A stretch of 64,000 nucleotides of DNA from Epiperipatus broadwayi (lineage: Eukaryota > Animalia > Onychophora). The notes beneath the pieces were generated by a model that saw only the letters and a program-made list of their open reading frames with translations, was not told the origin of the DNA and did not search any database. Below are positions 1-64,000 of this stretch, piece after piece. The translations under genes and the position numbers were made by a program. The stretch spans positions 17,670,001 to 17,734,000 of the forward strand of contig JAQFVV010000006.1 in NCBI GenBank assembly GCA_028023455.1. Reading direction: 5' to 3'. Each line of letters starts with the position of its first letter. Within the stretch, counting starts at the first letter, position 1.

Positions 1-2409
1 CATTATTGTTTATTTGTTATTTTGCAATGCTATCTTGTAACTTCTTTTGCAAAAAAAAAATCCAATTTATTTCAATACTGTGTCTAATTCTATCTTCCTA
101 TTCTATCATCTTTCTAATAAAAGGAATCCAATGGTCCTTAAGATGATTGTTCTAACATAAACAGTATCTACTCCTACGAAACCATGCTCAAGTTTGCTAT
201 AAAATATTTTTTTAGGATGTCTTGTATCCGTTTCAGATTCTATGGTATCACATTCAGAAAATTGAAGAATACATTGAATTGATCTTTATCATCTTGTTCT
301 TGTATTTTTACAATTTTACAGATCATCCTTAAAGAAATTTTGTAATGCCTTTATGCTACATCAATAAGGAATTAAATTTCACTTCCATAAAATAAGTTAG
401 GTAGAACAACAGCTCTATGTCCAGCTAATTTAGTTATTATTTACTATGATGAAATATTCTATTTTTTAGCTTCTTAAAAGCATCTGCAGCACTGAATCTG
501 TGCTGCATTTTATCATCTAAACCCACATTTCTATTTAAAAAGCTAATAAGAATAAGATATTTCTGCACATTATTTTTTGAATTAGCAAAAATATTCCAAT
601 TGCAAACTGTAAATCCGGAATTTGAGAAGTTAAATTTCTTATATTCATTTTTAATCAATTCATATTAAACTTTCCATAATCAAGTATATCACATCTTGAT
701 GCCTGATTCATTAGACTGCATATATATAGTTTAAAAGACTATAGTCTTAACAATCTAAAAAATATTGGAACATATACACATCTTTGACTTATATCAGTTT
801 TTATTTCAAATGTCTCAGATTTTTCACTTGTAATAACACTTTCATTCCAACATATAGAAGCTGTATAATACAAATAAACTTTAGTATTTGTATAAATCAG
901 AAACTGTTTACTATCATTTATGGATATTTATAAACAGCTCTGAAATTAATTTATTTAGCTCATTGTTTATATATATTTACATGTTTTAGTGTGTAATAAA
1001 AATGTTGATTTTTGTTATTGTTAATGTAGCTAGCTATTTTTGAATATGCGATTGTGTATATGTTTGCTGATTTTTTTTTTTAATTTATTGAACTATTGAT
1101 TTATTTATTATTAGAATTTGTTATTTGAAAGTATTCATTTTAATATAGTGAAACCTTAATTGATTCATTATTTAATTCCATTTTGTATCTGTTTTCTTCA
1201 TTGCTGTAATTAGTCCCATATAAATGTATTTTTTTTCTGCATCCATTATTTCTTAAACTTGTTTTATTACATTGATTGTTAATATATCAAATAGTTTTCT
1301 TTTTAATTTGAAACTATCTAAAAATATTATTATCTATATTTAGGTATATGCTTATTTATTGAATAATATTCTGATAATTAAATTTTTTATAAATTTTTAC
1401 CTGTGAATAATAAAAAAGAGCTTTATGGTCCAAAAAATATGTACTTGAAGTTTACTTATATTTTTGAATAATTAGTTGCAAAGTCTTTTTCAGGAATGAA
1501 ACAAGTCATTCTTATATACCTTTTATTCATTTTTCAGTGCCTGTGCTCTAATTGTCTCAAATTAGCATGTGATTTTCCACTTAATCTTGAATAGAAACAT
1601 TGTCAACATCTCAGATCAACTCAAAGCACACTCAACTCCATACTTTGTATTTCAAGCTTATTTAAAGCATTGACCAATCAGAGATTTGTACACTAAAGCT
1701 AAAACAAATTTGTTACTTTTTTCTAATAAGTAAGAATGTTACAAAAAATGCTATACTTTATCTAATCACTATAATTAATGGTAACATTGGTTTTTTAATT
1801 ATATGCATTATTGTGATGTTACAATTATGTGTATAATGTATACAGTACATTTAAAGTAGTCTCTTGGTTTAAAGGTCTGGAAAAAATAATAGAATGGAAA
1901 CCTATTAAAAAAATAGTTTATTGGTTGATGCTTCAAATATTACATACATAAGATACAACTATCCTTATATTTAAATTATAATTTAAAATGTTAGTATAAT
2001 GTGTGTGTACATATATATAAATAAGCATATATTTTCAAAAAATCTATTAATATTAATTGTAATGATTAAATAGTTACTTATTTTAATAAATCTTATCCTA
2101 TATGTCAATTTATTATTTTTTTAAAAAAGTAGTTTATTTAATTGTTTAATTTTATATATATATTTTTTAAAAGTAATATTTATTTGTCTTTTAAAAGAAA
2201 GACAAAAGTTGGAGACAAAAATATGACATTTTTTTTAAAGAACAGATAGCAAAATGAGAAAGAATTTGGATAAAAATAATGTGCATTTCTATCACATTGA
2301 TTTCAGGACCAGTGAAAAGAGAGATGATGCAGAAAAATGATATCTGTATGTACACAAACATTGTGGAAAGTAAATATGAAATGTAAAGTGTTTTTTTTTT
2401 AAAAATTTA

Positions 2410-2598
2410 TAATAGATGGACACTTGAAATCTTAAACTGGATTGCAATAGACTGTGTAAGACCAAGAAAGAGACCACATATGAGATGGATAGACAAAATA
2501 AGGACATGGGCAGGGGTAATGTGAAGAAGGAAAGCTAAAGATTGGAGATGGATTGAACTTGGAAAGTCCTTTATTCTGCAGTGGATTGATGATGATGA
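2410..2598 (+). mobile_element. RTE-clade LINE 3' fragment
   Basis: Shares 'tggacacttgaaatcttaaactggatt...gagatggat...ttctgcagtggattgatgatgat' with the 3' end of the RTE at 12956-15955. Confidence 0.8.
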
Positions 2599-2943
2599 GC
2601 TTTAAAAGATTTTTGTCTTATAGTTCATCATTTGCTTTTTAAATTTGAAATATTCTTATCTAAAAGTTTTTCTGAAGAAATTGCAAACATATGTAAAAGC
2701 CATATAGTTCAAACATTAATAGATGGAGTACAACTTGAAAGTCATAATTGCAGTATAATTGACTATTTGTTAGTCTACTTTCAAAACAGGTTATATTTAC
2801 CTGTTCAATGTGGTTTATTTAAACTTCTTTGTATTAATAACTTCACTCTCTAATCAAGTTATAATCTTTAGTATATATATATATCAGACCATTGGTATTG
2901 TCTAAGTGTTGACTGCTTTCATGTATATCTGTATAAGTGTTAA

Positions 2944-3353
2944 ATATAAACATTGTAATGTAATGGGAATTATATTTTAGATAAAATTTCAGCTGCCATA
3001 TAATCAGGCAATAACCAATTAAAACTGGCGATGTAAATTGAAACCACGTGATCTAGTAACAACAATAGTGTTTGGGTGACAGAAGTGGAACTGCTTTTAG
3101 TTTAATACTCTAATTGATATAAAAATAGTGAATCAAGCATAGATATTTTTGCATCAAATAATGTGTTTAAGATAAAAGCAGTTCCACTTTTGGCTTAATA
3201 GTCGCTCAAACAAATACTATTGTTACTACTAGGTCACGTGGTTTCGGCTTGCACTGCCGATTTTAATTAGTTTTGCCTAATTAATTACATTGTAGGTGAA
3301 ATTTATCTAGATTATTCTATAGAAGCATTCCCATTGCATTTCAATGTTTATAT
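2944..3353. repeat. ~410-bp foldback / MITE-like inverted repeat
   Basis: Arms pair: 'aaaccacgtgatctagtaa...agtggaactgctttta' versus 'taaaagcagttccact...actaggtcacgtggtttc'. Outer ends 'aacattgtaatgtaatgggaat' / 'attcccattgcatttcaatgtt'. Confidence 0.8.
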
Positions 3354-4186
3354 CTGTAAGTCCGTGAAATTCTTTCAATTAATACATACATATTAAACAA
3401 CTGTATATGCAAAAGAGAGGGGGGAAATGAATATTTATTTGTCTTAATTATATTGATTTTCTAGTTGTGGAAAATAATGAGATTTGGGGGGGGGGTATTT
3501 TTCAATCATAATTTATTAATAAGAGTAATTATTCAAAATATACAGCATATTTTATCAGGCTTCTATTGTTATAATCACCTGTCTTACTTAATAGCTTGAT
3601 AATTGTTCATGTCACTACGTTATTCCATTAAATAGTTGTGTGTTCATTTTCTAGTTTTGTGTAATTACTTCCTTTTCAAATTATTTTACATGTTTATATG
3701 TCAGAAAGAAATAGACAAATGGGAGGAGTGTGTTCAAAGCTTTATGCTTTGAATAATTAAATTCTCTCATTATACTTTTTTTATTTCATGGTGACGTAAT
3801 CATTTTTTAAATTTCCATTTTACTTTGATTAAGAAAAGGAAAGCTGATATTACAGTTCTGTCACCAACATGCATGCTTTATTGTATTCACATAATTAGTC
3901 CAGGATAGTGTGTGTGTGCGCGCACGTATATAAGTAAAACAGTTTTTCAATAACTTACTATGTTATCTCCAACAGCCATCAAAAAGAAACAGTGAAGAAG
4001 AACACATTATCTACTACTATAGAGGTTTGAACAATTTTCCAATCTTGTTTTTTGCAAGTTAAAAATAAATGGACATATTAATTACTGATTAATATTGCAT
4101 AGTTAGATTAATTGACTAAGGGGTGGCTGCATGAAAGAAAAATTCTAAACCTGATTGGAATCTTTAAAAATATTTAAATTGTACTT

Positions 4187-4250
4187 GGCCTGGATTCAAA
4201 GCCAAGTCTTTGGAATAGCAGGCAAATAGGATACCACTAATACCACAAGC
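4187..4250 (-). mobile_element. Degenerate tRNA-derived SINE head
   Basis: Minus strand reads gtggtattagtggta...ttgcctgctatt...gctttgaatccaggcc, with A-box-like and B-box-like remnants. Confidence 0.4.
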
Positions 4251-5979
4251 TCATATATATATATATTAGCAGTGAAATAGAAGGAACCAATTATATGTGT
4301 GTATATATATATTAAAATTATTAATAATACTATTTATTATTCATTAATCCTTTCCTTGACAAGAAAAACTTAATAAAGTCGGAGTTCATATAGATTTAAT
4401 TTTTTATAAATTTGAATTTTCAGTTTTAATGAAATTTATAGCAGAATAGAACTGTTTTTTAGCATGATTACTAAAATTAAATATTTTTGTTTAAAATAAT
4501 GAAATAATATTAAAAGTAATGAATTTATCTAAGGAAGTAAAAAAAAATTACCTTAGTGAATTAGCTAAAAAATCATATATATATGTTGTTGTTTTTTTTT
4601 AACGACTGTAAGTTTAATTTTTTTTAAAAGCATGTCATACAAGTAAAATGTTTTAAATTTATTATTAAAAATATGTTTCAAAAATGATTGAAATAACTTT
4701 TTAACTCTTACAGAGCCGTCTTTGTAATTAAAGCAAGGTCAATATGTGTAATTTAATTTCATATATATAACATTTAATTTGAATAAAAAATTTGACATAA
4801 CTAAAAAAAAACAAAGTAATTGTAGAAGTCATAAATTTAGTTAAGGAAATCAAACAATAAGACTTTTTTATATATATTAAAAACAATAACTTTTTTTTCT
4901 TCTTTTCCATTGATAGAAGTTTAAATTCTAAACTTTTAAATCATCAAAAAATAACATAAATCACCTCTATAATTTTATCTTCTTGACAAATAAAATACGA
5001 ACAAATATCACCATTTTGAGAAAATTGAATTTTTTGGGTTGACATATATAGAGTTTTATATTTTGCTGTTAATTTCTGCCATCTGTTAACATAAACCAAA
5101 ATATATAATCTTTACTTTTTGCCTATACATAAACGTTTGGGTAAAAAGGATAGATGGATTCATTCTATCTTTTCACAAAGACTTTATCTTGTGTTTGAAA
5201 GTGAGAGTATTCATTTATAGTTAAAAATCCACAAAGCACATGTGCATTAGCTTAATGGCTGATTATTACTATTACAGTTTATAAAAACACCATGCTATAT
5301 AAAATAAATATCTCATTTATTATATATTGTAAAAAATAAAAGTATTGGCATTTATACCATTCAAATATCATCCAAGGTAAATCAGAATTTGCTATGAAAT
5401 AAAATAATTTGCTTTAGTAAACCCATTTTTCTGCTTTATGAGCATAAACAACCATCTTCTCCTGGAGGTTTGTGATGATGGTGTTCTAGTTGTATTTTTA
5501 TATTGGATTATTTTCATCATCTAATTTGCATATTGAATGTCTTTAGAAAAATTTAACTTTATTTTAATATTCCAAATACATTCAACTGTTAGGAATAGCA
5601 CATCTAATAAGTTAATATATGCACAATGTTTTGAGAGGTATTATTCTCCCCTCTTCTTAAGGTGTTGCTGGCCTGACCAGTGACAGTACTAGCAAGGGAT
5701 TCGAACCTGGGCCCTTGGATTCTTGAGTATTGAATTTTAAGGTAATGCTCTGAAGTTGATTAGAAATCTATTATACTGTTTATATATATCTATTATTAAT
5801 ATTTAGTCATCCAATAATTTAATGAAAGTAGATTTGATCTATCCCGTAGGGTTGATATTATGTGTTAGAATGTTTATATAGAGTTTTGAATAGTCTTTTA
5901 TTGATATATATATATAGTAATTCTATAATTAAAACACTTCAAACAATGAAAAGTCCCATTTTCGTCTTTTCTTTACAAA

Positions 5980-6117
5980 AACTTTATTTCTTTTTCTTTT
6001 CCTATGTCATAGCATCGGCCGGGCGTGAACCCACAACCGTCTGCAACCAACCAACTACTTGCTTGTAAGGCGGCTGCGATGATCTCTCGGCTAACAACGC
6101 TTGACAACTTTATTTCT
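5980..6117 (-). mobile_element. tRNA-Gly(TCC)-derived SINE with A-rich tail, 12-bp TSD
   Basis: Minus strand: gcgttgttagccgagag...gccgccttacaagc...gggttcacgcccggccgatgct. aactttatttct occurs at 5980-5991 and 6106-6117. Confidence 0.8.
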
Positions 6118-6349
6118 TGTATATGTATATCCACTTATATACAAGAAATAAAGTTTTTGTAAAGAAAAGATATATATAATTAAGTATTTATTTATACAGC
6201 GCTATGGTGGTAAATTGTAAATGTAAATTAGCGATCAGGCTAATGCACATGCGCTTTACAGATAACTATATGTAAATAATACTAACATTCTCAAACACAA
6301 GGTAAAGAAAAGAGGAAAATGAGACTTTTCATTGTTTGAAGTGTTTTAA

Positions 6350-6720
6350 TTATAGAATTATATGTAATGTATATTTTGAAACGAAAAAAAGGATGGAGTG
6401 GTGATTAGAGGGTTTTAAACAGAAGTAAATGGATTTGTCTTTTATTGATGTGATATTTTCTAAAAAAAACTCTGAGGGGGAGAGATTTGGTATTCTTACC
6501 AGATAACATCTTGTTATGTGCAACCAAATCACTTTTGGGTCAAAGGGGAAGTATTTACTTGTGGGCAAATTTGAATCACATTAATCTCTATGTCTAAGAT
6601 AAATTAGTTTGCTTGCTTGAAATTTTCTTGTCTGGTATTATCTTGCCTGGATTGACATCCTTGGATTCCATTATAATTCACTGATCTTTGATTTAAAAGG
6701 ATAGGTTGCATATGCCTCTT
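6350..6720 (-). mobile_element. Decayed Penelope-like RT C-terminal remnant (tentative)
   Basis: Minus-strand peptide PTSKYFPFDP resembles the PLE 'KPT..YL.F.S.HP' region. No intact ORF. Confidence 0.35.
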
Positions 6721-7434
6721 TGGATACTTATATATATATACACACACATAAGGTTTATCTAGAGTAAGAATTCATGTTCGATAATAACAGATTGTAATTG
6801 ACCTTAAGTGAGGAGAAAGAAGGTTGTTTGTATAGGGATTTAAATGTTGATCGAATCACTTCATTATATTTCTTAAAGTGTAGGATTAATAAACATAGTG
6901 CAAAGTTAATTCTGTGATTCTATGTGTATTTTTATTTATTTAACTAATTATATATTCTATCTACCAAATATCCATCTGTTAATTATTTCAATATGTTTAA
7001 AGGGGTAGTTCAAACAAGCTTTACCTAAGGTGGGTGTTCATGTACATATAAATGACTAGTTTATCATGGCATGTATGATTCCTTATAAAATAAATTATGA
7101 TCAGCTTCCTAAAGATGGGGAACAAGATTATCCTTAGTGAGTTTGGCTTCTGTCTGGCAGTGCCTATTAGTGATCATACATGTTTCATATGCTTCAACTT
7201 GTACTACTACAATTTTAATGTACCAATTAAGAATTTTAAACAAGTGAAAGTTATCAAAGTGAGACCTAAAGTATATATTTGAGCTGGGGATAATATTTAG
7301 CTTCATAAATGATTAGTAAAAAATTTTAATATGTTTCAGCAAAATGGTTTGTATCAAAGTTGTAAAGCAAAAAAAATTGAAACCTTTCACCTAACCATAG
7401 TAATTTCCTATCTATATATGTATTTAGCAATGAT

Positions 7435-7560
7435 TTGATCTGGGCCAACTGATGAGTGCTGGTTCAGCACAAAATGCCCATTTTGGGTATCAAATATCTT
7501 TTTCATATGTCCTTGATCATAAGTTTCAGTAATGTGTGTTGGAATAGAAGTTTGAAATAT
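7435..7560 (+). mobile_element. Family B hammerhead element fragment; core inactivated (G12A)
   Basis: ccaa CTGATGA (7449-7455) GTGCTG-GTT-CAGCAC, then AAAA instead of GAAA. Downstream sequence resembles the other family B copies. Confidence 0.75.
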
Positions 7561-8549
7561 ATTTAAATAGATATTATATGAAGTTTAAGTATCTTCAGAA
7601 AAAAAAAATAATGTGTATATAAAGCAAAATTATAAATGTGCTATATGGTTTAGTTGAAAAAGTGTATTTCAAAGGCATCTATAATGTGAGAGGTTGCTAA
7701 TGGGTGGTTGTCATAGTGAGCTAAACGTGAAAGATGTAATGATAAACAAAAAATCTTTAATGTATTTCAAATATTTATTTTCCTGCAACAGTAAATATGA
7801 AATTAATAAAGATTGAATGAAATATGAAGATATTATTAATATAACTATTAAGTAATATTTAATCCTATTTCATAACAAAGTAAAAAGCAATAATCAAATT
7901 AGTTATTTTTACTAAAGTATAGTAGGCTAAATAAAAATGTTTAGGCATAATTATATTAAACTGTATGTGAAATAAATTGTGTTTTTATACATAAGTTAAG
8001 GGAGAACTAAATCATAAAATTAAATTTAACATGTTTAATAAGTTTCCTGGGTGTTCATTGCTCTTAAGAGATATAAGAGGAACAGCTTTGAGGAAAATAT
8101 AAATAATTGAAACTGTAATAACTGAATGAAAAATATTGTGAAAAGTGTAAAGAAGTGGATTTGGGGGGGTATGTTTAATGAGTTATTAATTAAAACAAAA
8201 ATCACATTTTTAATTTATTAAAAATTAATATTTTTAATTAATTATATTGGGCAGAAATTATCTCACATTAAAAATCTATTTCAAATGACAATTCAAAATT
8301 TCATTAGGAATTTTAAATATTTAGTCATAGATTAAAAAAAAAATTTTTTTTAAAAATATATAATATTTTAGAAAATTCATAACTCACCAAATACAATTTT
8401 TTTTAGATAGCTTTAGAAAATTTAACAAAATACAGCCTCCTGTATTTGCAATATTTGATTCCATATCAGAATCAAATATTGTGGACTGGTACAAAAATTC
8501 ACAAATAGTAATAAACCATATTATATGCATTTTAGCATGCATAAATATG

Positions 8550-9250
8550 GGTATGTATATGATGTAATAGTTTATGCAAATAATACTCAGACCTTCAGGA
8601 AATGCTCTAAGAGTTATCAGATGAAAGAAAGAAAGTAGCACTTACAAAGGTAGATGTTAAAAAGACTAAAGTAATGTTGAATGTATTTTCTCAAAAGAAG
8701 AAAATAAAAGATTGATAATAATTAGTTAGAAGTTAATAATTACAAATACTTTAATCAGATTATTACTACAAATGGAAACATCATCGATGGAATTAATTAT
8801 AGAACTAAATTTGGTTGGAGTTCTTTTGGTAGAAATAACTTTATACTAAAAGAAAATATGCCTGTGTGTTTAGAAATGTTTTTAACAAATGTGTTTACCA
8901 TTTTTTAATTATGAATATGAGACTTTGACACTTAACAGAATAGCAATATATAGACTTCGGACCACTGAATGAAGTATGGGAAGATTTATGTTAGAGATAA
9001 CAAAGAAATTGAAAGCAAAATGCATTGAAAGAATTAAGAGACTGAAATGGAGTTGGGCTGGACATGGATGGACATTTGAAATCTTAAACTGGATTCCAAG
9101 AAATTCCAAAAAAAAAAAAAAACTAAAAAAAGACTACATATGAGATGGATGGATGGAATAAAATAAGTGTGCTGTGGTGATGTGGATAAAAGCTTGAAAT
9201 TGGAAAAACTGGAATAAATTTGGAGAGACTTTTACCCTGCAGTGAGTCAA
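8550..9250 (+). mobile_element. RTE LINE 3' fragment (RT C-terminus to tail)
   Basis: Reads DVIVYANNTQ..LQEML and matches the reverse complement of 12960-13670, ending ...ctgcagtga. Confidence 0.8.
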
Positions 9251-12102
9251 TAATATTTGAAAATGTTGAAAACATGTATAACATTCATATTTAGGTATAT
9301 GTACATGTTATTTATATGCCCTGAACCAAAAATATAGTTTAAAATTTTTTTTTTATTAATTTCTCACTGTTTTTTTTAAAATCACAAATAACTGAAATCA
9401 CAGAATTGGAATTAATATAGAAAGATTTTTCGACATACATTATTAATACTAGCTATAGATAGCTTATGACTGTATGCAAATTTCATTATATTAATTTCAT
9501 GTTGTTGTTTTTTTTGTATGCCTTTTATTTTAATATTTATTTTTAGAAAAATAGTTTTTTTTTTTTATTTCATTTCATTAGTTTTTTAATATCTATTATA
9601 AATATCTTATATTTTTATTATTTTGTTTTTAATTTCATTTTGATCTTGTTTATGTAGTATATATCTAATAAAAGACTTATTTTATTACATCTATATATAT
9701 ATATGGAGTAGCAAGTTTCTACAAAATTGTAATAAAATCAAATTACAGTATAAAATGAAATTTAATACATGCTATTTTAACTGGATTATTGTTCTGTGCA
9801 GTTTGACCCGGTGTTAGAATTATAGTTTTAAGAGCTAAAGATTTCTGGATCAGAGCTCAGTCTGTCATTCCACTGCTCGAATGTCACGTACACACCAGCA
9901 ACCAATCATTGGATTATTATTAGAGTTATTTAATATTTTATATGCTGTAAGAATGTTAAATGGTGGTACTGCATATCCCCATTCCTAGATTAGTTATTGG
10001 CCATCTTCAGAGAAGAGCAGGATTCATATTTGCAGCAATTATTTTATCACTTTTTTTTTTATAACAGTTTAATTATACAAACAAGTTGGTTCAAATTTTA
10101 TCTCTCAGAATATTTTTAATGAATTGATTAATAATGCAAGGAAAAAGATGATAGCTAGATGTATGAATGGATTCTGTGCGTTATTTGGGGAAACCAGTGA
10201 CTAGAAACTAGTCTGGTGTTGTAGGCTTATCGTTACCTTCTAGTGTTAACTGTCTATTCAAGATTACAATAGTTGACTCTAAAGTTGTGTAAAATGGAAT
10301 AAATTGAATAATTTTGCCCTTATTTATTGCAGATATTGACAAGAAGCCCAAACAGTCATGAGACGTTATTTTTGTACTAATGCTAGTTTTAATTTTTTGG
10401 ATAATTCTTTCTTATGTATTACTAATTTTTTAAAGAGAAATTAATTATTGTTTGAAGAAATAAAATTGGAATTGCTTCCAAAGCTTATTTATGTCTTGTG
10501 AATAAACTGTTTGGGTGTTCATATGTATACGCATTTAAAATGTTTGTTTTCTTTTTACTAGCACTAAAAGATTGCAAACATTTGAAAGTCTATTGAATCT
10601 TTTTATTTTATATTTTTGTTATTGTGAGCATTATTTCCATCTTCAAAAATATATTGAATATTGGTTCTGAAATGCTTTCTCATTGGGTAAATAGCATTAT
10701 ATGGGAATTTTTTTTTTCTCTTTTCCTATTATTGAGTGGTACATTTAGTCCACTTTATCTTAGTGAGTTTTTCCAATAATCAATTGAAGTATACCTTTCT
10801 ACAACACATGTATTAAAGGAAGAATGTACATTATTTTTTTTTCGATAATAATATTCAATTTTAAAATAAATGTTAAAAATTATATTTTTATAAAGTTTGT
10901 ATATCTATACGCACAGTGTATATATAAAAATGTATGACATTTAGATGCATTTGCGTAGATGTACGTATGTTTGAATATATATATACATAGTTTTTTGTGG
11001 TTTAGGATGGAGCAGTAGATTGGCAGACTCAAGGGCTAAAGATACACGGATCGCAGATCTGCCATGTGAGTTCAGTGCTCGAATGTTGTATGTCTACCCA
11101 GTATAAACGTTCTTATTACTATTAATTTATGCACCATATATACATACATATAGAATGATCGTTATTGTGTGAAGAAGCTCTACAGCTATATCATTGGGGG
11201 TTTTTTTCTGATGCATAGTTTTTTGGGAGGATTGGGGGGTGGAGTGGCATTTTTTAATCATGTGTAATTAAATGTATATAGTATTTGGGGTGATTAATTT
11301 GGAATAGTTTTTGTAGATCTCATCTTTATTATATTGCTATTGTTTAGTAAACTTTTTTTTTTTTTAATATACAACTTTTATTTATGGATACTTTATTGAA
11401 CTGAAACTTGTTGCAAACCAAAGTCCTCTCTCTAATTTAAACAAGTCAGAGTTGACCTAAATAAGACGATTGTTTTACTTTGTTGCAGGAAAGAATAATT
11501 TCTTTACTTTTGAATCGTAAATAATCTAAATCCTTGTTCAAAAATATTTGAACCAGGTGCTTTATGATCGTTCATATTTTTTTTAAAACAACTCAATATG
11601 TTTCAAATTTATATATAATTAAAAAATTAAGTCCAAATGAGGTCTATGGTAGCACTGTTGCAATAATGCCAAATTAGAAAGCAAACTATTGCCAATAAGG
11701 GAATGTAGGAACTTTTTTTTTTTTTACTCATGAATGCATATATCAGCAAACTAAAAGATTATTAATATTACTTGTTAAATGTATAGGAAATCTCTGTGTC
11801 AAGGGTTGTTTTTTTTTAAATTTCAACAAACCATCCCATCTCCTCTTGGAATAAATCAATATGCGTGCTTGTGTATTAGTCTGGGGTGAAATTTTCGTCT
11901 TCATTAAAATCGTTATGGTTATATATGATTGCTAAATATTTAATAGTATATAATTAAATATTTGAAAACCAGGCGCTCTTTACAAACCTGGAGCTTAATT
12001 GTAAATATAGGGGATTTGAACTCAGACTTTCAAACATCCACCAACTATCCACTCTATCTCATACAACTGATATACATGATCACACACATATAGAAAAGAT
12101 AA

Positions 12103-12161
12103 ATAATCACCAATAAACATATTTCATGCTAAACCAGCATTCATCAGTTGGTCCAGATTAT
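12103..12161 (-). ncRNA. Type I hammerhead ribozyme (family B), one helix III mismatch
   Basis: Minus: ATAATC-TGG-ACCAA CTGATGA ATGCTG-GTT-TAGCAT GAAA TATGTT TA TTGGT-GATTAT. Confidence 0.8.
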
Positions 12162-12445
12162 CATCTCCCACACATATATATATAATCAGTGCTCAGTTTA
12201 TATTAAGATAGCAATTCCTCACACTTTAATGGATAGGATTTAATCTACTACAACCTCCAACTTTTCAGCCAATCATATCATTGAAAATCAGCATGGGATT
12301 TGGGCTTTCCATCAACAGATTTTCAATGATATCGATGGCTGAAAAGTTGGAGGTTGTAGTAGATTGAAGCCTGTCTATTAAAGTGTGAGGATTTGCTATC
12401 TTAATATAAACTGAGCACTGATTATATATATATGTGTGGGAGATG

Positions 12446-12504
12446 ATAATCTGGACCAACTGATGAATGCTGGTTTAACATGAAATATGTATATTGGTGA
12501 TTAT
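12446..12504 (+). ncRNA. Type I hammerhead ribozyme (family B), core intact; predicted cleavage after 12493
   Basis: ATAATC-TGG-ACCAA CTGATGA(12460-66) ATGCTG-GTT-TAACAT GAAA(12482-85) TATGTA TA TTGGT-GATTAT. Helix I has a 3-nt bulge. Confidence 0.85.
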
Positions 12505-12955
12505 TTATCTTTTCTACATATGTGTGGTCATGTATATCAGTTGTATAAAATAGAGTGCATAGTTGGTGGGTGCTTGAAAGTCTGAGTTCAAATCTCCTAT
12601 ATTTAGTATATAATTAAGTAAATTTAACTTTCGAAGATAAGTTGTTGAAGAGTATTTTTATAGCTATTATACATTCTTTATTAACTTTTAGCTACACTAA
12701 CCTACTTATGCTTTAAAGATGACCATCTTTTGCCATGTAAATAAATTGACATTAATAAAGAAGGTGGAGTTGTTATTTACAACTTTATTAAAAATGATTC
12801 TTTAAATCTTTGAAAGTTAAATTTACTTTATTAAATAAAACATACTATCAAATATTTAGCAATCATAAGTAATGAAGACTAAAATTTCACCATTGATCTA
12901 GATTCTGCTGAAATTTTTAATAAATATTGATTTTACTATATATATAAATTTGTAT

Positions 12956-15955
12956 ATCAACCATTATCAATTCACTGTAGGATGAAGGTCTCTCCAAGTT
13001 CAATCCATCTTCTCCTATCTTTAGTTTCTCTTCTCCACATCACCTCTGCACCCTTTCTTATTTCATCCATCCATCTCACATGTGGTTTCTTTCAGGGTCT
13101 TTTACAATCTCTTGGAATCCAGTTTAAGATTTCAATTGTCCATCTATTATCATCTCTTCTATCCAATCCAACTCTACTTCAGTCTTTTAATTTTTTCAAT
13201 GAGGTCAGTAACACTTGTTTGTTTTCTTACCCATATATTGTGTTTTTGGTCTCTTCTTGTTACTCCCAACATCTCTTTGTACTTCTTTGAGTGGTCTGAA
13301 GTCTCTTATTTCTCTTCTATTAAGTGTCCAAGTCTCAGATCCATAAGTAAGAATTGGTGAACACATTTATTTAAAACCTTCCTTTTCAAACACATAGGCA
13401 CATTTCCTTTTAGTATCAAAATATTTCTACCAAAAGCACTCCAACCAAATTTAATTCTATGATTAATTTCATCCATTATGTTTCCATCTGTATTAATAAT
13501 CTGACCAAGGTATTTGTAACTGGTAACTTCTTCTGACTCATCATAATCAATCTTTATTTTCATCTTTTGAGAAAATCTATTGAACATTACTTTAGTCTAC
13601 TTTCATCAGATAACTCCTGCAACACTTCCTGCAGCTCTAAAGCATTATTTGCAAAAACAACTACATTATCTGCAAAATCTAAATGACTTAAATAATTTCC
13701 ATTTACTTTCACTCCTTTAGCTTCCCATTTTAATCCACAAAATACTTCTTGCAGCACTGCTGTAAAAAGTTTTGGAGATGTGGAGTCACCCTGCCTTAAT
13801 GTTGACTTTCCTAGTATCATTATGTAATCTAACTGTTGCTGTTGCATTTTTATAAATATTCTTTAAAATATGACAATATCCTGGATCTCTATCTTGATGA
13901 TCAAATGCTTTAATCACTGAAGAAATGTTTATAGAATTAAATCCAAAGCATAATGGCAACTCATGTTTATTTGTCCTTTCTTTAACTTCTCTCAATACCT
14001 GGATATGATCTACTGTACTAAAACCACTTTTAAATCTAGTTGTTCTCATGGTTGGTGGAAATCCAATATTCTCTGTAGATGAATTGCATTCTTCCAATTA
14101 TCTGGTACATCTTTATTATTTAGGCATTTGGTATATAACTTTGCTAAAAAAAATTCTATTTCTTCACCTGTTTCTTTTAATACATCAATTATAATTCCAT
14201 CATTACCTGGAGCTTTTCCTTTCTTCATAAATTTAATTGCATGTCTCACTTCTTCATTTAAAATTCTGGGCAATTCGGAAGATATAATAGATATAGGAGG
14301 TACTTGATCTTTATTACTATATATATATAGTCCTCTACCCATTTCATGATGTCATCTCTCTTTTTAGTATTAATTTCTTTTGTTTTTTTTTTCTTATTGC
14401 AGATATAAATTTCCTACAAATACCAAAAGGTTGTTTTACACTCTTGAGACTTTTATTCTCTTTTGCAGCTTTCCTTGCTAGTTCACAGTTATACTTTCTT
14501 ATATCATTTTCAACTCTTTTCCAGACCATTTTACAAAATTCAAAATATTCAATCCTTTTTAATGCATCATTTTTATATATATTCATATTTCCTTCTTTCA
14601 TAAATTCTCTAGTCTCGTTAGAAATTTTATTGGTCAATTGCTGCTTTTTTCTATCAGCTTTCTTTGTTGCAGTTTTTAAAAGTGTATCAGTTATTTTCAT
14701 ATTAATTTCATTCAAATCTGAATCATGTTCAAAATCTACTAATACTTGAAACTGATTTGTAAGTTCTAATTTAAATTCATTAGAATGTTTCTAAAGATTA
14801 GGAATATCAACTGTAAATATTGTTTTTCTTAATAATTTTTCTCTCTAGTTTTGCATTAACATGTATCTTACATCTTACTAATCGATGATCATTTCCTGTG
14901 TCAAATTTTCTGTCAGTAAAAATATAATCCAATTCAGCTGTACCTTCATTTGGATGCTTCCATGTCCATTTCCTTTTAATGTTTTTCTCAAAAAAAAGAA
15001 TTCATAATATAAAGGTCTTCTTTTTCTACAAACCCACAAGTTTAGGTCCCTCTCATTTCTATTACCATAACCGAAATTACCTACAGCACTTTCATTTGTT
15101 TACCAATTCTAGCATTAAAGTCTCCAATAACAATTTTAAAGTGTACATCCATGTAAAAATCTTCTACTACTTCATCGCTATGAGACCTTGTTGGGGCATA
15201 AACCTGAAATACCTGCATTTGGTATCTGCTATTAAGTTGTATAACTAATCTTGCCACTCTGTCCGATACACCATCAATCTCCACAATGTTGTTCTTCCAC
15301 ATTTTATTTATAATGAATCCTACTCCACTTGTATTTCTAACATTTGTGCCTTTATAGTAGTGTACATGTTCTCTTTTTAAATCAATTGTCTCATCATCTT
15401 TTTTTCTAACTTCACAAAGTCCAATAATGTCCTATTAAATATAAGACAGTTCTTCTAATTTCTGCAATCTTCCTAAATTTTTGCAATCTTCCTTCTCTTG
15501 AAAGTCATCTGCAGTTGTAAGTACCTAAATAAAAAGTCATCATCAAATGGTAGCCTGGGTCCACAATCAGGTTTTTTTAGCACCCTCTGCATTTGGTTGG
15601 TGACTTTACAGCCTCCTGGGAATAAAGGCCATGATTTATTTTTGTCTGCCTGGATTGTATATATCTAGTGGAAACATATTTATTATTTACACATACATTC
15701 ATTTTGCCTTCAGACCGCTGAGAAGAAAGACTGTTATTTCTTGATCGTAAACTCAGAGGTAAAAAGCCAATAAACTTACCACCCTGGCTGGCTAATGTGT
15801 CTTGGTGAGCAGCCCATCCATGTTCATGTACTATATAAATAATCACATTGTAATAACAGTTGCAAAGACAAGGAATTTGCCATGCTCTGTTCCTTTAAGG
15901 CCTCCAATAGGAATCAAATTCAGTAGTTAATAGCAAACTCCTCTCTGCAGCCAAG
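12956..15955 (-). mobile_element. Near-full-length decayed RTE-clade non-LTR retrotransposon (APE endonuclease + RT)
   Basis: Minus-strand fragments give GTYNCR (APE start ~15500), IVIGDFNARIG, KGKAPGNDG, RQGDSTSPKLF and HLDFADNVV. There are frameshifts, stops and an internal RT deletion near 14070. 5' UTR ~15540-15955. Confidence 0.95.
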
Positions 15956-16199
15956 TTTGTATGTATATACATTTATTTTATTAATAATAATATCACTTTA
16001 AAAAAAAGTATACTTATATAGCAATAATTAAAATATAACTCAAAACAATACTGAGTAATTTAGTCTAGATAATAAAGTTTTTGAATTAAAGATATTTGAA
16101 TTAATAATAGTCTATCTCTATTACTCACTACGAAATGAATGTTTTTTTGTTTGTGTTAACATACTCTTTATTTAATCTAGATTATTTTAGACATTATTA

Positions 16200-16465
16200 A
16201 TATATAGGGTATATGAGCACAGACTTTCACACGATCCACCACTCTCTACTCTATCTCATAACACTGATACACTTGAACAAGTATATGTTGAAAAGATAAA
16301 TAATCACCAATATATGTATTTCATGCTAAACCAACAATCATCAGTTGGTCCAGATTACCACCTCTACACATATATGCTATAAGTGCTCAGAAATATATTA
16401 AGATAGCCAATCCTCATACTTTAATGGGACAGGCTTCAATCTACTCCAACTCCAACTCTTCAACT
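16200..16465 (-). mobile_element. Family B hammerhead element, single (non-palindromic) copy
   Basis: Colinear with 12002-12265. Minus HHR at ~16300-16357: ACCAA CTGATGA TTGTTG-GTT-TAGCAT GAAA TACATA TA TTGGT. Confidence 0.85.
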
Positions 16466-16717
16466 GTCCAATACCCCCCACTCTTTTAAGAATCTTAATT
16501 TAATCATTAGATAATATAAAATTTGATTATATTTAAAAATAACTATATTCATTATATAGTTATTGAAAGATATAACATTTTTATAATTCGAAATAAAATA
16601 TTGCATCACTTTTTTTTTTGTCAGAAGCCCTAGAAGCAAAAACCGTTTACTTAAAACAAAAACTATTATATATTCAATATAAAATTTTATAAAATCTGGA
16701 AAATTGGTAGAGTAAAA

Positions 16718-16950
16718 TATTACATGATCATTTCTTATGCTTACAAAAGCTGTTAGAATAATAGCAACTTTCTACATACAGTAATGCAACCACAGTGATC
16801 AATGGATTCTTCTCACTGATGATAAGTTAGAAATTCTTCTGGGGATATTGGATGATTAGGCATTACTAGGGATTTTGATGCATAACCTTCTAGCACCCAC
16901 TGATTCCTATGGCTGGCACTACTGCATGGGTAGAGTTGCTACTCTTTTAA
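16718..16950. mobile_element. Family A hammerhead element, small decayed foldback
   Basis: Minus-sense arm 16718-~16808. The plus-sense arm starts tctca CTGATGA(16816-22)...GAAA...ctggggatattggatga. Confidence 0.75.
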
Positions 16951-17826
16951 GATTGATAAAGATAACTAAATGACAAACTTTTCCTACTGGCAAAAAATTA
17001 GTAAAATTGCTTTTTTTTATAACAATTTACTTTCTGTCAGCCTTTGATTCTATTAACACTCATTTGATTTCTAATTTTATATTTAAAAAAAAACTTTAAA
17101 TTTTAGATAATTTTTTTTATCAAGAGATTGAACTATTTATCACAATGCATTCACAATTTTTTATTTTTAATAGGAATTACTTTTTTTCTGCCACACATGT
17201 TTGGCCAACTTTGTTATTTTATATATGTATGTATTGACAAACATTTATAAGCAAACATTTATAAACTTTAATTCTAGTTAACAAAGTACTAATTTTTTTC
17301 TTTTTTTTAAGTTTATAATATAGATATTTATTATGTACTGATATAAAAAAAATGCAATTATGAAAAATTTATATATGTTTTATGCTTTAAAATATATTTT
17401 GTCAACTTTCAGTTTTAATTTTGAAAGATATATTTATAAAAATATATGACATAAAATACATTTTCTTTAACAAATATACTAAAAAAATTAAGTCTATATA
17501 TTTTCAAACTCTCAATCCCCCCCCCCCAATTATTGTTTGTCTGCATTACCTGGTTAACAAATTGAAAGATTGTGGTGTTGAGCATGTCTTGTCAAATAAT
17601 TGCCAAAATAGTTAGAGTGCATAATTTGTTATTATAAAAGTGTTATAGTTTATTTATTATTATCTGTGTATATAATTTGTTATTGGTTTTTCTTTTGGGA
17701 GGCGGCAAAATTTTTAAATAAATCGATACTTTTTTTTAAAATAAATCATTAATGATTTTAATTTTTTTTATACTTGACTAAAGTATGTAAATTTTCTATC
17801 TTATGATATCTATATGAAAAAGTTTT

Positions 17827-18235
17827 ATATCACATGATTAATATTTCCTATGCTTGCACAAGCTGTTAAAACGATAGCAAACCCTCCATATAATAATGTC
17901 AGCCGGTGCAAAACATAATAGGCAATGGATACAAGAAGGTTTGCGCATAAATTATCTATTTATATCCTATTCATCCCATATCCCCTAGTTTCTAGCTTAG
18001 GGCTTTCATTAGTAAAGAGCGAGATGGGTTGCTGGAGGGTTGCATTAGATTCTAAGATTAAGGTACAATGCTCTTAGATCCAGAGCTCCTTACTAATGAA
18101 AGCCACAAACTAGACACTAGTTGGGGATATTGGATAGGTAGGCACTAGATAGGGATTTTATGCCTAAACCTTCTTGCATCTACTAAGGCTTCCGCTGGGT
18201 GATATTACTATATGGGAAATTTATTACTGCTTAAA
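17827..18235. mobile_element. Family A hammerhead element foldback; both HHR cores mutated (CTAATGA)
   Basis: Minus-sense arm to ~18020 (TCATTAG 18006-12) and plus-sense arm from ~18022 (CTAATGA 18093-99). Both align to the 52.5-53.9 kb element. Confidence 0.85.
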
Positions 18236-19232
18236 ATAATTTTTCCCATTTATTCATTGCAATAAGTTATCCCATTTAGTGACAATATTTTTTACAGTAG
18301 TTCCTTATATATCAAAACGTGTGTAATGGCATTATTTAATTATTAAAAAATAGCTTTTTATTTATTTATATGATAACCATTTAAATAATATTTTTTGTGT
18401 TGACTGATTATAGTAAATAGCTATTAAACTTATAGACTTATGTTGTAAAACACTGAAATATTCTATTTAGTTTTATATGACATTAAGATTCAAAATAATA
18501 GCCATTCCCTTAAAAGAAATTGAAACACAAGATCGTGCAACGATTGTCTATTGAGAAGGATGGTTTGGGGTGGGGGGAGGTCTCTAACTGCTATATTATC
18601 TCAACTATCACCAGTCATTATTCATTAACCAGCAAGATCTTGTGTATATAAAACAGTTATTATTGAAAAATATTTGATGACATTTTACCTGTAAATATCC
18701 ATTAAACTATTTCCAACATGAAGTAGAACTATTAAATGTATTTAGAGCAATTGAAATTTTATTTATACATCTCCAAAATACATTTAACTGTTAATAGTAA
18801 GACAAAAGTGTAATATATAATAAGTCTAGTCAGAGCATTACTTTCAATTTAATATTAATGAATCTGAAGGCTGCTGGTTCGTTCCAACAACATTGGCTTG
18901 AATATTAACTTGTGCTGGTATTAAAAATTGAATGTATTTAGAAAATATAAAGTTTGAATTTTTCTAAAAACATTTCATATTTCAACTAAATGATGAAAGT
19001 GGCCCAACTTATAACTATCATTCTAATCTTGTTTATTTGACAGTTCCTAATGATGACATTTTAATAATAATTATATATTGGACTAATTCTATCATCTAAT
19101 ATTAAATATTTAATGTCTTTAAAAAAATTCAAACTCCATTAAACTTTCCAAATACATTCAACTATTAGTAATAGCACAGGTTTAGTATATAGCAAAATAT
19201 TTCAAGGAGAAGAAAATATTGTATGTTAAATA

Positions 19233-19520
19233 CTATTTCATAGTGTAATTTTCACTACGCCACTCTCATGCAAGATAGTGTCTGGTTTCTATCCGCTTTT
19301 AACATCTTGGGAAGGGATGTAATCATAAACATATGACCAAAGACATGCAAAAAAGATGTATGTTTATGATTGCATGCCTCCATAAGTTGTTAAAAGCAGA
19401 TAGAAACCAGTCCCTACCTTGCATGAGAGTGGTATAACAAAAGTTACACTACAAAATGTTATTCATTATTTGATAATGTCTGATCTAATGAATGACATAA
19501 AAATCATTAATAACTTGTGT
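19233..19520. repeat. Family C foldback repeat (second copy at 35105-35250)
   Basis: ccactctcatgcaag...ctggtttctatccgcttttaaca versus tgttaaaagcagatagaaaccag...cttgcatgagagtgg; centre ~19345. Confidence 0.8.
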
Positions 19521-20088
19521 ATTTCTTATTAATAGTTGAATGTATTTGGAAGGTTTAAATCATATTTGAATATTTTTTTTTTAAGGCTTTGAATATTTAA
19601 TGTAAAATGATCAAACTAATCCAACTTAAAATGATTATTAATCTCATCACTTTGATCATAGTATTGTTTTATACTGTATTTCTCTGAAAATAAGTCCTAG
19701 CATGATTTTTCAGGATGTTAATAATATATGGCCTAGATAAGATCATCAGCCATATATATGGCTTTTGTTTGCCCATTGAAGCAGAAGATGGACATGTTGA
19801 ATTATACAGTAATGAATTTATGAATAAACAATATTATTATAAAGTATATGCTACTTATATATTTTCCTGTCAAACATTTTCGACAAATGTAATTCTACCT
19901 GTATAGAGAAACTTTATGAATGATTTAACAAATTTTTAAAATTTTATCTACCACAAACCAGTAAATCGGACAATTTATGATTTCATTTATGTATTTTTAG
20001 GTACTTATTTACCTATATTTAATACTTAGGTTTAGAAGGCTTGATTTAATTTTAGAATTTCATCATGGTAGTTTTTAAATATTCGAGA

Positions 20089-20691
20089 TGTTATGTTTGG
20101 TCTGGATTACAGACCCAACTTACAGAAAAATAATACAAATACTCGAGTTACAATTAATACAATACAAGAGAATATATACAATACTGAATATTATAGATTA
20201 ACGTCTGGGCTCTGCGTTTTGTAGTCCTACCGCTTCCAGCTACACCTGATAGCTTGCCTCACAGGTAGGAGGTATGACTCTTCCAGCTGTACAGGACATC
20301 TTGCCTTAAGTCAGCCATCATCTTAACAGTGTCCGGTCCCTCTGTGGAGTTTCCTAGCTGTGTAGGACAAATAGCGTATTGTTATCATGGGAATGTTTAC
20401 TGCTGTTCAGGTTAGCTGAGCTTCCCTGGGAGAACGCGTACTGTCTTTGTAGGTTAGACAGATGTTCTCCCCCGATTCTCTCAAAAGGCTGACTATTTAT
20501 AGCCAGATCCCTGACTTTATTGAAAGCATTCGTATTCAGCGATCATCACTGCTTATTGGCCTGTACTAATCATTGGCTATATGTTTGAGCTGTACATTAG
20601 CCTATTGGCCAGCAGCAAACAATGCTTAATCCCATCAGATAAAGACAGAATCTGGAATAGTCCACTTCTGAGGGAAGGGAGGACTATAACA
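20089..20691 (-). mobile_element. Probable solo LTR (~600 bp), antisense to host gene
   Basis: TGTTAT...ATAACA termini, higher GC and CpG retention than flanks, minus-strand TATAAATA (~20493-20500) with upstream CCAAT boxes (~20555-20610). TSD degenerate (cgaga/caaaa). Confidence 0.65.
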
Positions 20692-22748
20692 CAAAATAAA
20701 AGAAAAATCAGTTTGATTTCTTAAACATTTTTTTTTCCCTAAAAGACTTTAGATAATGGAAGTGATTTTTAATAATCAAAACTTTAAATCATCAATCTTT
20801 CTCCTAAAGAAAAGTATTTAAAAAGAATATCCAAGCAGGACTATTATGATTAATTTGGAAAGTCTTTTGGGAGCAAAAATTAATGTAAGGCCCGGTTTTA
20901 TTTTCAGGGAAATAGGGTATTTAGATAAGTAAAGGGCATTCCCATGTGCTGTTTTTGTAGATTTATGAGCTCTTTGTTATAATTTTTGTGTTGAGAATAT
21001 AGAAAGTGCAATTGACAAGATGCACAGAAATAGAAATCGATTAGTTTTCATTATTTCCTATATTATCATTGGCCATTTTAAATGAGTACAACCATTATAA
21101 CTAGTCTTACTAAATAAAATAAAAAAGTATTATATAATGAATGAATTTGAGTGTTATTTTAGTAGTAATAGCAGTTGTTATTTATAAAGATGATTTCAGT
21201 GTCACTTTAGAGATGCAATATTGATTGTTTTTATAGAAGAGGAGGAGGGTATAATATAGCTCAGGATAGAAAGCAGATGTGAAGTTTATCCAATTATAAA
21301 TTATTTTTATTATTTATTTTCTTTAGAGAGAAGGTTTATTAATATAAAGGATTTTAGATTATATCACTAACTGTATTGACCAATATAGTTAAGTATTGAA
21401 TAAATTTATAAGGTGCTTCGTTAAGAAATTATGGGTTCTCAAAATATATGTTGATTTGTGAATTGGATGAGTGTTAATTAAACTAAAGATACTTCTACAT
21501 TTTATTTACATATGGGTTTGATTTCTATATATTCTTCTTAGGAAATAATATTCCATACGAATTTGATAAATGCTGTTTGAATTAATCAAAAACATCCACT
21601 ATAACACATTCTACAAAATTTATTTATCATTAGCTTAGATTAATTATATATGTGTGTATGATTCCAAGTAATTATAAATTAATTGTTATTTACTTTAACG
21701 TATTTGTTTTAATACATTATTTAATTATGCCAATATATATGTGTGTGTAAATTTGAATAAATATAATAAAAACTTTTTTCTTTTATTAATTGATTACGTT
21801 TAGAATTTATTTCACTAAAATCTGTTCCTTATTTTGTGATGTTCTGCGTTATCTTTTAGCTGGATCCTATGGAAAGTAGTCTTCAACTGATTGGGCTATC
21901 GAGGGTAAATATAAATTCATTATTCTTTTAATTGGAGAAGGGGTGTATATATTTATATATCTTAACATCTTTTAACAAAATTTGTAAAAAGAAGATTTAG
22001 TAATTTTTTTCAAAAAAAATGGAATAAATTTGTTTGGCAATCATAAAATTCTTTTCCGATTAGTTTAAATTGATCATTATATATGTAATGTTTGATTTTT
22101 TTTTGCATAAAAAAAAAGTGTTATATTAATATTTTTTTAAAAAAACTATTATTTTAATTGTTAAAATAAAATATATAAGGTGGGATTGTATTATTTTTTT
22201 TTTACTTTTTTAATTTAAAGCTGAAATTTTTGATCATAGTTTGTAACTTTAGTTTATTGTTATGAATTCCAAGTCCAGTATCTTAGTATTATGATGTGTA
22301 TATGTTTTGAAGATCTTTTTTTTATTATTTGCCTTATATATATAATACCGATGCAGCATAGTCTCATTAACTCAAAACATTAGTTAGGGACTTTCAGTGT
22401 TTCATGTTAGCAGTTAGTAAATAGCAAGATATTTCGCACTAATCCTGTTTAATAGCAAAAAAATGTATTGTACTATGTATTTTTTTAAAATCTTATTCAA
22501 AAGACTAGCCGACTTTCAGTATTTATTCATGTTAACTGGCTTCATATTAACAGTTCATAAATAGAAAGTTAAAATATTGCTATATCTAAATTTATGCTAG
22601 GCTTAAATTATCGCATTCATGTCAGTTTCAACCATTCTTCATGTCATAATTCTAGATCATTTGTAAATAACTTTGTTTCTTACTGTTATATATAGTAGCA
22701 GATTTCAATAATGGCTACTTGTTTTACATTTTTTCTCTATAATAGTAC

Positions 22749-22960
22749 CATCACATGATCACTATCTCTTATACTAGCACATAATTGTTAATAAACAAGG
22801 CAAAACTCTTCATACAGTAGTGCCACCCTGTGCCAACCAGAGTAATCAATGGATGCCCGAAGACTTGTGCATAAAATCCCTATCTAGTGCCTACTCATCC
22901 AATATCCCCAGACTGCCTTCGTCAGTGAGGAGCCTTGGATCTGAGAGCGCTGCACCTAGT
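22749..22960 (-). mobile_element. Family A hammerhead element copy with 15-nt deletion through helix II/III
   Basis: ccaatatccccagact|gccttcgtcagtgaggagccttggat. CTGACGA core variant (22919-25); agtttctggcttgtg is missing. Confidence 0.85.
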
Positions 22961-23519
22961 ACCAATTGTAAATTATGATCTTTTTTAAATATATATATAA
23001 AGACCACACATTAGAGCCAAAAAATATGCCCAGCACCAATTTCTTTTTGGAACTTTACTTTGTTTATCTGGTTTTAGCTCGTGCATTTCCAAACTTTATG
23101 AAGTTATTATATAATATAATATTTATGATTAATTAAATGGCATTTACTTTTAATACTTGTGATAATAAATTTATAAATGTCTTGTTTGGATTGTTAAAAC
23201 ATTATATTCTCTGTCATCCATAAATTTACATTTGTTAATGTTATAATAATCAAACTCCCCTATTCATTTGCTAGTTTTTAAGTGTTAATATGCTTTCTAT
23301 TTGGATAGTATTTACTCCTGAGATTAAGTTGTACGTTGCAGAATCTGCTAATTCCTGCAAAATAAATAAAACATTGTTTTTCAAGAATTAGCTCTTATGA
23401 TCTTATCAAGATAAATTTTTTATCATTTAAAAATATAAAAAATTAATTAATTACTAGTTTGAATAGAAAGTGGCATTAATTGTATAATTTTTTTTTTTAA
23501 AAAAGGACATTTCTTTGGC

Positions 23520-24110
23520 ACTATTAGCCTTTTAACTGCCTGACTCGTAAAAAAACGAGAAGATTTGACGTCACTCTAAATCGGCTACTTTTTATCCCAC
23601 GTATACATATACGTCATTCGAACGAAAATCAACAGTTCTGTAAGATGGTGCCCTCTTCAGAATTATTTTACAAGTAAAAAATCAATAAATATGACCATAT
23701 ATGTCAAACAAAACCAAAGCACCGCCTTCTCACTACCTTTTCTTGAATCTTATTGGCTGTCGAACTTCTGTCAGAAAGGAAAATGGCTGCCAAAAAGTTA
23801 CATTCGTTTTGTGTTTTATTTCAAAAATGATATAAACGAATGTTTACAACATTTTAAACAATATTTGAATTGAATTACAAATTATTATTGATAAAATAAT
23901 ACTAAAAATCAAATTATTTTAGAAAAATAGTTAAGATATTACCAAGAATTATTTATTTATTGCTACATATTTATCGTAACGTAAAAGTGAAAAAAAATGA
24001 TTGCTTGAGAAATGTTTTTGGTTGGTCAAATAGCGGTTACCGTTCATTTCACCGCAATTGAATATTTTTTAAATTATAAATCAAATTTTATTTTTAAAAA
24101 GACTTTCGTT
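23520..24110. promoter_or_regulatory. CpG-retaining promoter/enhancer-like patch
   Basis: Local CpG density far above flanks; full CRE TGACGTCA at 23566-23573; YY1/Pho-like AAAATGGCTG (~23780). No TE hallmarks seen. Confidence 0.5.
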
Positions 24111-24834
24111 TACTTTCATAATCTGACAAATTATTAATATACTTTTTACAAACGAAACTAACGTATTTATATTATTAAAAGTGGATCTATTTTAACAATT
24201 GATTTTGTTAAAGTTGTGAGTTGGCCAATTAAAAGTTTTGATTTTTAACTCATTTGGCCAATTATATAATTATCGTTGAAAGGGTTAGTAAAGGAAATAT
24301 ATATATCTGTGAAAAATAAAGAATTTAATTCTTTGCTTTTGTATCACTATTGTAGATTGCATATTTAATAATTCCATATATGTTTATCATTACGTGCACT
24401 TGTGAGTGAAAAAAATATTAAAAATCGTTCTTGTAAAGTGCTACTGTATATATATAATTTATGCACTTAGAAAATATGATAACGCAAGTAATTCCAAGCT
24501 TTTCAGTTTCACACATTACTCTACTTGTTATAATTAAGCTTGATGTATAAATCAGTGATGTGTAGAAACTGCTTTTGAAAAGAAGGTTAGATGGTTTAAA
24601 CCAAATGAAATTCTCTGTAATAACTAAGAAATTCAGACATGGTCATCTTAAGTGCACATCTGTATATGTTTCTGCATACAAATTGTTTCACAAGTTTTTT
24701 GGCTACTAAGAAATAGGAACTAAATATTCACATTCAGTCACACCAACTTAGAATCTAAATATAGCAATTAATTTATATTCACATTTTATTTAAATAGATG
24801 GTAAATAAGTTAATATTTTTAATTTTATTGGACA

Positions 24835-25105
24835 TATGTTACTGACATCATTGAAAAAAATTAAGAGGCTGAAGTGGGGTTGTTTTGACATATTGCTAGA
24901 AGAGATGATAATAAATGGATGGTGGAAACCTTAAATCTGGATTCCAAGAGATTGTAAACGACCTAGAAAGTGGCCACATGTGAGATGGATGGATGAAGTA
25001 ACGAAATGTGATGTGGAGAAGAGAGGTTAGAGATCAGAGAAGATATGTTGAATTTGGAGAGATCTTCATTCTGCAGTGAATTGATAATGATTGTAAATGA
25101 TGATG
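24835..25105 (+). mobile_element. RTE LINE 3' fragment
   Basis: ctggattccaagagattgtaaacgacctag...gagatggatggatgaa...ttctgcagtgaattgataatg. Confidence 0.8.
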
Positions 25106-26010
25106 TTAAGTTATCTGATCAAAAATTAGATTATCACAGCCAAGCAATAATTTTGAATGTCAAAGGTAGCTTTCCATTACTTGTAACCTTCTTAATTTAC
25201 ATTAGCATCTTAATTTGATAGCTGCATCATCATACTGCATGAATTCTAAATAATAAAACATTTTTTAGTTCTTTTTATTTCACATCTGCAACAATTCTTC
25301 CTTAACATTATTGATAGTATAAATAAATTTTGTTATATTTTTTTTTTTTTTTTTCAATTCCATTTTTTATGTTTAACTCGTGCTTTTATCTGATTTTCAA
25401 TACGTAACATGTGTACAAGCATAGTTTGATTTATGCAGTATTTATATGTAAATCTGGTATATAATCAATAAAGCAAGTCATATATAGCATGACATTTTGT
25501 ACTTATGGGAGATTGTAATGGGAAAAATAAAATAAACTTTAAATAACTACTGTGGGACAAAGATCTTTTGAAGAGCCCTTCTTAGAGAATCAGTGGGGGG
25601 GGAAAGGATACTTATCAGATGTGCCACTGTAAGATCATGAGGGTTTGAGCAGTTTTTCTTATTTGGTTTACTTTCTGTCTAATAATATTCAATTTCTGAT
25701 CAATATGAGATATCAGCTAGATTGGTTAAGGGTAAATTACCAAAAGAAAAATTGTAAGCGTATAAAAGAAATTCAAGTTTTTCACCCTAGTGCAAACTGT
25801 GGTCATAGAGACAGTAGCCATATACATTATTACTGCACCATTGTAAACTAAATGAATAGTCTAATAATGACTACATATTCATAATATATTCTGCAACTAT
25901 ACTGCTGACAGTATAATTACTTTGATGATATCACATTGCATGCAATTTGCTTTGTATTTGTGTGATCTATGAAGAGATATAGCAATAATGAGGACTGTAA
26001 TATAGCATTA

Positions 26011-26855
26011 CATGTACACCTGGGTCTCATTTTATGCGGTAGATAGGTTCCTCAGAAAATGCACACAAGAAATCGCACAAAAATAGACTTAACTTATAAA
26101 AGCAAAGCAACAAGAAAAAATTACTTTAAAATTTGCATTAAAGAAATAAAGTATGACTAATAAAAAATTTCAAATATTTGAAAAAAATGAATACAAGACA
26201 AACTTTTTTATTAACTACAGTATTTAATTTTACATTTTTTCATACATATTTTAATCATTACCACTATTTGACAATAAGCGTTCATTTGTGAACTGGTAAG
26301 AAATCAGATTTGTGATGTGATGCACAACTAGCGTCAATTTCAGTCTTGTGCTGTGTTAATGGTTTTCTGTTTCTATATTTAAAAAATGAGATCGCAATCA
26401 AAACAAAAAGATTATACATTATCATTAGAAAGATTAATTTCAGTTTAAAAAATCAATAAAATCTTCGTTATTTATTTTAACAATCTAAAAAATTATTTTT
26501 GTTATATCTAACAAAATAAGTTTTAAAAGTTTAAAATTTTTGAATATTTGTTGTGATATTTTTATACTTAAGTATAAATCTATTATTATTATTTACTCAT
26601 TAGTATAAGTAAGTTATTTACATAGAAGCTAAGATTCTAAATACAGCTTCAGGTCATATTCATGTTAGCTGCTAATATAATGTTATATTTTTGAAAAAAA
26701 AAAAAGTATTTCAAGTCAAAATAAGTTATTAATAATTTAAATTTCTTGATATCTAATAAATATAGTGAAATATGAAAGATATTAAGAAGAAATATGAATC
26801 GCATAACTTAAATCGCATTAAAATAATCCGCACAAAACAAGACCCAGGTGTACTG
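26011..26855. mobile_element. Tc1/mariner-superfamily (Tigger/pogo-like) MITE, TA TSD
   Basis: TIRs TA|CATGTACACCTGGGTCTCATTTTATGCGG and CCGCACAAAACAAGACCCAGGTGTACTG|TA; no ORF inside. Confidence 0.8.
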
Positions 26856-27793
26856 TATAATTGGTTTTATTGCAAGCACTGCAATCAGTTTTGATACAGG
26901 TGTGGACCACATTATAATCCATTATCTTTTTCTCTTTTGTGAATAAAAAATTATTTTTAATATAGTTGCATAGAAAAAATATTTTTAGGAACAAAAATGA
27001 TTTTTAATTTATTAATTGTATGACCCGATTCAGCCATACGAGTTCTTATCTATCTATTATAATTGCATATATATTTAAATTATATGTTATTGTCAATATT
27101 ATTAAAATAAATTGCTTACAGTATAAATTGTATATCAACTGCCATTTTCAAGTGCTTAATGAATTGGTTTATGTAACCAGTCAGGGATGCTATAGATATT
27201 GTCACTGTAGTGTGTGTGTGTGTAAATACACACACGAATGGTAAAGGATTAATTATTTAAATAAAAAGGGTGCATTTGTAAAACCTTCTTAGTTTTTTTG
27301 TTGTTGTTGTTCAAGATGTTTATAATTGAATAATTTTATCTACAAGATAGTTTTAACAAATGGAATGTAAATGTTGTATGTAGGATATTCTGCGGCTTCT
27401 TGCTTAAATCAAATTTTATATAAATAGAATTTTTAATTCAAGTTCATGTTTGTATTAGCCAGAATTCAGAATATGAAAACATTTTTTAACCAATTGAAAA
27501 TAAGCATTACGGTATTTCACAAAAAAGAGAGGTGTGAAACCGAGACTATACTCTTTTTTTAAAAAAAAAAAGTGTTCACATTTCATATGGAAATAAAATT
27601 GTCTGGATTTTCATATGTTGCATTTGTATAAGTGAATGTTTGATTGAAAATTAATTTTTTGTTGATGTTGTTTTATAAACTAAGAACTAAACGTACTTTC
27701 TTATTTTCTGTCCTGCCACTGCTAGAGACGTCATTTCCGCAAAAATTGCAGAAATATTCAGAGTAGGGGGCCAAAAGCAGGCGACACAACTTC

Positions 27794-27812
27794 TGGCCAC
27801 TAGATGGCGCTG
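27794..27812 (+). promoter_or_regulatory. CTCF binding motif
   Basis: TGGCCACTAGATGGCGCTG closely matches the CTCF consensus TGGCCACCAGGGGGCGCTA. It lies in a short GC/CpG-rich island (~27715-27880). Confidence 0.75.
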
Positions 27813-29685
27813 TTCACCATGCGTACGCACAGAAACATTATGCCAAATAGCAACCAGCACTACTGCCCGAACTAAACTCTAAAAAAAAGCATGAATATAG
27901 TGTAGAATCTGCATTGGTTGATATCTGTATGCATTTTTTTTTGTATACATACATCTTTAGCAGTTATCTGTCATGTCCTATATATCACTCTAAAGATTTC
28001 TTACTTTTGAATTTTTTATCTACTTTTCAAATGTTTAAAATTATTTTTGAAAATTGGCTGCCATGTTTTTTTTTTCTTATCACAGGCAGTGTTCCTTTTT
28101 CCCCAATAACATACTCATTCCTTTTCTTTAGTAAATACTTTTCTCACCTACTCTTTTAAAAACTGCATTGTTTCTTAATCTTCTGTTATTTGTTTGTTTT
28201 TGCTTTTTTCTACTAAATCCAACTATAAAACCATTAATCTTTTTTCTTTCCTTTCTTAAGAAAGATTCTGCGGTTGCTGATATTTGTTAGTCTCTCTGTC
28301 TTTATTTCAATGATAATTGCAATTGTTAGTTTCATATTTAAAGTCTACTTTTTGTACGCACACACACACATCAATCTTCTTATTCTTAAAATGAGAGTAG
28401 TTTTTGTTTTCGTCAATTCTTTTTGCCATTTGTTTCTTAAGTTCATCTGTAATTATTTTCACCTATTGAAATCTGATGCAGAAAACACATTTTTCTCTTT
28501 TTTTCTAACCCACATTAATATATTGCAGAATAATAGTAATACATTCGCAAGACAAACTTTGAAAAAAGTTCCAGTTTCCAATTAGAATCAGGATTTTTTT
28601 TTTTTTTTTTAGATAACCATTGTAGCTAACATGTGCCAATAATAAGCATTTATCTACTTTTTGCTAGAAGGTAAAACAAGGATAAGACCCACCCAAAATC
28701 TCACCACCTGGCACTTTCTTTTTCATAGCTTCTCTATAGTTATTGGGAAAATCTTTTCCGTGTCTGTTTTATTTTGTGTGTGCGTATGTTTATGCACATA
28801 TATTTTGGATTAGGTCGTGTTATACATTTTCCAGTTGTTGCTTTTAGCAGTATAACATTATTAATATTTTTTTCGAGAAGGGGGTTTCAGCAACATTCTT
28901 GAAGATCTCAACTATCTGGATGATAGACAACTTGGGTGATCAAATCAAAACATCATAATAATGGTAATAAACCAATGTTGGAATATTAACCCAGTGTATT
29001 GCATAATAACCGCTGGGAAAATTTATATATGTGTGTATATTTAATAGTCAACAACATCTAATGCATATTTCCTATTTAGATATCCATTATAAATGTCTTA
29101 ATATACTGTAATAATCTTTTTTTTATTTTTCAATCTATAATTTTCCATTTCAAGTGTTTAACAGAATAACTAACTCTGTTTACTGCATCCCGAGGACTTC
29201 CACATTGTTTTTATTATTTTTCAGTTATAGAAATCAGCATCTTATTACTTTCTTCCTATAATTTCTCTTTTATAAAGATTTAATATTATATCTTTAAATT
29301 ATTTATTATTATAAGATAATCAAATAAAAACGTGCTGTCTTATTTAAATCCCCCAAATAGCGTAGCGTTTAAAGTGGATGAAAATTTGTTTTTATTGTTT
29401 CTGTTATTTCATTATATTAAAAATATATTTTAGATGAGTATTAAAATAAAATTAGAGTATTTTCTTTTACATGCGCACACTCACTCACAAACCTTCTATA
29501 ATTAATTATTTAAAATATTTGCATAAAATTCTTCAATATCAGTTGTTAAGTTTAATTATTATATGAAAATAAAATTTCTATTCTAAAATGTATTTTTGTA
29601 TAACAAAAAAATAGAAATATATTTTTTTTTTATTCGTATATGTACCTGTTTGCTATCATAAGTATTAATATAAATAATTAATTGG

Positions 29686-29790
29686 TTGTCAAGCATTGGT
29701 GGTCGAGAGGTCAGGACAGCTGCTTTACAAGCAGTTGTCCCGGGTTAGCGGGTTCGCTTCCCGGCTGATACTATGGCACATGAGAAAAAT
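29686..29790 (+). mobile_element. tRNA-Gly(TCC)-derived SINE
   Basis: gcattggtggtcgagagg...cagctgctttacaagcagttgtcccgggtt...ggttcgcttcccggctgata, compared with tRNA-Gly GCGTTGGTGGT...AGCTGCCTTCCAAGCAGTTGACCCGGGTTCG. Confidence 0.8.
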
Positions 29791-30149
29791 ATATATACTG
29801 TATATATAAATAATTAATTTCCACCCACTTCAAAGAAAGGTCTTGCATTTCGTCAAATCAATTCTTTCTCATCATTTTCTTCATAAATAATTATTTCCGA
29901 CTTTTTTCAACACATCTATATTATTAATATCCACCGCGACCCTTTTCTATTTATCTTCATTTTCCCATCTATGGCATTCAATTACATCCCTTTTATATAT
30001 ATATAATGGTCCATATTTTTTCTCCATATAATGTTGCACTTCATATTAAATATTTAACATGCCTCTTTCTTAACTCTACTTCCAATATAATACAAAATAA
30101 TATTTTACCCTTATTAAGTGTTTTTTTCTTAACCATTGTAATTCTCTCT

Positions 30150-30600
30150 AATTTTTCTATTACCACTTTTATTTCCAGTTATTCAAAAGCATTTGTATAA
30201 TAATTTTGTCTTTAATACTCATTCTTAGTCTTTATATCTTAACTTTTATATTTATTTCTTTACTCTTATTTGCATTTATTTTCATTTCAAATATTCTACA
30301 AATTCTGTCACAGTTCTTCATAACATTTTCTTACGTCCATCCTTCTTGCATACAATTTTTTCCAAATCAACAAATTTGATAAAGAGAGTCTTTCTAATTC
30401 TAATACTAAGTTTATCATTATTATTATTAAAATGGTATTTCCTCTCTATATCTATTTACTTCTCTCCCTTTTTTTTTTACAAATGTTTTCAGATTTGTAG
30501 TGATTGCTCTAAGAAATGCCTTTACTTTCAATCTATCCCCCTCTCTTGATTATTCAGCAAAGTGATGTAATTCATTCTTTTAAATGGCTTTTCAAATCGA
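30150..30600 (-). mobile_element. Decayed LINE RT fragment (RTE-like)
   Basis: Minus strand FIKFVDLEK resembles the RT 'F.DLEKAYD' motif. Confidence 0.45.
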
Positions 30601-30669
30601 TATATTTGTATCTCAGTAGCAAACTTTCCAGACAGTAGTGTTATTCAGTGCTAACCATAATAATTAATG

Positions 30670-31128
30670 TATGCTAAAAGGCTTATGTATAAAATGCTTA
30701 ACTAGTGCCTAGTCATCCAATATCCCCAGATTTGGTTCTAGCTTGCGGCTTTTATCAATGATAATTTGGTTTCTGAGAACACTCCACTTAGACCTTTGTA
30801 TTTGCAATCTTCCAGAAACCATCTTTTACCTATATAGTCAACTATAAAGCAGTGAGCCCAAGATGAAAACAATAATGTTTTTCACTTCCAGCTGATCTGC
30901 TTATATAGTCATGCAGATCTGAACCTAGTTCATTATCTATACATTTTGGTGTCTGTTTTTTTTAATACTCACAATCATCATTATCCTATGGGCAGGAATG
31001 GTATAAAATCATTAAAATGTCACATGGTCACTATTTTCTATACTGCACAAGCATCCATTGATCACTAGGGCTTGCATTGGTGGGATTACTGGTTGTGTAA
31101 GCATAGGAAATGGTGATCGTGTGATGTT
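30670..31128 (-). mobile_element. Old family A copy (about one monomer, with a terminal inversion)
   Basis: ctagtgcctagtcatccaatatccccaga...ctagcttgcggcttttatcaatg (decayed HHR), gatctgaacc, then cacatggtcac... and inverted ...tggtgatcgtgtgatgtt. Confidence 0.7.
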
Positions 31129-32219
31129 TTAGTTATTTTATGTTTATATTTTAATGGTAACTTTTATTTCTCCTATTTCATCGTTTGTCTTTTACCTTTT
31201 CTTTATCCAAATTATTTTTCTCATAGGAGACTCCTCAGTAACATTTTTATTTCCTCTCCACTAGAATCATAACTCTCACAAATCTAATGGCTAGTAGTTC
31301 TGGACCATAAAATACTTTATAAATATCAACTAATTCACTTTTCTCTCAAAGCTTTTCATTCAAATGGACTCTTGTCAACTCCTTACAATTTGTTTTTGAT
31401 TTTTTATTGCAATAACGATAAATGGATACCTATAATGAACCCATTCTTTAGTTTTTATACTGCTGTATGTATAGTTTACCTATTGATTTATATATGTAAT
31501 TAGAGGGATTTTAATCCAGCCTTTAAAGCTCCCTTTAGCTGAGCTTGAAAGTCTGGGTTCAAATCTCCTCTAATTACATCTAGTTTAAAGTATATATACC
31601 ATACTTGTATTTAAATATTATATATATATGTGTGTGTATATGTATTGTGATAAACAGCAACTTGTGAACATTTAACCATATCTTCCATGCCACAATATTA
31701 CAGAGAATAACTAAATAAATGAGAAAAAAAATATTTCTATTTAGTTGGATTTTTAAATAGATTATAATTATTTTATAGTAAGAGGAGTGAAATATTTAAG
31801 AAGCCAAGATTTATACAGTAGTAGCAAAAATGACACTTTCTAATTAAATTGTTAAGATAACATTATTCACTAATGAGTTTAATTCCAAATCTAACTACAT
31901 ATCTATTGCAAGTCAGTAGACTGGAAAATGTAATATGAAAGTTTATCATTTGTACCATTGTAATATTATTGGCTTGTTTTTATTTAAATGGCTTAGATAG
32001 AAAGTGATCTCTTTTTTTCACTTATTTGTAGCTATTTTCTGTAATACTGTGGAGTATGTTGATAGGGTTAGATGTATATTGAGTTTCTATTTGTTGTAGC
32101 AATTGGGTCTGCCTAAGCAAAATCACAGTAAATATGTTTAAAAGTTGAATACTGAGATTAAGTGAGAAAGCCATAATTATGTAATGATCATTATTTGGAT
32201 CAAAGCATATCCTCTAAAT

Positions 32220-32498
32220 CAGGGGTCCCCGACCCTATGCCTGCGGGCACCATGGCGCCCGCAGACCAATTTATGTGTGCCTGCCACTATCCGAACACTA
32301 TAAAAAATTATTTATCTGATACAAATAAATTTAATTTTTAAGATTTTTTATAAATTATTGTATTATATTGTAATCAAATTGTAGGTCTATCATTAACAAT
32401 ATCCAACTATAAATTTACATTAAAAAAATAAATGGTGCCCGCCACTTGGCCGGTATTATAGAATGTGCTCTTAAGTGCAAAAAGGTTGGGGACCATTG
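32220..32498. mobile_element. hAT (Charlie-like) MITE with 8-bp TSD
   Basis: CAGGGGTCCCCGACC...GGTTGGGGACCATTG; CTCTAAAT on both sides (32212-19, 32499-506). Confidence 0.9.
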
Positions 32499-34129
32499 CT
32501 CTAAATATTCTGTATTTCTCTGTTTTAAAATGCTAAATGCTACTGAGAAATTGATATCTGTAATTCTAAGATCCTAGAATTGGTCAAAAAAGAAAAAAAC
32601 ATTGGCCATTAATAAACCAATCTAATATAATTTACAAAATCGATTACTCTCAATGCTGCTTTGTTTGCAGTCTAAAATACATCTGGCCTTTAATTATAAA
32701 TTGCATACTAAATATTTGGGATTATTCAAATATTGACGAATAGAATTTTGTATATAAATAGTTTTCCATTTATATAAGTGAAGTATTCTGTTTTGTTGCT
32801 TAAACCAGACAATATTTTTATGACAAATGAAAATAAGCATTACAAGAAATGTTCTTACATAATGAAACAAACATTGACCCATTTTTTACTTGTGCATTTT
32901 ATGTGAGTTTGTATCTACTTAAAGCAGAAGATAGTCAAGTAATGTCTGGTTTTTTTTTTTAATTGTAGATTTTTTTGTGGCTGTTAAACCCTTTGCACAT
33001 ATATATATTTATAATTTGATCCAATTAATTAGCTGTTGTGGTAAAATCATATATATATATATATATATATAGTGATTTTATCTGTGGTAAAATCATATAT
33101 ATATATATATATATAAGTGCTTAGATCTGTGTGATGTGATCATAGTTTCCAAAAATGTTAAGCTTAATTAATCAGAATTTTACTTACTTAACATTATTTT
33201 ATTTGTTTATATACTTAGATTAATTTAATTTTAGTTGATTGAATTCCATTTATATTTTGGATTTAGTTGAAATTCAAATCATAAAGTTATTTTTTCATAT
33301 ATATATTTATTTATTCTTAAGTTTTAAGAGAATTTGTGGTAAAATAAAATTATTGTCCAAATAATTAATTTAACAAAAATGTTTTTTTAAAAAATGAATA
33401 TATCATAATTTTTAAAAAAATTATAAAATGTGACTGCTAGAAGAATATTTAAAAAAAATTTTTTTATATTGTTTTTAGTTTTACAAGAAACTTTATTCAA
33501 GGAAATATATATCTACACTTTAAAGGGAAAAAATAATAATACAGAACTAATCAAAGAATATTACAATAAGTATTTCCAATAGCACTCAGTGAATTATACT
33601 ATTATTAAACACAGTAAAATAGGAAACAGAAAATATATCTCATTAGAGGTTAGAGCAGTGATAAACAAGTAACAGAGTGGCTTCAAAAATGTCTGACAGG
33701 GTGGTTTTTTTATATCTTTATTTTATTGTCGCTAATTTGTTTTTAAATGAGTTAAAATTTTTTGCATTACTATTGTAAAGATAAGTGCACCATAATGCAT
33801 ATAGTATAAATGTTGTACTTCTTATTTCTGTGAAACAGGCATTTGGAAAAGACTATAATTGAAATTACAGTGGCATCTTTTTTTTAATAAATTTTTGTAA
33901 TATAATATCAAGTGTATTGTTGGCTACTATACTCAAAGATTACATGTCTTTGGTTCTCTTTTGATCTGTGGCACAACTCACATATAGTGCCAATGTTAAG
34001 TATGTTTCTCTTTTATCTCATGAAAATCGATAAATTTGGGCTCAAGTGTCCAATATTTAAATCTACGTATTAGCTGCTTATTATTAATGCCTAGCATTGT
34101 CAAGTCTGTTATAATTTGTGTTTGTGTGT

Positions 34130-34620
34130 AGAAGTACATATGTATTCCAGTAGCATCATTTATCCTGTGGGAAACTTATGCTAGGATTAGATATTAATTT
34201 AGTAGGTTCTAAGATTGTATGCAGATATTTTGTGTATAGAGGAGGTTTGTCTGTGTTCAAGTAAAGATCTTAAATAATTCACCCTACTAAACTTGGTATG
34301 ATTTTGATAAGATTGATCTTATCAAAAGGGTGTTTTTACATAATAGTTATTATATCTACTTGTCATGCTAATGGTTTGGGGTTCACATTTGAGTCAGACA
34401 AATCTTTGAAGTCACAAAAAGATTTATGATTTTTTTTAGATGGTGGCCAGAGCCAATTTGCCATCTTCAAGATAATGTAAGTTGATCAGGTGTGTAACAT
34501 TATGCTATCTGTTAAAATCAAGTCTATGATTGATATCTCCATTTCTAACTGGTGGAGGATGCAAAATGACATCTTTTCCCAGGTCCAAATTCAATGATTA
34601 CTATTATTTTTTAATCTTTA
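34130..34620 (-). mobile_element. Decayed LINE endonuclease/RT remnant (tentative)
   Basis: Minus strand SIIDLILTD resembles the APE C-terminal 'S.IDL.L' motif. Confidence 0.35.
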
Positions 34621-35104
34621 TCAATTATATCAGTTGTGGTTTTCAAATTAATCATTTCTTTATGGGAAAACATGCCAGATTTTAATGAAATAATTGAATG
34701 GTTTAATTGTTCAGGAGTTCATAAGATGTTTGAGTGGCAGAAGTACCAGCAGAATCGTAATTCGTAACTTTTGGTTTTTAGAATCTTTCACTGCACTAAG
34801 TCTCCTATGGCGGAAATCAATCAAATAGTTTATTGCTCTGGAGTTCCTAAGATGTATGAGCACTGAAAGTGACAGTTGCTCTATGATTTATAGACTCTGA
34901 GTCCAGAATCTGCTTCTCTGTCACTGCACCAAACCATGCATTATCAGTTGATTACTTAACATTTTTATTAGTAGTAGTAGTATTGAAATACTGTACTATT
35001 GTTATTGTGTTTGGTGAAATAGATATCTGACAAAGTTTATATCCAAAGAAAGTGTTTTTTTTGCAGAGAGACATCTTTTATTCTTAGAAAATAGAAAGTA
35101 CATA

Positions 35105-35250
35105 TGATAACAAGGTGATAAAAGCGGACAGAACCCATTCCCTACCTTGCGTGGGAGTAATGTAGTGAAAATTACACTATAGAAAGATTCATTATTGGAT
35201 AATCTCTAATGTAATAGAATGACCAATAAAAATTATTACATATGATAACG
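35105..35250 (+). repeat. Family C repeat copy
   Basis: aaaagcggacagaacccattccctaccttgcgtgggagtaatgtagtgaaaattacacta matches 19387-19450 and its downstream flank. Confidence 0.75.
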
Positions 35251-36155
35251 TTTCTTAATTTATGTACTACATCCAGTCACTTACTAAAACTACGAACTAG
35301 CATTACTGGTCAGTTAATTTTGTATTCGTACGTGATAATTTTATGTTAGATTATATTGCTGTCTAAATAAGATTTAATTTAATTACTAATAGTTACAATC
35401 TACCGCTATTAAGTTTATTCTTTATTTTGTAAACTTCAGTTTTATAACATATTTTCTATTTAAATAATTTAGTTTTAATTTTCTTTTTAAGCAAAATAAA
35501 AATATTTGTGTAAATATACGGGTTTCTTCTGCCCCCTCCCCTCTACCCTTTCCCCCATTTTAAGTGAGATAAATTTATTTAACTTGGGTTTATGTTCATC
35601 GTGTGCTGTTAATTTAATTTGTCTGACGCTAAAAGAAATTTCCAAGCTAAAAAAGTGAGAGATTTGCTAATTGTATTACCCAGAACTTAAATTCTTAATA
35701 AGATTAAAGTTTCTAAATCATTCATTCATCAAACTGGCTGAATTTAAATCGAAAGAAGGGGCCAGAGAATGGTGATAGTTGAAAAAAATAAAAAGGTTGC
35801 ATTCATTGAAATAAATACGCGTACATAAAATACAGAATATAATGTTTGCCTCATAGTGCAGAAGTAACATATTCGCCTACTATGTTCAATGACTGAAGTT
35901 TCAAATCCAAGCCAAGTGAAAATTTTTTCAAATGGCTTAGGATTTTTTTTCACCGATAGTTCAACCCATCTAATCCTCGAAAATTGATCAGTAAATGAGT
36001 ATCTTAGCTAGAGCGTAAAACAAATACGGAAAACAGCTAAACTAATCACGTGACTTTTGATAAGTAGGTCTCTCATTGTTTACATAATATTTATATTATA
36101 GATATTTTTGCTATATTGTTTTTTTTACTAATTTTAATCTTTTTTTTTTTTTCAG

Positions 36156-36200
36156 TTCGAGAAATACTCCAAACTTGATACTTCATTTTACCGTCAAAGT
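36156..36200 (+). CDS. AUTS2: 45-nt coding microexon of AUTS2/FBRSL1/tay-family gene (FEKYSKLDTSFYRQS), phase 0-0
   Basis: Branch-like TACTAAT (~36126), long poly-T tract and cag acceptor (36153-36155), GTAAGT donor at 36201. Peptide resembles the AUTS2-family segment FDKYPTKVDPFYRHS (from recall). The symbol denotes the family, not proven orthology. Confidence 0.85.
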
Positions 36201-36589
36201 GTAAGTAATTATCTATTGATATCCTTTAAATGGTTGTGCTATGTGCGTGTGTGTATATGTGCTTATATATACGATATAATTTTGAAAAGCTCTATAGTGA
36301 AACGATTTAAATTGAGATTAAATCTACATTACCGAAAGTTTTAGGATTCTATATCATGTAAAATCGGAACCATAGACCTGACTCTGAACTCCCTTCTCTT
36401 ATAAGATCATTTTAATGTACTTCCTATTCATTAATGAAGTATGTGGCCGATGCTATGATATATGGGGGGGGGGGATTGAACAGCCAACTGTTAGGAAGTC
36501 ATGTGACATTCATCTGAAGGAAGCATAGTTGGATTGAGAACCTTTAGCTTTTGAATCTTATCATTCTACCATTACAGACTACTCGTCAT

Positions 36590-38052
36590 TAATATGATTA
36601 ATTATAAAATATATAATACAAAACTAATACAGAAGTGTTATAGAGTAATATTGAAGGAAAGAGCCAGTAATGATGAAGGAAAGAGTGTAGAAATGAATTC
36701 AGTAGGATTTAGTTTATCATAGAAGTTTGTTATTTTATGGATTTAAAAAGAGGGATGACATTATAGAAAGAACTATAACATCTTTTGAAAGTTAAGTATT
36801 TTAAATAAAGAGATGAGAAGTTGAATTAAATCTATGAAAAATGGAAAAGCTAAAAATATATATATAATCTATTATAAATATTTTTAAAAAAGAAAGTGAA
36901 TAAATAGAGAAGTTGTTGGCAAAGCTATATACCAAATATTTTTAAATAATAAAGCTGTACCATGATTAGATGAATGCATTAGTATTATTGATGTCTAACT
37001 AGAGTGAATAAGAAGATATTAGTAATTTCAGATCTAGCAGTTGTGTATATGATCTTTATTAGAATTAGAATTTATTTACATAGAACATAAACCAATTAAT
37101 ATAGAAAGCAGGATTCATAAATGATCGTGGCATTGGAAATCATGTCCATGTACTAAATGAACTTATTGAAAGATCAATGAATATGAATTATGATTTTAAA
37201 TTCTAGTTTATGAAAAGGGGTTTGACTAAACATTTCCCCAATGATTTAAAGCTTTAGAATATTAAAACATAGACCTGAATATTATCAAATTCTAAGTAAT
37301 ATTTAGAGAGCGTGTCACTAAGAAGAATGCCATTGGTGTGGTAATTCCAACTCTACAATAGTTTTAGAAGTATTTTATGGATTAGAAATGAGAAACAAAT
37401 GGAATAAATATATATTTCTTAATCAGACTTCTTAGATTTTGCAGATGAGTAAAATAATGCTTGAAAACTTCAAGAAATATTACAAAAACTATTGATAAAG
37501 ATAAAATAATATCAAAGATAAATGCTAAAATGTTTGATATAATGTTCAAGGGTTTTTTTTTTTAAAAAGAGAGAAAAGTCAAGATTTATAGTAATGAATT
37601 AGAAGAAATTAACAACTGTAAATATATTGATCAGATTTTTAATACAGTTGGAACTTGTAATGCCTGAAATTAATCATAGAATTAGACTAGGATGTGGAGT
37701 GCCATTTATGTTAGAAATAATATTAGAAGAGAACACAGCTATGTGTGAAAGGGAAGATTTTAAATATGTTTGGCCTTTGCTTAATATATTTGTGACTTGG
37801 ACACTTAATTGGAGAGCAATTCAAAGACAGGATGTGTTAATTAGAAGAAGGGATAATTGATTGAAACTATGAAGCTTTAAACTCAATCCTAAGATAGTAT
37901 AGAAAACTTAGAAAGGAGATCACATATGAGTGGAATCATATAAGTAAGTTTGCCGAAGTGCCGAGAATAGAAGCTATGAATCAAAGAAATTAGATCAAAT
38001 TCTGAGAGATCTTCATATTGCAGCAGGTTGATGATGATTGGATAATGATGAT
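36590..38052 (+). mobile_element. Old, heavily decayed RTE LINE (3' half)
   Basis: Colinear with the RTE at 12956-14500 (gaaaagct, cagatgag, attagactaggatg, ...ttgatgatga tail). Confidence 0.75.
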
Positions 38053-38916
38053 GGTAATATTACCTCTATACTATGCCTATTAATAGATCTATAATTTATG
38101 TTTCATTGATGTAAAAACACTATTCAGTGATTATTATGAGTATTATTTTATTCTATTGCCTTAAGAATCTTCACGCTTAAATTTCCAGCAGATAACATAG
38201 GCATAAATATATAAAACGGCAAATAATTTAGGAATACTCCCATATATTTAATTCTTTTTAGAGCTACCTCATTTCCAGATGTTTTATTACAATTATACTG
38301 CTCAGGGGTTGTTTTGATATTTGATTTATCTAAGAAAAATGACAACACTTGTAAAAAAAAAAAAAAAAGTCTTTTAAGTATTTTTAGAAAGTTGGAGAAA
38401 TGTTTATTTAAGACTGCATTTCAATTATTAATAAGCATGAATTTTAAGTAAAAATGTGTGGAAAAATAAAAGTATTTTATCTATATAAATACATTCTTTA
38501 ATGTTGTAACATTAAAACAGATCTTGTTTGAAAGATTATTTTTTGCCTACAAGTACATATTACTGAATTTGAAGTGCTCGATATTGTAAATACGTGAATA
38601 AAAAGAAAATAATAGTTGTAGTGGAAAGCATGAAATAATTTCCATATTTTACTAACAGGCTACTTTAACAGTATTAAAACATTTTTTGTTTCTCCCTTAT
38701 TGAAACCGACATAAGTTATCTTCCACTAATTCAAGACTACGAAGTTTTCTATCTTGTTCATGCCACTAAAGGGTTTCACGTTCCTTAAAAACTTCCCAGA
38801 AATTTTAGATAACGTTAACATTTTTTTGAGCTGGGCAGCTTTTTCATTTTTATGCATAATATGATCCAGAAATTTCATTTCCTACTTTAAAAAGTGTGAT
38901 TTGGTATGTTTAAAAT

Positions 38917-39018
38917 TTATTAAAACAGGCAAAACTCTCCCTACAGTAGTGCTACTCAGTTTTGCCTGTTTTAATAACAGTTATGAGCAAGCATAAGAAA
39001 TGGTGATCATGAGATGTT
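38917..39018. mobile_element. Family A mini-foldback (no HHR retained)
   Basis: ttattaaaacaggcaaaactctcc... joined to agttttgcctgttttaataacagttatgagcaagcataagaaatggtgatcatgagatgt. Flanks ttggtatgtttaaaa / ttggtggtttaaaa resemble a degenerate TSD. Confidence 0.8.
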
Positions 39019-39289
39019 TGGTGGTTTAAAACTTATGTTGTTGTTTTTTTCACCTTTAATAAAATCTTTTTTGGCAACCCTGATTTGTTCTTTCGTTTTT
39101 GGTATTGATAGAACTATTATTCCTCATTCACTAGTATAGGATAAAGTTCACATAGCTGAACGATATGGATCTTCCACTCCCATAATAAAATACTTTCTTT
39201 ACATTAAGAATAAAGGTTGATTGATTTATTTTTCTAAAATACAACACGTTTCTTATTTTCTCTAGGAGTACCACACATAGCATTAGTAA

Positions 39290-39870
39290 AAGATAACTTA
39301 CTAGATTCAATTATTCCAACTGCTATTATCTTATTCAAATGTTCTTTTAATCTCATCCATGACCTTTCTTAGCACCCATAGCAAAATCCTCACCACCCCC
39401 CTTTCCTTATTGAAACATTAAAAATCTGGAATCATTGCATCAGATTTTTAATATGATTTTTACATCCAGAACTTTCATGGATGCCAACCCATACATGTTT
39501 TTATTTTTATCAATGTTTTCATACTCTCCTTTGTTAAGAACATGATTGTTAATATTAATAATCTTGATATAATTGTTATGATCATCATAATCTTTATTAA
39601 GTATTGTGATAATTGTTTTTTTATATCCTGACTGATTCTTACTCCTTTATAAGATGGAGATATCTCTATGAAGGTAAATATAATTCAGCAAATCGTAACC
39701 TCCATTTCGTTATCAGTATTCACTTTTTTCTGATGTAAACTTTTTCATTGATCTTTATGATTATCCTTAAGATTATAAGCTATTCTGACACTTATATATC
39801 CTACCTTCTAATAATGTCTTTAGATTCTTTTATCTAGCTTTTAATATAATGACTTATTTTTCTTTATCAT
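39290..39870 (-). mobile_element. Decayed RTE-like 3' fragment
   Basis: Minus strand has the RTE-type C-terminal layout (…tgggttggcat…ggaaaggggg…ggatgagattaaaag). Confidence 0.45.
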
Positions 39871-42769
39871 CACATGGCTCAGTTCTCATTGACCTATAGT
39901 GGAAGCTACATCATCCAATAATCCTGTTTCTATTGTAAAAGATTCAGTTGTTCAATTAACTTAAAAGTCCTTATTACTATTAGACTATCTGAAAACTTGG
40001 GCTCTCTAAAAAAGTTTAGAACTGCTTGGTTTGAATACTAGGTCATATCACAGTAAGCAATTTACGAAGTAGACAACAGGGTTTTTTTTAATTTGAGTAA
40101 TTCAAGTGTTATTTTAAGTATCTTAATATGTATTAATATTTAAAAGCGAAAGTAATATAAATTACAGGAAAAGTAGTTATCCTTTAATGTGGCTTATACT
40201 AAAAGCAGTGAATTAAAACTTGTTTCTAAGAAATAAATATTTATTTATTTAAATTTAGCTTCTTGTTTTAATAGTCATGTACAGCGTGTAGAGTACTTCT
40301 AAACTATGAATTGAAGTAATTCACATTTAACAAAAGAGCACGTTTGATAAAATGTTTCTAACTTCTTGAAAATAAACTTCTGCAAACTTGTCGTGTATTA
40401 ATTCACAATATTATGTCTTTTGCATGTTTATAAGTTATTGCATTTAAAAATGAAATGTTGATTTATTTATTTTCAAACTGAGAAGCTGATATTCGTTCGA
40501 ATTTTTCAAAAAGGATTTTTTTTTTTTTTAATATTGATCGCTAATATATATATCAATTTTCTAAATATATATATATGGTGTATGCGCTGTGAATTATTAA
40601 GATATTATTAATTAACGAGAAATGGGCTTATGTTTTTACGCATTTCCCCACAAACCCTAAATTTCACCTCATGCTAAAAGGTCAATATTACATAACTTCA
40701 TGTTTCTATGATTTTATTCTCTTGTTTAATAATTCTGTATGACCAGTCAGTTTACACATTGCAATGTTTTATAGACAGTTGCATAGCTATTATGAAGGAA
40801 CGAAGACAAATGGCTATGGGTTCCTAGGTCATAGGAATATTTTGTATTTTTTGTGTACATATGCTCAATTAATTAAGTGTTTAACTATTTGTTACAAATA
40901 TTTAAAAGTGTCAGTTTTGAACTATCATTTAACTGCCCCAAAATTCTGGCAACGTCACTGATTATATGAGAAATAACTATAAATATTGCAGTATTTAGTT
41001 AATTAATTTTAAATAAGAGTAGTTTTTAAGAAAATAGATTGAAATAAAATAAAAACTTAAAATGAATGAGGAGCTTCTTATATAACGTAAATATTTATTA
41101 ATATGATCTGTAAATTACATTTATAAAAGTGCCATTGCAAAGAGAAACCCATGAATCTGTTTCTGAATATTGATACATTGGTGATTATGGTATATATTAC
41201 TATGACTTCTTGTGTGTTATTATGTCAATTATCACATCAGTAAAAGGACAGTATGGTTAACTCAAATAAAAAGCTGATAAGTAAGTTTAGAGAAAATTTG
41301 TGATATGTTGCTAACAATGATTTCCTAAAGTGTTGAATTCTATTTGCATTTAAGCTATTATGATAGAATTTGTTGACATTGTAAAGTTTATTAGTAGAAC
41401 TTAATACTGGATATGTTGAGCTCATGCAGAAACATGCATATGATTGAGTTTACTTCACTAATATTATTACCTACATTTGTAATTAAAGTAATCATTATCA
41501 TCAATTTTTCTCTTATTATCTTTCTATTTTTTAACTTTATTGTCCTCAGTTACTTAGGTTTTTCTGCATTAGCATGTCATTGAGGATGATGCATTCATGC
41601 AACTACCTTTTCATAGTTCAATTCTGATTCCAATGTTTTTCTTTCATTTTTCTTCTTTATTTTATGACTTGTTATTCTTTGCCTTAACTCTCTGACTTTT
41701 TTCTCTCTCCTGAAAGTAGATGGTCCGTATTTATATGAATGGTTGGTTTTAATAATGATTTAATGACGGCTAGCATGTCACATTAAATGCCTATATATAT
41801 ATTAATTGATAAAATGTTGAAATTTGTTTTAAATAAATTTATTTATAATTCAATCTGTAAAGATAATCTATATGCATAATGTGTGTGTGTATATATATAT
41901 TATGAATGCATTGAAACAGTTGTGACATCATTTTGATTTTGTTAATGGCATGGAGAATACATAAAATGTTAATAAGTTTGCATATTTAAAAGTTTTTCTG
42001 TGGAAAAATTGTTTGTATATATTTCACAAATTTTTCCTCAGCATTGAATTCTAAATTTTAAAAAAGTGTGGATGATAGCTTTGTCTAATTAAGAGCAATG
42101 AATCTTTAAAAGTTGCGCAAATGTGAGAATTGGATACATTAAGATTTCAGAAATGGACTTGGATCAGATCATATTTTTTCTGAAAAATATGAGTTTAGTT
42201 TAAAATAATCTTTAAATGGGCAATACCTTATGTTAATTGTTTTAAGGTATTCAATGAGTTACCTTTGCAATGATAGAAGGGCAAAATCATATCTGTTGTT
42301 TTTTTTTTCATGCTTGAATGTCAGATGAGCATTTAATCCTACAAATTTTTTTGTTATTGTTGTTTAATAGTGAAGATGCAAAATGTTGGTATTCTTGCGC
42401 TTTACATCTTTTAACTTGTTTTATCTAGATGAAAAGAATGATTTGAAATTAGATTTGCTTATCGTATCAAATGTTTCAGACTGATATCTCTCTGTTATAT
42501 TCATTGTTTGCTGTTAATCTATTTTTCATATAATTTTAAGATGATTTTCTGAAATTAGTTTGTTTTTTCACTCATTGGTAAATTATTTATATTTGAGTAA
42601 AGAATGCCTGAATAAGTCTATTTTATGTTGATATGCCACATTTTTATAAGTGCATTTTATTCGTGTGTATATATAGTATGTCTTTGTTTTATTGCTAAAT
42701 CATGATTTAGATCTTTTGCTTTTTGAGTTTATCTTCGTGCAGAATCATACAATTTAACTCCATAAAATC

Positions 42770-42885
42770 GTCAAGCGTTGTTAGCCGAGAGGTCATCACA
42801 GCCGCCTTGCAAGCAAGTAGTTGGTTGCAGACGGTTGTGGGTTCGCGTCTCGTCCGATGCTATGACATATGAAAAAAAAAAAAAT
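42770..42885 (+). mobile_element. tRNA-Gly-derived SINE with poly-A tail
   Basis: Nearly identical to the 6.0-kb copy (gcgttgttagccgagaggtcatcacagccgccttgcaagcaagtagttggttgcagacggttgtgggttcgc). Confidence 0.85.
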
Positions 42886-43177
42886 CAGAAAAAAAAAAAG
42901 AATTAAATTACACTTTTCTAATTAGCTGCCCTTCACTTCTCCCTCTTTAATAACTCTAAATTAAAGGACTTTTAAAAAAAAAATTTGGAATTAACAAAAT
43001 TAAATGTGCTAACTTCTATCTGTTGTCTTATTTTTTATGTATGATTAAATTCTTTTATTTATTTTTTTAATTGCATATATATATATACTTAACATCAATA
43101 TTTATATGAACTTCCATATATATTTATTTATTTTCATATTTTAATCTGTATTCTGTAATCATGTAGGATCTCACTAA

Positions 43178-43380
43178 ACATCACATGATCACCATTTCTT
43201 ATGCTTGCTCATAACTGTTATTAAAACAGCAAAACTCTCCATACAGTAGTGTCACTCAGTGGGAATATTAGATGAGTAGGCCCTAGATAGGGATTTTATG
43301 CCCAAGCCTTCTGGCATCCATTGATTACTCTGGCTTGCACTGAGTGGCTGTACTGCACGGAGAGTTTTGCCAGTTTTAAT
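43178..43380. mobile_element. Family A foldback whose plus-sense arm begins at the HHR cleavage site
   Basis: Minus-sense arm 43178-43260. The plus arm starts T(43260)GGGAATATTAGATGAGTAGG, which is the sequence 3' of GTC^. Confidence 0.9.
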
Positions 43381-46300
43381 ATGTAGGAAATCATTGTCTG
43401 AATCATAACCGTTATTTTTCACCAAATTAAAATCTGTTTCCATTTTGAGAAAACTTTTTTTGACTTGTGAGAACTTATTCTTTGCTGTTTCTTTTCATTG
43501 CATAAATGTTACTTAAACAAAAGATGTTAGTGGGAGCACTTTCACTCTATTAGAGAATTTATACCTTTACAAATTTGCTTAAGTATAGATTTTTGCAAAA
43601 TTCTAAAAGCTGCAGATTGGTGGGCATTTTTTTAAATGAGAATTAAAATGTAATTTTCAAATATTTTAGCTTGTTTATGCTATGACACCTTTTTTGTTGT
43701 TGTTGTTCTTTTTCTGCTTTCTAACTACAGACAGCTTCTCATTTTATATAAAAGATGTTCATTTTGCAAATTATTGCATAATTTGAAAAAGTTATAAACT
43801 TTTATGGTTTGTGATAATTATTAAAGTATATTAATATTACTATATTTGAAACATTTTAGTAAAATGTATATTATTTGAAAGATATTTCTAATAGTATTTG
43901 AAATAATGGATGTTCTGTAAATAACAATTTTAAAACTACTCTGCTGCTATTGAATATAATTTTTTTCCTTTATTTCTTTATATTAAAATAGAATTATTAA
44001 TTAAATTTGAAGAATATGATGAAGTAAAGTTAAATTTCTTCTAATTAATGAAAATACCCCCGACTTTCTTTTAATTCTGTTAAGTTGAATTATTCAACCT
44101 TCAATGGAAATGAAATTACATCACTATTATTATTTGGATACTTTTTATGTCACTAAGTTGAATTATTACTTAGTTCTGAACAATGTGATGTATTTAAAAT
44201 ATTTTGCATGTTTTGGTGTGATCGTTGTATATCAAAAATGCAATTAATTATATCAAAATAAGTAGTCAGTGAAATTAACTAAATTTGTTCAAAATAACAG
44301 ATAAATTAATATTATTAAGTTATTTTTTTTAATAAAGGAAATTTTTAAAAAGTCAGACATCTTTTATCGAATTTTAAACATTGTAATTTTTGTATACAAA
44401 ATATTTTGTTTCCAATGATGGGAAAAAAACATATTTTTTATTTTTTTTTTTACTGTATAAGTTCAAATTTTCTCATCAGTTTTTCTTGTATAAAAAATAT
44501 TTACTACTACATTTTCAATTTTCTTCATTAAGAGAACATTTATTATCGCATCTTTAATCAGTAACTGGAAAAAGACATAGCTGTAAAGGTTGGAAAGTTT
44601 CAACAATTTTTAATACACACCCACAGGAATGTGTTATAAAATGTAGCTAATATTAAAAATAAAAAAGTAGCAATATAAATTTTAAATTTATTAAAATGTT
44701 TTTACCTCACTGCTTTAAGTCTCGTAGGTTAGTGTGGAATTCGATCATCGTGAGTCTCAAAGGCTATCAACCATTTCTCCATACTAGTCAACAAATGTGG
44801 TTACAGTGTATTTTTTTGTCTGTCAGTCTTTAATGTTACCATCTGGAATTACAATATACTATACTCACCTACAAATGATTACTCGTGATGATTCTGATAA
44901 ATTTTACAATCTAATTGGTGGAAACATTTCAAGCTTTAGAATTTCCCATGGCTTTGAATTAATCACATTTGAATTAAGTGACCCAGCTTTGCATCCAATA
45001 TTGATTGGTAATTGAGTGGCCAGCTATTCTTAGCTAAAAGATAAATCAAGGATGAAAGTCTAATTAAATTCTCATCACTTGGAAAGTGGCAGCATTATCT
45101 TCTTAATTATCCTCTATAAAGACTTGTTGGAGATATCTTAGCCCTGCATTAAGCAATTTATTAAAAAGGCTGTTTAATCTTATATTTTTAATTGGAGAAA
45201 TAACTTCCTCAAAACACTGATCATTTTAATGCAGTGCTCTTTAGTCTCAAAGCCATTTCTGTAATATGAAAATGAATTATTTACATCCTGTTTGCCAAGC
45301 TCTTGTGAACCTGAAATTTACATCAATGGTGATATCCATGCACTCTCATTCAAATTTACTTATAATCCAGTTTACAAAGACAGAAGTAATTACTACTCAT
45401 TTTTTTTATAACTCATTGGTTTAAATGTCCATATAAGAGGTTGGAAAATGAATGAAAATGATTCATTTTTGTTTGTTATATCAATAGCTTTTCATACTGG
45501 ATGTTATTGCATTAAGACGACTAGTACCTTGAAGTTAGGAAATCATCTCTCTGATTAATATTATTGTGTTATTAAATTCAATTTTAGTATGGTCTCATAA
45601 TTTAATTATTATTGCTCAGTGGTCCTACTAACTTGACCTATTTTTAGAATTTAATTCGTTAATAATCATCTTGTGATAACTTCTAAGCCATATTAAAATA
45701 AATTATGCAATCAAATTATATCAAACTAATATTTATTTTTGATTTTACGGATACTGTAGTCTTGTTTCTGTTGGTGATTGAAAATAGCTTATTCAGAAAT
45801 CATTATTATATATGTCACCAAATCTGCATCAATTTTTGATGATTATTTAATGATACTTTTTGGCCTAATGTCTGTTGATGGTTTTTCAGACTCATTCATT
45901 ATTGTGATGATGGAGTTAATCTATATCTTTGATTGTTGTCCTTTTATTCTTTCATTGGTAGTCTTTTTAAGCATTATACAATTATGTATTTATGTTGGAG
46001 AATTTTCATCATCTAATATTAAATGTTTTTAGAAAAATTCAAATTTTTCACATATATTCAACTGAGAGTAATAGCACACGTTAGTGTACAACATAAAGTT
46101 CCAAGCAGTATTATTCTTTTTTCAGACATGTTTGGCCTGATTGGTGGTTGTTTGGGATCTTCTTGTAGATTCGGAAGATCCCCACTTTGAATCTTTTGCC
46201 TAGTGCTGTCATTAGTATAGCTTTTTTTGTTGGTGTGGTGTTTTTCCCACTAATTCTGTGTCCATATTTTCTTTGTTTTTTTTCTACCATTACTTTTTCA

Positions 46301-46957
46301 GTACGCAAGTTGAAAGGATAAGAAAATATTATGCAGTCTTGATTAACTCCTTTGCTATTGATGTATGATCACTTATAGGGAGGTTCTTTGAAAGAATAAT
46401 ATGATGCTCTGGTACCGCCACTGCCCAACAGTCAACTGAATCAAAGGCTTTGTTATAATCAGTAAATCAGAAAATTTTTAGTTTGATGTTATGTGAGTAA
46501 GAAGAGATAATTTAGAAAATAGAAAAATGAATAACCAATGTATATATTTCAATATGTGTTAATTAAAAGATGTTTCATTTTAAAACATAAATATGAGATA
46601 ATTTCTTTTCAATTAAACCTTGGATCCTAATAATGTGAAAGAGACCATCTAATTTTAATAAATGTATTTTTTGTATTGTGTCGTAAGTGTTTAGTTAGTC
46701 GTCAGTTCTAAAAATATTTTTGCCGTGTGTGGTTTAGTGCATTTATAGCACGACGTGCATTTATAGCACGACAGTAAAAACCTACATGTTCTTGGATTAA
46801 AACTTCATTTGTGACCTTTGGTGCCTTGAATGTCATGAGATCCCCCTAATAATGACTGTTCGATTATATGTATATATATTTTTGCAATTTTGAATGATTT
46901 TATTGTTGTGTGTATTTGTACATATGGGTAATATAAAATGAATATATATATTAATAG

Positions 46958-47062
46958 CTTGGGTTGCCCACATACCCTGCACTATCACCAATTGTACCTC
47001 CCGCTGCAGCAGCGGCTACACCCTTAGGTCCACCAAATCATCTTGGCGCTTTTCAGCCTAAG
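46958..47062 (+). CDS. AUTS2: Coding exon of AUTS2-family gene (LGLPTYPALSPIVPPAAAAATPLGPPNHLGAFQPK), phase 0-0
   Basis: 105-nt open GC-rich block ending in the family motif GAFQPK, followed by a GTAAGT donor at 47063. The acceptor (ttaatag) has a weak pyrimidine tract, so the 5' boundary is less certain. Confidence 0.85.
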
Positions 47063-48227
47063 GTAAGTTTTATTATTATTCAAATTGATTTTCTTTATAA
47101 AAATAAGTTGTTTAGTTGATTTTATTGTGCTATTTATTATTTTCAGTTAAGGAACAATAAAATGTAATTTACTCTTAATTGTAAAAGCAGCTGCTCGAAG
47201 TAAAGAATTTTTGTTATTATTGTTAAGAAAATTCTCAACTTACATTTAACTATAATTAATGTGTTTTTGTTGATATTCACCATATCAACTGTTTTCAAAA
47301 GACTTTAATTAATTTTTTATATATATAATTAATTTTATAGAACTTAATCATTTATTTATTTATTTTTTAATAAAAACTTACGTGCATATTTGAAATAAAT
47401 AGAATTGAGAGTATCAGATTCCTTCTCCTGTTCGTTCTTAGAAGGGGGGGGGGGATAAAGTGCTTCCAAGAATACCGTAGTAAAAGAAAGAAAAGCTATA
47501 AATATATATCTTTTTTAATCTTTAAAATATTCGGTTCATAAACAGAAGTAAAAATAGTTGCTTTAATTATGAATTTGAAAATTTTATGGATATATATTAG
47601 TTAAGTCTAATGACATTAATGAGCTCGAAATAAATTTACAGCTTATCAACTTGGCAATGTATTCTGTCTGGTTTGTTACGTGAACTGGTTTATATTAGTT
47701 ACTGTAAAAACATCAATTAATCCCATTATCGTTTTTATCACGCATTCTTCATCTCGGCTTTACCATATCCCAACCACCCACCCACACCTAAACTCAAACT
47801 ATATATATTTCATCAACCTTCTCTCGTTAGGTGAAGTATCAAACGTCTGGATACTATAGTCATGTTGACAGTTTCAGTATTCTCTCATTAGTTGGGCCTG
47901 AGTTTTATCCACTTTATTTTCTGTGGAAGAGGGAAATTGCATTGCTGTATAAAATATTAAATTTTGGGATGACGAAAAATAATTAAATAGAAATTGTAGT
48001 TGAACAATTCATATTTTTTTTTTTTTAAATAATGTATTTATTTCACTCATTAAATCTGGCATTCGTTGTGATTAAATGCTAAAAAGTTGACTTTGAATCC
48101 TATTGGTGGTAATATAAATAGCATTACAATTCGCGATTGCTGCTGTTTGCAGGAGTAGTTTTATTTCTCACATTTAATTTGCTGTGGTCACTTATTGACA
48201 GTTTCAGCCTATAAAATTACAACTTTT

Positions 48228-48336
48228 GTCTTGCATTGGTGGTCAAGAGGTCAGTGCAACTGCCTTGCACTTGCAGGCAGTTGCCCAGGTTGCGCATTCG
48301 CATCCCGGCCGATGCTATGACACTTAAAAAAAAAAC
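48228..48336 (+). mobile_element. tRNA-Gly-derived SINE, poly-A tail, 11-bp TSD
   Basis: gcattggtggtcaagagg...cccggccgatgctatgac; aaaattacaac on both sides. Confidence 0.8.
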
Positions 48337-51300
48337 AAAATTACAACCTTCCTGGTTTACAATTTTAAAGCAATTTCATTTTATTTTCTTTGATTTCAGT
48401 TGAACCTGAGTCACATTAGAGATCCATAAATATTTTATTTTACAAAAATGTATTCAGAATTAATACTTAAAGTCTTATAATGTAGTGTAAAATTATAAAA
48501 TGTTTTACAGGTCACCGATGAGGACTGCAGCTTCAGCGAAACAGAGGAAATGAAGATTGCTTGAAAAGTTCAAGAAGAGAATTTGTATTATTGCATTAAA
48601 TTGAACAATGAAAGCAGAGCGAAGATATTAAAACACTATTCCATATTATTGCTATCCAGCTAACATATTAACCAATGAAGCAAAACATTAAGAAATTTAA
48701 GAAAACGATGAGAAGAATAGAAACAGCTATACAAATGAGATAATTAAGATAAAGAGGAAAAGGTATAATCAATCAAAGAAAATGATTATTCCCAGCTAAT
48801 GACACTTCATGTTTTTATTTCTATACTCAACAAATGCAAGCCCATATCAAAATGGAGTATTAACTTCTTTTTTTTTTTTTTTTGAAATGTTAAATAATTG
48901 TGAAAAAATCAGTAGTCTGGAATATTGATCTAGAGAGAGTTGCTTCTCTACTAGGGGAGTCATACATGTTCTGTTTGATAATGTGTGTGACAACACCTAC
49001 TAGGATGTGTGGTGTTCATAGATGTTAGAAGATACTGTAATAGAAGCCATTCCAATGACAAGCATTTATTTCCTGGTGATAGAATGATTGCTGGCATTAA
49101 GTTTTTTCATACTATAATATAGGGTTTAAACAAATAATGATTTGGCCTGGATATACATACCAATAAATTTTAAAAATGTAGCTACTAAGGATGAACTATT
49201 TGTCTTTTTTATGGCATTAATATGACCAAATAATATGTTAATGACTTAATTACTCAGGGCTTCATAAGAAATTCAAGCATTAGAACTGTGAATGCCAGAA
49301 TTGATCCTGGGACCTCTTGATCCATGTTGGACACTATGCCAAACCATGTAGGGCCATATGACAAATATACTCATTTTAATGTGAAATGAAAAATGTCAGA
49401 TAAAGCATTCCTTTGTTTAAATTCAAGGTATAATTCACAACAATAAGTTTTATTAAAGGTAAAAAAAATGTAAATATTAGACTAATTATTGAAAGACTAT
49501 TATTATTCGTTGCATTTATGATCATCTTAATTAATCTGGCAGTTATTCTTCCAACATTTGGTTTGTTGGGCTGCTCAAAGGCATAGTCATTATTGTGACA
49601 TTAGCCCCCTGTAGCCAAACCAATCATATTTATTCTGTCTTCATGATCATTTCCTGTTGATTGTTAGATCTTTAACACAATCTGTTTTACTTTTTCTGTT
49701 CTTATTTATATTGTGATATTATGGTGATTTATCCAGTTAGGATGTCAAATACAAAAACAATAAGTGTAGAATTGTATTCTAAGGCAATATTATATCATAA
49801 AGTTTAATTAATTTATTACATTAAATTAGCAATCATAGAATATTTTGTACTAATCTTCAAGACCAGACATATCTATAATATGCCCTTTATTTTTCTAAAT
49901 ACTGAGTATATAAAAATTTTTGATTGGCTTTATTATGGAGAACAGTGCAGGGAAACTGCCAAACTTGAATAAGCAACTTTTATCAATTAATCTCATGGTT
50001 TTAATTTTATTTGAATTAGCTTAACTTTCCAATTAGTGTTAAGTTAGATAATTCATTGAAAATTTGATTACTGTAGCCGGTATCATTTAGAGGATGTAGG
50101 TTGATTTTATAAAATGATACATATCATTGCCTATTTACATATAAAGTCAAGTATCTTATATAATCCTATTAATTGGTTCCAAGAAAGTGTAAGCTATACT
50201 GATCAATATATTCTTGTGTTCGAACTTATTTTTAATGTCTTGCAAATGATCAATTATTGATCATCCTATGCAGTTCTGGGGAGCTAAAGATCTCTGGGTT
50301 GAAACTTGGTCTATCACTTTCAGTCCTTAAAATAATGTGATCCTCTGACAGAATAAGCATTTGACTTTTATTTTTATTAAGTTGAAAAATTACAATAAAT
50401 AGAAAAAGTCTGTATTTTCAGAAATCTGTATTACCGAAAGCTAAAACATAATATTTTGAAAAAGTCAATGGGAAAGTTATGCATGCATTTTTCTTTCAAT
50501 TTTTGATTGTGTATATTTATAGTAGTAGGCAATATTTTTCGTAGTTTACTAAACTTGAGAGCTTTATTTATTTAATTGATATCAATAAAAAAATCATCAA
50601 GAGCATCTTCAACTGCCCTAAACAACATTGAGAGATCCTTTAATGAAAAAAAAATTTAAAGGCTATTCAGCATCTTCATCTTTTTTGACTCCATCAGTTT
50701 GCAGAAGAATTTTATCATTCAAATTATTCTAAATGCCATTCATTTTAATGAAACTTCTGTATAGTAAATTCAAATTCTGAAATCCATTATAATTTTCAAG
50801 TAACGCAAAGTTTTCAAAAAGGTTTTAGTTAATCTTTCAAATTCTATAAACGTGATTGCATCATGTGATAAAACACTACTATACATCTTGCATATCATAG
50901 TATTTTCAGTAATATTTCTGGGCATTCCTTCAAGCCAAGAATCTTAGTATTATCAGTACTATTTCAGCCATACAGTAGCATATTTCTTGCCATTATTTTT
51001 AAGTTGTGAATTACCACATGTTTTTTCCATCACTATTTTTGATATTATATTTTTTCAAAATTTTGTCCAAGTTGTTATCGGACCATTTTGATTTGGTTTA
51101 AAATTGTAATCTGCTTACAACAAGAATTCAAGCTGATCAAAACAATATTAGGTGAGGTATTATTGTTCTTGCTTTTAATTAAGGATAATATCCTTAATGT
51201 TTGTATAGTATTTCATGTCATATTTTTTTAATAGAGTCCATTGTTATTCTCACTCTCATTTGCATAAATTATTTCACTTTATTCTTCTTTCCAGATAGAC

Positions 51301-52706
51301 TATACAGTTTTTCTTTTATTTTTCACTTCTCATATATGGCTTTCTTATTTTATTCATAACTATATGTAAATAAATTCAGCAAACTTTTCAGTGTTTTCAA
51401 CAGTCACCAAATTGTTCTCTTATAGAATTCAAAAAGTGTTCAGAAGAATTTTTTAATTTATTTAGTTTTGTCATTTAGTTATATTTCCAGTATTGTGTTA
51501 TCATCATCATGGTCTGTATATTGGAGATAGTTAGCTGCATGCACCTTTAAGAAACTATGTTTATATGTCAAAATTGTTTGTCAATAGGATGGGGTTCAAA
51601 GAAGAAAAATCAAAGAGGTGTTTTTTATTATCAATTCAAAAAACCATTTTTAATATATTTACCCCAAATAATGGAATTTTAACATTTTTGCAAGATTTTT
51701 TTAAGTAGCCACCATTACTTAATGACTAAAAATTAGCAATTCTATCTGCTAAACCTATGATGTAAGTCATTGAAGATATATTTAATTAAGTGCTGCTTTC
51801 TGCTGAATGTTTTTTTGTGTGTTGTGTAATTGTTGTATTTGTATGTTAAAATGGAAGAGTTTCACAGATGACATATAAATGATATATTACCCAGGTTCAT
51901 CTGTGTATGGATAATAGTACTGTCATACAACATTTTAGTTGGATAATTAATATGCTTTTAAAAAGTAACATCTTTTTTTTTATTATACAATTATAAATTG
52001 TTTTTATTTATTGCTGTGCTAAGATCCATGCATGATTGTGGCCCAGCTCTGCAACAAACTTCTTATGAACTCCCAAGTAATAAACTGTTTGTTGTTGGGT
52101 TTTTTTTAAGTTGTGTTTTCTACAAGATCTTAAAGCTTTTAAACATCACATGAAATAAAAACATCAGTGGCAAATCTATGCCTTTAGCAACGACAATTTG
52201 ATTAAGAGTATATTACATAATTTCAAAAAACTTTAAAAGGATGGTTTGTTGTAGTCGTCTGTCATTAACTATTTTGTACATCCTATATTATTTTTGTCAA
52301 GTATAGGTACTACTACTGACACACAAACACTCACAGACAAAACAAATAGAAAAAGCAATGCAAAGTAGAGAAATAAAATAAGAGAGAGAATATGAAATAG
52401 TATAAATTTCAATAAAAGACAACTTATATAAATTATATTGTTGCTTGAATTGTCAAATTGCATATGGAGTTCAAGATATTTACATAAACGAGAGGTTGAG
52501 CTTAGATATTTGCAAATGCATCGAAAATTTCAAAATCCTCACTAAAACCTTTATACATCACATGATCACCATTTCTTATGCTTGCTCATAACTGTTATTT
52601 AAACAGAAAAAACTCTCTATATGTATTGCCACTCAGTGCAAGCCAGAGTAATCAATCAATGATGCCAGAAGGCTTATGCATAAAATCCCCCATCTAGCGC
52701 CTACTC

Positions 52707-52765
52707 ATCCAATATCCCCAGACTAGTTTCTGGCTTGTGGCCTTCATCAGTGAGGAGCCTTGGAT
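52707..52765 (-). ncRNA. Type I hammerhead ribozyme (family A), best-preserved copy; predicted cleavage between 52721 and 52720
   Basis: Minus: ATCCAA-GGC-TCCTCA CTGATGA A GGC-CACAA-GCC A GAAA C-TA-GTC^ TGGGGA-TA-TTGGAT. Confidence 0.88.
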
Positions 52766-53363
52766 CTAAGAGCTCCGCACCTAGATCTTAGAATTTAATG
52801 CAACCCTCCGGCAGCCATTTTTTTCTCTACTTAACTACAAAACTATGAGTCTTAAATTGAAAACACTATAATATTTTCAATCCAAGTTCATTAGCTTATA
52901 TAGTCATATAGGTCTGAACTCAGTTTAGTACTTATACAGTTTGGTAACGTTGCTTCTTTAATAACCATAGCCACCACTATTCTATTAGGCAGTATTAGTT
53001 TTGCACCAATAAACATCACATGATCACCATTTCTTATGCATGCTCATAACATTAAAACAGGCAAAACTCTATATGTATTGCCACTCACTGCAAGCCAAAG
53101 TAATCAATGGATGCCAAAAGACTTATGCATAAAATTCCCATCTAGTGCCTACTCATCCAATACTCTCAGACTATGATGGTGGTGGCTATGGTTATTAAAG
53201 AACAAAGTCACCAGAATGTATAGGTACTGAACTGAGTTCAGACCTATATGACTATATAAGCTAATGGGCATGGATTGAAAATATTAGTGTTTTCAATTAA
53301 GATTCATAGTTTTGTAGTTAAGTAGAGATAAGGGTTGCACTAGATCCTCAGATCTGCTCTTAA

Positions 53364-53414
53364 ATCCAAGGCTCCTCACTGATGAAGGCCACAAGTCAGA
53401 AACTAGTCTGGGGA
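53364..53414 (+). ncRNA. Type I hammerhead (family A), core intact, distal helix I deleted; predicted cleavage after 53408
   Basis: TCCTCA CTGATGA(53379-85) AGGC-CACAA-GTCA GAAA(53399-402) CTAGTC TGGGGA. A ~28-nt deletion follows between tggggat microhomologies. Confidence 0.8.
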
Positions 53415-53766
53415 TTTTATGCACAAGCCTTCTGGAATCCATTGATTACTCTGGCTTGCACTGAATGGCAATATGTATAGAGAGTTTTGCCTGTTTTAAT
53501 AAGTTATGAGCAAGCATAAAAAATGGTGATCATGTGGTGTTTTTGGCTCAAAACCAATCCTGCCTAATAGGATAGTGGTGGCTATGGTTATTAAAGAACA
53601 AAAGTCATCAAAATGTATAGGTACTGAACTGAGTTCAGATTTATATGATGATATAAGTTAATGAGCTTGGTTTGAAAATATTATAGTGTTTTGTAATTAA
53701 GTAGAGATAAAAGGTGGCTGCTGGAGGGTTGCATTAGATCCTAAGATCTAGGTGAAGTGCTCTCAG

Positions 53767-53825
53767 ATCCAAGGCTCCTCACTGACGAAGACCACAAGCC
53801 AGAAACTAATCTGGGGATATTAGAT
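53767..53825 (+). ncRNA. Type I hammerhead (family A), CTGACGA core, helix II/III mismatches
   Basis: ATCCAAGGCTCCTCA CTGACGA(53782-88) AGACCACAAGCCA GAAA CTAATC TGGGGATATTAGAT. Confidence 0.7.
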
Positions 53826-53989
53826 AAGTAGGCACTAGATGGGGATGTTATGCACAAGCCTTCTGGCATCCATTGATTACTCTGGCTTGCACTGAGTGGC
53901 AGTATGTATAGAGAGTTTTGCCTGTTTTAAAACCTTTATAATATATTTTACATCATTTTGACATCCTTATATATATATATATATATATA

Positions 53990-55905
53990 ACAATATAAAA
54001 TCACATATTATGCATTTCCAAAGTTTCAACTGTTTTTTTTTTTTCACCATTATAGTCATTTTCAAGGACCTATGACAAAAAAACACATATCTCTACACAA
54101 TATTCTAAATACAAATCTCTTTCATATATTAAATATCAATACATCAAATTCACAATAATAAAACATATTAACTATACATTATTATATTACTTAATCTTCC
54201 TCCCTCTTCTCCCTTTATTATAAAACTTCCTTTTTTACATATTAAGTATAAATTTTCAAAAAAATATTAGAAACCATCTAAAACACCAATAAACAAAATA
54301 CTATTTAAATCCATTTAACCCACCCCTAATTACAAATTTATTCCTCCTTTAACTATTTTATCTAACTTCCATATCAATTATCTACAATTCCTATCTATAC
54401 TTTTAAATCTATTAAAAAACTTAATGTAAATTATTTCTCTATCCTTTAACAATTTACTTAAATACTATTTAAACATTCCATATTAATTACATTTTATTTT
54501 ATATTCCTATCTAACACCATTAATCCTATTTAAAACAGGTTTATATCTTTTTATGTAAAAATATTCTTTTACCATCCTTTCTCTATAGTTTTTAACCTTT
54601 TCCAACATTCTAATATCAAAATTTTTTTGTCCAAATTCTTCATAATGTATATATACTTTGGAATTTCTATCATTTAAATATTGTTTAAATCTAGTTTTTA
54701 ATCTATTTTTTGTTGTACCAATATATGATATATTTTTCCCTCCCTCTTACAATTCAACCATTCTATAATATAAATTTCATTCATTTTTTCCATTTCTTGA
54801 TATTCTGTTTTATTAATTAAATTCCCTAAATTAATTTTCTTCTTATATACAGGTTTAAGAATTAATCTACTTTCCCCCTTATATTTATTATTTATGTTCT
54901 TCATAATCTTTTTAATCTCAAAAAATGTACTTCTTGAAACATTATAACTACTATATATTATATTCTGTATATCTTTCTTATTATTCCTCTTTCTTATTAT
55001 TTGTGTAATATTTTTTATCGCATAATTTATCAATAACTTTAACAGGATAATCATTTTTTATACCTTCCTCCTTTATATTATTAATTTCTTTTTTAAATAA
55101 TTTTTCTTCAGAACCTAAATTTATTGCTCTATTTATCCTATTATTAATAATATTTATTTTATGTTCATAATCAATATCTGAACCCCAATTACATAACAAC
55201 CCATAAAAAGTATCTCTTCTAAACACACTTGTTTCAATATCAATCTTGCAATTCTTTAAAACCTTTTTTATTATAACATCCATATAATTTATTGCATTAT
55301 TTTTTCCCTTTTCCATTGTAAATTTAATATTATTATCAATTGAATTAATATACTTAACAAAATTTTCTAATTTTCTATAATTTCCATTGAATACTAAAAA
55401 ATAATCACCCACACATCTAAACACAAAATACAGGTTTATATTTTGTATTACAAAAATATTTATCTTCATAATCATTCATAAATATAGAAGCTAACAATCC
55501 ACTCAAACTATTTTCCATACTCAAACCTTTACATTGCTTGTAATATATATCATTAAACACAAATACCATATCTTTACAACATATATTTAATATATCATAT
55601 AATTGATGGCATTCCATTTTAATAGTTTTATTATTATGTTTAATGTACATTTCCATAATTACTTTAAATGCTTTAGATGGCTCTATTTATATACATACTA
55701 CATATATCAAGTTTAACAAAAAATATATTCTTATAATTATTTCTCTCTAAAAATAAATTCAAAACCTTAACAAAACCATTTGAATTACTAACATTATTAT
55801 CTTTTTTTTTATTTCTCCATATTTTTAAATTTTTTTATTATATAACCATTTCAATATACAGTATTTTCATAATACGAATCTACACTACAAATAATAGGTT
55901 TTAAT
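53990..55905 (-). mobile_element. Penelope-like element (RT + GIY-YIG), 5'-truncated, left arm of an inverted pair
   Basis: Minus: KPIICS, VKLDICSMY, FVFNDIYYKQCKGLSMENSLSGLLASIFM, INYMDV, GIYII...YHIG; many stops and frameshifts. Confidence 0.9.
54017..54068 (-). ncRNA. Minimal PLE-type hammerhead with U3-A8 core (TTGAAAA)
   Basis: Minus: TCC TTGAAAA T GACT...AGTT GAAA CTTT GGA. The mirror copy at 57420-57471 has TTAAAAA...GAAACGTTGGA. Confidence 0.55.
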
Positions 55906-55909
55906 GGTA

Positions 55910-57510
55910 TACCTAAGATTATAATAAAAATGGAATATCATCAATTACATGATATATTAAATATATGTTGTAAAGATGTGGTATTTGTGTTTAATGATAT
56001 ATATTATAAGCAATGTAATGGTTTGAGTAGATTGTTAGTTTCTATACTTATGAATGATTTTGAAGAAAAATATTTTTGTAATGCAAAATATAAACCTGTA
56101 TTTTGTGTTTAGATGTGTGAGTGATTATTTTTTAGTATTCAATGGAAATTATAGAAAATCAGAAAATTTTGTTAAGTATATTAATTCATTTGATTGATAA
56201 TATTAAATTTACATGGAAAGGGAATAAAAATAATGCAATAAATTATATGGATGTTATAATAAAAAAGATTATAAAGAATTGTAAGGTTGCTATTGAAACA
56301 AGTGCATTTAGAAAAAATACTTTTTGTGGGTTGTTGTATAATTCAGATATTGAGTACGAATATAAAATAAATATTAATAATATGATAAATAGAGCAATAA
56401 ATTTATGTTCTGAAAAAAAATTATTTAAAAAGAAATTAGTAATATAAAGGAGGAAGGTATAAAAAATGATTATCCTGTTAAAGTTATTGATAAATTATGT
56501 GATAAAAAAATATTACATGAATAATAAGAAAGAAGAATAATAAGAAAGATATACAGAATATAATATATAGTAGTTATAATGTTTCAAGAAGTACATTTTT
56601 TGAGATTAAAAAGATTATAAAGAACATAATAAATATAAGGGGGAAAGTAAATTAGTTCCTAAACTTGTATATAAAAAGAAATTTAATTTAGGGAATTTAA
56701 TGAATGAAACAGAATATCAAGAAATGGAAAAAATGAATGGAATTTATATTATGAAATGTTTGAATTGTAAGAGGGAGGGAAAAAATACATCATATATTGG
56801 TACAACAAAAAATAGATTAAAAACTAGATTTAAATAACATTTAAATGATAGAAATTCCAATGTATATATAGATTATAAAGAATTTGGACATAAAAATTTT
56901 GACATTAGAATGTTGGAAAAGATTAAAAACTATAGAGAAAAGGATAGTAAAAAAATATTTTTACATAAAAAATATTTAAACCTGTTTTAAATAGGATTAA
57001 TGGTGTTAAATAGGAATATATATAAAATAAAATGTAATTAATATGGAATGTTTAAATAGTATTTAAGTAAATTGTTAAAGGATGGGGAAATAATTTACAT
57101 TAGTTTTTTAAATTGATATGGAAGTTAGATAAAATAGTTAACAGAGGAATAAATTTATAATTAGGGGTGGGTTAAATGGATTTAAATAGTATTTTGTTTA
57201 TTGATGTTTTAGATTGGTTCTAATATTTTTTTGAAAATTTATACTTAGTATGTAAAAAGGAGGTTTTATAATAAAGGGAGAAGAGGGAGGAAGCTGTAAG
57301 TAAAATATAATAATGTATAGTTAATATGTTTTATCATTGTGAATTTGATGTGTTAATGTTTAATATATGAGATTTGTATTTAGAATGTTATGTAGAGATA
57401 TCTATTTTTTTGTTATAGGTCCTTAAAAATGACTATAATGATGGGGAAAAAAAAACAGGTGAAACGTTGGAAATACATAATATATGATTTTATATATATG
57501 TTCATATAGT
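55910..57510 (+). mobile_element. Penelope-like element, 5'-truncated, right arm of the inverted pair
   Basis: High-identity reverse complement of 53990-55640; NGIYIMKCLNCKREGKNTSYIGTTKNRL (GIY-YIG). Confidence 0.9.
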
Positions 57511-58484
57511 TAATATATGGAAATAAAGTTTTTGAAAAGAAGTTTGTAAAGTTATTTATAATGTTGGAGAATTTTAAAGAAAAAAAGTGATTGTTTCATT
57601 CAGTATTTAGTGAATAATATAAATGAAATAATTCCACATAAGAAAAGTTGGTTTTATGCTCAGCAAAATTCTGAATAAAATAAAATTTTAATATTTAAAT
57701 TTGTACTGCAGTGGTTATGTAAAGCAAACCGACAATAACAGATTTTCAAAAAAGTATTTTATAATACTTTTTCATGGAAGAGACAGCAGGCCTTATTTAT
57801 ATTTTAAAGACTATCTTAAGAGACTCTTAAAAAATTCAGCATTGGTTGCTTTCATTGGTAAGCTATAGCTGAGGATAGAACAAATATAGTGAAGAATTAT
57901 GAATAGCAAAGTGTTGAAATCTTTCAAAAAGTAAAAATTACTGAAGACATTTTACGAGTCTGTTCGTGAATTTCGTGGAACCTTTTGATCTTTTTTTTTA
58001 ATTTTCTGGACTTAAGTGATTCTTAATGATGATGATTAATGGAATTAATGTTAATATTTTAGTACGTATTTTATGTTAATTTTTTGTTTTCTATACATAT
58101 GTGTGTTTGTACTCACTATAAATTTTATGGAAATGCCTACGTATGCATTCATACTATGATTCAATATCTTTAAATATTTAGAATAAAAGTTGTTTTCGAA
58201 ATTGATTTTTTTATTTTTTTTATTTATTTATTTAAAAAGAAATGAAAAATTTTACAATCTAAAAAGTAATTAGTTTTGTGCGTGTGTGTGTGTCACATCC
58301 TATTAAAATATTATCTGAAGATGTATGTTTATTTATTAATGTCCTTTTTCTCGAATGTCGACTTTTTAAATCAATATATTAATGTAAAAATCTCTCGAGC
58401 ATTTTAAAACTCTTTTAAATAAATAATTTTTGTCTGTAAGTTTTCGTTTATTATTTTTCAAGAGGTTTTTTTTTTTTTTTTTAG

Positions 58485-58671
58485 AAATCTGGGAAATGGT
58501 GCGCAATGCATGTTAGGATAGCGTGGGAGATTTACAATCATCAACAAAAACAACAGGCAGAACTTCACAAAGAATCGGCTGGGAAATCGGACCTTCTCAG
58601 GCCTCCTAATCACATATTTAATCTACACAGGCCTCATGAAATGGGGTTACCAACCGCACTTTTAGGACCAG
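58485..58671 (+). CDS. AUTS2: Coding exon of AUTS2-family gene with the conserved Auts2 domain motif (KSGKWCAMHVRIAWEIYNHQQKQQ...LLGPG), phase 0-1
   Basis: Poly-T + ag acceptor (58483-84), GTAAAG donor at 58672. Matches the AUTS2/FBRSL1 hallmark KPGKWCAMHVxIAWxIYxHQQK. ORF-track 58506..58820 is this exon reading into the intron. Confidence 0.95.
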
Positions 58672-58854
58672 GTAAAGTATTATTAATTTTTCTGACATTA
58701 CTTTTTTGCTTGTTTCTGGAAGTTTTAATATGCATACTCACAGAAAATATGTTTCATAATTTCTTCATAATGAGGGTTAAAAAGTCCATTTTTGATGTAC
58801 AGTGGAACATTATTTTTTAAATACTAGCATGATTCATATACTTGAAGTTTAAAT

Positions 58855-59433
58855 TAATATAGGTGATTTGAATACATCCATTCTATCTTAGACAACCAAT
58901 ACACATGACCGCACACACACACATGAAAAAGATAAATGATATATGTATTTCATGTTGAACCAGTACTCATCAGTTGTACAGATCATCATCTCTCACACAC
59001 ATACATAATCAGTCCTCAGTTTATATTAAGATACTTACTGGACAGGCTTCAATCTACTCCATCCTTCAATTCTTCAGCCATCCATACCATTGAAAATATG
59101 ATGCACCCAAATTCATTGTTGATGCCAATATTATTAGTGAATTACAGTCAACATGGGCATTAATATTGGCATCATCTTCAGATTTTCATTGGTGTGGGTG
59201 GCTGAAGTGTTGGAAGATGGAATATATTGAAGTCTATCCATTAAAGTTTGAAGATTTGCTATTTTAATATAAACCAAGTCCTGATTATATATGTGTGTGG
59301 TAAATAGTGATCTGGACCAACTGATGAGTTATAGTTCAGAATGAAATATGCATAGTGGAGATCATTTATTTTTTTCATGTGTATGGTCATGTAGAAGGGA
59401 ACTTGAAAGTCTGTGTTCAAATCCCCTATATTA
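58855..59433. mobile_element. Family B hammerhead element, second head-to-head palindrome
   Basis: Same outer termini as 12002-12605 (taatataggtgatttgaa / ttcaaatcccctatatta). HHR cores at 58967-73 (minus) and 59321-27 (plus), with helix I damage. The spacer has its own IR (gatgccaatatta/taatattggcatc). Confidence 0.85.
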
Positions 59434-61142
59434 GAGTAACTTTATCTAAAACTTACATTACTAAATGTTATATGATTTATTGTTGAGTATTGGATCATCA
59501 TTGTCATTTGCATTCACTGAGAAGGCTAGCCAAAATATCATTAATGCATATTAAAGAAAGGAATACCTGCTTTCAATTGAGTAGTTGTGGATATATTTCC
59601 TTAGACTTGGGTTAATAAATTAATAGTTTATAGCCAAAGAGTATTATATTCATGGGGTTTTTTTTAAGTCAGTCCAGCAAAAGTCATCTAAGTACTCCTG
59701 TTTAACCGAGGATCATTACAGTCTGGTTAGAAATAAGTTTGACATCCCTTTTGTTTCACTACTCTTAAGTGAATAACTGATTTAGAAATTGTCTGTTTAT
59801 CTGAACTAAAGAAAACAAAAAAAGAAATCCGTGGCATGTTTATGATCTAAAAAATTTCAGAGCTTAGTTAATCCTAATTCAAACCCCAACTCTTGGCTAA
59901 TGGCATAACTAGAAAAATTGGGCTCAAAGGCAGAAAATTCAAAAGGGGTCCTATTTTGAAATTTGCAGTTTTGATTTTTAAGTTTATGGGCCCCTGGACT
60001 GTGTGGGCCTGCAGGCATTGGCTTCCTTTGCAATTTGGTAGTTATGCCATTGTTCTTGGGTGTGGCAGAGAGTTGTCAGTAGCCACACTAAACTACAAAA
60101 TTAAGTTACTTTAAAAAGATATTATATTGTGTAACAAAAAAAAAATTTCAGATGCAATATTAAAATAAATAATACTTGTGGAAAATTACTATTAACCTAA
60201 ACAGCTCTTTAATTGTAAAATTTTAAATGCATTCCCTATATTTAAAAAATCAAATACATGATACTTATAAATTGTTTGCTACAATTAGTAACATATTCTA
60301 TGATTATCATTTTTCTTACTTTGCAGAATATCTTCTACTAAAAGCTTAATAGCCTTCTCAAAGGGGAGAGAGCAGTGCCTGTATTGTAGCTATATGAACA
60401 AAGTCAGTATTTACTGTATGTAAACACTTTAGAAACAAAATATGAAAAAGTAATCACAAACTAGTTATATTTTATGTTAGAAAGTTACTGATACTCCTAA
60501 TGAATCAGAAACAGGATTCAAGATGATTCTGCCAAGAAAACTGAGAGTCTCTAATAATCACTTTCCCATATAGTTACATGTTGATAGGTTTTCGTGTACA
60601 ATGCATCAAAATCATCATCTTTTACATTAAATTCATATACTTGTTAAGTGAATTGTAATCTTTGAAATGCTATTTAATCAGAAGAAATTATTTGACCTTT
60701 TTTTTATAAATTTCCACGTGCTGTTTTAAGATATTAATAAAGTTATCAGATTTATTATGAGGTGAACAATTTACTTCCATTCTATGTATTGATAATATCT
60801 ATTTTATTAATTGGTTTATATATTTGATGCGGAAAAAAGGTAAGAGAAAAAAATTTGATTGATGATTTTAAAAAAGGAAGTAATTTTGTGAGTATTAGAG
60901 ATATTTTTATGTAGATAATTCATGGTCAGTTAGATCAAATGGTAAAATTGTTCCAATAGCTAATTAAAATGACAGAAATTGGTCTTTGATAATACACTTT
61001 CAAGCAAAAAAAATAAATACTGTCTAACCTCCAAAATAAAAATTAAATATTGCTTAACACTGTACTAATAATTGTAAAAAAAAAAATAGGAATTCATGTA
61101 ACATTACGAAATTAGCCAAATAACAAAATTTTACTGAAATTC

Positions 61143-61990
61143 TTCCACAATCATAGTTTCATCTATTAATAAATAGACCTTTTCAAGTGAAAGTCAAGAA
61201 AAATATGCAACATATATATACAAAACAAAGTATCCTTCCCGTCATTCACTTCAACAACTAACCAACTTTCTTTAACATCAAAGAATGTCTTCATGAGATT
61301 GGTGGCCTCAGATCCAAAAAATTTTATTACCAAAGTTTCTTTTAGTTTTCTTTTCAGTTCACTTTTTTCATAAAAGATAATCTCTGCATTATCAAATAAT
61401 ATTTAAGACCTGTATTCTGTTCATGAATATAAAAGGCTGAGTTATGATATCTATTTTTAATCTGCTCTTATGAGCTTTAACCCTTTCATTAACACTTAAT
61501 TTACTCTTACCTATATAAATTTTATGACAACTGCAAGGAATCTTATAAGCTATCCCAAGAATAGATTTGTTATCAATTGATTGTTTTGAACTATTTAGTA
61601 ATGAATTTAAATTCAGGTCTTGCTTCCAAGCTACTTTCATATCACCTAATAAAAAATTTATAAATTAATTTACAAATTGACAGCTTGTGTGGTAAAGAAA
61701 TGAACTCTTTATTCTCACTAACATTTCAATCTTTATTATTGGTAGATTCATAGATATTTTTATTAAATATAATATTCTTAATAAGTTCATAATTATAACT
61801 TATTTCAATATAATCAGAAGCAAATTGACTTCTTTGAATATAACTATTATTTTCAAAATTATTAAGCTTTCTATTCTTATGACAAAAATTCAATAAAGAA
61901 TGTTTCTTATGAGTAAAAGATTGATAACTATCTGGGTTTATCATATTTCTTAAACGTTTGCTTTAATAAAATGATTACTAAATAAAATTT
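61143..61990 (-). mobile_element. Second Penelope-like family, 3' fragment (GIY-YIG) ending in a hammerhead-like motif
   Basis: GIAYKIPCSCHKIYIGKSKLSVNERVKAHK; HHR-like motif at 61143-61192. Confidence 0.75.
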
Positions 61991-63719
61991 TATCAACACT
62001 TAAATCTAGAAATTCTAACTTAACAAATTCAAAAGTACCCCCTTCAATTTATCTTCCTATATGACACAAATAGCCAATATAACTTTAAAGAAATAGAAAA
62101 ACTATTAATAATATTACTCTTTTAAAAAATCACTACAGACAAAGCACATTAAAAGAGAAATATCGTAACCAATAACCTATCTCTTTAATTTTATAAAATA
62201 CATCATTACACACAAAATACATAGAGTCTTCTAATAACAATAGTAAACCATGAATAACCTTAATCTTATCTGCAGAAAAAGATTACATGTTTCTTTAAAA
62301 CAGTAAGAAACACAATAATGCTTTTTATCCTATCAGCGGATTGATATATGTTTTAAACAAATAAAAAGCTTTTAATCCTGCATTATTATTGGGGGGGGGG
62401 GTATATTGTTATTATGTACATAGAACTAATCTCTGTATAAATATAGATTTGAAAAGACTACTTATTTCACCGAATAAACAAAATTATGGTGAACAATAAA
62501 TCTCATATTGAAGATTATAAAGAAATAAGTGTTCAAAACAAGGTATCTTGGGAATATAAAATTAATTTACTTTATAAAAAGTTGTAATTCAATCTAACAT
62601 TTATTTATTTCCTTATTCATTTGTAATTCACTATGCAAGAAAGATTATAAAATTTATAACTACTTTATGGATATCCAACTTAGCACTCTTATGAATATGA
62701 CCAGCCTGTTGAAAGCAGTGCTGTAAGTAGATATAATCTTTGCTGCATAGTGGACCTTCCCAGTCTATTGATTTATAAAAAGTTATAATAGAATTAAATC
62801 AAATTAAATATTCGGTTATTATTATTGCATTGCATATATATGCACAGTGAGATCTTGATGCATTGTTTATGTATGGATCATATTTTTTGCAATCATTATC
62901 GCCTTTGTTTCACCCCAAAATCAGCTTCATGGAAATATGTTTTTTTTTTTTTTACGATCCATTATTTCTTAAACTTTTTTTTTATATATTTCTGGCTGAT
63001 GAATTACAGTCTTTTTATTTTCAAATGACTTATTTTATTAAAATAATAATCATATCTTTTTTTATATAATTCAGCGATATTTTTTAATTAAAAATGATTC
63101 GTTTAATATCTGATGATTTTTTTTTTCCAATTTTGCTGTTCTATCTTTGAAAAGGCAGCTTTTTTTTATTTTGTCTTTCTTCTAAATACTCTTAGTTAAA
63201 AACAATTAAATATCAGTTTATTTTTTTATTTTTTATAACAGTAAGATAGTAAAATAAATTAATTATTCTTTGTAATCAATTAATGCTTAAATAAAAGTAT
63301 GTTTTTAAAAAAAGTAATCTTATCTAATCATTAAAATATTAATTCTGATTTTTTAAAACATAATTACTGTGATATTAACATTAAATATATATTGTACTTT
63401 ATTATTATAAACATTAAAAGCCTAAAACTAAACTAGTCAATAAAATAATCACAATTAGCCCAAATTCGACACTAAACCAGACTTACCAAAAAAAATAAAC
63501 TCTAAAACACAGCCAGGGGTTTCACTTCTACAAGCAGACTTCTCAAGTGTAAAGGACTAAAAGATAACAAATTTATACTAAATATTACCCACAATTTTAC
63601 TTACATCCTACACACCCTTAATATTAAAAGAACTTTTAAACAAGTTAATTGTTTCAGAATCATAAATTTTTAATAATAATGATTCTTTAATTTTTTTTTT
63701 ATTTCATTTCTTTCAAAGA

Positions 63720-64000
63720 AGACTATTCCTGGAGTAATGTATATTATCCCTTGTTTGGTAAGAAGGTATATATAGGTCAGAATAGTTTGAGCTTAAATAA
63801 AAGGATAAAGGTACATAAAAATAGGGTTAGAAATAAATATCTCAGTTCTGCTTTATATATTTATGAAAAGGATACAGGCTACATTATTAGTTTTGATAAA
63901 TCTAAGGTTGTTTTCTTTGAAAGAAATGAAATAAAAAGAATGAAAGAATCTTTACCATGTTTCTCTGAAAATGAGACCTAACCAGAAAATAAGCCCTATC
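63720..64000 (+). mobile_element. Penelope-like GIY-YIG fragment (runs off window end)
   Basis: GVMYIIPC...VYIGQNSLSLNKRIKVHKNR; similar to but diverged from 61400-61570. Confidence 0.7.

Follow-up and report, generated by a model that had tools for sequence, protein, structure and literature searches.

Head-to-head palindromes of a non-coding repeat in Epiperipatus broadwayi as probable Penelope-style double-primed insertions

In a 64,000-nucleotide stretch of the Epiperipatus broadwayi genome (contig JAQFVV010000006.1, positions 17,670,001 to 17,734,000; referred to below, at its full length, as the window), two long palindromes of one repeat family are located at about 12 and 59 kb. Palindromes of this kind have the appearance of MITEs, and a previous sequence-only reading of the window had suggested that some apparent MITEs may be double-primed retro-insertions. 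The question raised by this locus is hence whether such palindromes are DNA transposons or the product of retrotransposition. The repeat, which we term Family B, is a non-coding sequence of about 475 nt, of which this 5.6-Gb, 27%-GC genome contains thousands of copies; candidates at first look numbered more than 3,500 for one arm and more than 4,500 for the other. It includes no ORF and is dispersed mostly as inverted pairs, in insertions of one to two units. When unit positions 322–475 were inspected by eye for an ORF remnant, the sole ATG-initiated frame was found to stop after 11 codons. A sequence of 43–45 nt, corresponding to unit 433–475 and hereafter termed the tail, lies beyond an end at about unit 432: the identical 45 nt are found downstream of the 3′ end in approximately half of all copies, and in tandem copies the tail reads on into the next unit. 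The 3′ end carries neither a poly(A) nor a microsatellite tail. Two states of the family can be distinguished, a majority state (A after CTGATGA, GGTTTA) and that of an older subfamily (G, GTTCA).

The palindrome at 12 kb is, as had been described, a long hairpin: positions 12002–12289 and 12318–12605 form an ungapped inverted repeat of 288 nt which is 93% complementary. That at 58855–59433 is likewise a palindrome of the same family, more decayed (about 80%). The orientation reported for the arms was also confirmed, as the 3′ end of the CTGATGA...GAAA strand points outward in both arms. Mapping to the unit led us to correct the span of both insertions (Table 1). The outer termini had been described as the same. 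In fact they differ, since in both palindromes the left arm continues into a tail of 39–43 nt and the right arm does not. The spacers do differ between the palindromes (28 and 76 nt), but they are not foreign DNA, as both correspond to 5′ sequence of the longer arm. The spacer at 12 kb is the first 31 nt or so of the right arm (unit 116–146), and that at 59 kb is the first part of the right arm (unit 76–139). Measured over 11959–12289, tail included, the left arm of the 12-kb insertion matches the family consensus at 94%. The host repeat into which this insertion falls has a diverged paralogue, the reverse complement of 12806–12872, which is uninterrupted and contains the duplicated stretch once.

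Table 1. Positions of Family B copies and of a Penelope-like element (PLE) pair in the window.
Feature	Position	Strand	Unit	Remarks
12-kb insertion, corrected span	11959–12605			
Left target-site duplication copy	11944–11957	.		TAGTATATAATTAA; exact 14-nt repeat abutting both ends
Right target-site duplication copy	12604–12617	.		Exact 14-nt match to left copy
Tail of left arm, 43 nt	11959–12001	-	433–475	Maps contiguous with arm
Left arm, 5′-truncated	12002–12289	-	147–432	By alignment to Family B consensus
Right arm, tail absent	12287–12605	+	116–432	95% to consensus; overlaps left arm by 3 nt
Hammerhead-like motif, right arm	12441–12509	+		Putative; hand-read from sequence
Hammerhead-like motif, left arm	12098–12166	-		Putative; mirror of 12441–12509
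59-kb insertion, corrected span	58816–59433			
Tail of left arm, diverged	58816–58854	-		Older-subfamily consensus aligns unit 104–472 at 58816–59135
Left arm, older subfamily	58855–59135	-	104–432	About 76% to consensus
Right arm, tail absent	59136–59433	+	about 76–428	Internal deletion of about 31 nt
Single 5′-truncated copy	16198–16475	-	157–432	No tail, no partner arm
Miniature head-to-head pair	31469–31617	.	388–461 (-), 397–474 (+)	Two 3′-terminal fragments of about 75 nt
Isolated internal fragment	7413–7530	+	about 252–368	
Head-to-head pair of 5′-truncated coding PLE copies	53980–57508	.		Inverted repeats; GIY-YIG ends outward
ORF remnants of this PLE	55916 to 54513; 55924 to 56975	-; +		

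The window includes further copies of the repeat. The one-armed copy previously placed near 16200–16465 was recovered with slightly different limits, and a search for a clear target-site duplication around it gave none. The miniature pair is the sole Family B pair tailed on both arms.

We then considered 50 mapped Family B insertions out of the thousands present in the genome. Thirty-two are two-armed, a share (about 65%) that is not an unbiased estimate because loci were chosen by their likeness to a long arm. All 32 are in the -+ orientation, with sense 3′ ends pointing outward, and none is in the +- orientation (binomial p about 5e-10). Outer ends map to only two unit positions, about 432 or about 475, while the inner (5′) ends of the 41 arms not used for picking loci spread over unit 4–398; inner junctions thus vary against fixed outer ends, a combination for which the sequence-only reading had proposed to test. 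The 5′ ends show a broad enrichment at unit 101–161 and no clustering at the predicted ribozyme cut (unit 321/322). Among the 25 scorable pairs, 23 have the tail on one arm and one arm only (p about 1e-5 against an independent 50:50 choice), and the pattern holds in both window palindromes. Some arms exceed one unit (428–475 followed by 4–475; 301–475 followed by 4–435), the tail passing straight into the unit start. Single 5′-truncated copies and partial head-to-tail units end at the same 3′ positions as paired arms.

Arm-arm junctions are direct, with an overlap of 0–7 nt and no target sequence between the arms, and a target-site duplication encloses the whole pair. An exact repeat of at least 10 nt was found in 13 of 25 pairs, versus 3% of mismatched-flank controls; among single copies it was found in 3/16, clean ones being thus rare. 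The raw duplication lengths (10–19 nt) are reduced to about 10–15 once overlap with the A/T-rich element end is removed. Duplications of variable length had been named in advance as pointing to a retro mechanism, and those obtained do so.

The two arms of a pair are also related in sequence. The variants formerly quoted as private to each palindrome are not: A and GGTTTA represent the majority state of the family (A in 22/40 copies), and G and GTTCA that of the older subfamily. Arms do, however, share an excess of derived variants, 31 in common versus 9.5 expected, a value reached in 0 of 100,000 resamplings. The arms at 12 kb have four derived variants in common, two of which are rare elsewhere, occurring in 2/35 and 1/39 of other copies. 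Pairs with arms from different subfamilies, which would have excluded a fold-back origin, were looked for; the one candidate locus (94% vs 82%) was discarded, as a 53-nt (TA)n expansion accounts for the gap.

The units had been described as ribozyme-bearing. A hammerhead-like motif can be recognized by hand in both arms of the 12-kb insertion, and on the basis of this hand-drawn motif Family B may be regarded as a putative hammerhead-bearing repeat. The right-arm motif comprises the helix I strands, CTGATGA (12460–12466), helix II, GAAA (12482–12485) and a short palindromic helix III, with a predicted cut after 12493 (unit 321/322). The consensus reads ATGCT/AGCAT in helix II and has ATACGTAT, a palindrome, as helix III. 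Of about 75 copies, 58 retain an intact core, and 65/79 retain GAAA. Between the subfamilies, helix I shows a single compensatory change, from A-U to G-C; pair 10.1-11.1 is A-U or G-U, not G-C. Drawn by hand, the motif fits the conserved hammerhead core (CUGAUGA ... GAAA, helices I and II and a cleavage triplet), but Rfam returned no hammerhead match, and no tRNA match either, in the whole window at the gathering threshold or in the locus and 18 other copies at E ≤ 10 or E ≤ 1. The only Rfam matches, all sub-threshold and to plant and animal microRNA models, were considered artefacts of the long hairpin. A T-loop-like GTTCAAATCC near the 3′ end is the sole tRNA-like feature, and as ARAGORN found nothing in the consensus and 27 loci, the tRNA-like look of this end is unsupported. 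Family B was consequently rejected as a tRNA-derived SINE, there being no tRNA-like module recognizable by ARAGORN or Rfam.

A search of the genome with PF01541 (GIY-YIG) yielded more than 10,000 candidates, many of them arranged as inverted or tandem pairs; all 150 that were scored exceed the cut-off, and their ORFs reach 901 aa. The window itself contains a PLE pair, matched by tblastn when ORFs from GIY-YIG loci of this genome were used as queries (E down to 3e-78), and its architecture is that of Family B pairs. Local alignment of this PLE with Family B scored no better than shuffles; its 3′ UTR shows no similarity to Family B and CTGATGA is absent from it. Neither this PLE nor any of 30 GIY-YIG loci, a small sample, corresponds to an autonomous PLE with Family B sequence. 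The only Family B matches within the 30 loci are neighbouring copies in convergent orientation (L057 and L063) and, at L059, a fragment of 68% identity that lies upstream of a truncated PLE. As no sequence-sharing autonomous PLE was found, we infer the driver from the insertion footprint alone.

Taken at a probability of roughly 0.8, Family B is a non-autonomous, non-coding retroelement, a putatively hammerhead-bearing "retrozyme"/SINE-like derivative for whose insertion a PLE supplies the reverse transcriptase and the GIY-YIG endonuclease in trans. On this reading a palindrome records a single insertion event, made of two 5′-truncated retro-copies with their 3′ ends outward, and only looks like a MITE. 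The endonuclease would nick both strands of an AT-rich target about 10–15 bp apart, the distance suggested by the duplications. Each free 3′-OH would then serve as primer for copying Family B RNA into cDNA from one of two fixed sites inside the unit, at about 432 or 475, as the two fixed ends and the one tail per pair suggest. Each cDNA would extend over a variable distance, sometimes over more than one unit, in keeping with the variable inner ends and partial tandems observed; arms longer than one unit imply a multimeric or circular template. The two antisense cDNAs, lying on opposite strands, would finally join head-to-head through the 0–7 nt of overlap seen at the junctions and be filled in. 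The suggestion that apparent MITEs may be double-primed retro-insertions is thereby supported, and priming on both strands would match in vitro PLE work (PMC11167929). Double-primed palindromes are not a new idea: they are a known PLE footprint, the signature being an inverted 5′-truncated copy and a 30–40-bp tail at one end only (PMC8557442, PMC8969392). Frangieh et al. 2024 (PMC11167929) describe a PLE protein that in vitro cuts the two strands of its target and extends both, starting at two internal sites which delimit the tail. Animal retrozymes have been proposed to be non-autonomous PLE derivatives (Li et al. 2026, bioRxiv 10.64898/2026.07.22.740005).

Retroelement machinery might instead prime a single strand, the one cDNA folding back on itself, being copied and integrating as a hairpin. 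In vitro, both strands get extended (PMC11167929). Such snap-back would fit the inner ends, which in about half of pairs lie 10–66 nt apart (116/147, 78/103, 99/135) as expected from a small loop, yet the 5′-end enrichment at unit 101–161 can alone yield apparent symmetry, and other arms are very unequal (121/356, 286/103, or an arm of 90 nt facing one longer than a unit). Variants shared by both arms agree with it, and the double-priming model predicts them likewise. A fold-back copy stops at the starting point of the first cDNA and should give two arms with identical outer ends; the tail on one arm in 23/25 pairs speaks against this, and we consider snap-back unlikely. Insertion by a LINE through twin priming of the L1 type was weighed too. 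As Ostertag and Kazazian reportedly described in 2001, twin priming gives rise to inverted segments that lie within a single target-site duplication and show microhomology where they join, which resembles what is seen here. In that mechanism the second primer pairs with an internal stretch of the same RNA, which puts the outer end of the inverted piece at an internal position and leaves the two pieces without overlap. The two Family B arms, on the contrary, both finish at the 3′ terminus of the element itself and overlap by 150–350 nt, and that terminus has no poly(A) or microsatellite tail. A one-sided tail, 43–45 nt long here, has moreover been described as PLE-specific (PMC11167929, PMC8557442), and twin priming appears very improbable.

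Single copies taken by themselves, with long inverted arms and a flanking duplication, would be scored by repeat finders as a true MITE or a foldback DNA transposon with terminal inverted repeats of about 300 nt. Such an origin is hard to reconcile with a duplication that is not of fixed length, with two termini that differ by the 43–45-nt tail, with unequal arms and an inner junction that is different in every copy, and with single arms and head-to-tail partial units that have the same 3′ end; the +- arrangement is missing (0 of 32 two-armed insertions), and no transposase-bearing relative turned up in a search that was not exhaustive. We regard it as highly improbable. Pairs could also be generated after insertion, either by inverted duplication or by chance insertion of one copy beside another. 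Cleavage by PLE endonucleases close to their own sequences has been reported (PMC11167929), so nested matches occur, and two loci (L015 and L057) resemble nested insertions. Against this, a single duplication flanks the whole pair, orientation is biased 32:0, arms have more variants in common than expected and their junctions are direct, with target sequence absent between them, all of which leaves rearrangement with hardly any likelihood.

Under double-primed insertion by a PLE, one aspect of the footprint deserves attention. In vitro, start-site use by the PLE protein does not differ between strands (PMC11167929), and for this reason published data do not explain the near-obligatory one-tail rule. 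The 23/25 count tentatively suggests, although we are doubtful of it, that the two primings behind an insertion form a coupled, asymmetric pair. The protomers of a dimeric PLE protein might, for instance, each take a different start site, possibly on an RNA dimer formed via the palindromic helix III. If true, coupled asymmetric priming would amount to a hitherto unstated mechanistic rule of Penelope-like retrotransposition, and one readable from abundant non-coding derivatives of the Family B type.

These results bear on annotation: in PLE-rich animal genomes, palindromes of this kind will be called MITEs, foldback elements or hairpin-RNA genes. Short non-coding palindromes with flanking duplications, which Rfam microRNA models score below threshold, are in truth retro-insertions. 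Family B footprints also provide independent, mechanism-level support for PLE mobilization of animal hammerhead "retrozymes", a proposal so far based mainly on co-distribution and pseudo-LTR similarity (10.64898/2026.07.22.740005). What the footprints add in quantitative terms is small, namely that pairs carry one tail almost without exception; the known picture of PLE movement is unchanged, and Family B cleanly exemplifies a kind already known.

Family B resembles PLEs in its 5′ truncation, its partial head-to-tail units (pseudo-LTR) and the adjoining inverted 5′-truncated copy (PMC8557442; PMC11167929), as well as in the tail at one end, the variable target duplication in AT-rich DNA and a hammerhead motif in the repeated part, putative in Family B. 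It differs from them in lacking both an ORF and any detectable sequence similarity to the PLEs that were sampled, in a tail of 43–45 rather than 30–40 nt, and in a one-tail rule which is nearly absolute (23/25) where papers say "often". Animal (non-LTR) retrozymes are said, after Cervera and de la Pena in 2020, to be small hammerhead-bearing repeats, thought to spread via circular RNA. Family B shares with them a short non-coding unit, a putative type-I-like hammerhead with a weak or palindromic helix III, a PLE-rich animal genome and arms of more than one unit that fit a multimeric or circular template, but it forms dispersed insertions, mostly inverted pairs, instead of long tandem arrays. 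The preprint 10.64898/2026.07.22.740005 makes no mention of inverted pairs, tails or duplications for non-LTR retrozymes. With L1 twin priming, Family B has in common two primings, proposed for Family B, at one staggered break, an inverted segment, inner-junction microhomology and one flanking duplication, whereas its arms both begin from the 3′ terminus of the element itself and copy the same segment, without poly(A). MITEs and foldback elements are likewise non-coding and of high copy number, with long inverted arms and a flanking duplication in about 600 bp; Family B, in contrast, has duplications of variable length, unequal arms and non-identical termini, and its single-arm and tandem forms share one and the same 3′ end.

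The Family B palindromes at 12002-12605 and 58855-59433, which the sequence-only reading had assigned to one family, are real. The first is an inverted repeat of 288 nt (12002-12289 against 12318-12605), with arms 93% complementary and 28 nt apart; the second belongs to the same family and is more decayed. Their coordinates had to be corrected, as each insertion extends about 40 nt further left than proposed. Mapping of the arms onto the repeat unit showed that the reported "different spacers" are no more than the stretch by which the longer arm extends further 5′; the single-arm copy noted near 16200-16465 was recovered.

When the 12-kb arm was used to query the assembly (5.6 Gb, G+C about 27%), more than 3,500 first-look candidates were obtained, and the 40 that were scored match it along all 288 nt at 91-94% identity. 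The 59-kb arm returned more than 4,500 candidates with identities of 79-86%, which marks that palindrome as an older copy from an older Family B subfamily. Alignment of 27 loci with their flanks showed that homology extends past both ends of the 288-nt arm, and the pile-up consensus gave a unit of about 475 nt, in which that arm corresponds to positions 134-432. Copies terminate either at unit ~432 (...CCCCTATATTTA) or at ~475, the latter carrying a tail of 43-45 nt with a CCAGG/CCTGG hairpin inside; in head-to-tail copies the next unit, from its position 1, follows directly on the tail. Copies differ in the length of the TATATATA tract (unit ~250-262), and at one further locus (L026:2100-2160) a single arm carries there a 53-nt (TA)n-rich expansion.

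Coordinates of Family B copies and associated features (window positions unless a contig of the same genome, G000, is named)
Feature	Position	Strand	Remarks
12-kb insertion, left arm	11959-12289	-	unit 147-475; tail at 11959-12001
12-kb insertion, right arm	12287-12605	+	unit 116-432; joins left arm with 3-nt overlap
59-kb insertion, left arm	58816-59135	-	unit 104-472; tail at 58816-58854
59-kb insertion, right arm	59136-59433	+	unit ~76-428; joined to left arm
Single Family B arm	16198-16475		unit 157-432
Miniature head-to-head pair	31469-31617		150 nt
Family B fragment	7413-7530
Host inverted repeat around 12-kb insertion	11885-11949 and 12842-12891; also 12600-12638 / 12806-12844
Head-to-head pair of 5′-truncated coding PLE copies	53980-57508		3.5 kb; GIY-YIG ends face outward; arms about 300 nt apart
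GIY-YIG cluster examples	C12394:20942626-20950119, C6351:2388234-2389184, C2:33557098-33558269

Both consensus sequences were then mapped onto 44 independent loci as well as the window, yielding 50 insertions. Of these, 32 are two-armed, and all 32 have their arms in -+ orientation, so that the sense 3′ ends point outward, the opposite +- arrangement being found in none. Exactly one arm bears the tail in 23 of the 25 pairs with both ends scorable (neither arm in one, both in one; binomial p about 1e-5 against independent choice). Among single-orientation insertions, the tail is absent at the end in 11 and present in 5. The 3′ ends are fixed at two positions (~432 or ~475) and the inner 5′ ends vary: in arms outside those used for locus selection they spread over unit 4 to 398. 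They are enriched at unit 101-161 (14 of 41 such arms, in 13% of the unit), and these arms show no peak at the predicted ribozyme cut. The enriched segment (e.g., window 12287-12330) adjoins a CAACAT/ATGTTG hairpin; the reverse transcriptase may pause or switch templates there. Arms can be longer than one unit, and inner junctions are mostly direct, with overlaps of 0-7 nt.

Direct repeats abut the outer ends and flank the pair as a whole. An exact repeat of at least 10 nt was found in 13 of 25 pairs, versus 3% when left and right flanks from different loci were paired. Duplication length had been put forward as a means of telling a retro mechanism from a DNA transposon; it is variable, about 10-15 bp once overlap with the A/T-rich end of the element is discounted, with one duplication around each pair. 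For the 12-kb copy the duplication is TAGTATATAATTAA (11944-11957 and 12604-12617); this insertion lies within one arm of a ~1-kb host inverted repeat, the other arm of which contains the target site once only and uninterrupted. The host structure may itself be a MITE or a further foldback retro-insertion.

The arms of a pair share 31 derived variants, compared with 9.5 for unrelated copies, and 0 of 100,000 resamplings reached the figure of 31. The claim that arms share private variants thus holds for this excess, but not for the variants originally cited, which are majority or subfamily states. Differences between arms are mostly private to one of them, the pattern that decay of initially identical arms should leave.

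The fixed outer ends, varying inner ends and variable duplications support the earlier proposal that these apparent MITEs are retro-insertions. Staggered nicks would be made on both target strands, each strand being primed on Family B RNA, possibly multimeric or circular, at either of two internal start sites; the two antisense cDNAs would then be joined via microhomology and filled in. Folding back of a single cDNA on itself is an unlikely source of the pairs, as it leaves both the one-sided tail and the very unequal arms unexplained. Twin priming of the L1 type is more improbable still, since it predicts a poly(A) tail and an inverted piece that does not overlap the other and whose outer end is an internal position. 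We give very little credence to a MITE, which should have fixed duplications and identical termini, and least of all to chance adjacency of two copies, from which both orientations and separate duplications would be expected.

A type-I hammerhead can be drawn on the Family B consensus, with helix I formed by ACCAA/TTGGT plus ATAATC/GATTAT, followed by the CTGATGA core (from unit 287), helix II (ATGCT-GGTTT-AGCAT) and GAAA. The palindrome ATACGTAT represents helix III; it is too short for self-closure but could pair between two molecules, and in the window copy it shows CpG decay. The predicted cut falls after UA, about unit 321/322. Helix I of the older subfamily has G-C in place of an A-U pair, a compensatory change (A/T in 46 copies, G/C in 21, mixed in 8) that is one event linked to the subfamily. 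Pair 10.1-11.1 is not G-C, and no hammerhead was matched by Rfam even with the threshold relaxed to E<=10. From sequence, the motif is plausible but unproven. Sub-threshold Rfam matches to microRNA precursors (window 12233-12374 and three other loci, L002, L010 and L013), involving the plant and animal models MIR477, MIR7502, MIR7533 and mir-4433, were rejected, being due only to the long perfect hairpins; such matches are likely to give rise to false miRNA calls.

Pfam Auts2 matches the first 53 residues of a 104-aa ORF at 58506-58820 (+) (E 3.6e-08). This ORF probably represents one exon of an AUTS2-like gene, and the 59-kb insertion would therefore sit in the adjoining intron. The Auts2 match and the abundance of Penelope-like elements identify the window as animal DNA, with no sign of a human contig. 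A tRNA-Val (TAC) call at 29692-29773 (+) (82 nt; Rfam 37.7 bits, ARAGORN) has an enlarged T-loop region and could represent a repeat derived from a tRNA instead of a working gene. A second hammerhead-type repeat, Family A, forms an inverted and tandem composite at 52543-53940 (unit about 400-450 nt) that directly adjoins the coding pair of Penelope-like elements (PLEs) at 53980-57508.

A search of the genome for the GIY-YIG domain returned more than 10,000 candidates, many as inverted or tandem pairs. Matches often lie in - + (+ +) clusters that repeat every ~3.1 kb and have ORFs of up to 901 aa; these are apparently PLE tandems that are intact and include an inverted leader copy. Sequence comparison detected no resemblance to Family B in 30 GIY-YIG loci or in the window PLE, and CTGATGA is absent from the ~530-nt 3′ UTR of the latter. 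Downstream of PLE GIY-YIG ends, at a distance of 200-1,200 nt, convergently oriented Family B copies occur at two loci (L057:901-1312 and L063:2940-3196); this may reflect insertion beside PLE sequence or chance.

PLE insertions are highly 5′-truncated and often partial tandems, their signature being a neighbouring inverted 5′-truncated copy and a tail of 30-40 bp at a single end (Craig et al., 2021, PMC8557442), a description also given in a curation guide (PMC8969392). A purified PLE protein, unlike R2 or L1, cleaves and extends both target strands, and reverse transcription begins at two adjacent internal sites, the interval between them being the genomic tail (Frangieh et al., 2024, PMC11167929). 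A 2026 preprint makes the case for animal retrozymes as non-autonomous derivatives of PLEs (bioRxiv 10.64898/2026.07.22.740005); inverted pairs, tails and duplications do not figure in it. Except for sequence kinship with an autonomous PLE, every PLE footprint feature that we tested was found in Family B. The phenomenon is thus the published Penelope-like footprint, here in a new non-coding family, and the strictness of the one-tail rule is the sole point that goes slightly beyond the cited literature.
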